DNA from: Selaginella moellendorffii
Taxonomy: Eukaryota; Plantae; Lycopodiophyta
Length of the DNA stretch: 64,000 bases
Direction: 5' to 3'
Assembly (NCBI RefSeq): GCF_000143415.4
Contig: NW_003314296.1
Location: 186,001-250,000, forward strand
A model generated the notes under the pieces. The model saw only the letters and a list, made by a program, of their open reading frames with translations, searched no databases and was not told where the DNA came from. The number at the start of each line of letters is the position of its first letter. Position 1 is the first letter of the stretch. Made by a program: the position numbers and the translations under genes. Shown here piece after piece: positions 1 to 64,000 of the stretch.

Positions 1-26
1 GAGCAGCTTCGCTGAGCTACACAACC

Positions 27-211
27 AACACGCTCATGGACATGTACACGAAGTATGGGTATTTGACAGGGTGGTTTCGCAAGACGTTTCATGGAACGTC
101 TTGATGCTTGGCTATGCTGAGAACGGAGAAGAGTCTCTTATGTTGCAGCTACTCCAAGTGACGGCTGGTGCTGCAAGCCCAAGGCTTGGGGCTGTCTCGC
201 CGCCAAAGTAA
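27..211 (+). pseudogene. PLS-type PPR gene fragment, frameshifted
   Basis: NTLMDMYTKYG (27-59), then in a shifted frame VFDRVVSQDVSWNVLMLGYAENGE. These are typical PLS-PPR motifs, followed by an early stop. Confidence 0.65.
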
Positions 212-1087
212 AAGAAAATCACTGAGCAGCATTTTCTCTATTGCCTCGCTCCTCGTGTCAAACTATCCTGAGCTTGGATCTCCTTGTGACGGTGCTGGCA
301 TGCTTGTCAATCTAGTACTTTCTCACAGGTGAGACATTCTTTTAGCTTTCAGAACTTGTCAACTCCTGGTGCTCGCGATGCAGATCTCAACTTGTAGAAA
401 TCACCATCCCAACTATCCTATGCATTTTAACGTTATTGTGCTCTGTTTTTGAAAAAAATCCATCATCAAGGTACTTGGTCTATTTTATTTGCTTTTTTCC
501 AAAGGATTCCATCTGATACTGCAACGAGAAGCCGAGAATATGATTGTGGAGGCATAAATTGCCTTGTTGCTCGTGTTCCTCTCAACTGAAAGGTACTACG
601 TCGCTCATATCAAACTTAGGCCAGCAATTCAAAGCTACTGGATGCTCTCTTCCGGTGGCACAAATTACGATTTATAAGTGGCATGGATTATTTTTTAATG
701 ATCTTTTGGCTTTGATGTATATATTTACTCTCCTTTGGAGTGTGTATAATGCTGTAATATGAGGACCAGAAAGTCTCGAAATCTATAACATGGTGTTGGG
801 AAAGTAATTCCAGGGAGAAGTTACATTAGATGATGAGAGCTACTGGTGCTTTCAAGAGTGATTCCATTTGAATGTACTAGGTTAACCGCAACTTTGGGGG
901 ACGGAGCACGACAAACAATCGCCGAGAGATTGCCAGGGCTTTGACACAGTTAGATCGCACTAAAGAGAAATAACTACACACCATTTGATCATCAAATTAA
1001 GGAGGTGGCTGACAAATCGAAAGTGAAAGAGAACTAGAGCTGTTATACAGATAAGTGGTGGAGGACTTTACTGCTAACACTCTCTCC

Positions 1088-1385
1088 TGTTTAGCTGAGT
1101 CCTGCAACAGCTAATCAATCCTTGCTAGTCTGCTCGAAACACTAGTATCCTTTAGCTGAGTCCTCCTGGCTAATCTGCTGTTACGACTATGCCTGCTGCA
1201 AGTAATCTTCAACACCTCTATATCTAATTTGTTGCCAATCTCCTGCTACCAAAATACTAGTCTCCTTAGCTGAGCCCTCTTGGCTAATCTGCTACTATAT
1301 CTAAAGACAACATTCTTTCCTCTACCCGCTTCCTAGCTTCGGCTATACTTATCGGCTACTTCGGCTATACTTCGGCTATACTTCT
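1088..1385. repeat. Short imperfect repeats (TTAGCTGAGTCCT-type x3; CTTCGGCTATA tandem)
   Basis: Direct repeats near 1091, 1152 and 1266; tandem cttcggctata units at ~1337-1383. Confidence 0.55.
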
Positions 1386-1475
1386 CTAAACACCTGCTCA
1401 ACCTGCTTCTACGTAACTAATCTTCATAGTCCATCCCAGTACTGGACTATGTCCTGCTCTATGGTTGCTGCTAAC

Positions 1476-2339
1476 TTAATCCATGTCCTCTGCCCCCCAC
1501 ACCTGTTTGATGCTGCCTTCGTTACTTGACCACTTCTGCTTCGAAACTGCTGTGTAATAACTTCTGCTTCGAACGAAACGTGACCTGCTTAATAGGAAGC
1601 GAGGAAATAACAGGGCGTGAAGCGGCAGGGGAGCGAAGTGAGTGGCGCGGAGGAGGGAGGAACAAACAACATCAGCAGCGGCAGCAGCAGCAAGGACATA
1701 AAGTCTTACGCTTCTTGATGGGCACCACAAGACTATAAACATCGGCATGGTCTGTTGGGTAGAGGCCCTTGCAGATGAATCCACATTCCCATGTTGCCCT
1801 CCGCCATACAGGAACCATACGGAAAATAAGTCCTTCGCATTGTTGGCCAGCTTGGACAGCATGGGTTCCAAGTTCCAGCTCCACCATAAGCTATGTTCCA
1901 GCCCCACCATTTAGCAGCCTGTATAAAAAAAGACATAAAACGCTGAGAGATTGACAACGAAGAAACAAGGAAATCGAGAAACAATACCTTTTCATCTCGG
2001 CCACCCAGCTTGAGAGCACAAGCTTACGGCATTGAGAGATAAGCTTCTTCCAAACACACCAGCCAGTCGAGATAGTGGCTGTCCGAGCCCCTTAAGATAG
2101 AAGTCGTTGCTCAAGCTCTTCAGCTCGTTCGTCTCCTTGGTGTGGAGCTTCTTGGGATCTAGCGTCACCTTTTATCCAGTCACGTTGAGCATCTCGCGCT
2201 TGGTTTCCAGCTCCTCCTCCTCCTCCGCTCTGATCTGTCGCATCAGGCATTTGAGTTCCAGTTCCTTCAGATCATTCGCTTTGCGTTGCTCGGCGACCGA
2301 AGTGTTGAGTCGCTCGACCACTTGAGCTGCATTGAAGTC
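1476..2339 (-). pseudogene. Degraded multi-exon gene of unknown function (coiled-coil-like segment)
   Basis: Plausible splice sites (ttccag|GAC ~2340, aaaag|GT ~1988, atacag|GC ~1919) and a Glu/Lys-rich ORF piece interrupted by stops. No family recognised. Confidence 0.25.
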
Positions 2340-2817
2340 CTGGAAGCAAAACACGAAAAGAGATTAGCAAGAATAAACAGTGAAGCTCAAACTAAGATTG
2401 CTAGAAACTCGAGGCTAAGGTTGCTGAGAACCCGGAGATGCTACGCAGAAAAGCTTGGAGATAGAAGCAAGCTGATGGAAGCAGAAAAACTAAAAAATAA
2501 AAGCAACGTAAGTTCTCGGAGATGGAAGCAACTTAGAGACGGAGATGGAAAAACTCAAAGATGAAAGGTTGGCTAGGAATAGCCAAGGAACAAACTCCAA
2601 GGAGTGCGAAGAAGCTCTTAAAAATTGATTCAAGATTCACGATCGATGCTACTGTGATAACATTTGTAACTGTGTGTGTAGCTTGGAACTCTCCCACTTC
2701 TTTCGACGTTAAATTCTGGCTCACAAACCGAGTAAGATTTAGAAAACTGCGAGAAAACTTACCAAGAGCCGAAGGACCGAGAGACGTGGCGAAGGAAAAC
2801 GCTGGTGGATAACGGAA

Positions 2818-4293
2818 CTACGAAACTTGTCCTCGCAGTTCCCGGTGCTGGTCACCTCCTCGATCATCTGGAACGAGCTGTATCAGCTGCTGCTGCTGCT
2901 GGCCGCCGTGATCTTGTTCAGGAGGAGGAGGAGGAGGAGCAATGATCTCCGTGTCCACAGCAAACTCCACCCATTTCTTGGACTTGACGAACATGATCGC
3001 CGGGTACAAGACGATCCCCACGGCAGCCACGCCGCAGCTCACAAAGATCGTCCGCATGGAAGCCAGGCACATCACCAGCACCAGGAACGCCGAGGGTGGC
3101 AGGCAAAACATCACCACCCCGAGCGTCCCGAGCTGGAGCTTGAACGGCCTGTGGAGATCCGGGCGCTTCACTCGCAGCCAGATGAAAGCCGCGAACTCGA
3201 GCAGCATCCCCACGCAGTAGAGAAAGTTGAGCAGCTCCACGATCTCCTGGAAAGTCATCCACGACAGCAGCACCACCCCGGTGGCCGAGCACAAAATCCC
3301 CAGGACTGGAGTGCCGTGCTTGGATCGCCTCGCAAAGATCCTGGGGAGCATCCCAATCTCCGCCATGCCCAGGAGCTGGAAAGAGTCGCTGCTCATCTCG
3401 GCCTCGAAGAGACCCATGTTGGACAGCGCCGCCGCGGAGTTGATCCACCACTTGAGCCACTGCCCTCCAATCTCCCGGCCGATGTCCGCGAAGTAGCCAT
3501 CCTCCCAGTCCTCGCGGTGGAGATCCAGCACTCCAGTGCCCGCCAGCAGTGGAATGATATACGAGATCACCACCAAGAGCACTGCCGCGAAGAGAGCTCG
3601 AGGAAACGTCTCGCTGGGTCGCTCGATCTCGCCGGCTAGAGTGCTGGCCTTGTCCCAGAAGTTTAGATTCCAGAAGAGGCTGTTGAGGTACCCGCGCCAC
3701 TGTGTCTCACGGATGCTCACGACGATCCATCGCCGCGGTTTGATCCGCGGAAGAGCTAGAATCCCCATGATCGCGAATGGCAGCAGCGAGAAGAATGCCA
3801 AGAGGATGGCCGCGAAGCCGACGATGGTGAGCCCCCTGTAATTCACGAATGTGAGCAGCGCCGTGAGGATCGCGAGCGTGGGGTACCTCGCGGCGGCGGT
3901 GGCGAAGACTGGCACCGATCGCTTGATGTAGTCGAGGAAGAGGACCGGGTAGAGCGCATTGTCGATGACGCCGCTCAGCCACTTCCAGAATCCCTCCTGG
4001 AATCCCCAGAAGGGGCCAAAGGCGGCCGAGATCCAGAGGACGTAGCCGCCGTTGGCTGGAAACGCTGTGGCGAGCTCCGCCGTGATGAGGGCCTCGGGGA
4101 CGCTCCACAGGAAGGGGAAGATGATGAACCCTAGAATCGCCAGCAGTGGCCCGGCCGCCCTCACGGAATCCTCCACCCCGAACGGCCCGCCAGAGACCTC
4201 GTAGAAGATGAGCGCGACGAGAGGGAAGAATGAGAGCTTAGATCGCTGCTGATGCTCGCTTGCCTGGAATCGATTGATCGACGATTCATCCAT
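2818..4293 (-). CDS. PUT: Polyamine/LAT-family (APC) transporter, single exon
   Basis: [50 protein letters not shown] and [17 protein letters not shown] motifs with many TM segments. The first in-frame ATG is 4293 (MDESS...); the track's start at 4365 is a GTG. Confidence 0.93.
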
Positions 4294-4414
4294 CCAAGAT
4301 TTCCTGTTCCAACCTGTGCTGGGACGATCTACATCGGTGGAGATGCTCTGCGAGGCCGCGATCACGGCGGCGGCGCCACTGCCGCCACGGCTCTCGAGCG
4401 TGGCGCCTCTTCAT
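4286..4414 (-). promoter_or_regulatory. Candidate overlapping uORF (42 aa, Arg-rich) on the transporter leader
   Basis: ATG at 4414 encodes [20 protein letters not shown]...EILDG*. It is out of frame with the transporter and stops just after the transporter ATG (ATGGATGA overlap). Confidence 0.35.
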
Positions 4415-4753
4415 CCCAAAACCCTGACCTAAACGAATGTTCACTTTGTTTGAAAAGATTCGCGCGGGAAATTGGTATAATTCCTTCCATGTGACGGGCA
4501 TGATTCCGCGGTATCTTTTGTTTTCCTCTTGGGGCTCGGGTTCGATCCATCATGGGCTTTTCTTCTTTAATGAAATTGGCACCGTTGGATTCACCCGTCA
4601 TCGCGACTGGACGGGCAGCCGTACGCGTACCAAGCGTCGATCGTACTCGTCGCGCGTTTAAGCATTTTGGTTTTAAACCCTAACTCTTCGTCCTCGTTTC
4701 CCCTCTTCCAGTGTGGAGAAGAAAGAGAGGAGCGATCGATCGATCCCAATGCA

Positions 4754-5131
4754 ATGGCGCCTTCTCTTGCGCGCTCCTCGGCGACGCTCGCGCTGCTGCT
4801 GCTGCTGCTGCTTCTAGCGATCGGCATTGAATCGACATCGCGCGGGGGAGTCAAGAATCCGGTAAGAAAATCCGGAAATCCTCTTCTTTTCTCTCGATCC
4901 CTCCCCTCCTCATCGATCGCTCACGAAATATCTCGATCCTGGCAGATTATCACCAGCGACAACCGAAGATTTCTACTCCGGCGCTCCGCGGGATTCTCGA
5001 CGTCGTTCCACTTGAGCTGCCCGGGCGATGATTGCCGCCAAGCTCCGGGGCACGATGCCTTCGCGGCTTCCGACCGCCTGGTGCCTTCCGGCCCGGATCC
5101 TCTGCATCATCGGATCAGAGTCCACAATTGA
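4754..5131 (+). CDS. CLE: CLE signalling peptide precursor, 2 exons (4754-4861, 4946-5131)
   Basis: Hydrophobic signal peptide [24 protein letters not shown], an 84-nt GT-AG intron at 4862-4945, and the CLE dodecapeptide RLVPSGPDPLHH at 5075-5110. Confidence 0.9.
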   Translation: MAPSLARSSATLALLLLLLLLAIGIESTSRGGVKNPVRKSGNPLLFSRSLPSSSIAHEISRSWQIITSDNRRFLLRRSAGFSTSFHLSCPGDDCRQAPGHDAFAASDRLVPSGPDPLHHRIRVHN

Positions 5132-6752
5132 GGCGCACAGAGGTTCTTCGTTTCCTGCGATCTCATCTTTCTTCTAGAGTAGTATCGTAGTGGCGGCGCG
5201 GCATTGCTACTGCTGGAGAAGCCACAAAGCTCTTTTTGCTCCGACACGTATCGGTTTTGGACAGTTTCTTGAGATGCTGCTCTGGGTGTGAAGGTGGGAA
5301 TTCGGTGCTCGTCGCGGACAGGGAGAGGGAGAGGGAGAGGGAGAGAGTGAGAAGTTAATTGCGGCTGTCGCGCAGGCAGCCACCTCTCTTCCTTTTGGAG
5401 CTGCTGCTCATCAATGGCACCGAATTTCCCCAAAGCAAGCTCCTTTCTTCCTGGCTAACTTTTCCTTTTGCTTTGTTTCTCTCTTTTCTTGGCAGAGCCG
5501 CATTACAGAGTTCTAGGCAACGTGAATGCTGTCTGATCCAGGTACTCTGACAATGTTCTTCTCCTTGACATGATTCTTCCACTGTTTTGTCAGATCCCAG
5601 AGCGTGATCCCAGCTGATCAAAATATGTTCTTCGACTGGTCCAAAGCCAGAGCAACTTGGTTCTTTCAGGTACTGTGAATCGATTCACTTAGACGCAGGT
5701 GTCTACCTAGAGCAGAGAGTTCCTTTGCTTTGGTCTATAGGTGCGTTTGTTCCTTTCCATTTGTTCCTTGTGCGCTTGTCAGTATAGACTACCAGCTAGT
5801 AACCATCCATCCAGTGCCTCTGCTGATAGAAAAAGGAAGAAATTTTTGTCTATCCTCTCCTTTTCCAGTGATAGTGTCGGGACAATGAGAGTGTGAAGGG
5901 AATGTGTCTTTAGCTGTTTTATTCGTTGTCTGTTGGAATCCACATGTGACAAACCATGGGCGATAGAAAATCTATTTCCTTGATATTTGGCTAACAAACT
6001 CTCATTGTTACTCGCAGGCCTGGCCAGCCATATCCATGGATTAAGCTTTGGAGATCGAGATGGAGCCAGGGAAGAAAATATCGAGAAGGGCCGTGTCCTT
6101 GCTAAAGGTTCCAATCTAAACCACGCTCCGGGAAGATCCAGGTACTAAACGTGGGTATCTTATCTTATATTCTCTCGCAGAGGTTCTTTCTTGTTAGCGG
6201 CACGGAGCCAAAAGTTTCTCTCCGTCCGTACGCCAAGGACACGCCTATTGAAGGCAACCACATGGGCTATAAAAATACGATAGGTACTACCATTGATGGA
6301 GATGATCTCGTCGTGTAGAAGCGCTTCTTCTCTTCTCTTCTCTCCGAGCATCTTGTATTTATGAATGGAACGCGAATATGCGTTTCCACCATTTAAAACT
6401 TGCCTGACCGTGCGTGGGTTCCCATGAGGAAATCTTTTTCAAAATAGAAATAGAATTTTAGAAATAATGGATCATATCATAATCATGTGAAATTTCACAC
6501 AACATTAGCATTAACGGGGATTATAGGACGGGCGAGATGCGGATTTTCGTGAAGGTTGGGGTAATGGTTGACAAGTGGAATTTCAAACATGGGATGGGAG
6601 AGGCATCACAAGATCATCAAAACGGCTTACTATAATCCGTCAGTCTCATGCTTCTTGGTGGGCGCCACAAAACCCAGCTAATGAATGAATGAATGAAATG
6701 CAAACACCTTTCCACTTTAGAGATTCATGAAACTTATCTTCCAGCTTTCCAA

Positions 6753-7747
6753 TCAAGCTAAGCCATTGGTGAAATCAAATATCTCTTGGCCTGCTAAGAA
6801 TGGTACTTGGTGCTTTTCAGCCCAGAATCTGGCATCCTGAAGTGGAAGGGCTCCAAAGTCATCACCCTCATTACACAGCATCACACAGCCAACCTAGAAG
6901 GATCAGTTAGCATCTACAAATTACAGGAATATCAATCAGAGGAAAAAGAATCATACAAAGCTAACAGAATTAAAACGGTCAAAGGAAAAAGGAAAAAGGA
7001 AAGAAAAAGAGAAAAGCTTGAGAGAAAACATGCAAGTTAGCATCTTAATATCATAGAAAGCACAGGAATATCAATCAGAGCAAAAAGAATCATACAAAGC
7101 TAACAGATGATTACAACAGTCAGGAAAAATAATAGAGAGAAAAAGCCTACCATGAGAGGAGAGATCCCTGCTGCTTTGGCAAGGGCCACTGATAGCTCAG
7201 TGTGGCCCTGCCTAGCTCTCAAGCCCAAAGAGTTCTCCACACACAGAAAAATATGGCCTGGAGCATGAAATTCTCTCCCAAATGCCTCTTGGGCACTTGT
7301 AAGAGGCTTGACAATACCACCATTGCCATTGGAGGCACAGCTGTGCTCGCCCCACAGGCCAGCCAGGCGGCGACACGTGTAGCTCCTCTCCACGTCGGAC
7401 GCCCCAGTCTTGAGGCTCCTGTGGTCCAAAGAGATTCCAACCGAGCATGAGCCCTGGCACATTACCGTACCTTTGGCACTGCACTGCAGCACGGGGTGGG
7501 AATGGGCCATGGCCAGCACCTGACCCATGTACGGCAGCCCGAACGTCGTGGCCACCTCGCTGCCAATGGCGATGTAGAGCTCGCCCCCGGCCTGCGTACG
7601 GAGAGTACGGAGCGCGCCCGGGGTGGTGGTGGCCGCCGGGAAGAACAAGTCGGTCTCGCCCTCGCGGCTCTCCGAGTCGAGAATGGCGACGCATTTGCCA
7701 CTGGCCAGAGCTTCCAGTGCCTGGCGGATGATCGAGGACGGTGGCAT
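6753..7747 (-). CDS. ribB: Stand-alone DHBP synthase (RibB) homolog, archaeal-like, 245 aa, 2 exons (7747-7151, 6893-6753)
   Basis: DSESREGETD, TGASDVER, EFHAPGH and RQGHTELSVALA motifs. Phase-0 GT-AG intron at 7150-6894; exon 2 reads VGCVMLCNEGDDFGALPLQDARFWAEKHQVPFLAGQEIFDFTNGLA*. Confidence 0.88.
6923..7125. repeat. ~45-60 bp direct duplication inside the ribB intron
   Basis: acaggaatatcaatcagag(g/c)aaaaagaatcatacaaagctaacaga occurs at ~6923 and ~7062. Confidence 0.8.
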
Positions 7748-8070
7748 TGCTCGCGTGATGCTGGGAGAGAACTTTAAAACCAAAGGAATGGAATCACTTA
7801 CGAACTTCTCGAAGAAACCAATGTAGAAGCTCGAGAAGCTAAAAAACGGGAGAGAAAAAGAGACCTGAGAAAAGGAGCAAGCGTTAGATATTTTGATGAA
7901 ACCACGAAACGATTATAAAGGGGAAGAGAGCCATACCTTGTTTGTCTTTGTCTCGCAGGCGCTGGTTGAAACAAGACAAAGAATTATCTGCAAGCGCACG
8001 AATCTTAAGGCCCAGAGCGCTCGAGCTGCTGCGAGTGGTCTTTCGCTGACACCGATAATAATGGAGTGTA

Positions 8071-10911
8071 TCATAAGTAGTCGTCGGCCTCGGAGAAATA
8101 TGGTTGGAACATTTCCTCCTCCCAACAGTGGTCTGCTATAACTTTGTAAACTTCCATGAGGAGCTTCGGAAATCTAGTCCGGAAGTAGCTCTCGTAGCCT
8201 TGAGGAATGCTTCCTAGTATTTGCTGCAAAGAAACCAAAAAGAACTCAGCAATTCGGTAGAAGAAGAGAAGTAAACCTTGGGAGAAAAGAGTTACCTGTA
8301 CATCGGCAGGAAGCTCCCTGTAATGGTTCGCCTTGTTACGAATGACCCTGAGTAAATCCCGCACGGCCTGATAGTTATATTGCCTGTAGCGGCCGAGGTT
8401 GTTGATGAGTAAAGGGTCCAGCTTCTCATCCCATGCTCCGCCCAACGCAGTCGGAGCCACGGCCTCCAGCGCAGTCAGTACCGCCGAGCTGGCTTCTCTA
8501 TCCTCGCGTTCGACACGATCGCTAGCAGTGATGAGAAACTGCAAGCGCTGTTGCGGGGGCCAGAAAAATGGATGAAGCTTTACTTGCATAGCAGTTGGTC
8601 TGTGTAAAACAGAAAAGGATTGATCAGAAATATATCCAAAGATTGTACCTGTCTTTGGGATCCATGGCAAGCAAACTTGAAATGATGTCGATAGCTTCTG
8701 GATAGTGATCTACAGCAAAGAGATCCATTTTACCAGACACAATGTTCATGTCACGCTCCAGTCGGCCTCCAAATGGATGCTGTCCGCCAGTGACGCAGAA
8801 GTAAAGGAGGCAACCAACGCTGAACATATCTACAGCTCGAGTTTGCCGCTCGCCCTGGATTTGTTCGGGTGCTTGCCAGCCGGAACTGCCCATACCTGTT
8901 TAAACATACGTAAAATCTTTCTCTTTCTTTTGTTTTTGGCAAATAGAATCGTACCAGTCGTAAGCTTGTCAATGCCTGACGCTCCATCATTCAGCCGCTT
9001 ACTGATTCCCATATCGGATATTTTTGCGCTCAGAAAAGTGCCACTCCGAAGAATCAAGACGTTTTGAGGCTTCAAGTCTCGATGAACATAGCCGAGCTTG
9101 TGAAGATGAACGAGTCCTTCCAAAACATCTCTGTAATGAAAAGCGAACAAGAAAATAGTACGTGAGCCAGCAACAAGAAAACTACCTCATCAGTCTCATG
9201 AGCAACGGGCTTGGAAGGCAGGACCTATCCCACAAGGTGAGCTTTTGCTGCAAAATCTCCTGGAGTTCTTTCTCCTCGAACTCGTTTACTTCAGTTCGAT
9301 TGTCTGCGCCAGCAGCGTGCACGACAATAAATGTTTCCAGGTTAAAGCTGCATCTCTCCAGAGCTATATAGACGAAGTCGTTGTCCTGCTCCATTGAGTA
9401 GTACCGCACCACATTTGGATGAGTATCCAGCTCGATGAGAGCAGCTATTTCCTTCGAGGCTTTGTGGTAAAAGCCGCTAAGTATCGACTTCACAGCTACC
9501 TGCCTCTGATCCAGCTTGCCTTCGAGAATCCTGGTGCCATGACTTCCGTAACCGATGACTATCTTAGAGATCGTCAAGCTCCCAATTCTTCCATCTGCAT
9601 CCTGCTTTTTCGGTTGATCCACTTTCGTATCATCCACCTGTTTACTAACGTTTTCTTGAGAGGCTCGATCACCCTTCGGACCTCTGCGTTTCTTCCGCTT
9701 TTGCTGCTGCTCCTTTTCCTTCTTCTGCTTTTCTTTCTGTCCAAAGTGTAGCACTCCTTTCAGCACCAGAGTTACCACAGCCAGACATGCAAGCAGTGCA
9801 CCGAAAAGCCACCCAACTGGAAAGCTTCCCCTGCCGCTGTTGGTGCTGTTTCTGGGATTGGATCCGCTAGGAAGTGCCAGAATCGCATTTGAAGGAGCCG
9901 AGACTGGAGGCAAGGTGTGGTTCTTGACAAGGTAGTCGAGGTAATACGGTGGCTCCACGATAATCGGTGTGAATTTCGTGCCTTGAAACGTGCGCTTGGA
10001 TGGCTTTCCATCAGAGACAAGCACAGTCAAGCTGGTTGTATTTCCTGCTGCGATACCTGGATAGTCGATATCCTCCGCCAAGTTGGCAACTTCCGAGAAT
10101 CGTATCGTCCACTTGACGGAGCCGGTTGAGACTTCGAAGCACGTCAAGGAATAATCTGTGCGTTGGAAGAAGAGGGGCTTAAAGTCCTTGAGCATCGAGG
10201 ATAGCAGCGGCTCCGCATCCTTCCCAGACGTTGTTCCGTTGATGTCAAACTTGTGGATCAGAGTCCCGGTGCTGGGGTCGACCACGAACACTGATTTCAA
10301 AGACGCCCCTATCACCACGCCACCCTCGCTCACGATCGGGCTCTCAGCAATGTACTTCTTCAAAGTCTCGTAATCCTGTGAAGAATAAAAAGTGTGAGCT
10401 CCAGAACCACAAATAAGTAAAAAAACAAGGCTTGGCTATGTAAATTCTACAAGAGCTCGACAGTGCTGGGAGGAAACTCTTCTATCAAGACTTGAAAGGA
10501 AAAACTAGAAAGGATTGCAAAAGAATTCACGTCCCTAAAAACGCGTAGCGGCTAAGAACCCAAGATACCTGGTCGAAATGCTCCGCCTCGTCGGCATACT
10601 GCTCAATCGGCTCAATCTCCACGAGCGAGCTCCCTCCAGACGAAAACGACCAGAAATACTTGCCAGTGTCATCGATCGCGTGCACAGTACCATCTGGCGT
10701 GAGCCTGAAACCTCTACAGTGCGAAAGTACATCGATTAGGCAGCGGCCACGACCTTCGATCGCTCACTTACAGTGAAGAATCCGAAAATTTGGGCGCCTG
10801 TGCAAGCGTTAGATCCGCCGCGACTGGATTTCCCGAAATTTCACCCGCGGATGGCCGTGTCGATTTGCCGCTGAGCCCTAGCGGCACGAGAAGGAGCAGC
10901 AATGCCAGCAT
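8071..10911 (-). CDS. IRE1: IRE1 ER-stress kinase/endoribonuclease, 7 exons (10911-10772, 10713-10569, 10375-9186, 9130-8955, 8895-8649, 8599-8296, 8223-8071)
   Basis: Signal peptide, luminal domain, TM helix, kinase motifs (GYGSHGT, VAVK, HPNVVRYY, HRDLKPQN, DMG, GWQAPE) and KEN RNase motifs (DLLRVIRNKANHYREL, YFRTRFPKLL). All splice phases are consistent. Confidence 0.95.
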
Positions 10912-11023
10912 GCTTGACTTCCTAAAAGCCCTAATCTCGTGAACGTTTTACTTGAATATATATGTGTTTGACTATCATTGGCCAATGTTTTACCACCGTT
11001 GACTGGATGGATCCCTGTTTCAT

Positions 11024-12001
11024 CTAGCCACGCCCGTAGAGCACATCCGGCGAGCTCACTTCACCGCGAAATGGGATCTCGATGCGCTCCTTGACGACGC
11101 ATTTGGAGACCCCATCCACGAAGATCATCACTTTGCCTGGAGGGCATCGCTCCTCCATCGCTGGAGCTCTCGGAGGAATCGCCAGCGATGGCGTCGGGAT
11201 CACTGGAGGAGCAGTGGTAGCCTCGCTCGAGCTCCTCCTTCTCTCGTGCCTGGATCCAATCTCCGAGAAGAGGATGATCGTGGTAAGAACACCCGCCATC
11301 ACCATCGCCGCTCGAGAGGTGACTCCAACCCCGGGGCCGAAGAGCCGGCCAGCAAATCTTCGCAGGTCCAAGCCCAGCTTGATCGGGATCCCGAGAAAGT
11401 TCGCCATGAACGTCTTGTGGATCTCTCCTCGATCGCCGTGCTGTTCTTCGATTCTAATCGGCTCTCCAGCCTGCGTGATCCGCGCTGGAGACTTCTCTTG
11501 CTCGATCCCCACGGGCTCTCCAGCGAACGCCAGAGCTTCGTGGATGATCTCCCATTCCTTGCCATGGTGGCTTCTTAGCCGGCTGAGAAGAATCAATCGG
11601 CTCTCCTCCAGCTCCGCGAGCGCTGTGTCTCGATCCATCCTTTGCTGCTGCTGGAGAGCCTGGAATTCGACATCCAGAGCGATCAATCCATGGACCAATT
11701 AAAGGCTTCTTCTCTTTACCTGGAGACACTCGAGCTGTTCTTCCAAGGCCTCGAGCGCATCGCGAATAGCGCCCAGGCTCTTCGCCTCGGCATTCGGCTC
11801 TCCGAGAAGACCTACATTTGACCCTTGCTCCTCCTCCTCCTCCTCGCCTCGATCTCGAGCAGCGCTGCTAACAGAGGAATCTCGCGCCTTACCAGCAGTG
11901 AGGAGGAACTCCGATTTGAGCGCGCGCTCGATGGCATCGTTGATCCGCGTGTGGAGATCCGAGGCGCGTTGGAGCACCACACTGATCTCATCAGGCTCCA
12001 T
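11024..12001 (-). CDS. PDV2: PLASTID DIVISION 2-like outer-envelope protein, 2 exons (12001-11720, 11659-11024)
   Basis: EAKSLGAIRDALEALEEQL|ALQQQQR coiled coil, IIHEALAFAGE, a TM segment, and C-terminal CVVKERIEIPF...DVLYGRG ending in Gly. Intron of 60 nt. Confidence 0.88.
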
Positions 12002-12139
12002 AAACCCTAGCCAAGCATATGTCGAATATTCTGGTGCCTTGGCTCCGCATGGTCTCTAAGCAGTACAACCTTGTTAAGATTGTCACTGATTTACTCTTTT
12101 AAACTTTTGGTTTTAGATTTTCCCAGCTAAAAGTGAGTT

Positions 12140-12432
12140 ATAAATGAAGACAAATAAATTGAAACGAATTGAAAAGAATTGAAAAGAATTCAAACTATTA
12201 AATGAAGACAAAAAATTTAAAATGAATTAAAACAAAGAAAATGATTGGCCCAGAAATACTTTGAGCAGTGTTTTAGGGTTCTAGAATATGGGCATAAAAT
12301 GGCTGTAAATGCCATTTTTTCATTTTAATTCGTTTTAATTTGTTTTAATTCGTTTTTCTTCATTTGATTTCATTTAATTTCATTTGATTTTGTCTGAATT
12401 CTTTTAAATGCATTTCAATTTATTTCAATTTT
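12140..12432. repeat. AT-rich imperfect inverted repeat (foldback/MITE-like)
   Basis: GAATTGAAAA-type units at 12155-12240 are mirrored by TTTTAATTC/TTTCAATT units at 12320-12430. Confidence 0.35.
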
Positions 12433-13758
12433 AAAATAATTTTTACTAATTAAACACCATATTTTACTTTGATACAATATCCAGAAAAAATGAATAAGGA
12501 TGAGGAAAAAAAACAAACAAACTAGTAGTTCACTAAATACTAAATTTGTGAATATCTTTAAAACATACTTTAGATAATATTATAAGGCATCAAACAGTTT
12601 CTCTAAATAGCCCTTATTGCATGAAGTAATAATAAATCTATACATAAAACTATATAGATAACTGATATTTGTTTCAATGCATTACCCACAACTTGAAAAA
12701 ATAATCTTTGATGGATTTGAACAGCTTTGAGATGTCTCTCTAGGTCTCATGGATGTCTTCTCTCATTTCACATCTAACCAACCATAAATGAAACATTGTT
12801 CACATTTAGTTTGAAATGGAAAGAATAATGGTATACCATTCTAAGCAAGGGATTTCTGGTTTATTTAAGCAAAATCTGTATGGGGATTAAGATGGTAGTG
12901 ATAGAATATGCTTAGATATTCTGGGATATTTTACCATCCAATGGTTATACTTAATTTATATTTGATTTATAAATTATAAACACCTTTATAATTATTAATC
13001 AATTGGATTATTAAAAAACTAAATAATAAATATATTATTATTAAGTAAACCAAGTGTTGTTGCATGCACTATACAGCAAATTATTAATATATAAATAATT
13101 TAAAAATGTTTTAGTTATTATTTAAACCATTGAGATTTCAATAATTTCAACCATAAAACTAAAACTTTACTTAATCACTCCTACTATTAGTTTATGTTTC
13201 TCATATAAATTACTAGTTATGTAAAAGAAATATTTAGAAATTTATGTTATACTTAGTAATTACAATTATATTCTTGCATAATATCATCACTCTCCACACT
13301 AGAAATATAAAAATAAATATTTTAAATTATTCAATATATGCATGTATGGTATATGGAAGTGTCTATTAGCCCAAAAAACTTAGTTTATATATAGGAGCAA
13401 TAGTACTCTAATTATTAATATATGGCATTGTAGCTATATACTTGAATCTCACATCATCCCCTCTCAGAAAAATGGAAAGTAGTCAAGGTTCTTTAGCTAA
13501 TGGGCTGTGATCTGGAGGAACATTAAGAGGCACTAATGGATTTGAAAGTGGTGTTAGTTGCTTCTAATCCTTTTATATGAAGCATTTTAGTCATTACATA
13601 TGCATAACTTTTGGAGGATTAACATGTTGAATGTTATACCAAACTTTATAAACTTGTGGTAAAACTTGTTACAACATCTAATATGGCCCCTTCTATTGAA
13701 CAAAGAGTGTTTAAGATAAACCACATACCATAAGTTTTTAAAAATAGACTAACACTAA

Positions 13759-16700
13759 TATGAGACACAAATCCCAAAGCCCAGAAAAGGAGCCAAAAGG
13801 GTGCCACATGGCAATGGCTGAAGCGGAAGCCAAACGGGAGTAGTATATTTGGAGTAAGAGCCCCGACTCAAAAAATTGAGAGTGGGAGTGGAACTCTCAA
13901 CAAAGGGCTCAAGGAATGAGCACGAAGCAAGTAACAAGTGAGTTTCTAGAAAAAGGACAACAGGACCAACACAAGACACGTGAAAGTGTCAAAAAAGGAG
14001 TCTCCAAAGGAACAAAAGTTCTAAAAAATATAGTAGGGAGAGTGTGGGGGTTAGACCCCAATGGAGCTAGTTTGGCCAAGAAAGGCCAGTTTAGCTTTAA
14101 GTATAAGTTGGTGCACTAGCATGGAGAGTCATGCCAGGCATCCTGTGTGGTGCTGTTTGTAGATGCATATATGGAGGTTAGGTTCAAGTCCCAACTCTTT
14201 AGTGCTTGGGTTTTCATTAGGGTGAGGTGATGGTTTGGAATATGAGGACACTTATTTTTCAGTAGTTATAAACTCTTAATAAGGAGACTAGCTTGGGCAT
14301 ATCACCAAGCAGGGGATGCCTCGAAGTCGTGATGCATGATTAGATTGCTTAGTGTGGCCCGATATATATAATTTGAACATTTTGGTGCGAGTGGCATCAA
14401 GGATGTGGTGAATGAGATGGGGGCATCTAGTTTCAGTTGCTATGGACCCTTGGCTAGAAGAGCTAAATTGAGTGCACCACCAAGTGTGGGGGATGCTTCT
14501 AGGGTCATGGTTAATAACTTAAAGGTCTGGAAAACCTAGGACCTATTTGCAAACCTATTAAGGTGTCAAGGTTAGATCACTAGGTGATCTTATGGCTAAA
14601 ACAAAGACAAGGTCCTTGTGAGGTTAAGGAATAAGGTTCCTATTTCAAAGTATTAATTTTAACTATTGATGATGGTATGGCTTGGTCGAGGTGACCAAAC
14701 GGGAAGAACACCTAAGGGAAATGAGTTGTGTCAATGTGATGGTATAGTGAGTCTAGAGAAAATAATTTCTATAAAAGACTTATAGGAGGGTCACAAAGTT
14801 GGGCTATAGATGGAGCCCATAAAAAAAAATGTTAAAGAGATGTACTAAAGGTGAACATCTTCTAGACTTGGCAAAGTAAAGTCTTTGTTATGGAACCGAA
14901 AGGATACTTCGAGAATGGAGGTAATGATCCTATGTTGCTAGGTGTAACAATTAAAGTATAGGAGCAAAAGACTAGTGGCCAACTTTGGGCCATGGAATTC
15001 ATTGGAAAGAATCTAAATGGAAAAGTTAGACAAGGAACGCTTATATGTTTAATGCTAACAGATTGTGAAAAAGGAAATATATATCTGAGGATGGATTTCT
15101 AAATGCTCCAATCTGACAAAGTGAAAATTCCAAAGCAGGGAGCAGCAAAGTAGTCAAATGATAGGGCTGTGGACAACTTTAACATAAAATATGGAAAAAT
15201 AAAATTTAGTGTCTAGAGTGGCACAAAATAGGAGAGAGGGTGATGGTGGCCCTCAAGTAGAAAACTTCCTAGGATGGGGAAGTGGAATTTGCACAATATG
15301 TGCAATGTAAGGTGTCAGAAACACCTAGAAAATTGACTTTGACAAGTCAAATTTAAGAATTCAAAAGTGCAAAGGTTATATCGATAATACTTGAGAATGA
15401 GTAGTGAGATTGAGATAGAAAAGGTGTCTCTAACAGGTTTAGCAAGAATTAAACCAATAAAAGGAGAGAACCACCACAAATGGTCGAATGAATCTTTATG
15501 TTATAGAGATTATGCTCCTTAAAGGATGAATAAGGCATGGGCAGCCTTCAATGTCAAACCATTAACAAATATTGGCTAGGTGCCAAAGATGGAAAGGGTA
15601 ATATATATTGATATTACTTTATAAAATGGTTTATCGTTCAATAAGGACATCAAACTTCGTGTATAGGTGGTGGAGTTATAAGACACAAATCCCAAAGCCC
15701 CAAAAGTGGAGCCAAAAGGGTGCCACATGGCAGTGGCCAAAGTAGAAGCCAAACAGGAGTAGCATGTTTGGACTAAGAATGCCGACTTGAAAAATCAAGA
15801 GTGGGAGTGGAACTCCCAATGAAGGGCTTGGGGAACAAACACGAAGCAAGCAACAAGTGAGTCTCTAGAAAAGGGACAAAGGGACCAACATAGGACATAT
15901 GGAAGTGTCAAAGAAGGAGTATGAGGAAGAGTCCCAGATGGACCCGAGGAGGAGTCTAAGATGGACCCGAAATGCAGTCCGAGATGGGTCCGAAATGGAC
16001 TATGAGATGGATCTGAAATGGAATCTGAGATGGAGTTTGAGATGGATTCGAGATGGAATCCAAGATGGAGTCTGAGATGGAGTTCGAAATGGACCCGAGA
16101 TGGAATCTGAGATGGAGTTCAAGATGGACCTGAGATGGAGTTCGAGATGGAATCCAAAATGGACCTGAGATGGAGTCTGAGATGGAGTCCAAGGTGGAAC
16201 TGAGACTGAGATCGAGACCAAGACTAAGACTGAGTCCAAGTCTGAGTTTGAGTCCAAGACCGAGACTAAGTCCAAGTCCGAGTTAGTTCAAGTCCGAGTC
16301 CGAATACTAATACAAGTTGTTGGGTGAAAGCCCAAAGCGATTGTCCCCCGGGGGGGGGGGGGCGCTGCAAAGGGTTCCAAAAGTATAGTAAGGGGAGGGT
16401 GGGGGTTGGACCCCCGTGGAGTTAGTTTGGCCCGGAAAGGCCAGTTTGGCCCCGGAAGGCCATACCCCACTGTTGGGGGATGGGATGACCACTAGGAAGT
16501 CCAAGGCTAGAGTGAATACGGACTGACAAGCGGGATGGCTTGGTGAAGTATTCAAGAGTTGGCTCTATTTCCCTCGGGAGATCAAATAGTCAATGCTCCC
16601 AATACAAGCATAGGTGGCACTACCTACTTGGATACCTAGCATGGCTCAATAGAACCTTGCTCTAAATCCATGGCTAGAGCACCTAAAGGCGGAAGGTGGG

Positions 16701-17332
16701 GAGAGTACCTATAAGGCTCGCATAGGGCCACGGTGTTCTAAATTGTTGTCCCAAAGTCTTAGATTGTGGAAAGGAAGAGGAATAGTCCTCTAGTGTAGTG
16801 ACCAAAGCTACAGTCATGTGGCAAGGTAGTCCCAAAGGATCGTGGGACTTAGTGGTCGAGCCTATGGGCCTTGATCCAATGGTAGTGTTGGTGCACACGG
16901 CCATGGACAGAAAAGGATTTGGTAGGGACTATGAAAGGGATATTGGGGAAGGCTGTTCCCCATGTTTGCGGGCATTTTAAAGATGCTAAGGAGTGGATCT
17001 AAGATGGTCACTCATGGACAAATGGCCTAGTTTTTGAGAAACGGGATTGCGATGTAAAATGGTGCTGGACCACCGGTGTGACCAAAGTGAATGGGCATGG
17101 CCTTAGCATAACGGGGGCTGGTATGTCGGTGGTGCCTTAGGGTGTCGGTCATGGGATTGGACACATGGAGCACTTGGACAAAGTGCAAAGGTTGAGTGGC
17201 ATGGATGCCATTCTCGAGGTTAGCAAGCCGAAGTCCTAAATTGGACTTATGAATGTTGTGAATGAGACTCCTCTAAATGGTTAAAAGTGTGGTTAAGTGA
17301 CTAAAGTAGAATGAAAAAATTAGTTGCTTACA
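13759..17332 (+). mobile_element. Internally deleted LTR element A (partial 5' LTR 13759-~14095; 3' LTR 15677-17332)
   Basis: Perfect 5-bp TSD ACTAA (13754-58 and 17333-37), ...GCTTACA end, and a PPT-like tract before 15677. The internal part is homologous to 21823-23390 in reverse. Confidence 0.85.
15935..16305 (+). repeat. 12-bp (GAGATGGAGTCC-like) and 6-bp (GAGTCC/GAGACC) tandem arrays in the LTR of A
   Basis: Direct reading. The same arrays occur at 21278-21607 and 26762-27135 (reverse), and a related array at 38605-38890. Confidence 0.9.
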
Positions 17333-18763
17333 ACTAAGTCATCCACTTTGTACTCTACACCTAGATGATGATAAGAGTTGTACCCACTTGTACGTGGCCA
17401 AATATTCAATAAACTCCACTTGGACAAGTGGAATAATGCTTGTTGAATATTGATCCTAAGACTTAATATTAGCAACTCGTGGTAGTCATGAAAGTAAACT
17501 CAACTTTATTGGTAGTATCAAATCATGACCATATAAAAGTTTATATAGTGAAGCACTAACAAAAGTTTATATTGCTACAATATATATATTTAAAAGAGAT
17601 GGTAAATATCCATCCCAATCCGAATACTAAAAGTTCATATATTTCACGATCATTCTTTTGAAGATTTGAACAAACTATTTCACCATGATAAGCACTTATA
17701 AAAGTGTGGTGTATCCCTAATCAAGATGTTAAAAATCCGAAATGCCTCAACCATAAATATAGGACTATTATATGAAAGAATCCACTCAAGATAGAAATGT
17801 TGAAATATCACTCAATTGAGAAAGAAGTACCTAATAATAGTCACTAATGCATTAGCAAAAGCATCAACTTCCACTCAGAAAGTTAAGTAATTGGAGGCAA
17901 TAATAACATACTCATTGCCAATAGTGAATTGTGGAAAAGGCCTTATTAAATCAAATACCATTAACTCAAATAGACAGGAAGTTACAATTGACTCCAATTG
18001 TCCTTTCACAACATAAAGGGGAACATTATAAGCTTGGCATTAAACACAACTACACATATACCAAATAACATTATATTGCATCTCTAGCCAATAGAAAAAC
18101 CCATGCAACTTCTCAATTATATGCCAATGTCTTATATACCTATCTAGAATAAAAGAGTTATGATAAACATAGAGAAAGTGTAAAATAAATATTAAAGGCA
18201 CCATTAGCCATAAATGATTATCATGATCAGTCCCAACAAAATAAAAAATAGTATTCTCAAGGTGATATTGAGAATATAAATGCCAAAATAGCAAATCATC
18301 AATAAATAATGCAAGATTCTTAAAGGCCTCACAAAGCCTTTAGATCCATAAATCAACTTTTTAAGCTTCATGAAGCTCATGGTAAATTTTTCTTTACACT
18401 TTATAGACACTAAACATCATGTATAATAACTATTAATAGCACAAGATCCTTATCCAAAAAATTCACAGATACTAAAGTAATAGGCTTATCAGGAACAAGA
18501 GAAAAGAGTGAAGAAGGGAGAGGAGCTTAAGAAATGGTATCAATATTAGCCATAGAACTCTTTAGGCAATGAACAACTTTGAAATCATATATTTAAAATT
18601 TAGGGCCCACCAAATAATATGACCAATCAAGTTCCTCCACTTCAATAATGAAGTAGCTACAACATGATCAACTTTTAGTAATGTCTAAGAACCATGTAAA
18701 TACGCATGAAGCTTTTCAAAACTCTAAATTGTTACTAAACACTCCTTCACTATTATAGAGTAC

Positions 18764-20442
18764 TGTAAAATCTTGAGTTTAGACTTCTCAAGAGGTCATC
18801 CAAGCCAGTACTATTGAAGCTCAAAAATGATTAACTCCAAGTATTCTAATACCCTTAACTTATTGGAAAAGAAGTGGTTGTTTGCTGCCTTGCTTTTGGC
18901 AATTGGCCAGCCCCACCAAAAACCCTCCTTGTCACACTCACCATAGTCATACACACACACCCCCCATCTCTCTCTCTCTCCCTCTCTCTCTCTTCCACTC
19001 ATTCATCACTATTGAACCTTCCTTCCTTCCTCCCCCCCCCTGACTGATTGACTAACTAACTAACTTATTGACTTACTTACCATCTCCCTCGGGCTCCCCT
19101 GCTTGGAGCTTTCCGGCCTGCCACCGCTAACACCCAACCCACCTTGGTCGTGCCAATATGGCTAATGGACGATGATCGTTGTTTTCAACCACCAACCAAC
19201 AAATTGCCGATCTAAGTCCTCTCCCTCACAGGCACCAGTTGTCTTCTTCTTCTTCTTCGGGGTGCTGCACTTGCCGCACCTCTTCCCAACCACCCTGGGA
19301 CACTCCCATCATCACCACCATCATCATCATGATGGCACCTCTTGTCTCCTCTACTTTGCTCTCTGGGCCAGGAGTCATCTTCGAAGAGACATGGGCTGGT
19401 GTCTACTACTATGGAGGAAAGGCTTGATGGTGGTGCACACTGCACACACTGGCGGGGGAGTGGTCCGGCCAGGAAAGAAAGAGAGGGCAAGGGCAGATTG
19501 GATGGGGGTCAGCTGCGGCATTTTGGGCGACTACCCAGGAGAGGGGAGGCCATGTTAGTCAATGGTTGGGTCTCTCTCTAAGAAAGAAGGGTGGCACTAT
19601 CTACATGGCGGGCGCTCAGAGGCTGATAGGACATAGAATGGGTCTCTCTCACATATACAGAGAACACTCTTGATGATAGGGCGGCGTGGATCAATGCATG
19701 TAGGGGTGTTGGGCCCATAGGGAACAATGGGATGTCAGAGTGGCCCCTTTTTGGGTGGGTATCATGTGGCGCACCCATCAATCAAAGCGAACTCGGCCAG
19801 CATGCACATGATGCATAGGGTGTTCTTCATCTTCTGTTGGGGCTATTGGCTTGCCTCGCCCGGTACAAGTGTGGCCCATAGAGCGCATGTGGCAAGTGAG
19901 GCAAGTTTTTACCCAGGAATGGGCTCTCCTAGGCTAGTAGTCGAGGTCATCGTGTGTCAGTGTTAGTAGGGTTTTTTGTTCGAGGCAATAGTGGGGGATG
20001 GTTTCAGTGTTAGTGGGCCTTTCCTAGGTACACTTTTATTCATGGGCCCTTTCTTTTATATTTAAAGCTCTATGAATCATCTCTCGAGTTATTCTCTTTA
20101 GTTGTTTACAATCCACTATGCTTTTTTGCAAGGTTAAGTCCTTATAAATAGAATTTGAGAGCCATAGCTTTCTCGAGAGCCCTTCTCTCTTGACACCCTA
20201 TCCCTCGGGTCAAGGGCATACTGGACCTACTAGATGTCATTTTTAACATATGGTGTAATTCTCCTAGTCAACTGATAGAGTTGGACCCAAGACTTTTCTG
20301 ATACTAAATGTAAAATCTTGAGTTTAGACTTCCCGGGAGGTCACCCAAACCCAAGGACACTTAACCCTAAGTATCTCAAAACCCTTAAGCAATTGGAAAA
20401 AAAGGTGCACTCTTATTCATGGGCCTTTTCCCTCTACTTACA
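18764..20442 (-). mobile_element. Small non-autonomous LTR/TRIM-like element C
   Basis: TGTAAAATCTTGAGTTTAGACTTC at 18764 and 20309. A 134-bp TG..CA repeat spans 20309-20442 with an adjacent tRNA-Met PBS-like sequence (TAGTATCAGA on minus). The left copy is split by ~1.15 kb of extra DNA, and the TSD is degenerate. Confidence 0.6.
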
Positions 20443-21069
20443 TGTAGTTTATCTCTACTAATTGTAATGTATGGCTAATGTATGCAATAGGATGGTGTTG
20501 CTTAAGCACACTCAAGCTCTCTTGCATTAACACACCTCCAAAATTAATATCAAAAGCATCCATGTGCAATAAATGTAGTTAGGATATACCAAAATTAGAG
20601 GAGTCACCACTAACTTTTTGAGATTTGTAAATGCCCATTCATAGTTTATAGACTAAATGAAAAACAATATTGATGACTTCAATTACACTTGCAATGGTGT
20701 AATATGATTAGAAAGATGATAAAACAAATGACTAAGATATTGCTCCATGCCTAAAAAGCATACACTTCAGAATAAGGAACTTTAAAATAGCCACAAGTAA
20801 GTCAAGATCAACTTATAAATCTTCATAAAAAATATGGTATCCAAGATAAGTCTTATCCTTAGATCACTTCAGCTACTTTAGGTTTAAACTAACTTCCCCC
20901 AATTCAACACTTTACAAATATTATAGATGTGCTTTTTTTACGTCCCCTCCAAATGGATTAAAACATCTTTGATAAAATCAGCAATCATCTCTAACTTATT
21001 GCAAAGAATCTTGTCCATCTATGCACCTCAAAGAACATTGTCCATCATACACCTCATTTATTAATCTGT

Positions 21070-24000
21070 ATTTACTTTAGTTTTGGACTTCCTAGTGGTC
21101 ATTTCATCACCCAACAGCTGGGTATGGCCTTCTTAGGCCAAACTGGCCTTTCCTGGCCAAACTGGCTTTACTGGGATCCAACCCCCACACTCTCCCTACT
21201 ATACTTTTGGAACCCCCTACAACCCCCTTCGGAGGACAATCACTTTGGGCTTTCACCTAACAGCCTGTATTAGTATTTGGACTCGGACTTGGTCTCAGTC
21301 TTGGTTTTGGACTCGGACTCGGTCTTGGTCTCAATCTCGCTCTCGGTTCCATCTCAGACTCCATTTCGGACTCCATCTCGGACTCCATCTCAGGTCCATC
21401 TCGGACTCCATCTTGGGTCCATCTCGGACTCCATCTCGGGTCCATCTTGGACTCCATCTCAGCTCCCATCTCAGACTCCATCTCAGGTCCCACCTCAGAC
21501 TCCATCTCGGGTCCCATCTCAGACTCCATCTCAGGTCCATCTCAGACTCCATCTCAGGTCCATCTCGAACTCCATCTCAGGTCCCATCTCGAACTCCATC
21601 TCAAGTCCCGTGCTAGTCCTCTTGTGTCCCTTTCTAGAGACTCACTTACGGCTTGCTTCGTGCTCGTTCTTGAGCACTTCATTGGGAGTTCCACTCCTAC
21701 TCTTGACTTTTCAAGTTGGAGCGTTTAATCCAAACGTGTTATGCTCATTTGGCTTTCGCTTCAGCCACTATCACATGACACCCTTTCGGCTCCACTTTGG
21801 GGCTTAGGGATTTGTGTCTCATAACTCCAGCACCCATAGACAAAGTTTGATATCCTCATCGAATGATAAACTATTTTATAAAGTAATATTAGCCAATATT
21901 TGTCAATGGTTTGAGACCAAAGGCTCATTATGCCTTGTCCATCCTCTAAGGAGTATAATCTCTCCAACATAAAGACTGGTTCGACCACCTGTGCTGGTTT
22001 TCTCCCTTTTATTGGTTTAATTCTCACTAAACCCTTTAGAGACACCTCTTTCTCAATTCCACTAGTCATTCTTGAGTAGTCTCAGTTTCCATTGATATAA
22101 ACTTTGCACTTTGGAACTTTTAATTTTTACTTCTCGGAGTCAATTTCCTGGGTGTCTTCAACACCTTGCATTGCACATTTTGTGCAACTCTACTTCTCCA
22201 TCCTAGGAAGTTCTCTACTCAAGGGCACTATCATCCTCTTTTCTATTTTATGCCACATTTGGCACTAAGTTCCAGTTATCCTAATTTATGCTAGGGCTGT
22301 CCACAACTTTATCATTTAGTTACTTTATTGCTCCCTACCTTGGAACTTTTACCTTCGCCAAATCAGAATAATTGGGAATCTATCCTTAGAAATACATTAC
22401 CTCCCCACAATCCGTTAGCATTTGACATATTAGTGTTTTTGGCCTAACTTTGCCATTTGGGTTCTATTTCAGGATTCCCATGGCTCTTTTCTTAGCCACT
22501 AGTCTTTTGCTCTTATCCATTAATTGTTGCACCAAACAACATAGGATCACTACCTCCATCCTTGAGATATTCTTTTGGTTCCATAGCAAAAACTCTACTT
22601 TGCCAAGTTTAAAGAGTGTTCACCCCTAGTAGGTCTTTTTAGCATTTTCTGTTATGGGTTCCATCCACTACCTAACTTCGTGACCCTCCCATAGGTTTCT
22701 CCTAGAGACTACTTTCTTTTGGACTCACTATACCATTACCTTGACATAACTCATTTCCCATAAGTGTTTTTCCCACTTGATCACCTTGACCAAGCCACAT
22801 CATTATCATTAACTCAAATTGATATTTTGAACTAGGAACCTTATTCTTTACCCAAACAAGGACATTGTCCTTATTTAGCCACAAGATCATTTAAAGATCT
22901 CATTTTGGCACCTTAACAGGTTTGCCAATAAATACTAAGTCTTCCAAACTTTTAAGTTGTTGACCATAACCCCGAGGGCATCCCCCACACTTGGTGGTGC
23001 ACCCAAGCCAGCCCTTCCAGCCAAAGGTCCATAGCAACTGAGATTGGGTGTCTCCATCTCTTTCACCACGTCCTTGGTGCCACTTACACCAAAGTGTTCA
23101 AGTTAGATATGCCGAGCTTTCACATTAAGCAATTTAACCATGTATCACGACTCCGAGGCATCCCCCGCTTGGTAGTGTGCCCAAGCTAGTCTCCTTACTA
23201 AAAGTCCATAACCACCGAAAAATGAGTGTCCTTATATTCCAAACCATCACCTCGCCCTAGTGAGTTGGGACTTGAACCTAAGCACTAGAGGGTCAGGACT
23301 TGAACCCAACCTCCGTATATGCATTTACAGACAGCATTACACAGGATGCTTGGCGTGACTCCCCACGCCAGTGCACCAACTTATATTTAAAACACACTAC
23401 AAAGTTCCTCTAAACTGCCAAATCCTCTCATTTAACAAATCTATGATCATGCATGGACTTGCCAATCTTGCTTAGCAAGTCATCTAACCAACGTAACATG
23501 GTTTTATGTATAAGCGTGAAAATCCTTAATCATTAATTTTCATTCAAAGCTATCCCTTTGAACACTCGAGAACTACTTCCCCAATTTTGATAGTATTACC
23601 TTATGACAAGCTTTAAGACCACGCTTCTACTGTGCCACTCTAATTTCACGCGTTTTATAAAACCATTTACACTTGGCTTTTTAGGTACTAAGCTATCTAG
23701 AATTGTCTTTGGGAACTTTGAAGGAACTCAGTCCCTTAGCTTGCTAAAGCTTCTCCTTTCGCAAGCTTTCTAATTGTTATATGGTCTAACATGGATAATT
23801 CTATGATCTAGACTCTTCATGGCACCATAGTTGCTAATAGCGATATGTTTGAATGCCCACTTGATTCTCCACTCCTAACTGACATAACCACCCTTAGTTC
23901 GATTCTTATAGTTTGGTTCTATCCCCTTACTACTTGCTTTTGGCCTTACATATTTCCTTTAGCTATTCGCCTCCAGACTAGGAGGATAGCTTTGCACTTT

Positions 24001-27000
24001 TTACCATGCTTTAACAAGTATTTTTAGGGATGGAGCTACTTGAGAGCCTAGGGAGTGGTTTGTCAATCCAGGTATGCTCACATTATAATCCCACATACCG
24101 GGATTAACGTTGCTACTTATAGGCCTTTATATACCTATCACTAGCCTTGCCAAAATTCCATTTTTGGCTTTGGTAGACGGTTTTTTCATATTTTTGCAAC
24201 TTTGGATGTTTGGATAGCACATTTTATCCATCATTCGCTAGGGACTTAGTCCCTTAGGCCTTATTTATTGCCTTCACAACACTAAACACCACCTCCTAGT
24301 GTTCTAGAGTGTTTAGGTGTCCTAATGATAGCTTCTTTAACAATGAACATTCCCTTTTACGACATTGACTTAGTATATTGCATAAATAATTTATCCCTCA
24401 TAAGAGTATCTCTAACTTCCTTATGCCATTAAGAAGTCTTGGGTAACTATCTTTTACTAGTTTAATCAATTCTTTTGCACATTTTGCTTAGTTGCCTCAT
24501 AGTTGTCAAATCCTACAATTCATTGCTGGTGTTTCTAAACTTCCATCATTATTTAAGTCACCACACTCCAATTGCATGTCTTCCAGTTTAGGCTATGCCA
24601 TTCCCATTTCCATTAGGATTCCTTTGAGAAGGGGTTCTTGTGAACTTACCAACTTGACCTCAAGGCATCATACTTTGGCACATTCGATGTTTCCACACTA
24701 TCAACTCCACGAGCTTACCTTTATGACACTTTTTATTTGTGTCTAGGTCTTTGCCAAGACCAATACAATCATTTCTCATGCCAACTATCCATTCACACTG
24801 CACCATATAATTTATATACAACTTTGTGTTAAAGTTGTTTTCTTTTGAGAACTTCTTTCCCACGACTTTAGTATAGCTCATTCTACCATCAATGAGATAC
24901 CCACTATTATTATACTTGGATTTTATAATCCTCCCCCTCCTTCGTGGGGTACAACACACCTCCGTCCAAATGCTTCCACCAGTTCTTTAGGACGATTCTT
25001 TGACTCCACTTGAATCATCTAGCTTTATGAACTTCATTAATCAAATGACCTATAAAGTCTTATTTTTGAGGTGCCAACTCACTAGAATATAACTTCGTGT
25101 ATTCATGTCCTACTCATAAGGACCATCTTTGCAAATTTTATTCTAACACTCGATTATTTTCCACTCTCTGTGTGCTGCCTTTGCCCTTTAGAACTATCTG
25201 TCCATATAATGAGAATACCGACTCATCCTTTGAGCACACCCCCAACTCCTTGGGTTTGATCCAGCATTTATAAAAGGTAGCCCTAACTACCATTTCAAAG
25301 ATTTGTGTCCTCATCTGTATTTGACCTCTCATAGTCATTAATTCTGGTTTCAAATTTATGAGCACCAGCCTCAACTATATGAGGATAATCTTGTGACTCC
25401 TTTATTGTTTTGAAGTTTTTATCTTTCCTGTGATCCTAACTATAGTTTTTTACCACAACCACATTAGCTAGTTTGCTAAGTCAAACGCTCATTTGGATCA
25501 TATTCTCAACTCTCTAAGAAAAACTTTATATTATTCCCAAGATCCCAAAGTCGTTCCATTATTGGCCCTTTTCTATCCACCACCTCATATACAAGTTCAC
25601 ATATAAACTGTAGTGGAGAGTCATGTCCTCCCGACATGCTACTCCTCAAGGATAAGCCCATTCCTAGGATCTTTTGATGTCAACACAAGTGGTGATATAT
25701 TTGAGCACCAATAAAAGTCGAACTAAGGAACAGCTTCGATACCAAATTGTAAGCGATTAAATTTTTCATTCTACTTTAGTCACTTAACCACACCTCCAAC
25801 CACTTGGAGGAGTCTCACTCACAACCTCCATAAGTCCTATCCCGGACTTGGGCTTGTTAGCCCCGAGAATGGCATCCCCGCCACTCAACTTTTGCACTTG
25901 GTCGAAGTGCTCCACGTGTCCAATCCCATGACTGACACCCCAAGGTACCACCGACATATCAACCCATTACACTAAGGCTATGCCCCTTGACCTTGGTCAC
26001 ACTGGTGGTCTAACACCACTTACATCACAATCCCGTCTCTCAAAGACTGGGCCATCCATCCATGAGTGATCATCCCAAATCCACTCCTTATCATCCTTAG
26101 GATGCTCGCAGACATGGGGAATAACCTTCCCCAATATCCCTTTTTTGGTCCCCACCAAGTCCCTTTCTATCCATGGCCGTGTTCACCAACACTGCCATTA
26201 GATTAAGGCCCACAGGCTTGACCACTAAATCTCACGGTCCTCTGGGACTTCCTCCCCATATGATTGTATCTTTGGTCTCTACACTAGAGGACTGCTCCTC
26301 TTCCTTTCCATAGTCTGGGACATTAGGACAACCTTTCGGAACACCATGGCTTTATGCGAGCCTTGTGGGTACTCTCCCTACCTTCCGCATTTGGGTGCTC
26401 TAACTATGGGCTTAGAGCGAGGTTTCGTTGAGCCACACTAGGCATCCAAGTAGGTAGTGCCACCCATGCTTGGACTAGGAGCATCGACCATTTGATCTCC
26501 TGGGGGAACTAAAGCCAACTCTTGAACACTTCACTAAGCTACCCTACTTGTCAATCCATATTCACTCTAGTCTTGGACTTCCTAGTGGTCATCTCATCAC
26601 CTAATAGCTAAGTATGGCCTTCTTGGGCCAAACTAACTCCACTGGGATGCAACCCCCACACTCTCCCTATTATACTTTTGGAACCCCCTACAGTCCCCCC
26701 CCCCCCCTCCCCCAGGGGGACGATCACTTTGGGCTTTCACCCAACAGCCTATATTAGTATTTAGACTCGGAATCGAACTCAGATTCGGTCTCGGTCTCGG
26801 TTTCGGACTCGGACTCGGTCTCGGTCTTAGTCTCGGTCTCGGTTCCATCTTAGGCTCCATCTCAGACTCCATCTTAGGTCATCTCGGAATCCCTCTCAGA
26901 CTCCATCTCGGGTCCATCTCGGACTCCATCTCAAGTCCATCTTGGACTCCATCTTGAGTCCCATTTCGGACTCCATCTCAGGTCCCATCTCGGACTCCAT

Positions 27001-27352
27001 CTCAGGTCCATCTCAGACTCTATCTTGGGTCCATCTTGGACTCCATCTCGGGTCCATCTCAGACTCCATCTCGGGTCCCATCTCGGACTCTATCTCAAGT
27101 GCATCTTGGACTCTATCTTGGACTCCATCTCTAGTCCCATGCTAATCCTGTTGTGTCCCTTTCTAGAGACTCACTTACGGCTTGCTTTGTGCTCGTTCTT
27201 GAGCACTTCGTTGGGAGTTCCACTCCCGCTCTCGACCTTTCAAGTCGGAGCATTTAGTCCAAATGTGTTATGCTCGTTTGGCTTTTGCTTCGACCACTAC
27301 TACGTGGCACCCTTTCAGCTCCACTTTGGGGCTTAGGGATTTGTGTCTCACA
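21070..27352 (-). mobile_element. LTR element B, same family as A (5' LTR 25748-27352; truncated 3' LTR ~21070-21823)
   Basis: TG..CA LTR of 1605 bp, PBS TGGTATCGAAGC on minus just inside 25748, PPT beside 21823, and weak decayed gag/protease-like traces at ~24660-25400. Confidence 0.85.
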
Positions 27353-30300
27353 TCAAGGACTTTATTACTTTTTGATAACACCCTTTCGTAACATCTTATC
27401 AATGTTTGTGGGTAAAATTTTGATCTCCTTTGATAACTAATACTAAACAAGACTGATTGGAAGAGAATCCATAGTTAGAATAAGATGACATGTTGCAATC
27501 TTTAACCATAAACAATAGGTCAAAGTTAAAAAGATCAATATACTCTTTGAGTTAGTCCATTATTATAACACAAAGACCGTTGGAGTGATCTGGAAAGGGA
27601 ATAGAGGAGCAAGATGGAAATATAGTAGAAAGTGGTGGGGAGATAAAAGTGATGGAAGTAAAGGTAGAGGAAGAAGGACAAAGGAGAACAAAAGTGAGAG
27701 GATTGAAAAAAATATAAAAAAGTATAAAATAAAGGGGAGAAACCTCAAAGTCACATTTGACATGATTGAATAACAATTAATTTATACTAAGGATGAGATC
27801 AAAAGTTTGACTTAGCACCATCTGCAGCCTTTTGAAATTCAAACTCAAGATCTTCTATACGCACAACTAGGTCCATCTCATCCTGTGCACATGCATGTAT
27901 ATAGCTGTTACCATAAAGAATGAAAATTAGTTCTGCCGCATGATACAATTGTAGATAGCAACATGTGATAACAGGTTGAGCAATAAAAGATAATTTCAAA
28001 CTTGTATCAACCAACAAAGAGAAAATAATATAAGCTCATTTTTCTAGAATAAGTTTGAAAAATAAACACTAGATAAACTGGTGTCGAATGAACCCCTTAA
28101 TGGTGCTCTTGAAAGAAGGATGGAGGTGTCGTGAATATAACTTCGGGTATTGAAAGTTATCTGTTGGCTAGTCCTTTCGGATATTCTTTCCTTACTGCCA
28201 TGATGGCAGGAGGTTGATATTGCTGAACCCATTATTAGTTTCTGCCTAAGCTAGTTGAAAAATTGGTCTTCATATGTGCACTTGACCAGATGAGCATAAG
28301 GACGGAATTCCTAAGTGCTCTTAATCAAGCATACTTGACCTAGTTAGAGAAATTCATTCTTTGACTTACACTTGTTAGTGTTGGGAACCCCCACGATATT
28401 GAGCTTGGTCCCTTAATATAGCAAAATGATAGCTTATCGTGTCTACCAAACACCCTCGCTATCATGCCCTTTGTGTTAGTCTTATTCCGGTCCCAAAAAC
28501 TATTTATGGAAAGTGTCTAAATTTGCTCATTTGGCATATCTACGGAATGTAAAGATTGTTCTGAACACAATGGTGTTTATCCCATGTCCAAATTCACAAT
28601 TTAGAGACATTCCATATTTAGTAAGTTTCAAGCTTGTCCCAGGGACTAACTCCTAATACTAAAGGAGGCTTGGGGTGAAAGCCCAAAGCATGTGTTCTTC
28701 AGGGGGGGGGCACTATAGGGAGTTCCAATAGTAGGGATAGTGGGTAAGTCGGCCATGGCCGACCAACCTGAAGCATAGTCCAGCTCCCACTTGCGTACTT
28801 ATCCTTGTTCTACATTCGGCTTAGGTCTAAGCCCAAATCTAAGCCTAAATTCCATTCCATGCTAACTAGTGGAATACCCTATCTTTGCATTAGGCCACTG
28901 GTATGCTGAAATAACACCAAACTCCATTTTGCTCTGTTTAGTCCTAGTATTAGGATGCTAGATACTCTAAGACTTTTCCAAGTCACTCTGTGCTCCTGTC
29001 CCTTCACTTCTTGGGTTGTATGCTCAAGAGTTGCTCTATGGTCTAGTTCCATCACTCTTTGGCTCCATTCTTGGGAGTTTGGCACTGTTCCTAGGTTCAA
29101 TGGCTCAAGGCTCTGAAACTCAAGTTCCACACCACTGTTTTTTAACCACATGACATGTGACATGTGGCACATAAAGGGTTTAAGTTCTGCTTCGTGGTGT
29201 TATCCTATGGTAAATCATCATAGGATAAAGGGTAAAAACCACGTGCACTACATTTGGTATTAGAGAGTGAGTCTCGGCGAGTACTATCCAATGATATTGG
29301 GCAACTAGTCTCATTACATATGCAAAAATGAAAATGATGATCCAAGTGGGTACACGTTTGGGTGCTAAGACTTCGCATTCGTTCCTTGGGTATGGATTTT
29401 GGTTACCTTTTTGTACTATAATAATGTGAGCTTACTCTTGGGCTCATAAAAGGGATTGAGTTATTCTGTTTGCATGACTTTGCGCTTGGGCTTGTGAGTG
29501 AGGCACATTAGCAACTTAAGATTACACTTTGAGTTGGCAAGATGGATTTGAGGTGTATTGTTTTATACGAGTTTGTTCTTAGGCTCATAAGTGAGGCACA
29601 TTAACAACTCAAGGTTACATTTTGAGTTGACAGGATTAATGTTAGCATATCGGTGGTTCCATGAGTTGTTTCATGTACCATGGGTGAAAATAAACCTTCC
29701 TTGGGTTTGCTATGAGTGGCAAATAGGTTGGTCCATAACTATTTAGCATAGCACTATTGGATCATTCTTAGGCATGATTACAAGTGAATCAATCAAGATT
29801 GTAGGGATTAGTTTATTGGTTCAAGTAGTTATTGCCGTGCTCTCTCATAAACTTTTCTTAGATTGGACTGAAGGTAGTGCGAATGCAAGCTTGAGGTTTA
29901 GTCAAATATGAGACCGAAAAGAGAGTCATCAAGGGCGAAGGATCAAACACATAAATTATTTTCTCTTCTTTGAGAGATGATTTGCAACGAGATGTTAGCT
30001 CATTGCTCATGTTCACATTATGCAATCAAGAGTTCCTACCTTGATGCATATTGGAAATGATGGTCTTGCAAATTGTGAGTCGTGGGATGGATAGTAATGA
30101 AGTACTAAACCATTTTGTCTAGGCTTGCTATTGGAAAATTGAGGTTATAATGTTTAATTCTTTTATAAGGAACCTTGTTATTGCTCTTTGAGTAGCTTGG
30201 TGTTGAATTAGGTTTGAGTTTGGTTGGATAGAGAGTGGCATGAGCTTATCCATGTTGTGCATAAAAGTTAGTGGTGTTAGGCATTGTAAGTCTCTATTGG

Positions 30301-32499
30301 TGAAGTGTGGCATTTATGTTGCATTTTGTCGAATTGAGTTGACACTTGATACTCACGTAAACCTTTGTAGTAGTGATATATGCATTGCTCATGGTGTTGC
30401 TCAATTGATGATCAAGTCATTATAATACTTATATCATATCCATGTGATAATGAATAATGTGTTTACGAAGTTGCTTGGTTAAATGATGATCAACCCCAAA
30501 TTGGTTGATGGTAAAGCTAGTCTACTTGCACGAAGTAGTATTGTAATAGCATTGACTAGATTCGCAATGGTAGTCTATTATGCTAAGCTTAAGTTGGTAC
30601 CTTGATTCTTAAAGGTTTGCCCATTAAGGTGTTGGAAAAAAGTTGTAACATTCATTTGTTATAGCTTGTCAGTTAATCCATTAGCACTTTGAGTAAATTG
30701 TTGCATAGAGAAAATGTAGTTGAGGCATTGGCATTTCTAATACTTGTATTAGTGGAAGTGGCATTATTATTTTGAGTGATGAGGAATTTTCCTTAGAACT
30801 TGATTTTTTATGTCATTTTTCTTATTAGTGTTTGGGCTTCACATTGGATCTTAAAGTTGGTTAAATGCAATATGGATATTCGAAGATGTGGTCTTCATGA
30901 TCAAGCCTTAGATGTTCACTTTGCATTTTGTGGATGTCGGTGTTGGATGCCGGATATATGGGCAAAGATGTTTGATGCTTAAGCATATTATTGGATCATG
31001 AAAATTTGTGTTAAAGTGAACCTATGTGAAGTAGTAGGTAGGAGGAAGTTGGTTGAGTCTTGAAAATTTATATTTTTAGACTAAGAATTATTCTTTCTCT
31101 AAGATGGAAATTTTTTCTTAGGCTTTTCCAATGGTTAATTTATTGATCACTTTGCTCGAAAACCATTCCGTTTTTGTAAGTCAGTACAAACTAGTGAAGG
31201 GGGTGGAGTTAACTTTGGTTAACTTAAACCTTAGTAGGTAGTTTGTATAATGCAATGTTAACTTTTGGAGCTAAGGCAATTAAGTTGGATAGAGTCTGGA
31301 GTTAGTGTAAGAAAGTGGCCATTGCACTTTTCTAAAAAGGGTGCCTTTCTTCTATAGTATTATGCTTAGTGATAGGTTGCACCTTGCATTTTGTTAAGAC
31401 TCTATGAAAGTAGTGAACTTTCACTAATCTTGACTTAGTCTTGGTAGTCTTGCACCTTGGTTGAGGATAGTGATGTCCAACTTAGTTGTTTGTGGTTAAG
31501 GTGTTAGTATCCGTACTATAACTTTGTTTATATAGAGGTTGTGTACCGATATAAGTCCATCTCATGATCATCACTTTAGTTTCGACTGAGTGTTGATTAT
31601 GTGTAGCTAGCTTCTTTAAGGCATGCTCAGAGCTATTGGCTAAATGTGTTGGTGAGCTTATTATGGTTGAGTTGGATTCGAGTTGTCATTTAGTTTATAC
31701 TTATTCATGAACCTTTATCTCGTACCTGGGGTATTACGTTCATGTTGGACAAATATATGACTTGATGATATGAGTTTAGTGTTTGGGTCTTATGAAGGCA
31801 AGTTGAAAGAGTGATTGTTAGTTGCTTGACAATTAATGATTGCTTGTAGACTTCATTGAGGATTGTTTGACACTTGCTTCACTCGATGATGATTTAGCAG
31901 TGATAAATTTTCTTTATCGGATGGTGTTGCGGATGATCGTGTCGTTAGACTTACATGGGTTTTCCATGTTGGCATATCGATTTTACCTTTGTTGATTTTA
32001 TTTGGTTGCATTTAGTTCATAGTGTTGGATTTCATTGAGTCTTACACGTAGTGAATTACTCATTGATGAAGTGTTATTTGTAACTAAGTTTTGCTGAAGG
32101 ATTGTTCTCGGATACTAGATATAGTATTTTTGACTTTGGTTAGCTTGGTTGTAAAAGAGTTTTGAATGGTGATTCACTCTTACGTTCTTATAACTTTGTT
32201 TTGGTGTTAATGGCATTGGGGCATTGGGGTTGGGTAGTTTTGAGCTGAGCTCAAATCAATGAAAGTCAACAAAAGTCAAAGGAAGTCAATACAATCCCCT
32301 AACTAGCGAAAGTTTAATGGCACTACCTTAGTTCGTCCCAAACCAAGAATTTTTAACATAAAATCTAGGTGTTTAAGGTATTCTATAAACTCATGTAGAT
32401 TATTGGTTCGATACGAACTAATCTTTTAGTCTACAAAGAAAGAAAATAATATATTAAACAACATAATTTATATTAAAATCAGAATATATTCAATCTTCT

Positions 32500-34975
32500 T
32501 CTGCTTCCATATCCAGAAAAGTAGAAATGGGTATAGTGGAATACTCCTTCACTATAGGCTCGTGTTGTATGTAATGTTATGCTATACGTTCAGCATAAAT
32601 AGGTAAGTGGAATTGACTTCGGTCCATATGATCATTCCATATCATCAAGATTAAGCGTGTGGACTAAAACACTATGTGTGATAAGTGTAGACCTAATGAC
32701 ATAGAAACATTCGAGAATAAATATTATAGATTATTTCAAGCACTAACATCACCTGTTGCAAAATCTTCTAAGAATGTCCTCAAAGGCACCCTCCTTCTCA
32801 AGTGCAAAAACAGCTTGGCTTATCTCTTTCACTGCCTGCACCATTGATCCAAATCCTACTATAGCATCAAGCACAATCCCCTTTAACGGACAGAATAACT
32901 CCAACAAGATCTACATGGCCATGATTGAATGATGTCGATAACTAGGGAATGCTAGGTGAAGAATGTCTAAGTCAATCACATTTGGGATAATGTCTGTAGA
33001 GCTGTCATATCCTGGTAAAGAAAGAGCAGCACACTCATCAACTCATGTGGCATTACGTCAGTTCCCAATGTGGCATAGAGCATGGTAGTTCCAAGAATAA
33101 ATTTGGAAAAAAAACTAGAATAGAGTTAATTTATAAATAAAGAAGTCATACACCTTTCACTTCTACCCACTAGTGCCTTTTGTGTCCACCGCCATACTCG
33201 AAAGAAGGTAGACAAATGAAAACTCAACAAATCCATCATCGTTGTTAGCCAAGTGTGCGAGAAGGCCTTCCCACATTAGAGAGCAGGGAAGGATCATGAC
33301 AACCACACCCTCGTATGTCATGAAGCTGCTCGCAACTTTTAAGGCTTGGGAAATGTGTTGGGCTTGCAACACATTCCATGACGGAGTATCCCCTTGCGGT
33401 GGTGGCATCCCATTGGGAAGATCGAAAAAGATGAAATCGATCTTCCCATAAGGTGTGAGCTGACCCAGACTATGGATCCACTGATCAAGCATGTAGAGCT
33501 CCTGACTAGTAGCATCTAAAAGCTGCGTGTAATCCCCAATAAGAACAACAACTTCCCCAACATTGGCCATTGGGGATAAAGGGCGAACCTGAAAATCAAT
33601 TATTAGAACTAAAAGTTGGAGATAAAATTCATACTTACTAACTTGTTTATACATAGTTGTAGAGGAGAGCTCTTCTAGGTTGTTGTCTATAGCTGTAGGG
33701 AGGGATGGGAAGAATGTCTTAATCCACCGAGAAGACTAATGGCTACTCTTTGCAACATCTATAAAAAAAAAAGTGAAGTCAAGAATGAATAAAAGAATGT
33801 TCTAAATCAAAGTCCTTACTCTTATGAAAGGCTTCACGACAGCCCCTTTGGGGGTTGCAAGGAGTAGGTATTGGAATCTCTTGTGCTGGAATTTTTTATA
33901 CAATTTCCTCTGGTTCAATGGTATTTGGATTTGGCATCTTCTGAATGGTTTCCTGAGTGTGGACTCTTGGGTTTAGTTGTTGAACTTTAACAACGTTGTT
34001 ATCACAGTCAGAAAGAGCCTTTGGAAAATAAGAATATAACTCAAGGTTAATATTTCCTAGCTAAGTGCTGAGTTTCAAGTGAACCTGGATGACATTCAAG
34101 GTAGAGATCTAGCTTAAAGTTTGATGTCGGCATCTGCTCAACGAGTTCAAGGTACCACGGGCATAGCTGCCTCTCATATGTACAAGGACAATATAACTCT
34201 AGCTCATACATCCCAAGCTTCTTGCCTCTAGTCAGGAGCTTCTGCAAAACACCAGTTGTGTATACCGGTGCACTAGGGCAATATTTTAAATATGTACAAA
34301 GTAAAACAAAAATATAAATACCAATATATAAATGAGAATTGAGAAAATACCTGTAAACCATGCACCTCGCAAGAAATGGTTGTCTTGGTTGGTTCTTGAA
34401 CTCAGCCAAACTCGTCCCACCACATGGAAGCCAACCATCCCTAGCTCTGCAAGACAAGCACGAATATATTCTTCAAGAGTGATACTTGTGCAGGTGCTAG
34501 AAAGAAATTTCTCGTCCTAGACTTGTAGCATCTCCTCACTAACGGCAATACTCTGAGAAATGTACACCTTCTCCTTCATCACCTTCTCCATCCTTATCTC
34601 GCAGTGTTTTTCGTTGTTTCACAGCCAAGTGTTGAGAAGTTCCAAGCAGACGCTTTGTTCAGCAAATGACATTTTACTCTTGGAGATGTTGTAAATGAGT
34701 TTCTCCAGTGCTTTACCAGTTCCTACACACACAAAAAGTTATGAAATGTTTCATAAATTTTAGAAGAATTTACGAATGCAAGAACAAATCTCGGCAATGC
34801 TATCAAGCCATTCCTACCCGTGTCATATGTCTGCAATTGAGAGCAGCTTTTTCAACTTTGTTCTCTTCATATTCAAAATTCATTGCTCAATCGCATGCCA
34901 CTCCATCTCCTTTTGTTGCTCGTCCCCTCGGGCATTTTTAAAGAATGAGGCTTTTTCTCCTTTGATTATGGGCTG
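32500..34975 (-). pseudogene. MULE accessory gene with a beta-class DNA amino-methyltransferase-like domain (decayed)
   Basis: KIDFIFFDLPNG (motif IV-like, ~33410-33445) precedes LLELFCPLKGIVLDAIVGFGSMVQAVKEISQAVFALEKE (motif X/I/II-like, ~32790-32910). Spliced exons with several in-frame stops. Confidence 0.62.
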
Positions 34976-35399
34976 CAAGAAACATTAAGTAAGTCGATAT
35001 ACACTTTAATACTAATTTGTGAAAAAACTGTGCACAAACCAACTTTTTTGAGCTTGACTCTCTCTCACTTGTCACAAAAGAATGAAACTCTCTTGAAGAA
35101 AAGAGAACATGGAGATGAGAGGGAGAACAAGAAATCAATGTTACAACTTTTGTGATTGAATGGCGCTTCTCACTCATAATCACATTCATTTCAACAATAT
35201 TATTCCTCTCACAATTAATTATACAATTAATATGGGTGGCTCTTTAAGATTCCCATATCTCTCTAGATTCTAAGCGATTGTATATTTTGTTAATTAACTT
35301 GTCCTTTGCAAGGACATAACTAATTAATGCTCACAATACAGAAGAATATCTTTGTTCTTTTTTGTCAGTTTCTCCCTAAATTTTTTCTAAGTGCTCGAA

Positions 35400-38300
35400 C
35401 AAAGAGAAGATATGAGAGAATTCTATTTGAAGTTCAATCAAGAGCCTCCAATTGTTTTCTCTAAGAGTGTTATAGGAGAGAGCTTCCTCTGCAGAAGATT
35501 CAAGCTGAAGCCGGGATTAGTTAATTTGGAGAATATATGTCGTGATAAGGTTAATCAGATAGAAAAATTTATTTTTCTCAACAGTGGTGTGGGAGAAAAT
35601 AGGATTCAGTGGGATCTTGATAGATGTACAGGTTAGGAGATTCTAGTTATAGGATCTCTAAAGCAAGGAGAGGAGAGCGCATCAGTTTCACAACCAATTG
35701 TGCAAGGAGTGAAGGATGAAGTTGTTATTCTCTCCAATGACGAAAATGAAAAAGATGAGCTTCCTGACATAGCTTCCCAGACAAGTAGGTGTATTCCTTC
35801 TGGACCAATTTTTAAAGTGGTGGATAAGGCATTTCAGCAATCTCAATCATTACGGTTGGAATTGAAGGAGTTACAGTATATGAGAGGTGAGGAGTTTCCT
35901 TCTTCCTATAATAGGAATATATTCTTCGAGTTTCCACCGGCCAATTCGTCAAGTAGGAAAAGGAGTATGGAAACGCATCTTGATCCACATAATTGGTGCA
36001 AAGTAAAGACAACCCACTTCTCTCATTTCGACGGATCTGTGTCCATAGTCCATTATGGTGGATAGCTTTAGTGTGTCGCTGAGAAATTCATTTTTGATCA
36101 TGACAAGAATATGTGTTTCTTTGAAGGTTTAGTAATCAATCCCTCTAGGCATGATGAGGTTGCTACAGGGTTTAGATATCGCAAATGTAGGGCAACACCT
36201 ATGTGTCAAGCATGTTGCGATGTGAAAATTTTTCCACGGGATGGATGTTTAGGCAGAGTAGCAGTGCATGTTGGATACCACCAACACGCAATAAAGGAAG
36301 AAATTCACTATGATTCTTTTCGCAATTTAAAGGCTGTTGTTATTACAAAGGTTAGGAAGATAAGTGTTACAACTCCAAAGTGTGTTCAACAGTTTATACT
36401 AAAGGACTATGTGGTGGACATGTTGCTACAATCTGATAGCAAAAAAGAGTTCACGGAGAATATCTTGGAAGACCTACTTCAAAATATAGAACCCGTGACA
36501 AATTTAAACAAGTATAAAATTAATACTTAACTCTACTTTATCACTAATAACACTCTTTTTTTGGTAAAATAAAGAACTGGATGCGATAAGGGCAAGATGG
36601 AAAGCTTTAATCTGGATTGGATGGGATTTTGAAGCTAAAGAAAACATGTCCCTATGAGTTTATTCATGGGAGCTTGTTTATTAGCCAAGTGACTTCAAAC
36701 AATTAACATCCTTTCGTTTTTAAAATGTCTACTCTTAGTCTTGCTTCTGGTGTGGACTTTGTACAACAAATGAATATGAATGGAGATGGGGACTTGGCTA
36801 ATTCCTAGATCCATTTAAACTATATGGAACGAGTTTCAGGCTGGTCAACTATAGGAGCTCATGTTTATGATCACAAGTAAGTGGCTATTCATTTTTTAAG
36901 GATTCCATATTGATTTACATTATAACCATTCCTTCTATAGGTTGCAGTGTAACTTGACTATAGCTATAGCCAAATTCAAGGTTCAAGATTTTCAAGCACT
37001 AACCATCTTTTGGACATGTATATCCGAAGTTGTTAAATAGTGAACCAAGAAGAAACCCAACTTTCATGGTTTCATGGTAGATGCTGCTGGTGTTAACTGG
37101 TTAGCTGTACGACAAATATTTAGAGGTGATAAAAGTTAGCTGTTACAAGGTAGAGAGAAGAGTTTTGAGTTTCATTAGGCAAAAAGTGTCAATAAACATT
37201 GTCGATGCATCAAATTTGACTTCCATCACGAGTTTAAGCAGCTTTGCCGAGAATGGATGGATGCACCAACTAAAGAGGAGTATGAGGCAAAGGCAAATGA
37301 GATGTGTATATGGTGGCGTGAAGGAGACAAAGTGCCAATTGAAAACCTTCTATAAATGGAATGCTAGCTTGCATGGTGGGAAGTTTGAATGTTTTAGTGG
37401 GGTCATTATACTCTCTATTTAAGTTTTCTCTCATTTTCTTTCTTTTCACATTCAAATGTTGCATTTTTCCTAGGATCAACCACTTGATGATATAGCACTT
37501 ACACCAATAATTAATCTCTCTGAGAGCAAACATTGGAGTTGGAGAGCTTTTGAAGCAGGGAAAGGAAAAGTGTCCCTCTATGAAGCTACACTCTCCAACC
37601 TCACTAGATCTCTTGAGCAGTCATCAAAAGCTTTGGTTCCACAGGAAGCAAGGTTTACTGGTATAGGTCTGAACTTAGACAAGCTTCGAGAGCAGGTTGG
37701 TAGAAGGACAACACTAGCAGCATGGTCAATGTTTAAGATGGTGGAAGAAGTTGTTGCTAGAACTCCTATGAAATCAAGTTATGAACCACTCGAGGACATG
37801 AGAATAGCCTGTACGAAGCATCGACAGACATTTGATGGGCCAAACATCACTCCTTTTAGCTCTCACCATCCAGAGTTTGACTACCATTTTGTTCCATAAC
37901 ACAGAAAAAGAATTAAGGAATATGGAGTGGAGGAGGTGCCAATTGTTACACAAGTAAGTCCAGTGCCAAAGGTTGAAAAGGTTATTTCTCATGAGCTAGT
38001 TTCTCGTATCAATTGGGCAATTTGAAGAGTTAGTGCCAAGAGCAATGCACATTGCTCTGGAATGATTGGGAGTTGAGGTCAATGTCTTGCATTTGTGCGC
38101 TCAGGTTCAAGTTCTTTAGCAGTGCCATGTTTTTAAGGCTATCAAGATCTAGGAGTGAAGGGCCACCAGTCAAGCTCTATTTACTGTTATGGGACTGATG
38201 TTACTCATATAAGTTGGATTCACAACTCAATTATTTTGAAGCTAGATTCTGTGCCAGAGGAGTGGCCAATTGAGCGAAGCTATAATCTTTTGAAAGAAGA

Positions 38301-39930
38301 GATTGAAAGTTTGGAGAGAGTAGGTTTCAAGCTAAAGACTTCCTTAAATGTTGCTATTAGTACTGCTATGCCACCAATATCAACACTAGACCGGCATACA
38401 CGACCAGCTAGGAATGGGAAGGCTATACAATATAGGTCTTCCATTTCAAAAGGTGCACAAGAGAAGATCAAGCTAGCAAAAGAGTTGAAGTGCATAATCA
38501 CAAAGGCAAACTACATCAATGTGTAAGGAACCAACTCACCGAGGTGTCGTAGGCTAAAGGAGCCCCGAAAGCATGACCAAAATGATAAAGAGTTCATCGG
38601 ATGGGACCAAGTCTAAGATCGAGTCCAAGACCGACTCTAAGACCAAGTTTGAGATAGAGTCCGGAATCGAGTCCGAGACCGACTCGGAGACCGAGTTCAA
38701 GACCAAGTTCGAGACCGAGTTCGAGACCGAGTCCGAGATCCGGAATCGGGTCTGAGACCGAGTCCGAGGTTGAGTCCGAGGTTGGGTCTGAGATCAGGTC
38801 CGAGATCGAGTTCGAGATCGAGTCCGAGTCCGAATCCGAAGTCGGATCCGAGATCGAGTCCGAGATCGAGCCAGAGACTAAGTCCGAGTACTAATATGGG
38901 TCAAGGGGTGAAAGCCCAAAGCGTGCATCTCCCGGGGGGGGGGGGTTGCAGGGGGTTCCAAAAGTATAGTAGGGATAGTGAGGTCCAGGAACTAGTCTTG
39001 AAGGAACTCTCCAGTGGTGCTTCCAAGTTGACTTGAGGTTGAGACTGGGGCCGAGGGGCCTTGGGTGGGAGTGAGCATGGGCTTGGGTGGTGCTGGAGGG
39101 GCCACCCAGGGAAGTGTTCAAGAGCAGCTCCCACTCCCGAAAGGGAAACCGACTGCGGTGCTCCCAGCTCATGTGGAGTGGTGCCCCACTTGAGTACCTT
39201 GCGGCTCATTGGTCCTCGCCCTTCCTAGGGGCTTGGGCCTTCCCTTTGGGATGGAAGTGGGGGGGTAAAGGTACCCATACCGGGCCGTTAGGCCACGGTG
39301 TTTCGCCCCAACGTCCCGAAGCAAGTGCTGCACCCAAGGCTTGGGATTTAGAGGGTCCCATGATCAAGTCTTGTTGTACCAAGGGGTGTTAAGAACCTGG
39401 AGGCTTGGTGTGCTTGGCTGCTTGTGCCTGCGGGGAGTGTAGCCGAACCTTAAGTCCAGTCTAACCCGGAGAGGGGGATTGGGAGAGATTTGGGAATCCG
39501 TAGATGAATGGCTAACACTCCGTTGCTCGTGCAGTGAGTAGCTGAAACCAAGTAGAACCAAGTAGAAGCTGGTACAATAGGCGAGAACCTTGGCAAGGGA
39601 ACTTAGCACAAGCCAAGGCAGTGTTGGTCGGATAGACAAGGTAAGCTGGCAAATTGGAAAGGAAAAATTTGTGGCTTACACAATACTATGGCTAAGGAGT
39701 TTGTTGTTGTGACTAAGTTGTCAAAGGGTACAAAATACACTACCAAAATTTGCGAAAATCCATCCTATACCTATCCAGATTTTACATAGCGAGAGAACAG
39801 GGGAAAAGTATATTTAGCTTGCAAGCACATTTATTACATTTTTATGCAGGAACTAAACTAAAATCCTAAGATCGACCATCACATCCACCAAGCAAGCCTT
39901 ATAGTTGCGGAGCTTGAGAAGTGTTTTTAG
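35400..39930 (+). pseudogene. MULE-family transposase with SWIM finger, decayed and interrupted by solo LTR E
   Basis: RVSGWSTIGAHVYD, LTIFW and PNFHGFMVDAAGVNWLAVRQIF (37056-37121), plus PSYTYPDF...CKHIYYIF (39760-39845). Many stops and frameshifts. Confidence 0.72.
38522..39680. mobile_element. Solo LTR E nested in the MULE transposase
   Basis: TGTAAG...CTTACA termini, TSD CAATG/CAATA, and an internal GAGTCCGAGACC-type tandem array. Confidence 0.85.
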
Positions 39931-42900
39931 ATTGCTTTTAGTGTTTGGATCTATTTATTGGTCAAATTTACTTGGAAATATAGATTAAATCAAAATTTGA
40001 AAAATGAAAAGATGTTGGTTCAGGATGAACCAATGTTTTTCTTATGTTTGAGAAGCCGTGAGCTCAGCTCATAAACTCATAAGCTCAAAATCTACTCGGG
40101 CTCATGGCATTGAAGTAATACCTTGCCGTTGACATTATTTATATTGAGATTCAAGTGAAATGAAATGTCTTCCCATATGATTGATATTGAGTTTCATTAG
40201 TCTCGATGAAAATAGTGTTGATGATTTAGTTGTAATTTTATGTTATTAGCATTTGTACAATTGTTAGTTAACAACTGTATTGATATTCAAACGAATTGAG
40301 TAGCAAGTTTGAGTTAGTTGTGTTTTAGACGAGATTGTTTAATAGGGGTTGAGTTTTGAGCTTTTCCTTGAAAATTGATTTAGTTGTAGACTATATTAAC
40401 TTTATAGGAAGGAGAGTTAGTAATTAATACTAGAATGTTTGAATCCTTGTTGAATTTAAATTGGGATATATCGATCATTGATGATTCTTTTTGTGCTTGT
40501 TATGAAGTGAGTTATGTCTTGTTATAAATGGATTCATGGAAGATCGGTTTAGTGATCACTTATTGAACATAGCTCCATTGTGCTTAGCTTTTGAATTAAT
40601 ATAGATGTGCTCTTTATTAGCTTTGCATTATAAAATTTAGCTTATGGATGTGTTGAGGAGGATATTATGGATTGTGTTATGATTTCTTCTTTAGCATTGA
40701 AATTAGTTTATGCAAAACTTGTGATCATTATTAAGCAAGATTTAACTATAAACTTCTTTGAGCTTTTGGTTTCTTGAGTTTTCATGCTCATTGTTCCATT
40801 TGTTAGAAGTTGTTGGGGAAGGCACTTTGGCTTGTTAGCTTTGATATTGAAATTAATATTTACATCTGACAATCATTAGTGATAATTAACTATCATCTAG
40901 GATAGTTAATTATCCTTGTCAAAATTTTTACTTGATTATTGTTGATCTAGAATAATTTGTTGTTCTTCAAAATGGTAGATTCTTTCTTCTATGGTGATTA
41001 TGCATCTCTTTATTGATTGGATGATTGATAGTCTTTCATAATAGTTAGTAGTTTTATTTGATAGTTTATGGCTTTTTGCATTACCACATGTTTTTTGTGG
41101 TTTGCTTTGGATTGATCTCTTGGGTTTAAGACATTAATAAGATGTTACTGACACTTGCTTAAACAACTTGAGTTCTTTTGTATTGTTAAAGGAGATTTAT
41201 TTAGATTGGCTTCTGTAATAATTAGCATGAATGGGTGTTTATTGGTTTTATTGCATTCATTCTATTCTGTTGATTATTGCTTGAGTTAGTTCTGATAGGT
41301 TGGGATGTTATTTCTTTTGGGTGATACATTCGTAAGCATTATGCTTATCAATTAATGATACTTTGTGTTCTTTGAGTTATCTTTAGTAAGTTGTTTGGCA
41401 TACTATCTGCCATCTTCAATAGTTAAGTTTCATCATTGAGTTTCCATAATGATATACTTGCTATTGAATTTTGTTAGATGGTGATTTCTATGTTTACCAA
41501 TTATGATGATCTTGTTGGTTCTTATACTCTACTACTAGTTTATCGGATGATAACTTACTTGGAATACTTTTATGTTCTAATCTAAGATTTATTCACTAAC
41601 AATTAAGTCTCTAAGCTATCATTGTTTATGACTTTGATATTGTCCATCTATTAATATTTAAGTTTGGGCCAGTATAGGCAGACTGTTTTCGGCACTTCGT
41701 ATGCATGGTGAAATCTTTAGTCATGGGGTAACTATTGTCAACTGGTCACATAACCCGCCTTTCTGTCAATATTCTTTATTCCATTGAAAGGGTGTGATAG
41801 TGTAAACAATTCTAACTATCTGTTTACAGTAGTCTATTTAAACCTTACCGACAAGTTTGGTTTCTTTGCTCATAAGGGTTAAGGCCTTTAGCTTCTCTCT
41901 CTGTGTCTCTGCGGGTAGGGGCATATCACACTTTTGTAAGCTGGGTAACACCTAGAGTAGTAAGGGTGGCTGACTTCGTTGGTCATTTCCTTGTCGGTGA
42001 CGACCAGAAGGTGTCTGAGTTGGTAGCACATCTGCGTTAGACAAAGAGGTTACCCTAACTCATTTAAGTTGATGTATTTCTCACATAGTGTGATCACTAT
42101 GAACTTTTTCTTGAGTTGTTTCCTTGCCGGTGGTCTAAACTCAAGTATGCATCGACGAGAACGTTAATCTTCCCTAAGGAGGGGAGAATGTCGCAAATGT
42201 AACTTCGGGTATCAAAAGTTACCTATCGGTTAGTCCTTTCGGATATTTTTTCTTTACTGCCACGACGGTAAGAGGTTGATATTGCTAGACCCGTTATTAG
42301 TCTTCGTTTAAGTTAGTTGAGAAACTAGTCTTTGTATGTGCACTTGACCAGATGAACTTAAGGACGGAATTTCTAAGTGCTATTAATCAAGCATACTTGA
42401 CCTGGCTAAAGAAACTCATTCGTTGACTTGCATTTGCTAGTGTTGGGAACCCCCGTGATATTGAGCTTGGTCCCTTAATATCACTAAATGATAGTTTACC
42501 GTGTCTACCAAATACCCTCGCTATCATGCCCTTTGTGTTAGTCTCATTTTAGTCCCAAATACTATTTATGGAAAGTGTTTAGATTGGCTCATTTGGCATA
42601 TCTATAAAATGTAAAGATTGTCCTGAACACAATGGTGTTTGTCCCATGTCCAAATTCACAATTTAAGGACATTTCATATTTAGTAAGTTTCGAGCTTGTC
42701 CCAGGGACGAACTCCTAATACTTAGGGAGGGTTGGGGTGAAAGCCCAAAGCGTGTGTTCCTCAAGGAAGGGGAACGGGGGGGGCGGGGCTCCGTTTTGCA
42801 TGCTAGTCTTAGCATTAGGATGTTAGATACTCTATGACTGTTCCAAGTCACTCTATGCTCTGTCCCTTCACTTCTTGGGCTGTATGCTCAGAAGTTGCTC

Positions 42901-44411
42901 TATGATCTAGTTCCATCACTCCTTGGCTCCATGCTTGGGATTTTGGCACCATTCCTAGGTTCAGTGGCCCAAGGCCCTGAAACTCGGGTTCCATACCACT
43001 GTCTTTTAACCAAGTGACATATGACATGTGATATGTGGCATATAAAGGGTTTAAGTTCTACTTCATAGTGTTATCTTATAGTAAATCACCATAGGATAAA
43101 GGGTAAAACCCACGTGTGCTACAAGAGGGGTTACTAACTTATTCATGCAAGGACCCTCCACTACTCATGTAACTCTTTGTTTCTTAAAAGAATCTCTATA
43201 TCAAGATCTTCTACTATAACAATACCAATAGGACAACATTGATGTCAAGACTTCCATCTGAGAAATGGAAGATGTTAAACGCTAATAATGCCAATACATG
43301 TAGTTAACCTTATCACACACTTAATAGTAGACATCACGACCATGACCACATCCTCACCCTTATCTTTGAACACAAGTAGCAATAGCATCAACTTCTATTA
43401 GAATAGGACTATCTTGCATAAGAAGTAGAGTTGAAGGATCTATAGTAAAAAGTGCAAGAGGTAATGTCTCATAACATTATATTAGTCAAAGAGTAATATC
43501 AAGGGTGGCTAGAGCAAATATATACACATGCCCCACAAGATCTTGACAAAGTGGTAGTTATAACATTCCCAACTTGATCTACTCTAATGCTTTGCAAGAA
43601 GCTTTGGAAGCGAATGCCAAATTGCATCGATGATTTATATGGCTTTTGATGAAGCTAATGTGATTATTATAAGGCATCATCACAATTGTTAACATATCCA
43701 AATGCGCATTTGAGGACATTTGGGAGAATGTTTCAATCCACATGAGTAGTTAAGCTCTATTTCGTTAAAGTGGGATTTATTCAGTAAAATGGGACTAGGT
43801 ACAAATTTTCAAGTATTTGAAAATGACGTGAAATTATATGTTTTTTGTCCAGGGGCTAGACATATCTGGGGCATGGTGACTAGCGCGGTGACCTTATGTC
43901 CAGACTGAGTCCATCTAGTTGTATAATAAATCTCATTGTCAAGGTGAACAAGCCGAATCTGAAGCTAAAGAAGAGCGATGGCATGCGCGCACACACTATT
44001 TGTTTGTTCATTGAGCGTGTGGTGAGCTTTCCAAGATGAACATCATTCCTATTAGCCAGACATATAACTTAATGGTGAGAACATTTAGATATTATTCAAT
44101 GTTATCTTTTTCTAACGAATCTAATTGTGAAGGTGTAGCAAGAGGCATTGCTAGTCTGGAGAAGTCATTTAACTCATTTGACCCTTAGTGTATTTTCATG
44201 AAACTAAATAACATTCATATTATTAAGGAATTTCTCTAGTACCTTTTTTTTACGACATAGAGGCTTGCATTTCTTTCAAAGGTGATTTAGTAAAAGGCCT
44301 GAGGGCACATGCCATTCTATTTCTCAGACCGGTATTAAGATATACTAGTGCAAAGGGAAAAAGGTATTTGGTGATCAAGTAAATGGCATGAGGGCACACG
44401 CCATTATAAGC

Positions 44412-44669
44412 CTAAGCGCTAGTGGACACCTCCTTTTTGGTACTCTCAGCGGTACTATCATCCTTCTCCGGGTCAGTTGTTTTGCTTTGGATTGTTGTCT
44501 CTGACGTTACTGGGGCGTTCTCGATAGTTGTTAATGTTGCCGTTTGTTCAGAAAAATGATCACCTGGAGTATAGTACGGGGAGTTTGGAAGACTTATATA
44601 TTCTACATCTTCACCTATCTCCTTCTCCGTCTCCTTTTCTGCCTCACTTACAGATTTTGTGCTTGCCAT
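44412..44669 (-). CDS. Small acidic Ser/Thr-rich ORF downstream of the transposase (85 aa; may be an extra exon)
   Basis: Open ATG-started frame with biased composition. No family recognised. Confidence 0.25.
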   Translation of the reverse strand: MASTKSVSEAEKETEKEIGEDVEYISLPNSPYYTPGDHFSEQTATLTTIENAPVTSETTIQSKTTDPEKDDSTAESTKKEVSTSA

Positions 44670-44884
44670 GAGAACGCTCTTCACCCTAAAATATGGAGTT
44701 CGTTGTGTTATAAAAGGAAACCAACACACACGCTGCAAGGGAATGATGGTACATAAAGCACGTAAGCCCACAATATGGGTTTATGTGCCATTAATATGGG
44801 CCACACGCCATATTATTAGATTTATGCACGTGTGATTGGTAAATGCATATGTCACATCATCTTTGTTTTACCTCACACACTATA

Positions 44885-47800
44885 TCAAGCCTCCTCTGAT
44901 TCAGATTCGGATTGTTCACCTTGAAATAAAATACATTAGAAACTTTGTAAAGGAATATTAATGAATCTCACCTTGAACCCGAGTTATGAATGCTCTTGCT
45001 GCATCTCTTGCATGGTCTGGCAAGGTGATGGTGGCACTCTGCTTCCGCATCCAACCATGCACAACATTATCCACCGATATGCTCATGCTGGGATCCCTTG
45101 GATTCAGCACCCATCTCTTTTCTAGGCAATCCTTCGTATATCCGGAACTTGGCTTGAACCACTCCACAGTTACATTGAAGGAGTTAGTTTCCGCGTCCTC
45201 CTCTGCATCAGTGATGCAGCACCCCACCCATATCATTTGTTTTTTATTACTGGGTCTGACAAGCACGACCATTCCTTTGCAGACCTGTACTGGATTGAAT
45301 GCTGAATCCGGCTTCTTGTTCCTCGGCCCACAATAGTGATCCTCAACATCGTTATCTGTCACTGCATTTCCAGAGGACATTGTTCCGCTACTATCTGGTG
45401 CTCTGGGTTCTGGCCAAAAGGACTCTTCCAATTCTTCATATACAACCGGCCCATTTTGGATAGCAGATATAATCTTCTCCCAGTATTCGAGCAAAGGCTT
45501 GCACCTCTGAAAATAGGATTCTCCACCAAACACCAACCCCCTCTTCCAGAAGGCAATATGCTGTCTAATCCCGGCCACTATACTTTCCTGGTCTTTGAGT
45601 CCATCCGGGTGCATCGGCCGTGGGGAACCCTGAGGAATCATAGGTTCCCCAGTTATGGGATCTCTCTTGAAGAGTTCAATGCCGTCCACTGGCAGCCACA
45701 CTGTGTCCCATTCTCTCATCTTGTACCTCATCACTGGAGCACCGTCACACATGCTGAAATGAAACTGAAGAGGCTTGGAGTGGCCAATCAACGTTTCGGA
45801 TCCATCCCTGATGTAACCTCTTACAAACCCCTTAAAGTCTGGAACCTCTGTCAGAAGTGCAGCTTCAACAGTGCCTTTGATGCAATTTTGGAATTCATCG
45901 TAGAGTTGTGGGAGGGTGAGGACATTGGATCGCCGGAGGGACTCTGCCAAGTGACTGAACATGGCATCGACGTCTTCATGAGTGTGCCCAACCATGAGAA
46001 AGCCAAGTGTAACCGTTTCAAATATGCCTTTGGCAACAAGCATCGCCAAGTACGTGAAGACGTACATGTTTTTGTTCTCACTGCCAGCATTGTCTGTTTG
46101 GAGCAGAAGATGGGGTGGAAGGCCACATCGGCTGCAAGAACTTCCTTGAGATTCTGCTTCGTTTGGATGAGGCTGTGCATTCACCGGGCGACCAGCCTCG
46201 TCGGAATGGCATGAGGCCTCACGTGATAACCCTACAATCTGACGGCCAACATATTCACTGGGATGGCATGGGGCCCCACGCGATACTGCAAGCCTTTGCT
46301 CCTCCTCCAGCTGAACCCTGTATGGGGTTCGATCGACAAGGGCCTTATGCAAGGGTTGGCCGTTCAGCTCAGTCTGCGCACTTTGCAGAGACCTTAAGTG
46401 TTTTGCTAGGGACGCAATCATCATGTTTGCACCCCCGCCACCCCATAGAGGTACAAAGAAGTTCCCATAGTTCTGGGCACCATGCCCATGAGCGATTATG
46501 CCAAACAGAGACACAGGCAGCTGCATGGATGAAGAGATTGCCTTGGGGGCAGGATTGAGTCGAGGTAAGCACGTCTTTTTCTGGTCCATTTTGTCGTGGA
46601 TGATGCAGAGGTAAGAGTCAGGTCTCTCCATGGAGAGAATCCTATTATGATAATATGCAGTCCTGCAGCTTCTCTGCTCGATGTTGTGGTCGAGCCGCCT
46701 TCTAACCAACGTCTCTCGCTCTTGAGCGCTGCAAGAATTCTTCGACAAAGCCATTTTGATAGCAGTGCACTCGTCACACTTTGAAAAGCTGCAGTACTTT
46801 CCTATACTCACATCCCTGAACCTGTTGCTCCACAATCTACTAAATCTAGATTGGCTCAGCTTCCTGTAGCCATTACTCTGGAGTTCCCGATTCACATCTT
46901 CCAATATGGCCCCCTTGGTATACATGGAAGGGAGAACTCGTTGGGTGTCTCGTGTTCCATCTTCCAAGAGGCGGGTTTTATGTGGTTGCTGCTCGCTACA
47001 TGTCTCGACAAACCTCTTGAAGATTGCCTCTCCATATACAACATGACCCCTGGTTTTGTGCGTACCGTCGTTCCCATGGACTGCCTGTTGAACCCTTTGT
47101 TCCTCGAACTCAGTTTTGATTCTGTAGAATGTGGTTCGAGGGACTCCATAAATGATTCTCCATGCCTTCATGCAGACCAAACCCCTCTGGAAGACCATGC
47201 CCCCCACCTGATGTTCTGAAGCATCAACAGATGACCGTAATGCCTCATACACAAAATTGCGAGCTGCCTTCCAGGACAATGTCTTATATCTTGCTCTCTC
47301 CTCTTCAATAGCATCCCAATCAGCATGTTGACAGCACCTCCTCTTGCAACAAGCAACTGTCGAGACCATTCGAACCTCCATCGCCATTTTCTGCCTTTTC
47401 GGTTCGTTGCTCAGATCCCTTTGGCTGCGCTTTAGGAAGGTGTACTTTCTTTTCCCATGAAGAGATGTTCTGTCATCAGTTGTAGCGGTGTTTGATTGTG
47501 AATCCTTCACATTCTCAAACACTAAGTGCCTCAATTTCCACCGCACAATGCTTCCAATAGTCAGACTGTTTTCTTCTGTGTCAACAACCTCTAAAATCGC
47601 AACTCCAATATCATCCCAGCCCAATTCTTGATTAGCAACCGCATCTCTTGGATCGACAACTGTGGCTAAGCCCTCAGCTACCACCTCCCCCTCGGGGTTG
47701 TTTAGAAACACTTTTGCCTGAATCCATGTAGCACGGTTCTTAAGATCCACGGAGGGAACATGCGTTGCACTTGCGCTGTCCCCAACATCTGCTTTCTTCT

Positions 47801-48026
47801 GAAGATTTTTCAAGGCAACAACAACATTTACCCCGACGACCATCTCTCCTCGTTCAATAGCGACCACATTCCCATCGAAGACAGTCTCTACTGATACAGC
47901 AGCATTGCCTTCCCCAAGCCTTTCACAGTGTATAACAAAGTTCCGATCCATAGACACAAGGGTCCCTTTTGCAACTCTCTTCCCACCATTCAAAATGTAA
48001 ACCTTTTCCCCAACCCTGAAGGCCAT
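44885..48026 (-). CDS. Transposase of element F (Sola/DUF7869-like DDD type), exons 48026-44972 and 44919-44885
   Basis: Uninterrupted >1000-aa frame with CCKRRCC, an HTH-like segment (IYGVPRTTFYR), FSKCDEC, IIHDKMDQKKT, LQTDNAGSENKN and FLMVGHTHEDVDAMFS. A phase-1 intron gives the C-terminus GEQSESESEEA*. Confidence 0.85.
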
Positions 48027-48390
48027 TCTGAAAGTGCAGAAAAGAAGTTAAGACCATACAAAAAATGATTGGAGAATGGCCTAAATCATAACATACCAAA
48101 CAACCTCAATAGCATGAGGCCACATGCCATTATTCAAACATGCTATTGACACCCACGTGAAATTTCGCATTCACAAAATTGGCATGAGGCCTCATGCCAT
48201 CTTGATATACACACAGCTGCAGGCAAGTAAAAACATACATGACAATACGCTAGCCATGAAATTGCAAGGGCCCAAGATGGCATGTGGCCTCATGCCATTT
48301 CGAAATGTGGTCCTAAGCCATTCCATGGTGAACATACCAGGAAGCACAAGTGCCGAATATCAAGAGGAAGCAGTAGCCACACCAAAGACA

Positions 48391-48525
48391 GTGCCGCTCG
48401 CAACACCGCAACTACTCGTAGCGCCGCTCGCAACACCGCAACTGCTCGTAGCGCCGCTCGCACAAACTGCCACTCGCATAAACTGCCGCTCGCAATGGCG
48501 CTCGCAATGCCGCAACCGCTCGTAG
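48391..48525 (+). repeat. 30-bp GC-rich tandem repeat (GCGCCGCTCGCAACACCGCAACT(A/G)CTCGTA)
   Basis: About 2.5 near-perfect units at 48391-48463 plus decayed units. Confidence 0.85.
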
Positions 48526-48899
48526 ACGCATAAACCACAGCCCACAACGCCGCTTACACAAGCAGCGCTCATTGCGCTTAGCGGAACCAAGAACACGGCG
48601 CACAAAAATGATAGACCTAGGAATGAGTTCGAGAATTCAAAAATAACACACGCTTGAACGTCACATCAAATCCTCTGACAAACCAGATCTTATGATTCCT
48701 CTGACAAATTTCAAACTGAGTAGCTTCTAGACTTTGCTGTCGGAGGTTGAACTTTGTCACATCATGTCCTTGCCTCGATCCAGCTGTGCCATGTCAGTGA
48801 TTCGAACTTTGCCATGCCATGTCAGCGATCCGCGCCAAGATTATTCGCCGTGTAAAGGAATAATTATGTTGTGTGTGTACGTCCATTTATGGCAATATA

Positions 48900-50225
48900 A
48901 GGCCACACGCCATTCAAAGAATAATGCTAGTCGAGCATTTTTTGGTGCATTTTTGGGTTCAAAATTGCATGAGCCCACACGCTATAAAGTTTACCTGTAC
49001 CAAAAATAGAAACAGCTTTATTTACTTGGGAATTTAAGTGGTTGAGGCATTTTTAAACTTACAAACACATGCCCTACTTACATTCCTTTGGTTGCCTAAA
49101 ATTCAAAAATATTATAAACCTTTCTTTTTGCATTTTCAATGTTTTCAATTATGGTTTTTGATTTTCGTAGGACCAGCCTAGTAATCTATTTGCATCCCGT
49201 CATGTTTATAGCTAGCTTTCGTTCGTCCCCTTCGCTAGCCTGAGATACATCTGCTCGGCATCTGCCTCTTACAGCATTTGCCCAGAAAGGGCATCTTTCT
49301 TCACGCAGCATTTGCCACATGTTTAGGGTTTAGGGTTTAGGGTTTAGGGTTTAGCAATTCAGTAGCTTGATAAACATGCAAATACAGAACTTGATGCAAA
49401 ATCCTTTGATATGTCACAATGCCCCTAGGACCATAAACACATTTCAATAGAGAGGGTCCTTTCATTTCATAACTCCTTACATAGATCTTGGTGAAACCAG
49501 AGTTAGTGAAGTTAGTTTCTTGTGATCCCACATCTGATTGTGATGTCCCTTTGCAGTTTCGATGGAAAGGTCAATGCACACCAAACTGTAAAATCTTGGA
49601 GCAAAATAACGGTCGGATCTATGGCAAATGCCCCTGAAACATTGTAAGGCTCGTGTGGTCTCATGTGGTGTCCGATCGAGATGCTTCTTTGCAGGGTCAT
49701 CAAGAAAGACATTGTATACCATTCTGTAAAATCTAGTTGCGATCTAACGGTTGGATCTCCAGAAAACTCAAAAAAATCTCACGCGTGTCAGAATATCCTA
49801 GGAATATACTCCTATGTGCCCCTGAAAATGGCATGCGGCCCCACGCCATTCAAGAGATAATGCCAGATGACGCCGAGAATTTTTTGGTGCATTTTTTGGG
49901 TTCAAAATTGCATGAGCCCACACGCTATAAAGTTTATCTTTGCCAAATAGAGAAAAGTTTATCTGTGTCATGTGAGGTAGTTACAGTCCTTTGTGCTCGG
50001 CATCTGCCTCTTGCAGCATTTGCACTGAAAGGGAATTTTTCTCCATTCAGCATTTGGCCCTGAAAATGGCATGCGCCCACACGCCATTCAAGGAATAACG
50101 CCACAGGACGCCTGGATTTTTGGGTTTAAAATGTTTAGGGTTTTTTGGGTTTTTTCAAAATATTTTGGGTCCAACATTTTTTGGGTTTCTTTGGTTCAAA
50201 ATTGCATGAGCCCACACGCTATAAT
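48900..50225 (+). repeat. Three direct repeats, each carrying a pair of 22-bp palindromes
   Basis: CACGCCATTCAA...GGTTCAAAATTGCATGAGCCCACACGCTATAA at ~48905-48990, ~49840-49932 and ~50080-50225. Confidence 0.85.
49322..49354 (+). repeat. Interstitial plant telomere repeat (TTTAGGG)4+
   Basis: TTTAGGG x4 followed by TTTAG. Confidence 0.95.
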
Positions 50226-50567
50226 ATTGATTTGAGAGAAAAATAGAAACAGATAGAATTTCTTTATTTAGCTGAACATCTGCCATTTTTGGAAATACAA
50301 GATGCTTTGGAATATCCAATCATGCATGGTATAAATATAGCGAGGGTATTAAATGATATCCCAATCATGATCTTTCTTTTGGATTTCGCGTGCATGCAGT
50401 CCGAGGAATGATGACGTTGCGGATTTCTTTTGGATTTTGCGTGCTTGCATGCGCGCGGCAATCCAGAAATTAATGGTGGCGCCCAAGTCCGAGGAATGAT
50501 GACGTGGCGGGATTACCAACCGTTGTGACATTTCGCGCGTGTGAGGTTAGGTTTTGCATTTTGCTTT

Positions 50568-50730
50568 GTACTCGCGCTCGCACACTCGCGCTCGCGCTCA
50601 CATCACACTCGCGCTCCCGCTCGCATCGCGCTCCCACTCGCGATCACGCTCACTTCTCTACAGGTTTCTCGTGTGCATCGGTGTCCACTCGCGCTTGCAT
50701 CACACTCGCGCTCGCATCGCGCTCGTGTGC
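50568..50730 (+). repeat. CpG-dense (ACTCGCGCTCGC)-type tandem array upstream of the accessory gene
   Basis: Repeated CTCGCG/CTCGCA units. Confidence 0.8.
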
Positions 50731-50951
50731 ATCGGCATCCACTTCAAGACACACCCAGTTTGTAACTTCGCCGCCAACTCCGCCGCCCACTCCACCACCC
50801 ACACGCAGCCCACTTGGCGTCCCGGGAGATTTCAGCACCACTCTCCAACTGTAAGTGGCAGAGTAGCCTTGCTGCTACGATCCGCTGCACACACAGTGCA
50901 CATTCGCCAGCGAGTCCGGCCTCGATTGTCACGGCCTCCATTCGGCTTCAA

Positions 50952-53900
50952 ATGGTAAGTCTTTTAGACCAAGTAGAAAATAGCATGAGGCCACATGCCA
51001 TTCAGTAGCAACATTGGCATGCACCGATTGGGCTCTCGAGTGCAGTCCGGTTACAGATGGCGTGTAGCCTCACGCCATCTTAGGATGCAGCCTCAAGACA
51101 TCTGATGCAGTGGTGAATGGCGTGTGGCCTCACGTTATTTCCAGCTGCTAGCTTTTCATCTGTCAGCTCTAATTGTTGTGCATTTTTAAACAGGCGAGGA
51201 ATTGCGTTCTTCTTCCAGCCACTGTCAATGTGGATGCAGAGAAGGGGGAGGAGCTCACCAGTTGGACTTTCGGGATGGAAGGCGAGGATCTGATGCTGTA
51301 CAACACAGATGGTGGGAGAAAAGAATGCATGGGGATCCTCATCCAAGTGACAGACACTCCATGCAGTTCCATGCAAGAATATGGACTGGCACTTGTGGTA
51401 GAGACAGCGTCCGCCTTCAAGATCCACCTTGCACATCCTAGCGGCTTCCCGGAGGGGGGCAGCGGCTATGAGGAATTCCTAGAGGGAGCTAGGGAGAGGT
51501 TGTCCAGGAGGCCCACAATTTCAAAGACGCTGCGGGTCTATGAAGATCACATGGAATCCACGGACCTCACCTACGGCGATGTTCAAAAACTATATTCCAA
51601 CATTGAGCCGTTGAGAGTGCCTCCAGTTTGCGAAGCGAAGGGGAAGGGGGTCGATCTGGAAACTACCCCGAAGCAGAAAAGGGTGGTCAAGCTCAAGCCG
51701 ACGTCCGACTCTGCTGCTCCAAAAAAGAAGCTACTCGGTGATGCCATTGCCTCGGGTTCGAACACTACACCCACCAAAAAGAAGAGCCGCAAAGAGCAGA
51801 AAGAGCAAGAAGAGGCAGCAAAAATCGTCGCAGATAATAGTACTTGTTACTATTCCAACAAAGTATATACAATCAACGTGAGCCGTATCGAGATCCAAAG
51901 CAAATACAACCACAGGCTAGTATCTGATGAGTGGGTGGAGAAACTGAAGCAGAAGATGCTGGCAAGTCCAGTAACACCCGACATCGCAGACGTGATCCCC
52001 TACTACCGAACAATGAAGGGCGAGACGAGGTTTCCAGACTTGATCAATAGGAAGGTGTTGGACGATCAGAACATCCGGTTCTATGCCGTCTCCGGGCAGC
52101 ATTCTAGCTTGGCGATGCAACAGATAGTTGTGGATATTATGGTGGGCGAGGAGGTGAAGAAAGTCTTCAAGACAAGAGTTGTCCGCCTGATAAAAGGCAA
52201 CTCGCCCCTCCGATCTATCATATACATCTCCCACGCGCAGAATGTCAAGCAAGAAACGTGCTACAAATCGGGTCTGCACGAGACATTGGCACGAACACGG
52301 AAGCTCTGGGTTCAACTGAAGAAGCCACAAAAACCAGGACAAGGACGTGCACTAGCAACTAGCGCCTGGCAGGTAAGCCTCGTTGCATGTGGCATAGCAT
52401 GTGGCCTCACGCCATTTCCATTGCAGGAATTCTCGAGTCTTCTCTCGAAAACACTGGGGGTCAATGACACACTCAGCATCCATAACATTCTACTCGCGAC
52501 AAAAGTTGTTTTTGACAAATGGGTAGATGTGCTAAGGAGGTACCATGACGGGGAAGTGCTAAAACTCAATGGGTGTGGAGNNNNNNNNNNNNNNNNNNNN
52601 NNNNNNNNNNNNNNNNNNNNNNNNNNNNNNNNNNNNNNNNNNNNNNNNNNNNNNNNNNNNNNNNNNNNNNNNNNNNNNNNNNNNNNNNNNNNNNNNNNNN
52701 NNNNNNNNNNNNNNNNNNNNNNNNNNNNNNNNNNNNNNNNNNNNNNNNNNNNNNNNNNNNNNNNNNNNNNNNNNNNNNNGGATCTTCGAGCAAGTGGCCG
52801 TGGCGAGGGTGAGCATCGACACCACGCAAGAGATGATGGAAGAGCTGGACTTGTCAAATGAAGATATCGACGAGTACGTGAAGGGGGCCCCCAAGTTCAT
52901 CGATCTGCTGCGGGATGCCACGAAAAGTAAAGCTGAGAAGTTGGATCAGTATCCAAATTTCATTAAGAGGGATGTCGACCGCCGGCTTCAGAAACAGCTC
53001 GACCCCGCAGCAGAGGCCTATCGAGAACCTTACCGGGTATACGTGAATTCAGATGAGGATCAAAGGTGGAGGAGCATCGTTTCCCGCGGAGATGAGCAGG
53101 TCAAGAACATCTTTTGTGTGATGGACTTCACAAACGAGGAGATCACTCATGCAGACGAAGTCAGCTCCATCATTGACTTAATGGTGGGACTTGCGGAGGT
53201 GGAATCTTCAGTCCACTATATGATCTACGACTCCGAATCCTATCACAAGTTCTAGAAGGCCTTGAACGAGGTGAAGGCTCGGTTGAAAGGCAAGGAGGTG
53301 CGGGAGATCCATGGGATAATGGCTAAGAAGAAGATACCGACGAATGTCCGCATCTTCACAGTCGCCCTTGTTATTGGTCCTGCAGCAGAGTGGGACTGGA
53401 GTGACTTCCCAGCTTCGTTCAACAAAGCCGATCGAATTGATCTGAGGGAGGTCAATTTACCCGTGCCTGAGGAACTGAAGACGGCTATGGAGCTTTCGAA
53501 TCCAAAGAAAGCTCCAGGTGCAGCATGGGAAATGCTCAGCTGGGTCTTCAACGCAATAGCGGGTGACTCCAAGGGCAAATGCGTTGTCGAGTACAACTGC
53601 GGCGGACTATTCTTTCGAGCCGCACTACTCAAGGGTGTCCCGTGTGTTGCGGTGACAAACTCCATTGAAGAGGTGACTTCAATGGAGCATATAATTACAG
53701 TTGCCAAAGAAAAACAGTATCTTCTCTACGAACCTGGTGAGTACGCACTTTAAGTTTAAATGTTATCTCACAAGCTCTGTATGCAGGAGCGTGGCCACCC
53801 CCAGATGCTGAAACGGCGTTAACAGCTACTGATGTTAGGCCGAGGTCACAACCTGCACAAGGTAAGGTCACATGAGGCCTCACGCCATTTTGATTATAGA

Positions 53901-56558
53901 TCGTTGTGAATATTCAGACACGAGGACTGAAAAGCGCACTGGTGGCGCGTCGAAGAAGGACAAACAGACAAGCAATAGGAAAAAAGGAGGTACAAATTAT
54001 ATTTGCAATGGCGTGTGGTCTCATGCCATTCCTTGCAGGAGACACTTCTTCAAAGGCAAAACAGGCAAGCACCAGCCAAGCTCAAACTGACAGTGGTCAT
54101 AAAAAGCGAAAGCACGTTGGACAGTCATCGGGATCAGAGGCGTTTGATTCGAAAAGGAAGAAGGGCAACGAAAAGATGATAGGTAATGCCTCGCGGTTAT
54201 GGCGTGTGTGCTCATGCCATTCATTGCAGATCAAGGGCTGAGTGAAAGGAGCCAGTCACCACCTTCTGACTCAGATTCCTATGGCGGACTCCCCTTCCCC
54301 AATCTCAATGGAGAGGTACAATGGATGAGGGATGCTTTTCAAGTCAGGGCCACGTTTTTCTCATCTCGTCGTCTTCGAAGGGTGCAAGAACGTGCAGAAA
54401 CCATGTTAAGACAGTCGGGTGAGGATACGGTCCTAGGTCACGCACTAAAACAGGCTATGGATGTCTTGTATTTTGAGATGGAGACTCGGCCAGATGATTT
54501 TTCCAAGATGGTCCTGGAAAAACAAGCAATCCAGCCTGAGCAGCCTATGGAAGAAATGCAAGAGGGGGATGAGGAGCCAGAGAAAGATAATGAGCAGGAA
54601 GAGCAGAAGGACGAAGAGGAGGACAAAGAAGAGGAGGACGAAGAAGAGGAGGACGAAGAAGAGGAGGACGAAGAGGACTTGGATGGTCCTCACAATGGTG
54701 ACGATCACAATAACGACGATGACGATGATGACGATGATGGCCAGCCTGAGGTGGCCAAAGAGCAGCGGAGGAAGGTCATACAAGACAAACCATCAGGTAA
54801 ATAATAGTACATCCATTCCTAACCTTTTACCATTTCTAACATTGTCCATGTAGGTCGCAGAAGAAATGGTAAGTAGAGATTATTCAGTTGAATTAAGATA
54901 CAAACTCTAGCCTTTAGTGTCGAGGAAGGATAGTGCCAAGCAAGGGTCGAAACGTATGTCCAATCCTTCAGAATCAGTAGTGCGCCCAAGTGATATCGGT
55001 CTTAGTTCCTCAATAGCAGTTGATGGTAAATACAGTATAGTCGATTCAATGTGCTAATGAGTTTGTTTTTAGTAGCACGGGAGGATACCATCTCAATCGA
55101 AGGGAGATATTTGGACATGCATATAGATCCGCCAGTGGACTCTACTTGCCTGCAAGAGTCATCAGAGCTGGTGGAGGCTACTATCCATATCAACGCCAAG
55201 CAAGCTGACCACGCTCCACTTGATGCTGCCCATACCACTGAGTCAATCTTATCCACGTATCCAACTGACGGTGACCAGGCGCCATTGGACCCGCATGAGG
55301 CCGCCCCAGCCGCCGAGCCGGTCGTATCCTCATTTCCAACGTGTGCCCAATCGTCTGACTACGCGCCGTTGGAACCTCCCTACACCGCCCCTGCTGCCTG
55401 TTCGGTCATGTCCACTTTGCCAACGGAGGCACCAGCTGAAATGGCGTGTGATCACACGCCATCGGAACCACCCCATGCCACTGTTGAGCTAGTTGTACCA
55501 GAGTCTACAGCTGAAATGGCATGTGCCCACACGCCATCGGATGCGATTGACCCCACATTGCAGAGGAGAGTATTTCCGCCCTTCACGTTTCCTCGACCAA
55601 AACCCTCTGAACGACCATCGGGAGCACCATTCGCTAATATTGTAGATGGTAAAATTGACTTGTACCATTTTTTATGCTAACGCATTTCATTTCAGAGTCA
55701 CGGCGAAAGTACTGTATCGTTTTTGATCTGAACGGTGTCCTTTTCTCCCATGAGCGTGGCTCGTCCTCGAATGTCACTGCACCCTCCAAAGCCTGCGGTC
55801 GCAAGTTGGTCAAAAGAGACAGATTCACATTAATCACACGGGAGAAACTGCGGGATCTAATAATGACCATGCGACACTTAAAACAGAGGGCCGGGTTCAA
55901 TTTGCAATTGGGAGTTTGGACATCCATGATGCGCCACAATGCATTAATGTTGCTACAGATGATGCACGATCAGACGCGAGTAATATTACCATTTGACTTT
56001 CTCCTAACGCAGGAGGATTGCTTGACTATGGTCCATGTGAGGGGTAGCAAGCCCATCTTCGTCAAGGCAGAGGCTGTAGTGATGAACCGGACTGCTAGGT
56101 CAAGTGAAATCCTCATCATCGATGACTCGCCGATTAAAACTGCAGCGAACACGCACACATATACAGTGCACCCCATCTCTTGCAGTATGGAAACTAGGGA
56201 GAAGAAACCGTATGTTCTGGGGGACCTTGCAAAACGGCTTGAAGCGATGGTGATAGAGAACCGGCCAGTCCAGGAGGTGGCTGCAGAAATCAACCAAATG
56301 GCAGATGGAACGGTATATCAGAAGCCATTTGATCGGACAGACACCAGTCATCATTTATGGCATGTATATTGTCTAGCCAAGCACTATCCGCATCTCCATA
56401 ATCTGCTCAACCGGATGGGTTCTTCGACCACTGAACATGAGCGTGGACGTATTAGAGAAGAGATGGCATTACTATTGGGTTTAAATCCTGATAGTGTGGA
56501 GAGTGATGAAATTCCAAGATTATTGTATAGGCGTTGGAGGCAAAAAATAACAGTCTGA
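50952..56558 (+). CDS. Accessory gene of element F: ParB-like + amino-MTase-like + acidic/Pro-rich linker + HAD/FCP1-like domain (one in-frame TAG; spans an N gap)
   Basis: Phase-consistent exon chain: 50952-54 (ATG), 51194-52372, 52427-53736, 53787-53861, 53918-53989, 54039-54182, 54230-54796, 54854-54868, 54918-55025, 55073-55648, 55696-56558. Motifs: NHR..SDEWVEKLK / FYAVSGQHSSLA; CVVEYNCGGLFFRAALLKGVPCVAV; IVFDLNGVL / VWTS / IIDDSPIK. TAG at 53253-55; the frame across the gap cannot be verified. Confidence 0.65.
52581..52779. other. Assembly gap (199 N)
   Basis: Run of n. Confidence 1.
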
Positions 56559-58549
56559 GATGGCATGTATTTATTTAAAAATGTAACTTATTATGGCATG
56601 GGGTTCCATGCCATTGTATTAATATTAAAAGACAATTCTTTGAGAGGATTTGCATTATACTAGAAGTGTTACAGCATGTTATTGGAAGTCTACGAAGTTG
56701 TTTTATTAATAAGGGGAAAGTAAAGATTGAATGGGGACTTGGGCTCCACCTAGACTCGGAGCAACTGAGCCAATATTAAAAGGATGGAAAGAAATTGAAC
56801 GACGATGACAAGGAGAAGAGAGAGGTGAAGCAGTGAGAAGTGATTGAGTAGACATTTCCTTGTTTAAAATAAAATGGCATGTGCCTCAATGCAGTTGAAT
56901 TTTGTTATATTTATATACTATATAAAGGTTTGGAAACCTTATTTTACAAGTGGGATAATGACAATTCCCACTTTAACGAAATAGAGCTTAGTTACACTTA
57001 AACTATTGTATCACTACAATGTTGTCTTTTGGAGACATGTGGGAAACTCACACAAATGCCAAGTATCATCCCAAGAGTGATAGGTAGTAATCACCATAAA
57101 ATGATCAAGCCAATAGTACACATCATCCTTAGGATTCTGATAGAAGAACTCTAGTCGAACATGAGAATTGGCAGTAAAAGTAGGAGGAGTTGTACCATGC
57201 ACCATAAATGCCATTATTAATTGAGTTTGATTGTTTAACTACAACCATAAAGCATTAAGCAATTGCACCAACTACTACTTCAAAGTTAAAGCTATTGCTC
57301 TACCATAAAGATGAACAAAAAGAGAAAGAGAAGAAACTAAAAAAGCTATAAAGAAAGTGAGAGTTTTTATTATATAAAAGCTAGATTTAGCCAAAAAACC
57401 CTAGCTTTATATATGAGTGAGTGGTATAGATTGAAACTAATCTAACAGTTATTAAAATCCCACTACACTAGTATTAGTATATGGCATTCTAGACATACAC
57501 TTGAATTTCACAAATATAAATTTTATATTAATACATAAATTACTTTTATAGAGGCTTTCTCAATAATAATGAATTGGGTTACACTAATGTTTTTTTGGTG
57601 TTTTAATCATAGTTAGAAATTTATATACTTATTTATTTAAATAATATAATGACATATGCAAAGATGATATAAATTATTATTAATTAAAAAAAATTATATA
57701 TTGATTAAATTTAAGAATATAAGAAAATACAATTTTTAGGTTTATTTAACAAATTCTATGATGCAATTTACAGTATGAAGCTTAGGTAGCAATGTGATAA
57801 TAACTATCTCAAGGATTACAAGCAATCTTCGGTGAAAAAGGGATTATTAATCATGTTGATGGAGCCTTGAGAAGCTTAAGTAGCAAGAGTATAACTCTTA
57901 GCATTCCTAATGGCAACTGTATACATACTATCAATAATTGTAGAAGTTGTTCATAACCATCTTGAGTCTTGACCATACTGCTATAGGACTTGCTGTTATA
58001 GGTATGCTAGCCATTGCTCAAGATGGAGAGTTAAACACCTCAATTGAATGTTTATGAGCTTTGTAGTGAGAGAAAAATACGAGGGGATGGATGGTATAAC
58101 ATTTAGCAAGCATAAGACTTTTAGCTTCTTGAATATCTTGTCTTGTATCTACTACTATTGCTAGATGAGTTTTTGATATTGCACTAAAGTTTTATCTAGA
58201 GTTTGAAAAGTAACTTATCCTTTATTTTTAAAGCTTCCACTCAATTCATAAGTTGGTTAAGTGATGTTGGGAGTAGTTATGAGAGAATCCCTAACTATAG
58301 TCATGCTAAGTTCTACTAATATATCTTGTTCAACCCACTCAATATGCTTGTAAATGATTAAATTTTCCATTATACTTTAATCACTTAATCATGCTTTTGA
58401 CCATTTGAAAGAATCCCATTCATAACCTCTATAAATCTTTATTTTGACTTGGGGAACTTGCTAGGTTCTAGAGGTGATCTCAAACCCACACTAATAGAGC
58501 ATTTTGTTCAAGTGTTCCATATGTTCAATTTCACTTTAGACACCTAAAG

Positions 58550-59579
58550 TGTAACATATGTGGTTTTCATGATTTACCATAAGATTACCATAGAGTGGAA
58601 TTATAACCTTTGGACACATGAGCCAATGGTAGTGGAGCGAAACCCAAGTTTCAAAGCTTTAGGCCACTAAACAAAGGGATGAACTAAACTCTTAAATATG
58701 TAGCCAAAAAGTGAAATACAGGAGAGTATTAAATGACTCCTAAGTGTACAATCTAAGGAGTGAAGAAACAAGAGCATGAAGTAACATTGGAATAGTCATA
58801 GAGCATTTAACATTCTAATATTAAAACCAACACTTAAAATGGAGCCAAACAAAGCTAGATTTTGGCACTATTTCACCATATTGATGGCCTAATGCAAGGA
58901 TATAAATACTCCACTAGCTAATATAGTATAGAGTTTGGGTTTAAACGCAAGGCAGACATAAAATACACAACTAAAACTAAGTTATACCTTAAGTTGGTTG
59001 GCTATGCCTACCCATTATCCCTACTATACATTTGGAACCCCCCTGAGGAACACACACTTTAAGCTTTCACCCTAATCCCACAAGTTAGTTTTTGAGATAA
59101 TCATGAAAACTTATTAAATATAAAATGGTGCTAAATTGCAGATGCCAGAACAACACTATTCTATTCAAGACAATCTTTATATTCTATAAATATGTTTAAC
59201 TAGTAAATTTAGACACTTTCTATAAATAACCAAAGGGACCAAATGGAACTAATATATTTGACAAATATGATAAGTTATTATATAGTGATTTGAGGGATTG
59301 GTTTCAATATGCAAAGGTTCTTAACAAGCCAATACAAAACAAAGCAAAAGAGAATTAAAAGCTAAGCTAAGTATACTCAATAAGAAACACATAAGAGTTC
59401 CTACTTTATATTTATCTAGTTAAGTATAGATGCTAAGCATAATTTACTAACACATAAACAAGAAAGACTGAAAAGGGAAGTAACAATACTAATTTTCTAT
59501 CGTCATGGTAGTAAAGAAAGAATATTCAAAAAGATTTGCCAATATGTAACTTTTAATACCCACAATCACATTCATAACA
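58550..59579 (-). mobile_element. Old solo LTR of the D family
   Basis: The reverse complement begins TGTTATGAATGTGATTGTGGGTATTAAAAGTTAC (compare the D LTR start), ends ...CCACATATGTTACA, and retains a degenerate GGGTGAAAGC motif. Confidence 0.7.
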
Positions 59580-61231
59580 CAAAAGTACTATCAAAATGCC
59601 AACCTTTAACACTAAAGCCATAGTCATTCTTACTATCTTATTGGTAGTCAATGACCACTTATACAAAAGTCCTACCTCTTCAAAATTAAACTATCCATCT
59701 TTGAATGATTATTTTATTACCACACTTTAATATCTTTAGAATGCCCTAAAACATAAAGAACACCATCCCTTAATATTCTTCTTTTTTATACATATAAAAT
59801 CTTTCTTTGTCCATAGCAATGCTCACCAATACCATTACTGAATTAGAGCTTGAAGCCCATCCACTAAATCTCACTAACCTTCCTTAAATACTAAGCCTTT
59901 TTTTTTATATGGTTAAGAACTTTGGGATAACATTTTGAAACATTATGACCCAAAAACTTTGTGGGTACTCCCCCCACCTTCCACGACTAAGATGCCCCAT
60001 CCATATGAGGTGGAGCTAAAGAGGCTAATATTTGAGAAATGATTACTGCTTGATTCATTGAATGAGTCTTATGATCCTTTATAGAACTACATACCCAACT
60101 AAGTATAGGAAAGTGGACTTTGGATTGCAATCATATCTAAATGGGCATGAAGAAAACCTTTAAACAGTCTCAGTTACCCTTGCATGCCACAATTTTCAAA
60201 CTTGAATACCAAATCATCACATAGATCTAGCATTCAAGTCATCATGGGCAAAATCAATGGATTGTAAAAATCATTAAACCTGTAAATGTTTCAGCTCTTT
60301 GAAAAAATATTAAATTATATGCCTCAAGCAAACTAAAAAGGTCAAAAGTTCTAAACCAATAAATTTAGAATTCATGCAAAAAAAAAAGTAAAAGGCTGAT
60401 CAAACAATCATTTGAATAGAAATGATAAATACAAAATGTTCCTAATACTGAACTTGAAATTGTCATGGATCCTTTTAAAGTCAATGCCTCAGCTGAAAAG
60501 TGAGAATGGTTGCTTGCATTACCTCATAATGAATTTTCCCTAAGAATGGGGTCCTTCCCTATCAGTGACATGGCATTGGAATTTGGTGGAAGGGGGGTCC
60601 CCCCAAAATAAATTATCCCAATGCATTAATAACATCATTACTTATAAAAGACAAGAAAAATCTAGCTGTAGAGAGATTCTTGGATATTTTTAGAGATTAT
60701 TTCAAACCTGAAAATCCCCCCTCCCAAAAAAAACTTCCCCCTCTATGTCATTAATAATTTTGCCAACTGAAGCCCAACAGTCCTCTTACCTGACTAAGTG
60801 CTTGAAGAACTGTGCTATCTCTTTCTTGAACACTCCCGCCCAGGAAAACGTTCCGCTTTTGCCTGATCTCTCTTCCCACTGTCACGCACATGCTACAGCC
60901 TCACTTGATCATGATTGGCCACTTCCATCACATCACGCCATTTATTACAGTGCTTTGCTATTTGCGTTTCCCTTTTTCTTTTCCCTTAGAAAAACGATAA
61001 ACCTAAACCTTAGTCAATCTGACAGCGAGTTTCTAGCTAGAAGATCATCAAATTGACTTGCAAAAAGATCAGCGGGGGAACTGGGCAATCCACGAAACAT
61101 TGAAAGCCTCAAACCCACAATTTGCAGTAAGATTTGAAGGTTTGACGCTGGACTGGCAGCTGAGGATAATGGATATATTTCGACTGAATATAGAGAGGCG
61201 CTGAGGAACGAGAAAAGATCGATACAATACG

Positions 61232-63099
<1,868 letters not shown>

Positions 63100-64000
63100 T
63101 CAGCCATTAGGCCATATAAATGTATGAATATTGGTTTGTTTTTGTTTCTTATGAATTTTTTTAAAGAATAAAGCACTAATAAATAATAAATAATATATTC
63201 ATTAACTGAGTGCATTGTATTCAATTATCCAATTAAATATATCAATTAAATTAAACTAGTAAATATTTATCTCTAAAATTCTAATTTTCAAATATATATG
63301 GTGATAATATATGAAAATGTCATCTTAATTATAAAAATTTAGTAATATAAAAAAATTAGATATGTACTATACGAAATTACATTTTTTATGCAAGTGTTTA
63401 TTTGGCACCCATCAAATATTGTTGTTAAGTTTAATTCAAGAAATGTTTTAAATATTTTGCAATTTATATTTATCAATAGATACACGGTATAGTTTAGTAA
63501 TAATGAATTGGGTTACACTAGTTTTTCTTTTTTTAAGAATAATCTACATAATATTTACATATTTTATCATATTTTTAATTTATTTTTTCTAAATATGATT
63601 AAAACACCTATCTTGATTAAGAATGAAGTTTTAAAATTAAGAATATATATTCACTTGATTGTTCAACTTTTTGTTAATTGTAATTACTTCTTGGACTAAC
63701 TTAGAATCAATTTTGCTTAAAGCTTACATTTAAATTAGGCTATTTAAATTCTAACTATATATATGACAGTATTATGTGTAAACTTGTGGCAATGAATGCA
63801 TAGAGCTTATGTGTCCCAACTTGGTACAATAGGTCTATGTGCTCAAGGTGATCCACTATATTCAACAACAGCTACTAAGTTGATTTGCATTATGGATCTG
63901 AAAGTTATTAACTATGGGGCTGATTCATTAATAGATAAAATTTGTCAGGAGTTTCCTTGTGGCCAATGTAAGAAGTACTCGATGGATGATCCCTTAGCAA

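What the first reader, a model, noticed from the sequence alone, without database searches (positions are those of the whole stretch)
6753..7747. Stand-alone, archaeal-looking RibB with a spliceosomal intron in a plant gene cluster
Plants normally encode DHBP synthase fused to GTP cyclohydrolase II (RibBA) with a plastid transit peptide. This 245-aa gene has neither the fusion nor an evident transit peptide. Its signatures (DSESREGETD, R.QAGG, G(L/I)P(Y/F)M..L insertion, FG(R/K)EF..PGH, RQGHTE, AEKH...L.G.EI) recall archaeal RibB of the Methanocaldococcus type as I remember it, rather than the bacterial/fungal DDEDRENEGD type. The intron and the position 323 bp from IRE1 show genuine integration. 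Inference: horizontal acquisition from an archaeal-type donor.
Basis: partly seen in the sequence, partly recalled or inferred. Interest (0 to 1): 0.74.

Follow-up and report, generated by a model that had tools for sequence, protein, structure and literature searches.

The report
Archaeal-type RibB-like gene in Selaginella
This is a real, expressed Selaginella gene for a stand-alone enzyme of the riboflavin-pathway DHBP-synthase fold; green algae and seedless plants inherited it from marine archaea long ago, which was published in 2012, but in the whole green family the key catalytic glutamate sits at a different position, which has apparently not been described.

Summary
A two-exon, minus-strand gene (7747..7151, 6893..6753) encodes a 245-aa stand-alone DHBP-synthase-fold protein. 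It is identical to RefSeq XP_024538363.1 of Selaginella moellendorffii and lies 323 bp downstream of IRE1. Its intron is spliced in RNA contigs of four runs.

The archaeal affinity is real. The best solved structure is Methanocaldococcus RibB. In trees the protein falls inside Thermoplasmatota and is sister to Marine Group II (Poseidoniales) RibB (100/97).

The transfer is neither lycophyte-specific nor new.
- Orthologues occur in chlorophytes, streptophyte algae, mosses and a liverwort.
- Cyanophora has an unmodified relative.
- No fern or seed-plant copy was found.
- Yue et al. 2012 already listed the moss orthologue as the one archaeal transfer into plants.

I found one thing that is not in the searchable literature. 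Every green-type member carries Val where all other DHBP synthases sampled have the catalytic Glu (Glu185 in M. jannaschii). Every one also carries Glu where the others have Leu, and Cys where the others have Tyr95. Metal and phosphate ligands are kept. The enzyme is therefore either rewired or has a new function.

The scan met this gene before on other DNA. The other haplotype carries a broken allele (s1-423033), and its two deletions also appear in the RNA contigs here.

The parts
7151..7747 (-). Coding exon 1 (residues 1-199): acidic loop DSESREGETD (R28, E29, E31, D33), GGELY (E56, Y58), MCQGSC (C97, C101), PGH (H165), RQGHTE (R179, H182, T183)
   Evidence: Translation. Pfam DHBP_synthase. 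Covered by RNA contigs.
6894..7150 (-). Spliceosomal intron, 257 nt, GT..AG, phase 0. It contains an internal 54-nt duplication (6915-6968 and 7054-7107).
   Evidence: The sequence is. A joint 6891->7149 skipping 257 nt appears in contigs of all four runs.
6753..6893 (-). Coding exon 2 (residues 200-245 plus stop). It begins VGCVML; V203 (6884..6882) stands where other DHBP synthases have the catalytic Glu.
   Evidence: 100% identical to P0202 residues 200-245. Column census.
6403..6752 (-). 3' untranslated region, approximate. RNA contigs end between 6403 and 6515.
   Evidence: table 8: X5 6403-6894, X7 6408-6894, X1 6515-6894.
7748..7864 (-). 5' leader directly upstream of the ATG. It is CT-rich and open in the frame of the ATG (39 codons).
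   Evidence: Covered by contigs.
7865..7936 (-). 72-nt GT..AG intron between the IRE1 stop codon and the RibB ATG. It may be a 5'-UTR intron of RibB or a 3'-UTR intron of IRE1.
   Evidence: A joint 7862->7935 (cut +2) appears in all four runs. The GT at 7936-7935 and AG at 7866-7865 were read.
7937..8074 (-). Upstream exon piece on the same RNA contigs. It is open in the RibB frame back to an ATG at 8074..8072, which overlaps the IRE1 stop (ATGA). It could add 46+39 residues; this is not shown to be translated.
8071..8223 (-). Context: the last coding exon of IRE1 (stop at 8073..8071). The same RNA contigs run from here into RibB exon 1.
   Evidence: Ribonuc_2-5A at 1.3e-43.

Best explanation
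This is an intact, transcribed nuclear gene of Selaginella moellendorffii. It belongs to a green-lineage subfamily of archaeal-type DHBP synthase (RibB).

Origin. The family entered an early archaeplastid or green-lineage ancestor from a Thermoplasmatota archaeon close to Marine Group II (Poseidoniales). It was then inherited vertically through chlorophytes, streptophyte algae, bryophytes and lycophytes. It was apparently lost in ferns and seed plants.

Change after transfer. On the stem of the green family the protein changed fast (about 1.1-1.4 substitutions per site). It kept the fold, both metal ligands and the phosphate-binding residues. It moved or lost its general base: Glu185 (M. jannaschii numbering) became Val, Leu53 became Glu, and Tyr95 became Cys.

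Inferred mechanism. The protein still binds Mg2+ and ribulose 5-phosphate (or a close sugar phosphate) as a dimer and starts enediol chemistry. It does so with a differently placed base. In streptophytes it works outside the plastid riboflavin pathway, which RibBA serves.

Shown here: the gene model, splicing, phylogeny, phyletic pattern, residue pattern and fold. Inferred: substrate, chemistry and location.
For: Gene and expression.

Fold: the AF2 model has pLDDT 95.2. Foldseek's top hits are 1pvy/1pvw with TM 0.88-0.95 and rmsd 1.8 A.

Phylogeny:
- Archaeal type versus bacterial type, including E. coli RibB: 100/100.
- Named Thermoplasmatota plus the green clade: 100/99.
- Green type plus (Cyanophora + MGII): 100/97.
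- Streptophyte subclade with Selaginella: 97/87.
- Green stem length: 1.09.
- The best prokaryotic matches are all Poseidoniales, at 39-42% identity.

Distribution.

Residues:
- At the Glu185 column, 109 of the 117 non-green rows have E (12/12 MGII, 84/92 other archaeal-type, 13/13 bacterial) and 22/22 green rows have V.
- At the Tyr95 column, green rows have C.
- E56 and V203 co-occur in every green-type row, including the divergent dinoflagellate subfamily, and in no other row.
- D24, R28, E29, E31, D33, H165, R179, H182 and T183 are kept. They correspond to the ligand-binding residues reported for Zymoseptoria DHBPS in PMC12268802.

Intactness: the window's allele departs from only 2 of 92 green-conserved columns.

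Other DHBPS sources: S. moellendorffii also has two RIBA genes (PMC3509567).
Against: - The role of Glu185 as the indispensable base is from my memory of Steinbacher et al. 2003. That paper is not held here.
- I could not measure whether E56 lies next to V203, because no model coordinates are available. The reciprocal swap may simply relocate the base and leave an ordinary DHBP synthase.
- An AU test did not reject a tree with all archaeal rows together, excluding the green clade (dlnL 25.5, p 0.064).
- The green stem is long, so attraction artefacts are possible.
- Absence from ferns and seed plants rests on database searches, not on genome scans.
- The cytosolic location is inferred only from the lack of an N-terminal extension. 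An in-frame upstream exon exists in Selaginella.
Confidence: 0.6

Rival explanations
1. The protein is an ordinary DHBP synthase with a hopped base. The Glu at position 56 reaches the same spot as the lost Glu185, and the protein still makes DHBP for riboflavin as a second isozyme.
For: The swap is strictly reciprocal: Glu and a hydrophobic residue exchange between two columns in all green-type rows. Position 56 is two residues before the column of M. jannaschii Cys55, which lines the active site. All metal and phosphate ligands are kept. Chlorophyte members carry long Ala/Arg/Ser-rich N-terminal extensions that look like organelle-targeting peptides.
Against: Streptophyte members lack any presequence, while the plant riboflavin pathway, including the RIBA proteins, is plastidial (PMC3509567). 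The lid loop is also rebuilt: Tyr95 to Cys, Asp to Gln, Ser to Cys, Phe to Val. The proteins score below both NCBIfam equivalog cut-offs. The long stem suggests more than neutral compensation.
Confidence: 0.35
2. The gene was acquired recently and specifically by lycophytes from an archaeon. This is the simplest reading of the first reader's note.
For: There is archaeal-type sequence in a plant genome, and no homologue in Arabidopsis.
Against: Orthologues at 52-63% identity occur across green algae and bryophytes. Selaginella groups within streptophytes (97/87). The nearest archaeal protein is only about 41% identical.
Confidence: 0.02
3. There was no transfer. The gene is an ancient eukaryotic gene of archaeal ancestry, retained only in Archaeplastida. 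Alternatively, Marine Group II archaea took it from an early alga.
For: The AU test does not reject placing the green clade outside all archaeal rows (p 0.064). The two deepest branches around the MGII clade are eukaryotic, the green type and Cyanophora. Green plus Cyanophora as one clade is not rejected (p 0.38).
Against: The green+MGII clade nests inside other Thermoplasmatota with 100/99 and 95-100 support. No other eukaryotic supergroup has the gene in the searches. The exceptions are a dinoflagellate with a green plastid and a rotifer assembly.
Confidence: 0.1
4. The protein is a catalytically dead pseudoenzyme or regulator that only binds sugar phosphate.
For: The otherwise near-invariant Glu is lost. 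One Selaginella allele is broken yet tolerated. The gene has been lost in many lineages.
Against: Both metal ligands, H165, D33 and the acidic loop are invariant over roughly a billion years of green-lineage divergence, and new invariant residues (E56, C101, Q98) arose in the active-site region. This pattern fits catalysis better than mere binding.
Confidence: 0.08

Closest known systems
[quoted passage not shown]
   Same: Same fold (TM 0.88-0.95, rmsd 1.8 A) and about 33% identity. It is stand-alone and about 230 aa long. It shares the acidic loop, the PGH and GHTE motifs, and the archaeal-type loop between helix and strand.
   Different: Glu185 is Val, Tyr95 is Cys, Cys55 is Tyr and Leu53 is Glu. 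There is a 3-residue insertion before the last helix and a longer variable loop. The gene is eukaryotic, has an intron and is nuclear.
RibB of Marine Group II archaea (Candidatus Poseidoniales, Thermoplasmatota)
   Same: These are the nearest prokaryotic relatives (39-42% identity) and the sister clade (100/97). They share the 'GL' before RxGHTE, part of the DGD insertion, and a short C-terminus without the W..W tail of other Thermoplasmatota.
   Different: MGII proteins keep Glu185, Tyr95 and Leu53.
Physcomitrella 'ribB' listed as an archaeal transfer by Yue et al. 2012 (PMC3493653)
   Same: It is the orthologue: P0004, 61% identical, in the same clade with the same residue signature. It has the same inferred origin.
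   Different: The moss gene has no intron. The paper names Euryarchaeotes in general and treats the protein as riboflavin biosynthesis.
Plant bifunctional RibBA (RIBA1-3)
   Same: Its N-terminal half has the same Pfam domain and the same reaction is expected.
   Different: RibBA is of the bacterial type, is fused to GTP cyclohydrolase II and is imported into plastids (PMC3509567). The window's protein is of the archaeal type, is unfused, and has no presequence at the annotated start. No plant RibBA sequence was in my trees; bacterial-type representatives and E. coli RibB stood in for it.

Membership tests
DHBP synthase (Pfam PF00926) | Domain match above the gathering score | tested here: met
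   138.7 bits against a cut-off of 26.4, covering profile positions 2-190 of 191.
DHBP synthase (Pfam PF00926) | The fold of solved DHBP synthases | tested here: met
   AF2 pLDDT 95.2. The top 47 Foldseek hits are all DHBP synthases.
DHBP synthase (functional enzyme) | Metal ligands Glu (M. jannaschii E26) and His (H164), and the phosphate-binding Arg, Arg and Thr | tested here: met
   E29, H182, R28, R179 and T183 are invariant. Their roles are as in PMC9305975 and PMC12268802.
DHBP synthase (functional enzyme) | The conserved Glu after the last core strand (M. jannaschii E185, E. coli E174), recalled as the base that starts enediol formation | tested here: not met
   It is Val in all green-type rows and Glu in 109 of 117 other rows; the rest are gaps or fragments. 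Every PDB sequence whose printed alignment reaches this column (M. jannaschii and three bacterial enzymes) has Cys-Glu there.
DHBP synthase (functional enzyme) | Conversion of ribulose 5-phosphate to DHBP and formate | not testable with these tools
   This needs an enzyme assay or complementation.
NCBIfam RibB equivalogs (TIGR00506; archaeal PRK05773) | Score above the curated equivalog cut-off | tested here: not met
   142.3 against 177.45, and 117.6 against 262.
Archaeal-type RibB lineage | Groups with archaeal rather than bacterial or fungal sequences | tested here: met
   The split has 100/100 support. PDB E-values are 2e-34 for the archaeal enzyme against 1e-13 or weaker for the others.
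Plant RibBA | Fusion to GTP cyclohydrolase II | tested here: not met
   Only the DHBP_synthase domain is found. The stop codon is at 6755..6753 and is followed by a 3' UTR.
Plant RibBA | Plastid transit peptide | tested here: inconclusive
   There is none at the annotated ATG, since the alignment to M. jannaschii starts at residue 7. An open in-frame upstream exon of 46+39 codons exists on spliced contigs; its translation is unknown.
Green-plant gene family of archaeal origin (Yue et al. 2012 'ribB') | Orthology with the Physcomitrella gene | tested here: met
   61% identity. Both fall in the same 100/100 clade and the same streptophyte subclade.

The most novel reading that the evidence does not exclude
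The green-lineage 'RibB' is not a DHBP synthase any more. After transfer from a Marine Group II-like archaeon, its acid/base machinery was rebuilt: Glu185 to Val, Leu53 to Glu, Tyr95 to Cys, plus a second new Cys. It now carries out a different or truncated reaction on ribulose 5-phosphate or a related sugar phosphate, for example stopping at the 1-deoxy-2,3-diketone stage or isomerising. In streptophytes it would do this in the cytosol. That would make it a new enzyme activity that arose by horizontal transfer followed by neofunctionalisation, and was then lost in ferns and seed plants.
Probability: 0.35. Interest if true: 0.7.

Novelty: new variant of a known kind. Interest (0 to 1): 0.45.

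Why it matters

- A sharper donor: Marine Group II/Poseidoniales-like archaea.
- An earlier date: before the chlorophyte/streptophyte split, and possibly shared with glaucophytes.
- A family-wide, strictly coupled exchange of the catalytic glutamate with a neighbouring hydrophobic position.

If the base has merely moved, this is a clean natural case of catalytic-residue migration in an enzyme with a very unusual skeletal rearrangement. If the chemistry has changed, it is an uncharacterised sugar-phosphate enzyme of algae and seedless plants. Either outcome can be tested with a simple assay and with a knock-out of the single-copy, intronless moss gene.

Tried and rejected
- Primary papers on M. 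jannaschii and V. cholerae DHBPS (Steinbacher 2003, Fischer 2002, Islam 2015) are not held. The role of Glu185 therefore rests on memory plus the column census.
- Searches for any functional study of this plant/algal family found nothing relevant. The Dunaliella paper concerns RIBBA1 only.
- Model coordinates are not exposed, so the E56-V203 distance could not be measured. Covariation of the neighbouring columns was uninformative.
- The AU test of 'all archaeal rows one clade' gave p 0.064, which is not a rejection.
- The organisms behind the unnamed Logan contigs could not be learned.
- The bacterial promoter/terminator scan is irrelevant to a plant gene.
- The 235-aa GenBank model P0001, with its 30-nt 'intron' at 7288-7317, is rejected. 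No such joint occurs in four runs, and contigs cross it unbroken.
- Contamination is rejected, given the spliced introns, the IRE1 neighbour and a 1.77-Mb scaffold.
- Decay of the window's allele is rejected.
- IRE1 adjacency is not conserved in Physcomitrium.

Procedure. They were searched by reference, one at a time. The full-length protein was used only as P0202 and P0001, ids returned by the tools.

Full report
**What is there**

The stretch 6753-7747 holds a minus-strand gene of two coding exons: 7747..7151 and 6893..6753. A 257-nt GT..AG intron in phase 0 separates them.

Each was searched by reference. The joined product nevertheless exists in the databases as P0202 = XP_024538363.1, 'uncharacterized protein LOC9657162' of Selaginella moellendorffii. 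It is 245 aa and identical to both exon translations.

An older GenBank model (P0001, 235 aa) removes a further 30 nt (7288-7317) as an 'intron'. RNA contigs cross that place unbroken, so that model is wrong.

**Expression and gene structure**

Contigs of four public runs from four studies lie on the gene and skip exactly the 257-nt intron. They therefore derive from spliced RNA. Their 3' ends fall at about 6403-6515.

Upstream, the same contigs skip a second, 72-nt GT..AG intron (7936..7865). It lies between the IRE1 stop codon (8073..8071) and the RibB ATG (7747). The contigs then run on into the IRE1 exons, including the IRE1 intron 8224-8295.

A contig across two genes does not prove one transcript. 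Either RibB has a 5'-UTR intron and a start inside the IRE1 3' end, or IRE1 has a 3'-UTR intron and the two transcripts overlap.

The reading frame of the RibB ATG stays open through that splice, back to an ATG at 8074 that overlaps the IRE1 stop. This gives 46 + 39 extra codons. The leader is CT-rich, which disfavours stop codons, and no orthologue has such an extension. I treat translation of it as possible but unshown.

IRE1 is confirmed by Ribonuc_2-5A (1.3e-43) and kinase pieces.

**What the protein is**

Pfam finds only DHBP_synthase (138.7 bits). There is no GTP cyclohydrolase II domain.

An AlphaFold2 model of the Selaginella protein has mean pLDDT 95.2. Its best structural matches are the M. 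jannaschii enzyme (TM 0.88-0.95, rmsd 1.8 A), followed by every other solved DHBP synthase.

By sequence, the M. jannaschii enzyme is far ahead of fungal and bacterial ones.

**Where it comes from**

The word search returned the Selaginella protein and then 52-63% identical proteins from these groups:
- mosses (Physcomitrium, Ceratodon, Sphagnum);
- a liverwort (Calypogeia);
- streptophyte algae (Mesotaenium, Spirogloea, Closterium);
- chlorophytes (Chromochloris, Scenedesmus, Tetraselmis, Prasinocladus, Pseudoscourfieldia, a pedinophyte).

No fern or seed-plant protein appeared, even with a profile of the family.

A scan of one genome per prokaryotic species found that the best matches are all Marine Group II archaea (Poseidoniales) at 39-42% identity. 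Other Thermoplasmatota follow at 31-37%.

In a careful tree with bacterial-type sequences (including E. coli RibB) as outgroup:
- the archaeal/bacterial split has 100/100 support;
- the green clade lies inside a 100/99 clade with all named Thermoplasmatota.

With denser sampling:
- the green type is a 100/100 clade on a stem of 1.09 substitutions per site;
- it is joined to (Cyanophora + Marine Group II) with 100/97 support;
- Selaginella sits in a streptophyte subclade (97/87).

An AU test did not quite reject a tree that keeps all archaeal rows together (p 0.064), so the nesting is strongly favoured but not proven.

Green plus Cyanophora as one clade is not rejected (p 0.38). This leaves room for one acquisition early in Archaeplastida. 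The Rhodelphis copy is nested in crown Marine Group II (99/87) and looks like a separate event.

The transfer is published. Yue et al. 2012 list the Physcomitrella ribB as the single archaeal (euryarchaeote) acquisition, with no Arabidopsis homologue.

**The part that seems new**

I compared 22 green-type rows with 104 archaeal-type and 13 bacterial-type rows.
- The column of M. jannaschii Glu185 (E. coli Glu174) is Glu in 109 of the 117 non-green rows; the rest are gaps or fragments. It is Val in all green rows.
- The column of M. jannaschii Leu53 is hydrophobic in all others and Glu in all green rows.
- The two states never occur apart. This holds even in the divergent subfamily found in a dinoflagellate with a green plastid and in the rotifer-assembly copy.
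- Tyr95 becomes Cys. A neighbouring Ser becomes a second invariant Cys. Asp becomes Gln and Phe becomes Val in the lid loop.
- The metal ligands (E29, H182), H165, D33, the acidic loop and the phosphate-binding R28, R179 and T183 are untouched. These match the ligand contacts described for fungal DHBPS in PMC12268802 and the Glu/His metal ligands in PMC9305975.

From memory, Steinbacher et al. 2003 reported Glu185 as the one second-sphere residue that cannot be replaced, because it contacts the C3 hydrogen and starts enediol formation. I could not re-read that paper here.

The green proteins also fall below NCBI's equivalog cut-offs. This probably explains the RefSeq name 'uncharacterized protein'.

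**How it most likely works**

The protein is under constraint. The window's allele departs from only 2 of 92 family-conserved columns.

I read it as a metal-dependent sugar-phosphate enzyme that still binds ribulose 5-phosphate but deprotonates it from a different position. I cannot decide whether the product is still DHBP (base relocated) or something else (new activity). I put the two at about 35-40% and 35% of the total, with a non-catalytic role near 8-10%.

Streptophyte members have no presequence. Chlorophyte members have long Ala/Arg/Ser-rich N-termini. The plant RIBA proteins are plastidial, and Selaginella has two RIBA genes (PMC3509567). These points lean against a plain riboflavin role in land plants.

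**The other allele**

RNA contigs of three runs replace 7622-7669 (residues 27-42, the acidic loop) with 5 other letters. Contigs of all four runs include a form lacking 7182-7234 (residues 172-189, the RQGHTE motif), alongside unbroken forms. These forms carry about 1% SNPs. Together the two changes remove 96 nt.

The sequenced plant is therefore heterozygous for an intact copy (this window) and a disabled copy, and both are transcribed.

**Verdict**

Interest comes from the coupled active-site exchange and the refined donor and date.

Noticed in passing
window 7865-7936 and 7937-8074 (minus strand): There is a spliced 72-nt intron in the 323-bp 'intergenic' gap. RNA contigs run unbroken from the IRE1 exons into RibB exon 1. 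The RibB frame stays open upstream to an ATG that overlaps the IRE1 stop codon (ATGA), giving a possible 85-residue extension.
   Followed up: partly
window 7622-7669 and 7182-7234: RNA contigs carry a 48-nt stretch replaced by 5 letters (3 of 4 runs) and a 53-nt deletion (4 of 4 runs, alongside intact forms). These remove the acidic loop and the RQGHTE motif and shift the frame. This fits the broken allele of the other haplotype noted earlier in the scan.
   Followed up: partly
window 7288-7317: The GenBank model EFJ21157.1 (P0001, 235 aa) cuts out 30 nt as an intron. RNA contigs do not support this, and RefSeq XP_024538363.1 (245 aa) keeps the 30 nt.
   Followed up: yes
window 6915-6968 and 7054-7107: There is a 54-nt direct duplication (93% identical, 139 nt apart) inside the coding intron.
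   Followed up: no
P0333 (Cyanophora paradoxa, EukProt EP00741) and P0069 (Rhodelphis marinus, EP00736): Two non-green archaeplastids have Marine Group II-like RibB with the canonical Glu, Tyr and Leu, and with N-terminal extensions. Cyanophora is sister to all MGII. Rhodelphis is nested in crown MGII on a long branch.
   Followed up: partly
P0329 (Dinoflagellata sp. TGD), with P0071, P0327, P0328; locus L082: This is a divergent green-type subfamily (RGELY, MVQGKC, GTVM) found in a dinoflagellate that has a green-alga-derived plastid. It carries a 109-residue N-terminal extension and is probably an endosymbiotic gene transfer.
   Followed up: partly
P0324 and cluster (Rotaria sp. Silwood2, contigs up to 32 kb): A green-type copy occurs in a bdelloid rotifer assembly, sister to a metagenomic algal sequence. 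It is either algal contamination or a transfer into the rotifer.
   Followed up: no
P0029 (Sphagnum magellanicum), P0373 (Sphagnum fallax): These are shortened, decayed-looking copies. In P0029, REGETD has become KEAKSN. An intact-looking Sphagnum fallax copy (P0330) also exists.
   Followed up: no
P0014 (Closterium NIES-54), P0045/P0190 (metagenome), versus L086 (Physcomitrium) and L088 (pedinophyte): Two gene models read into extra sequence exactly where Selaginella has its intron (before VGCVM), so that intron position may be shared with some streptophyte algae. The Physcomitrium gene is intronless. The pedinophyte has one intron elsewhere, near residue 125.
   Followed up: partly
P0052, P0380, P0381 and others (Thermoplasmatota, about 407-423 aa): These are archaeal RibB proteins fused to a cytidylyltransferase-like domain (PF01467).
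   Followed up: no
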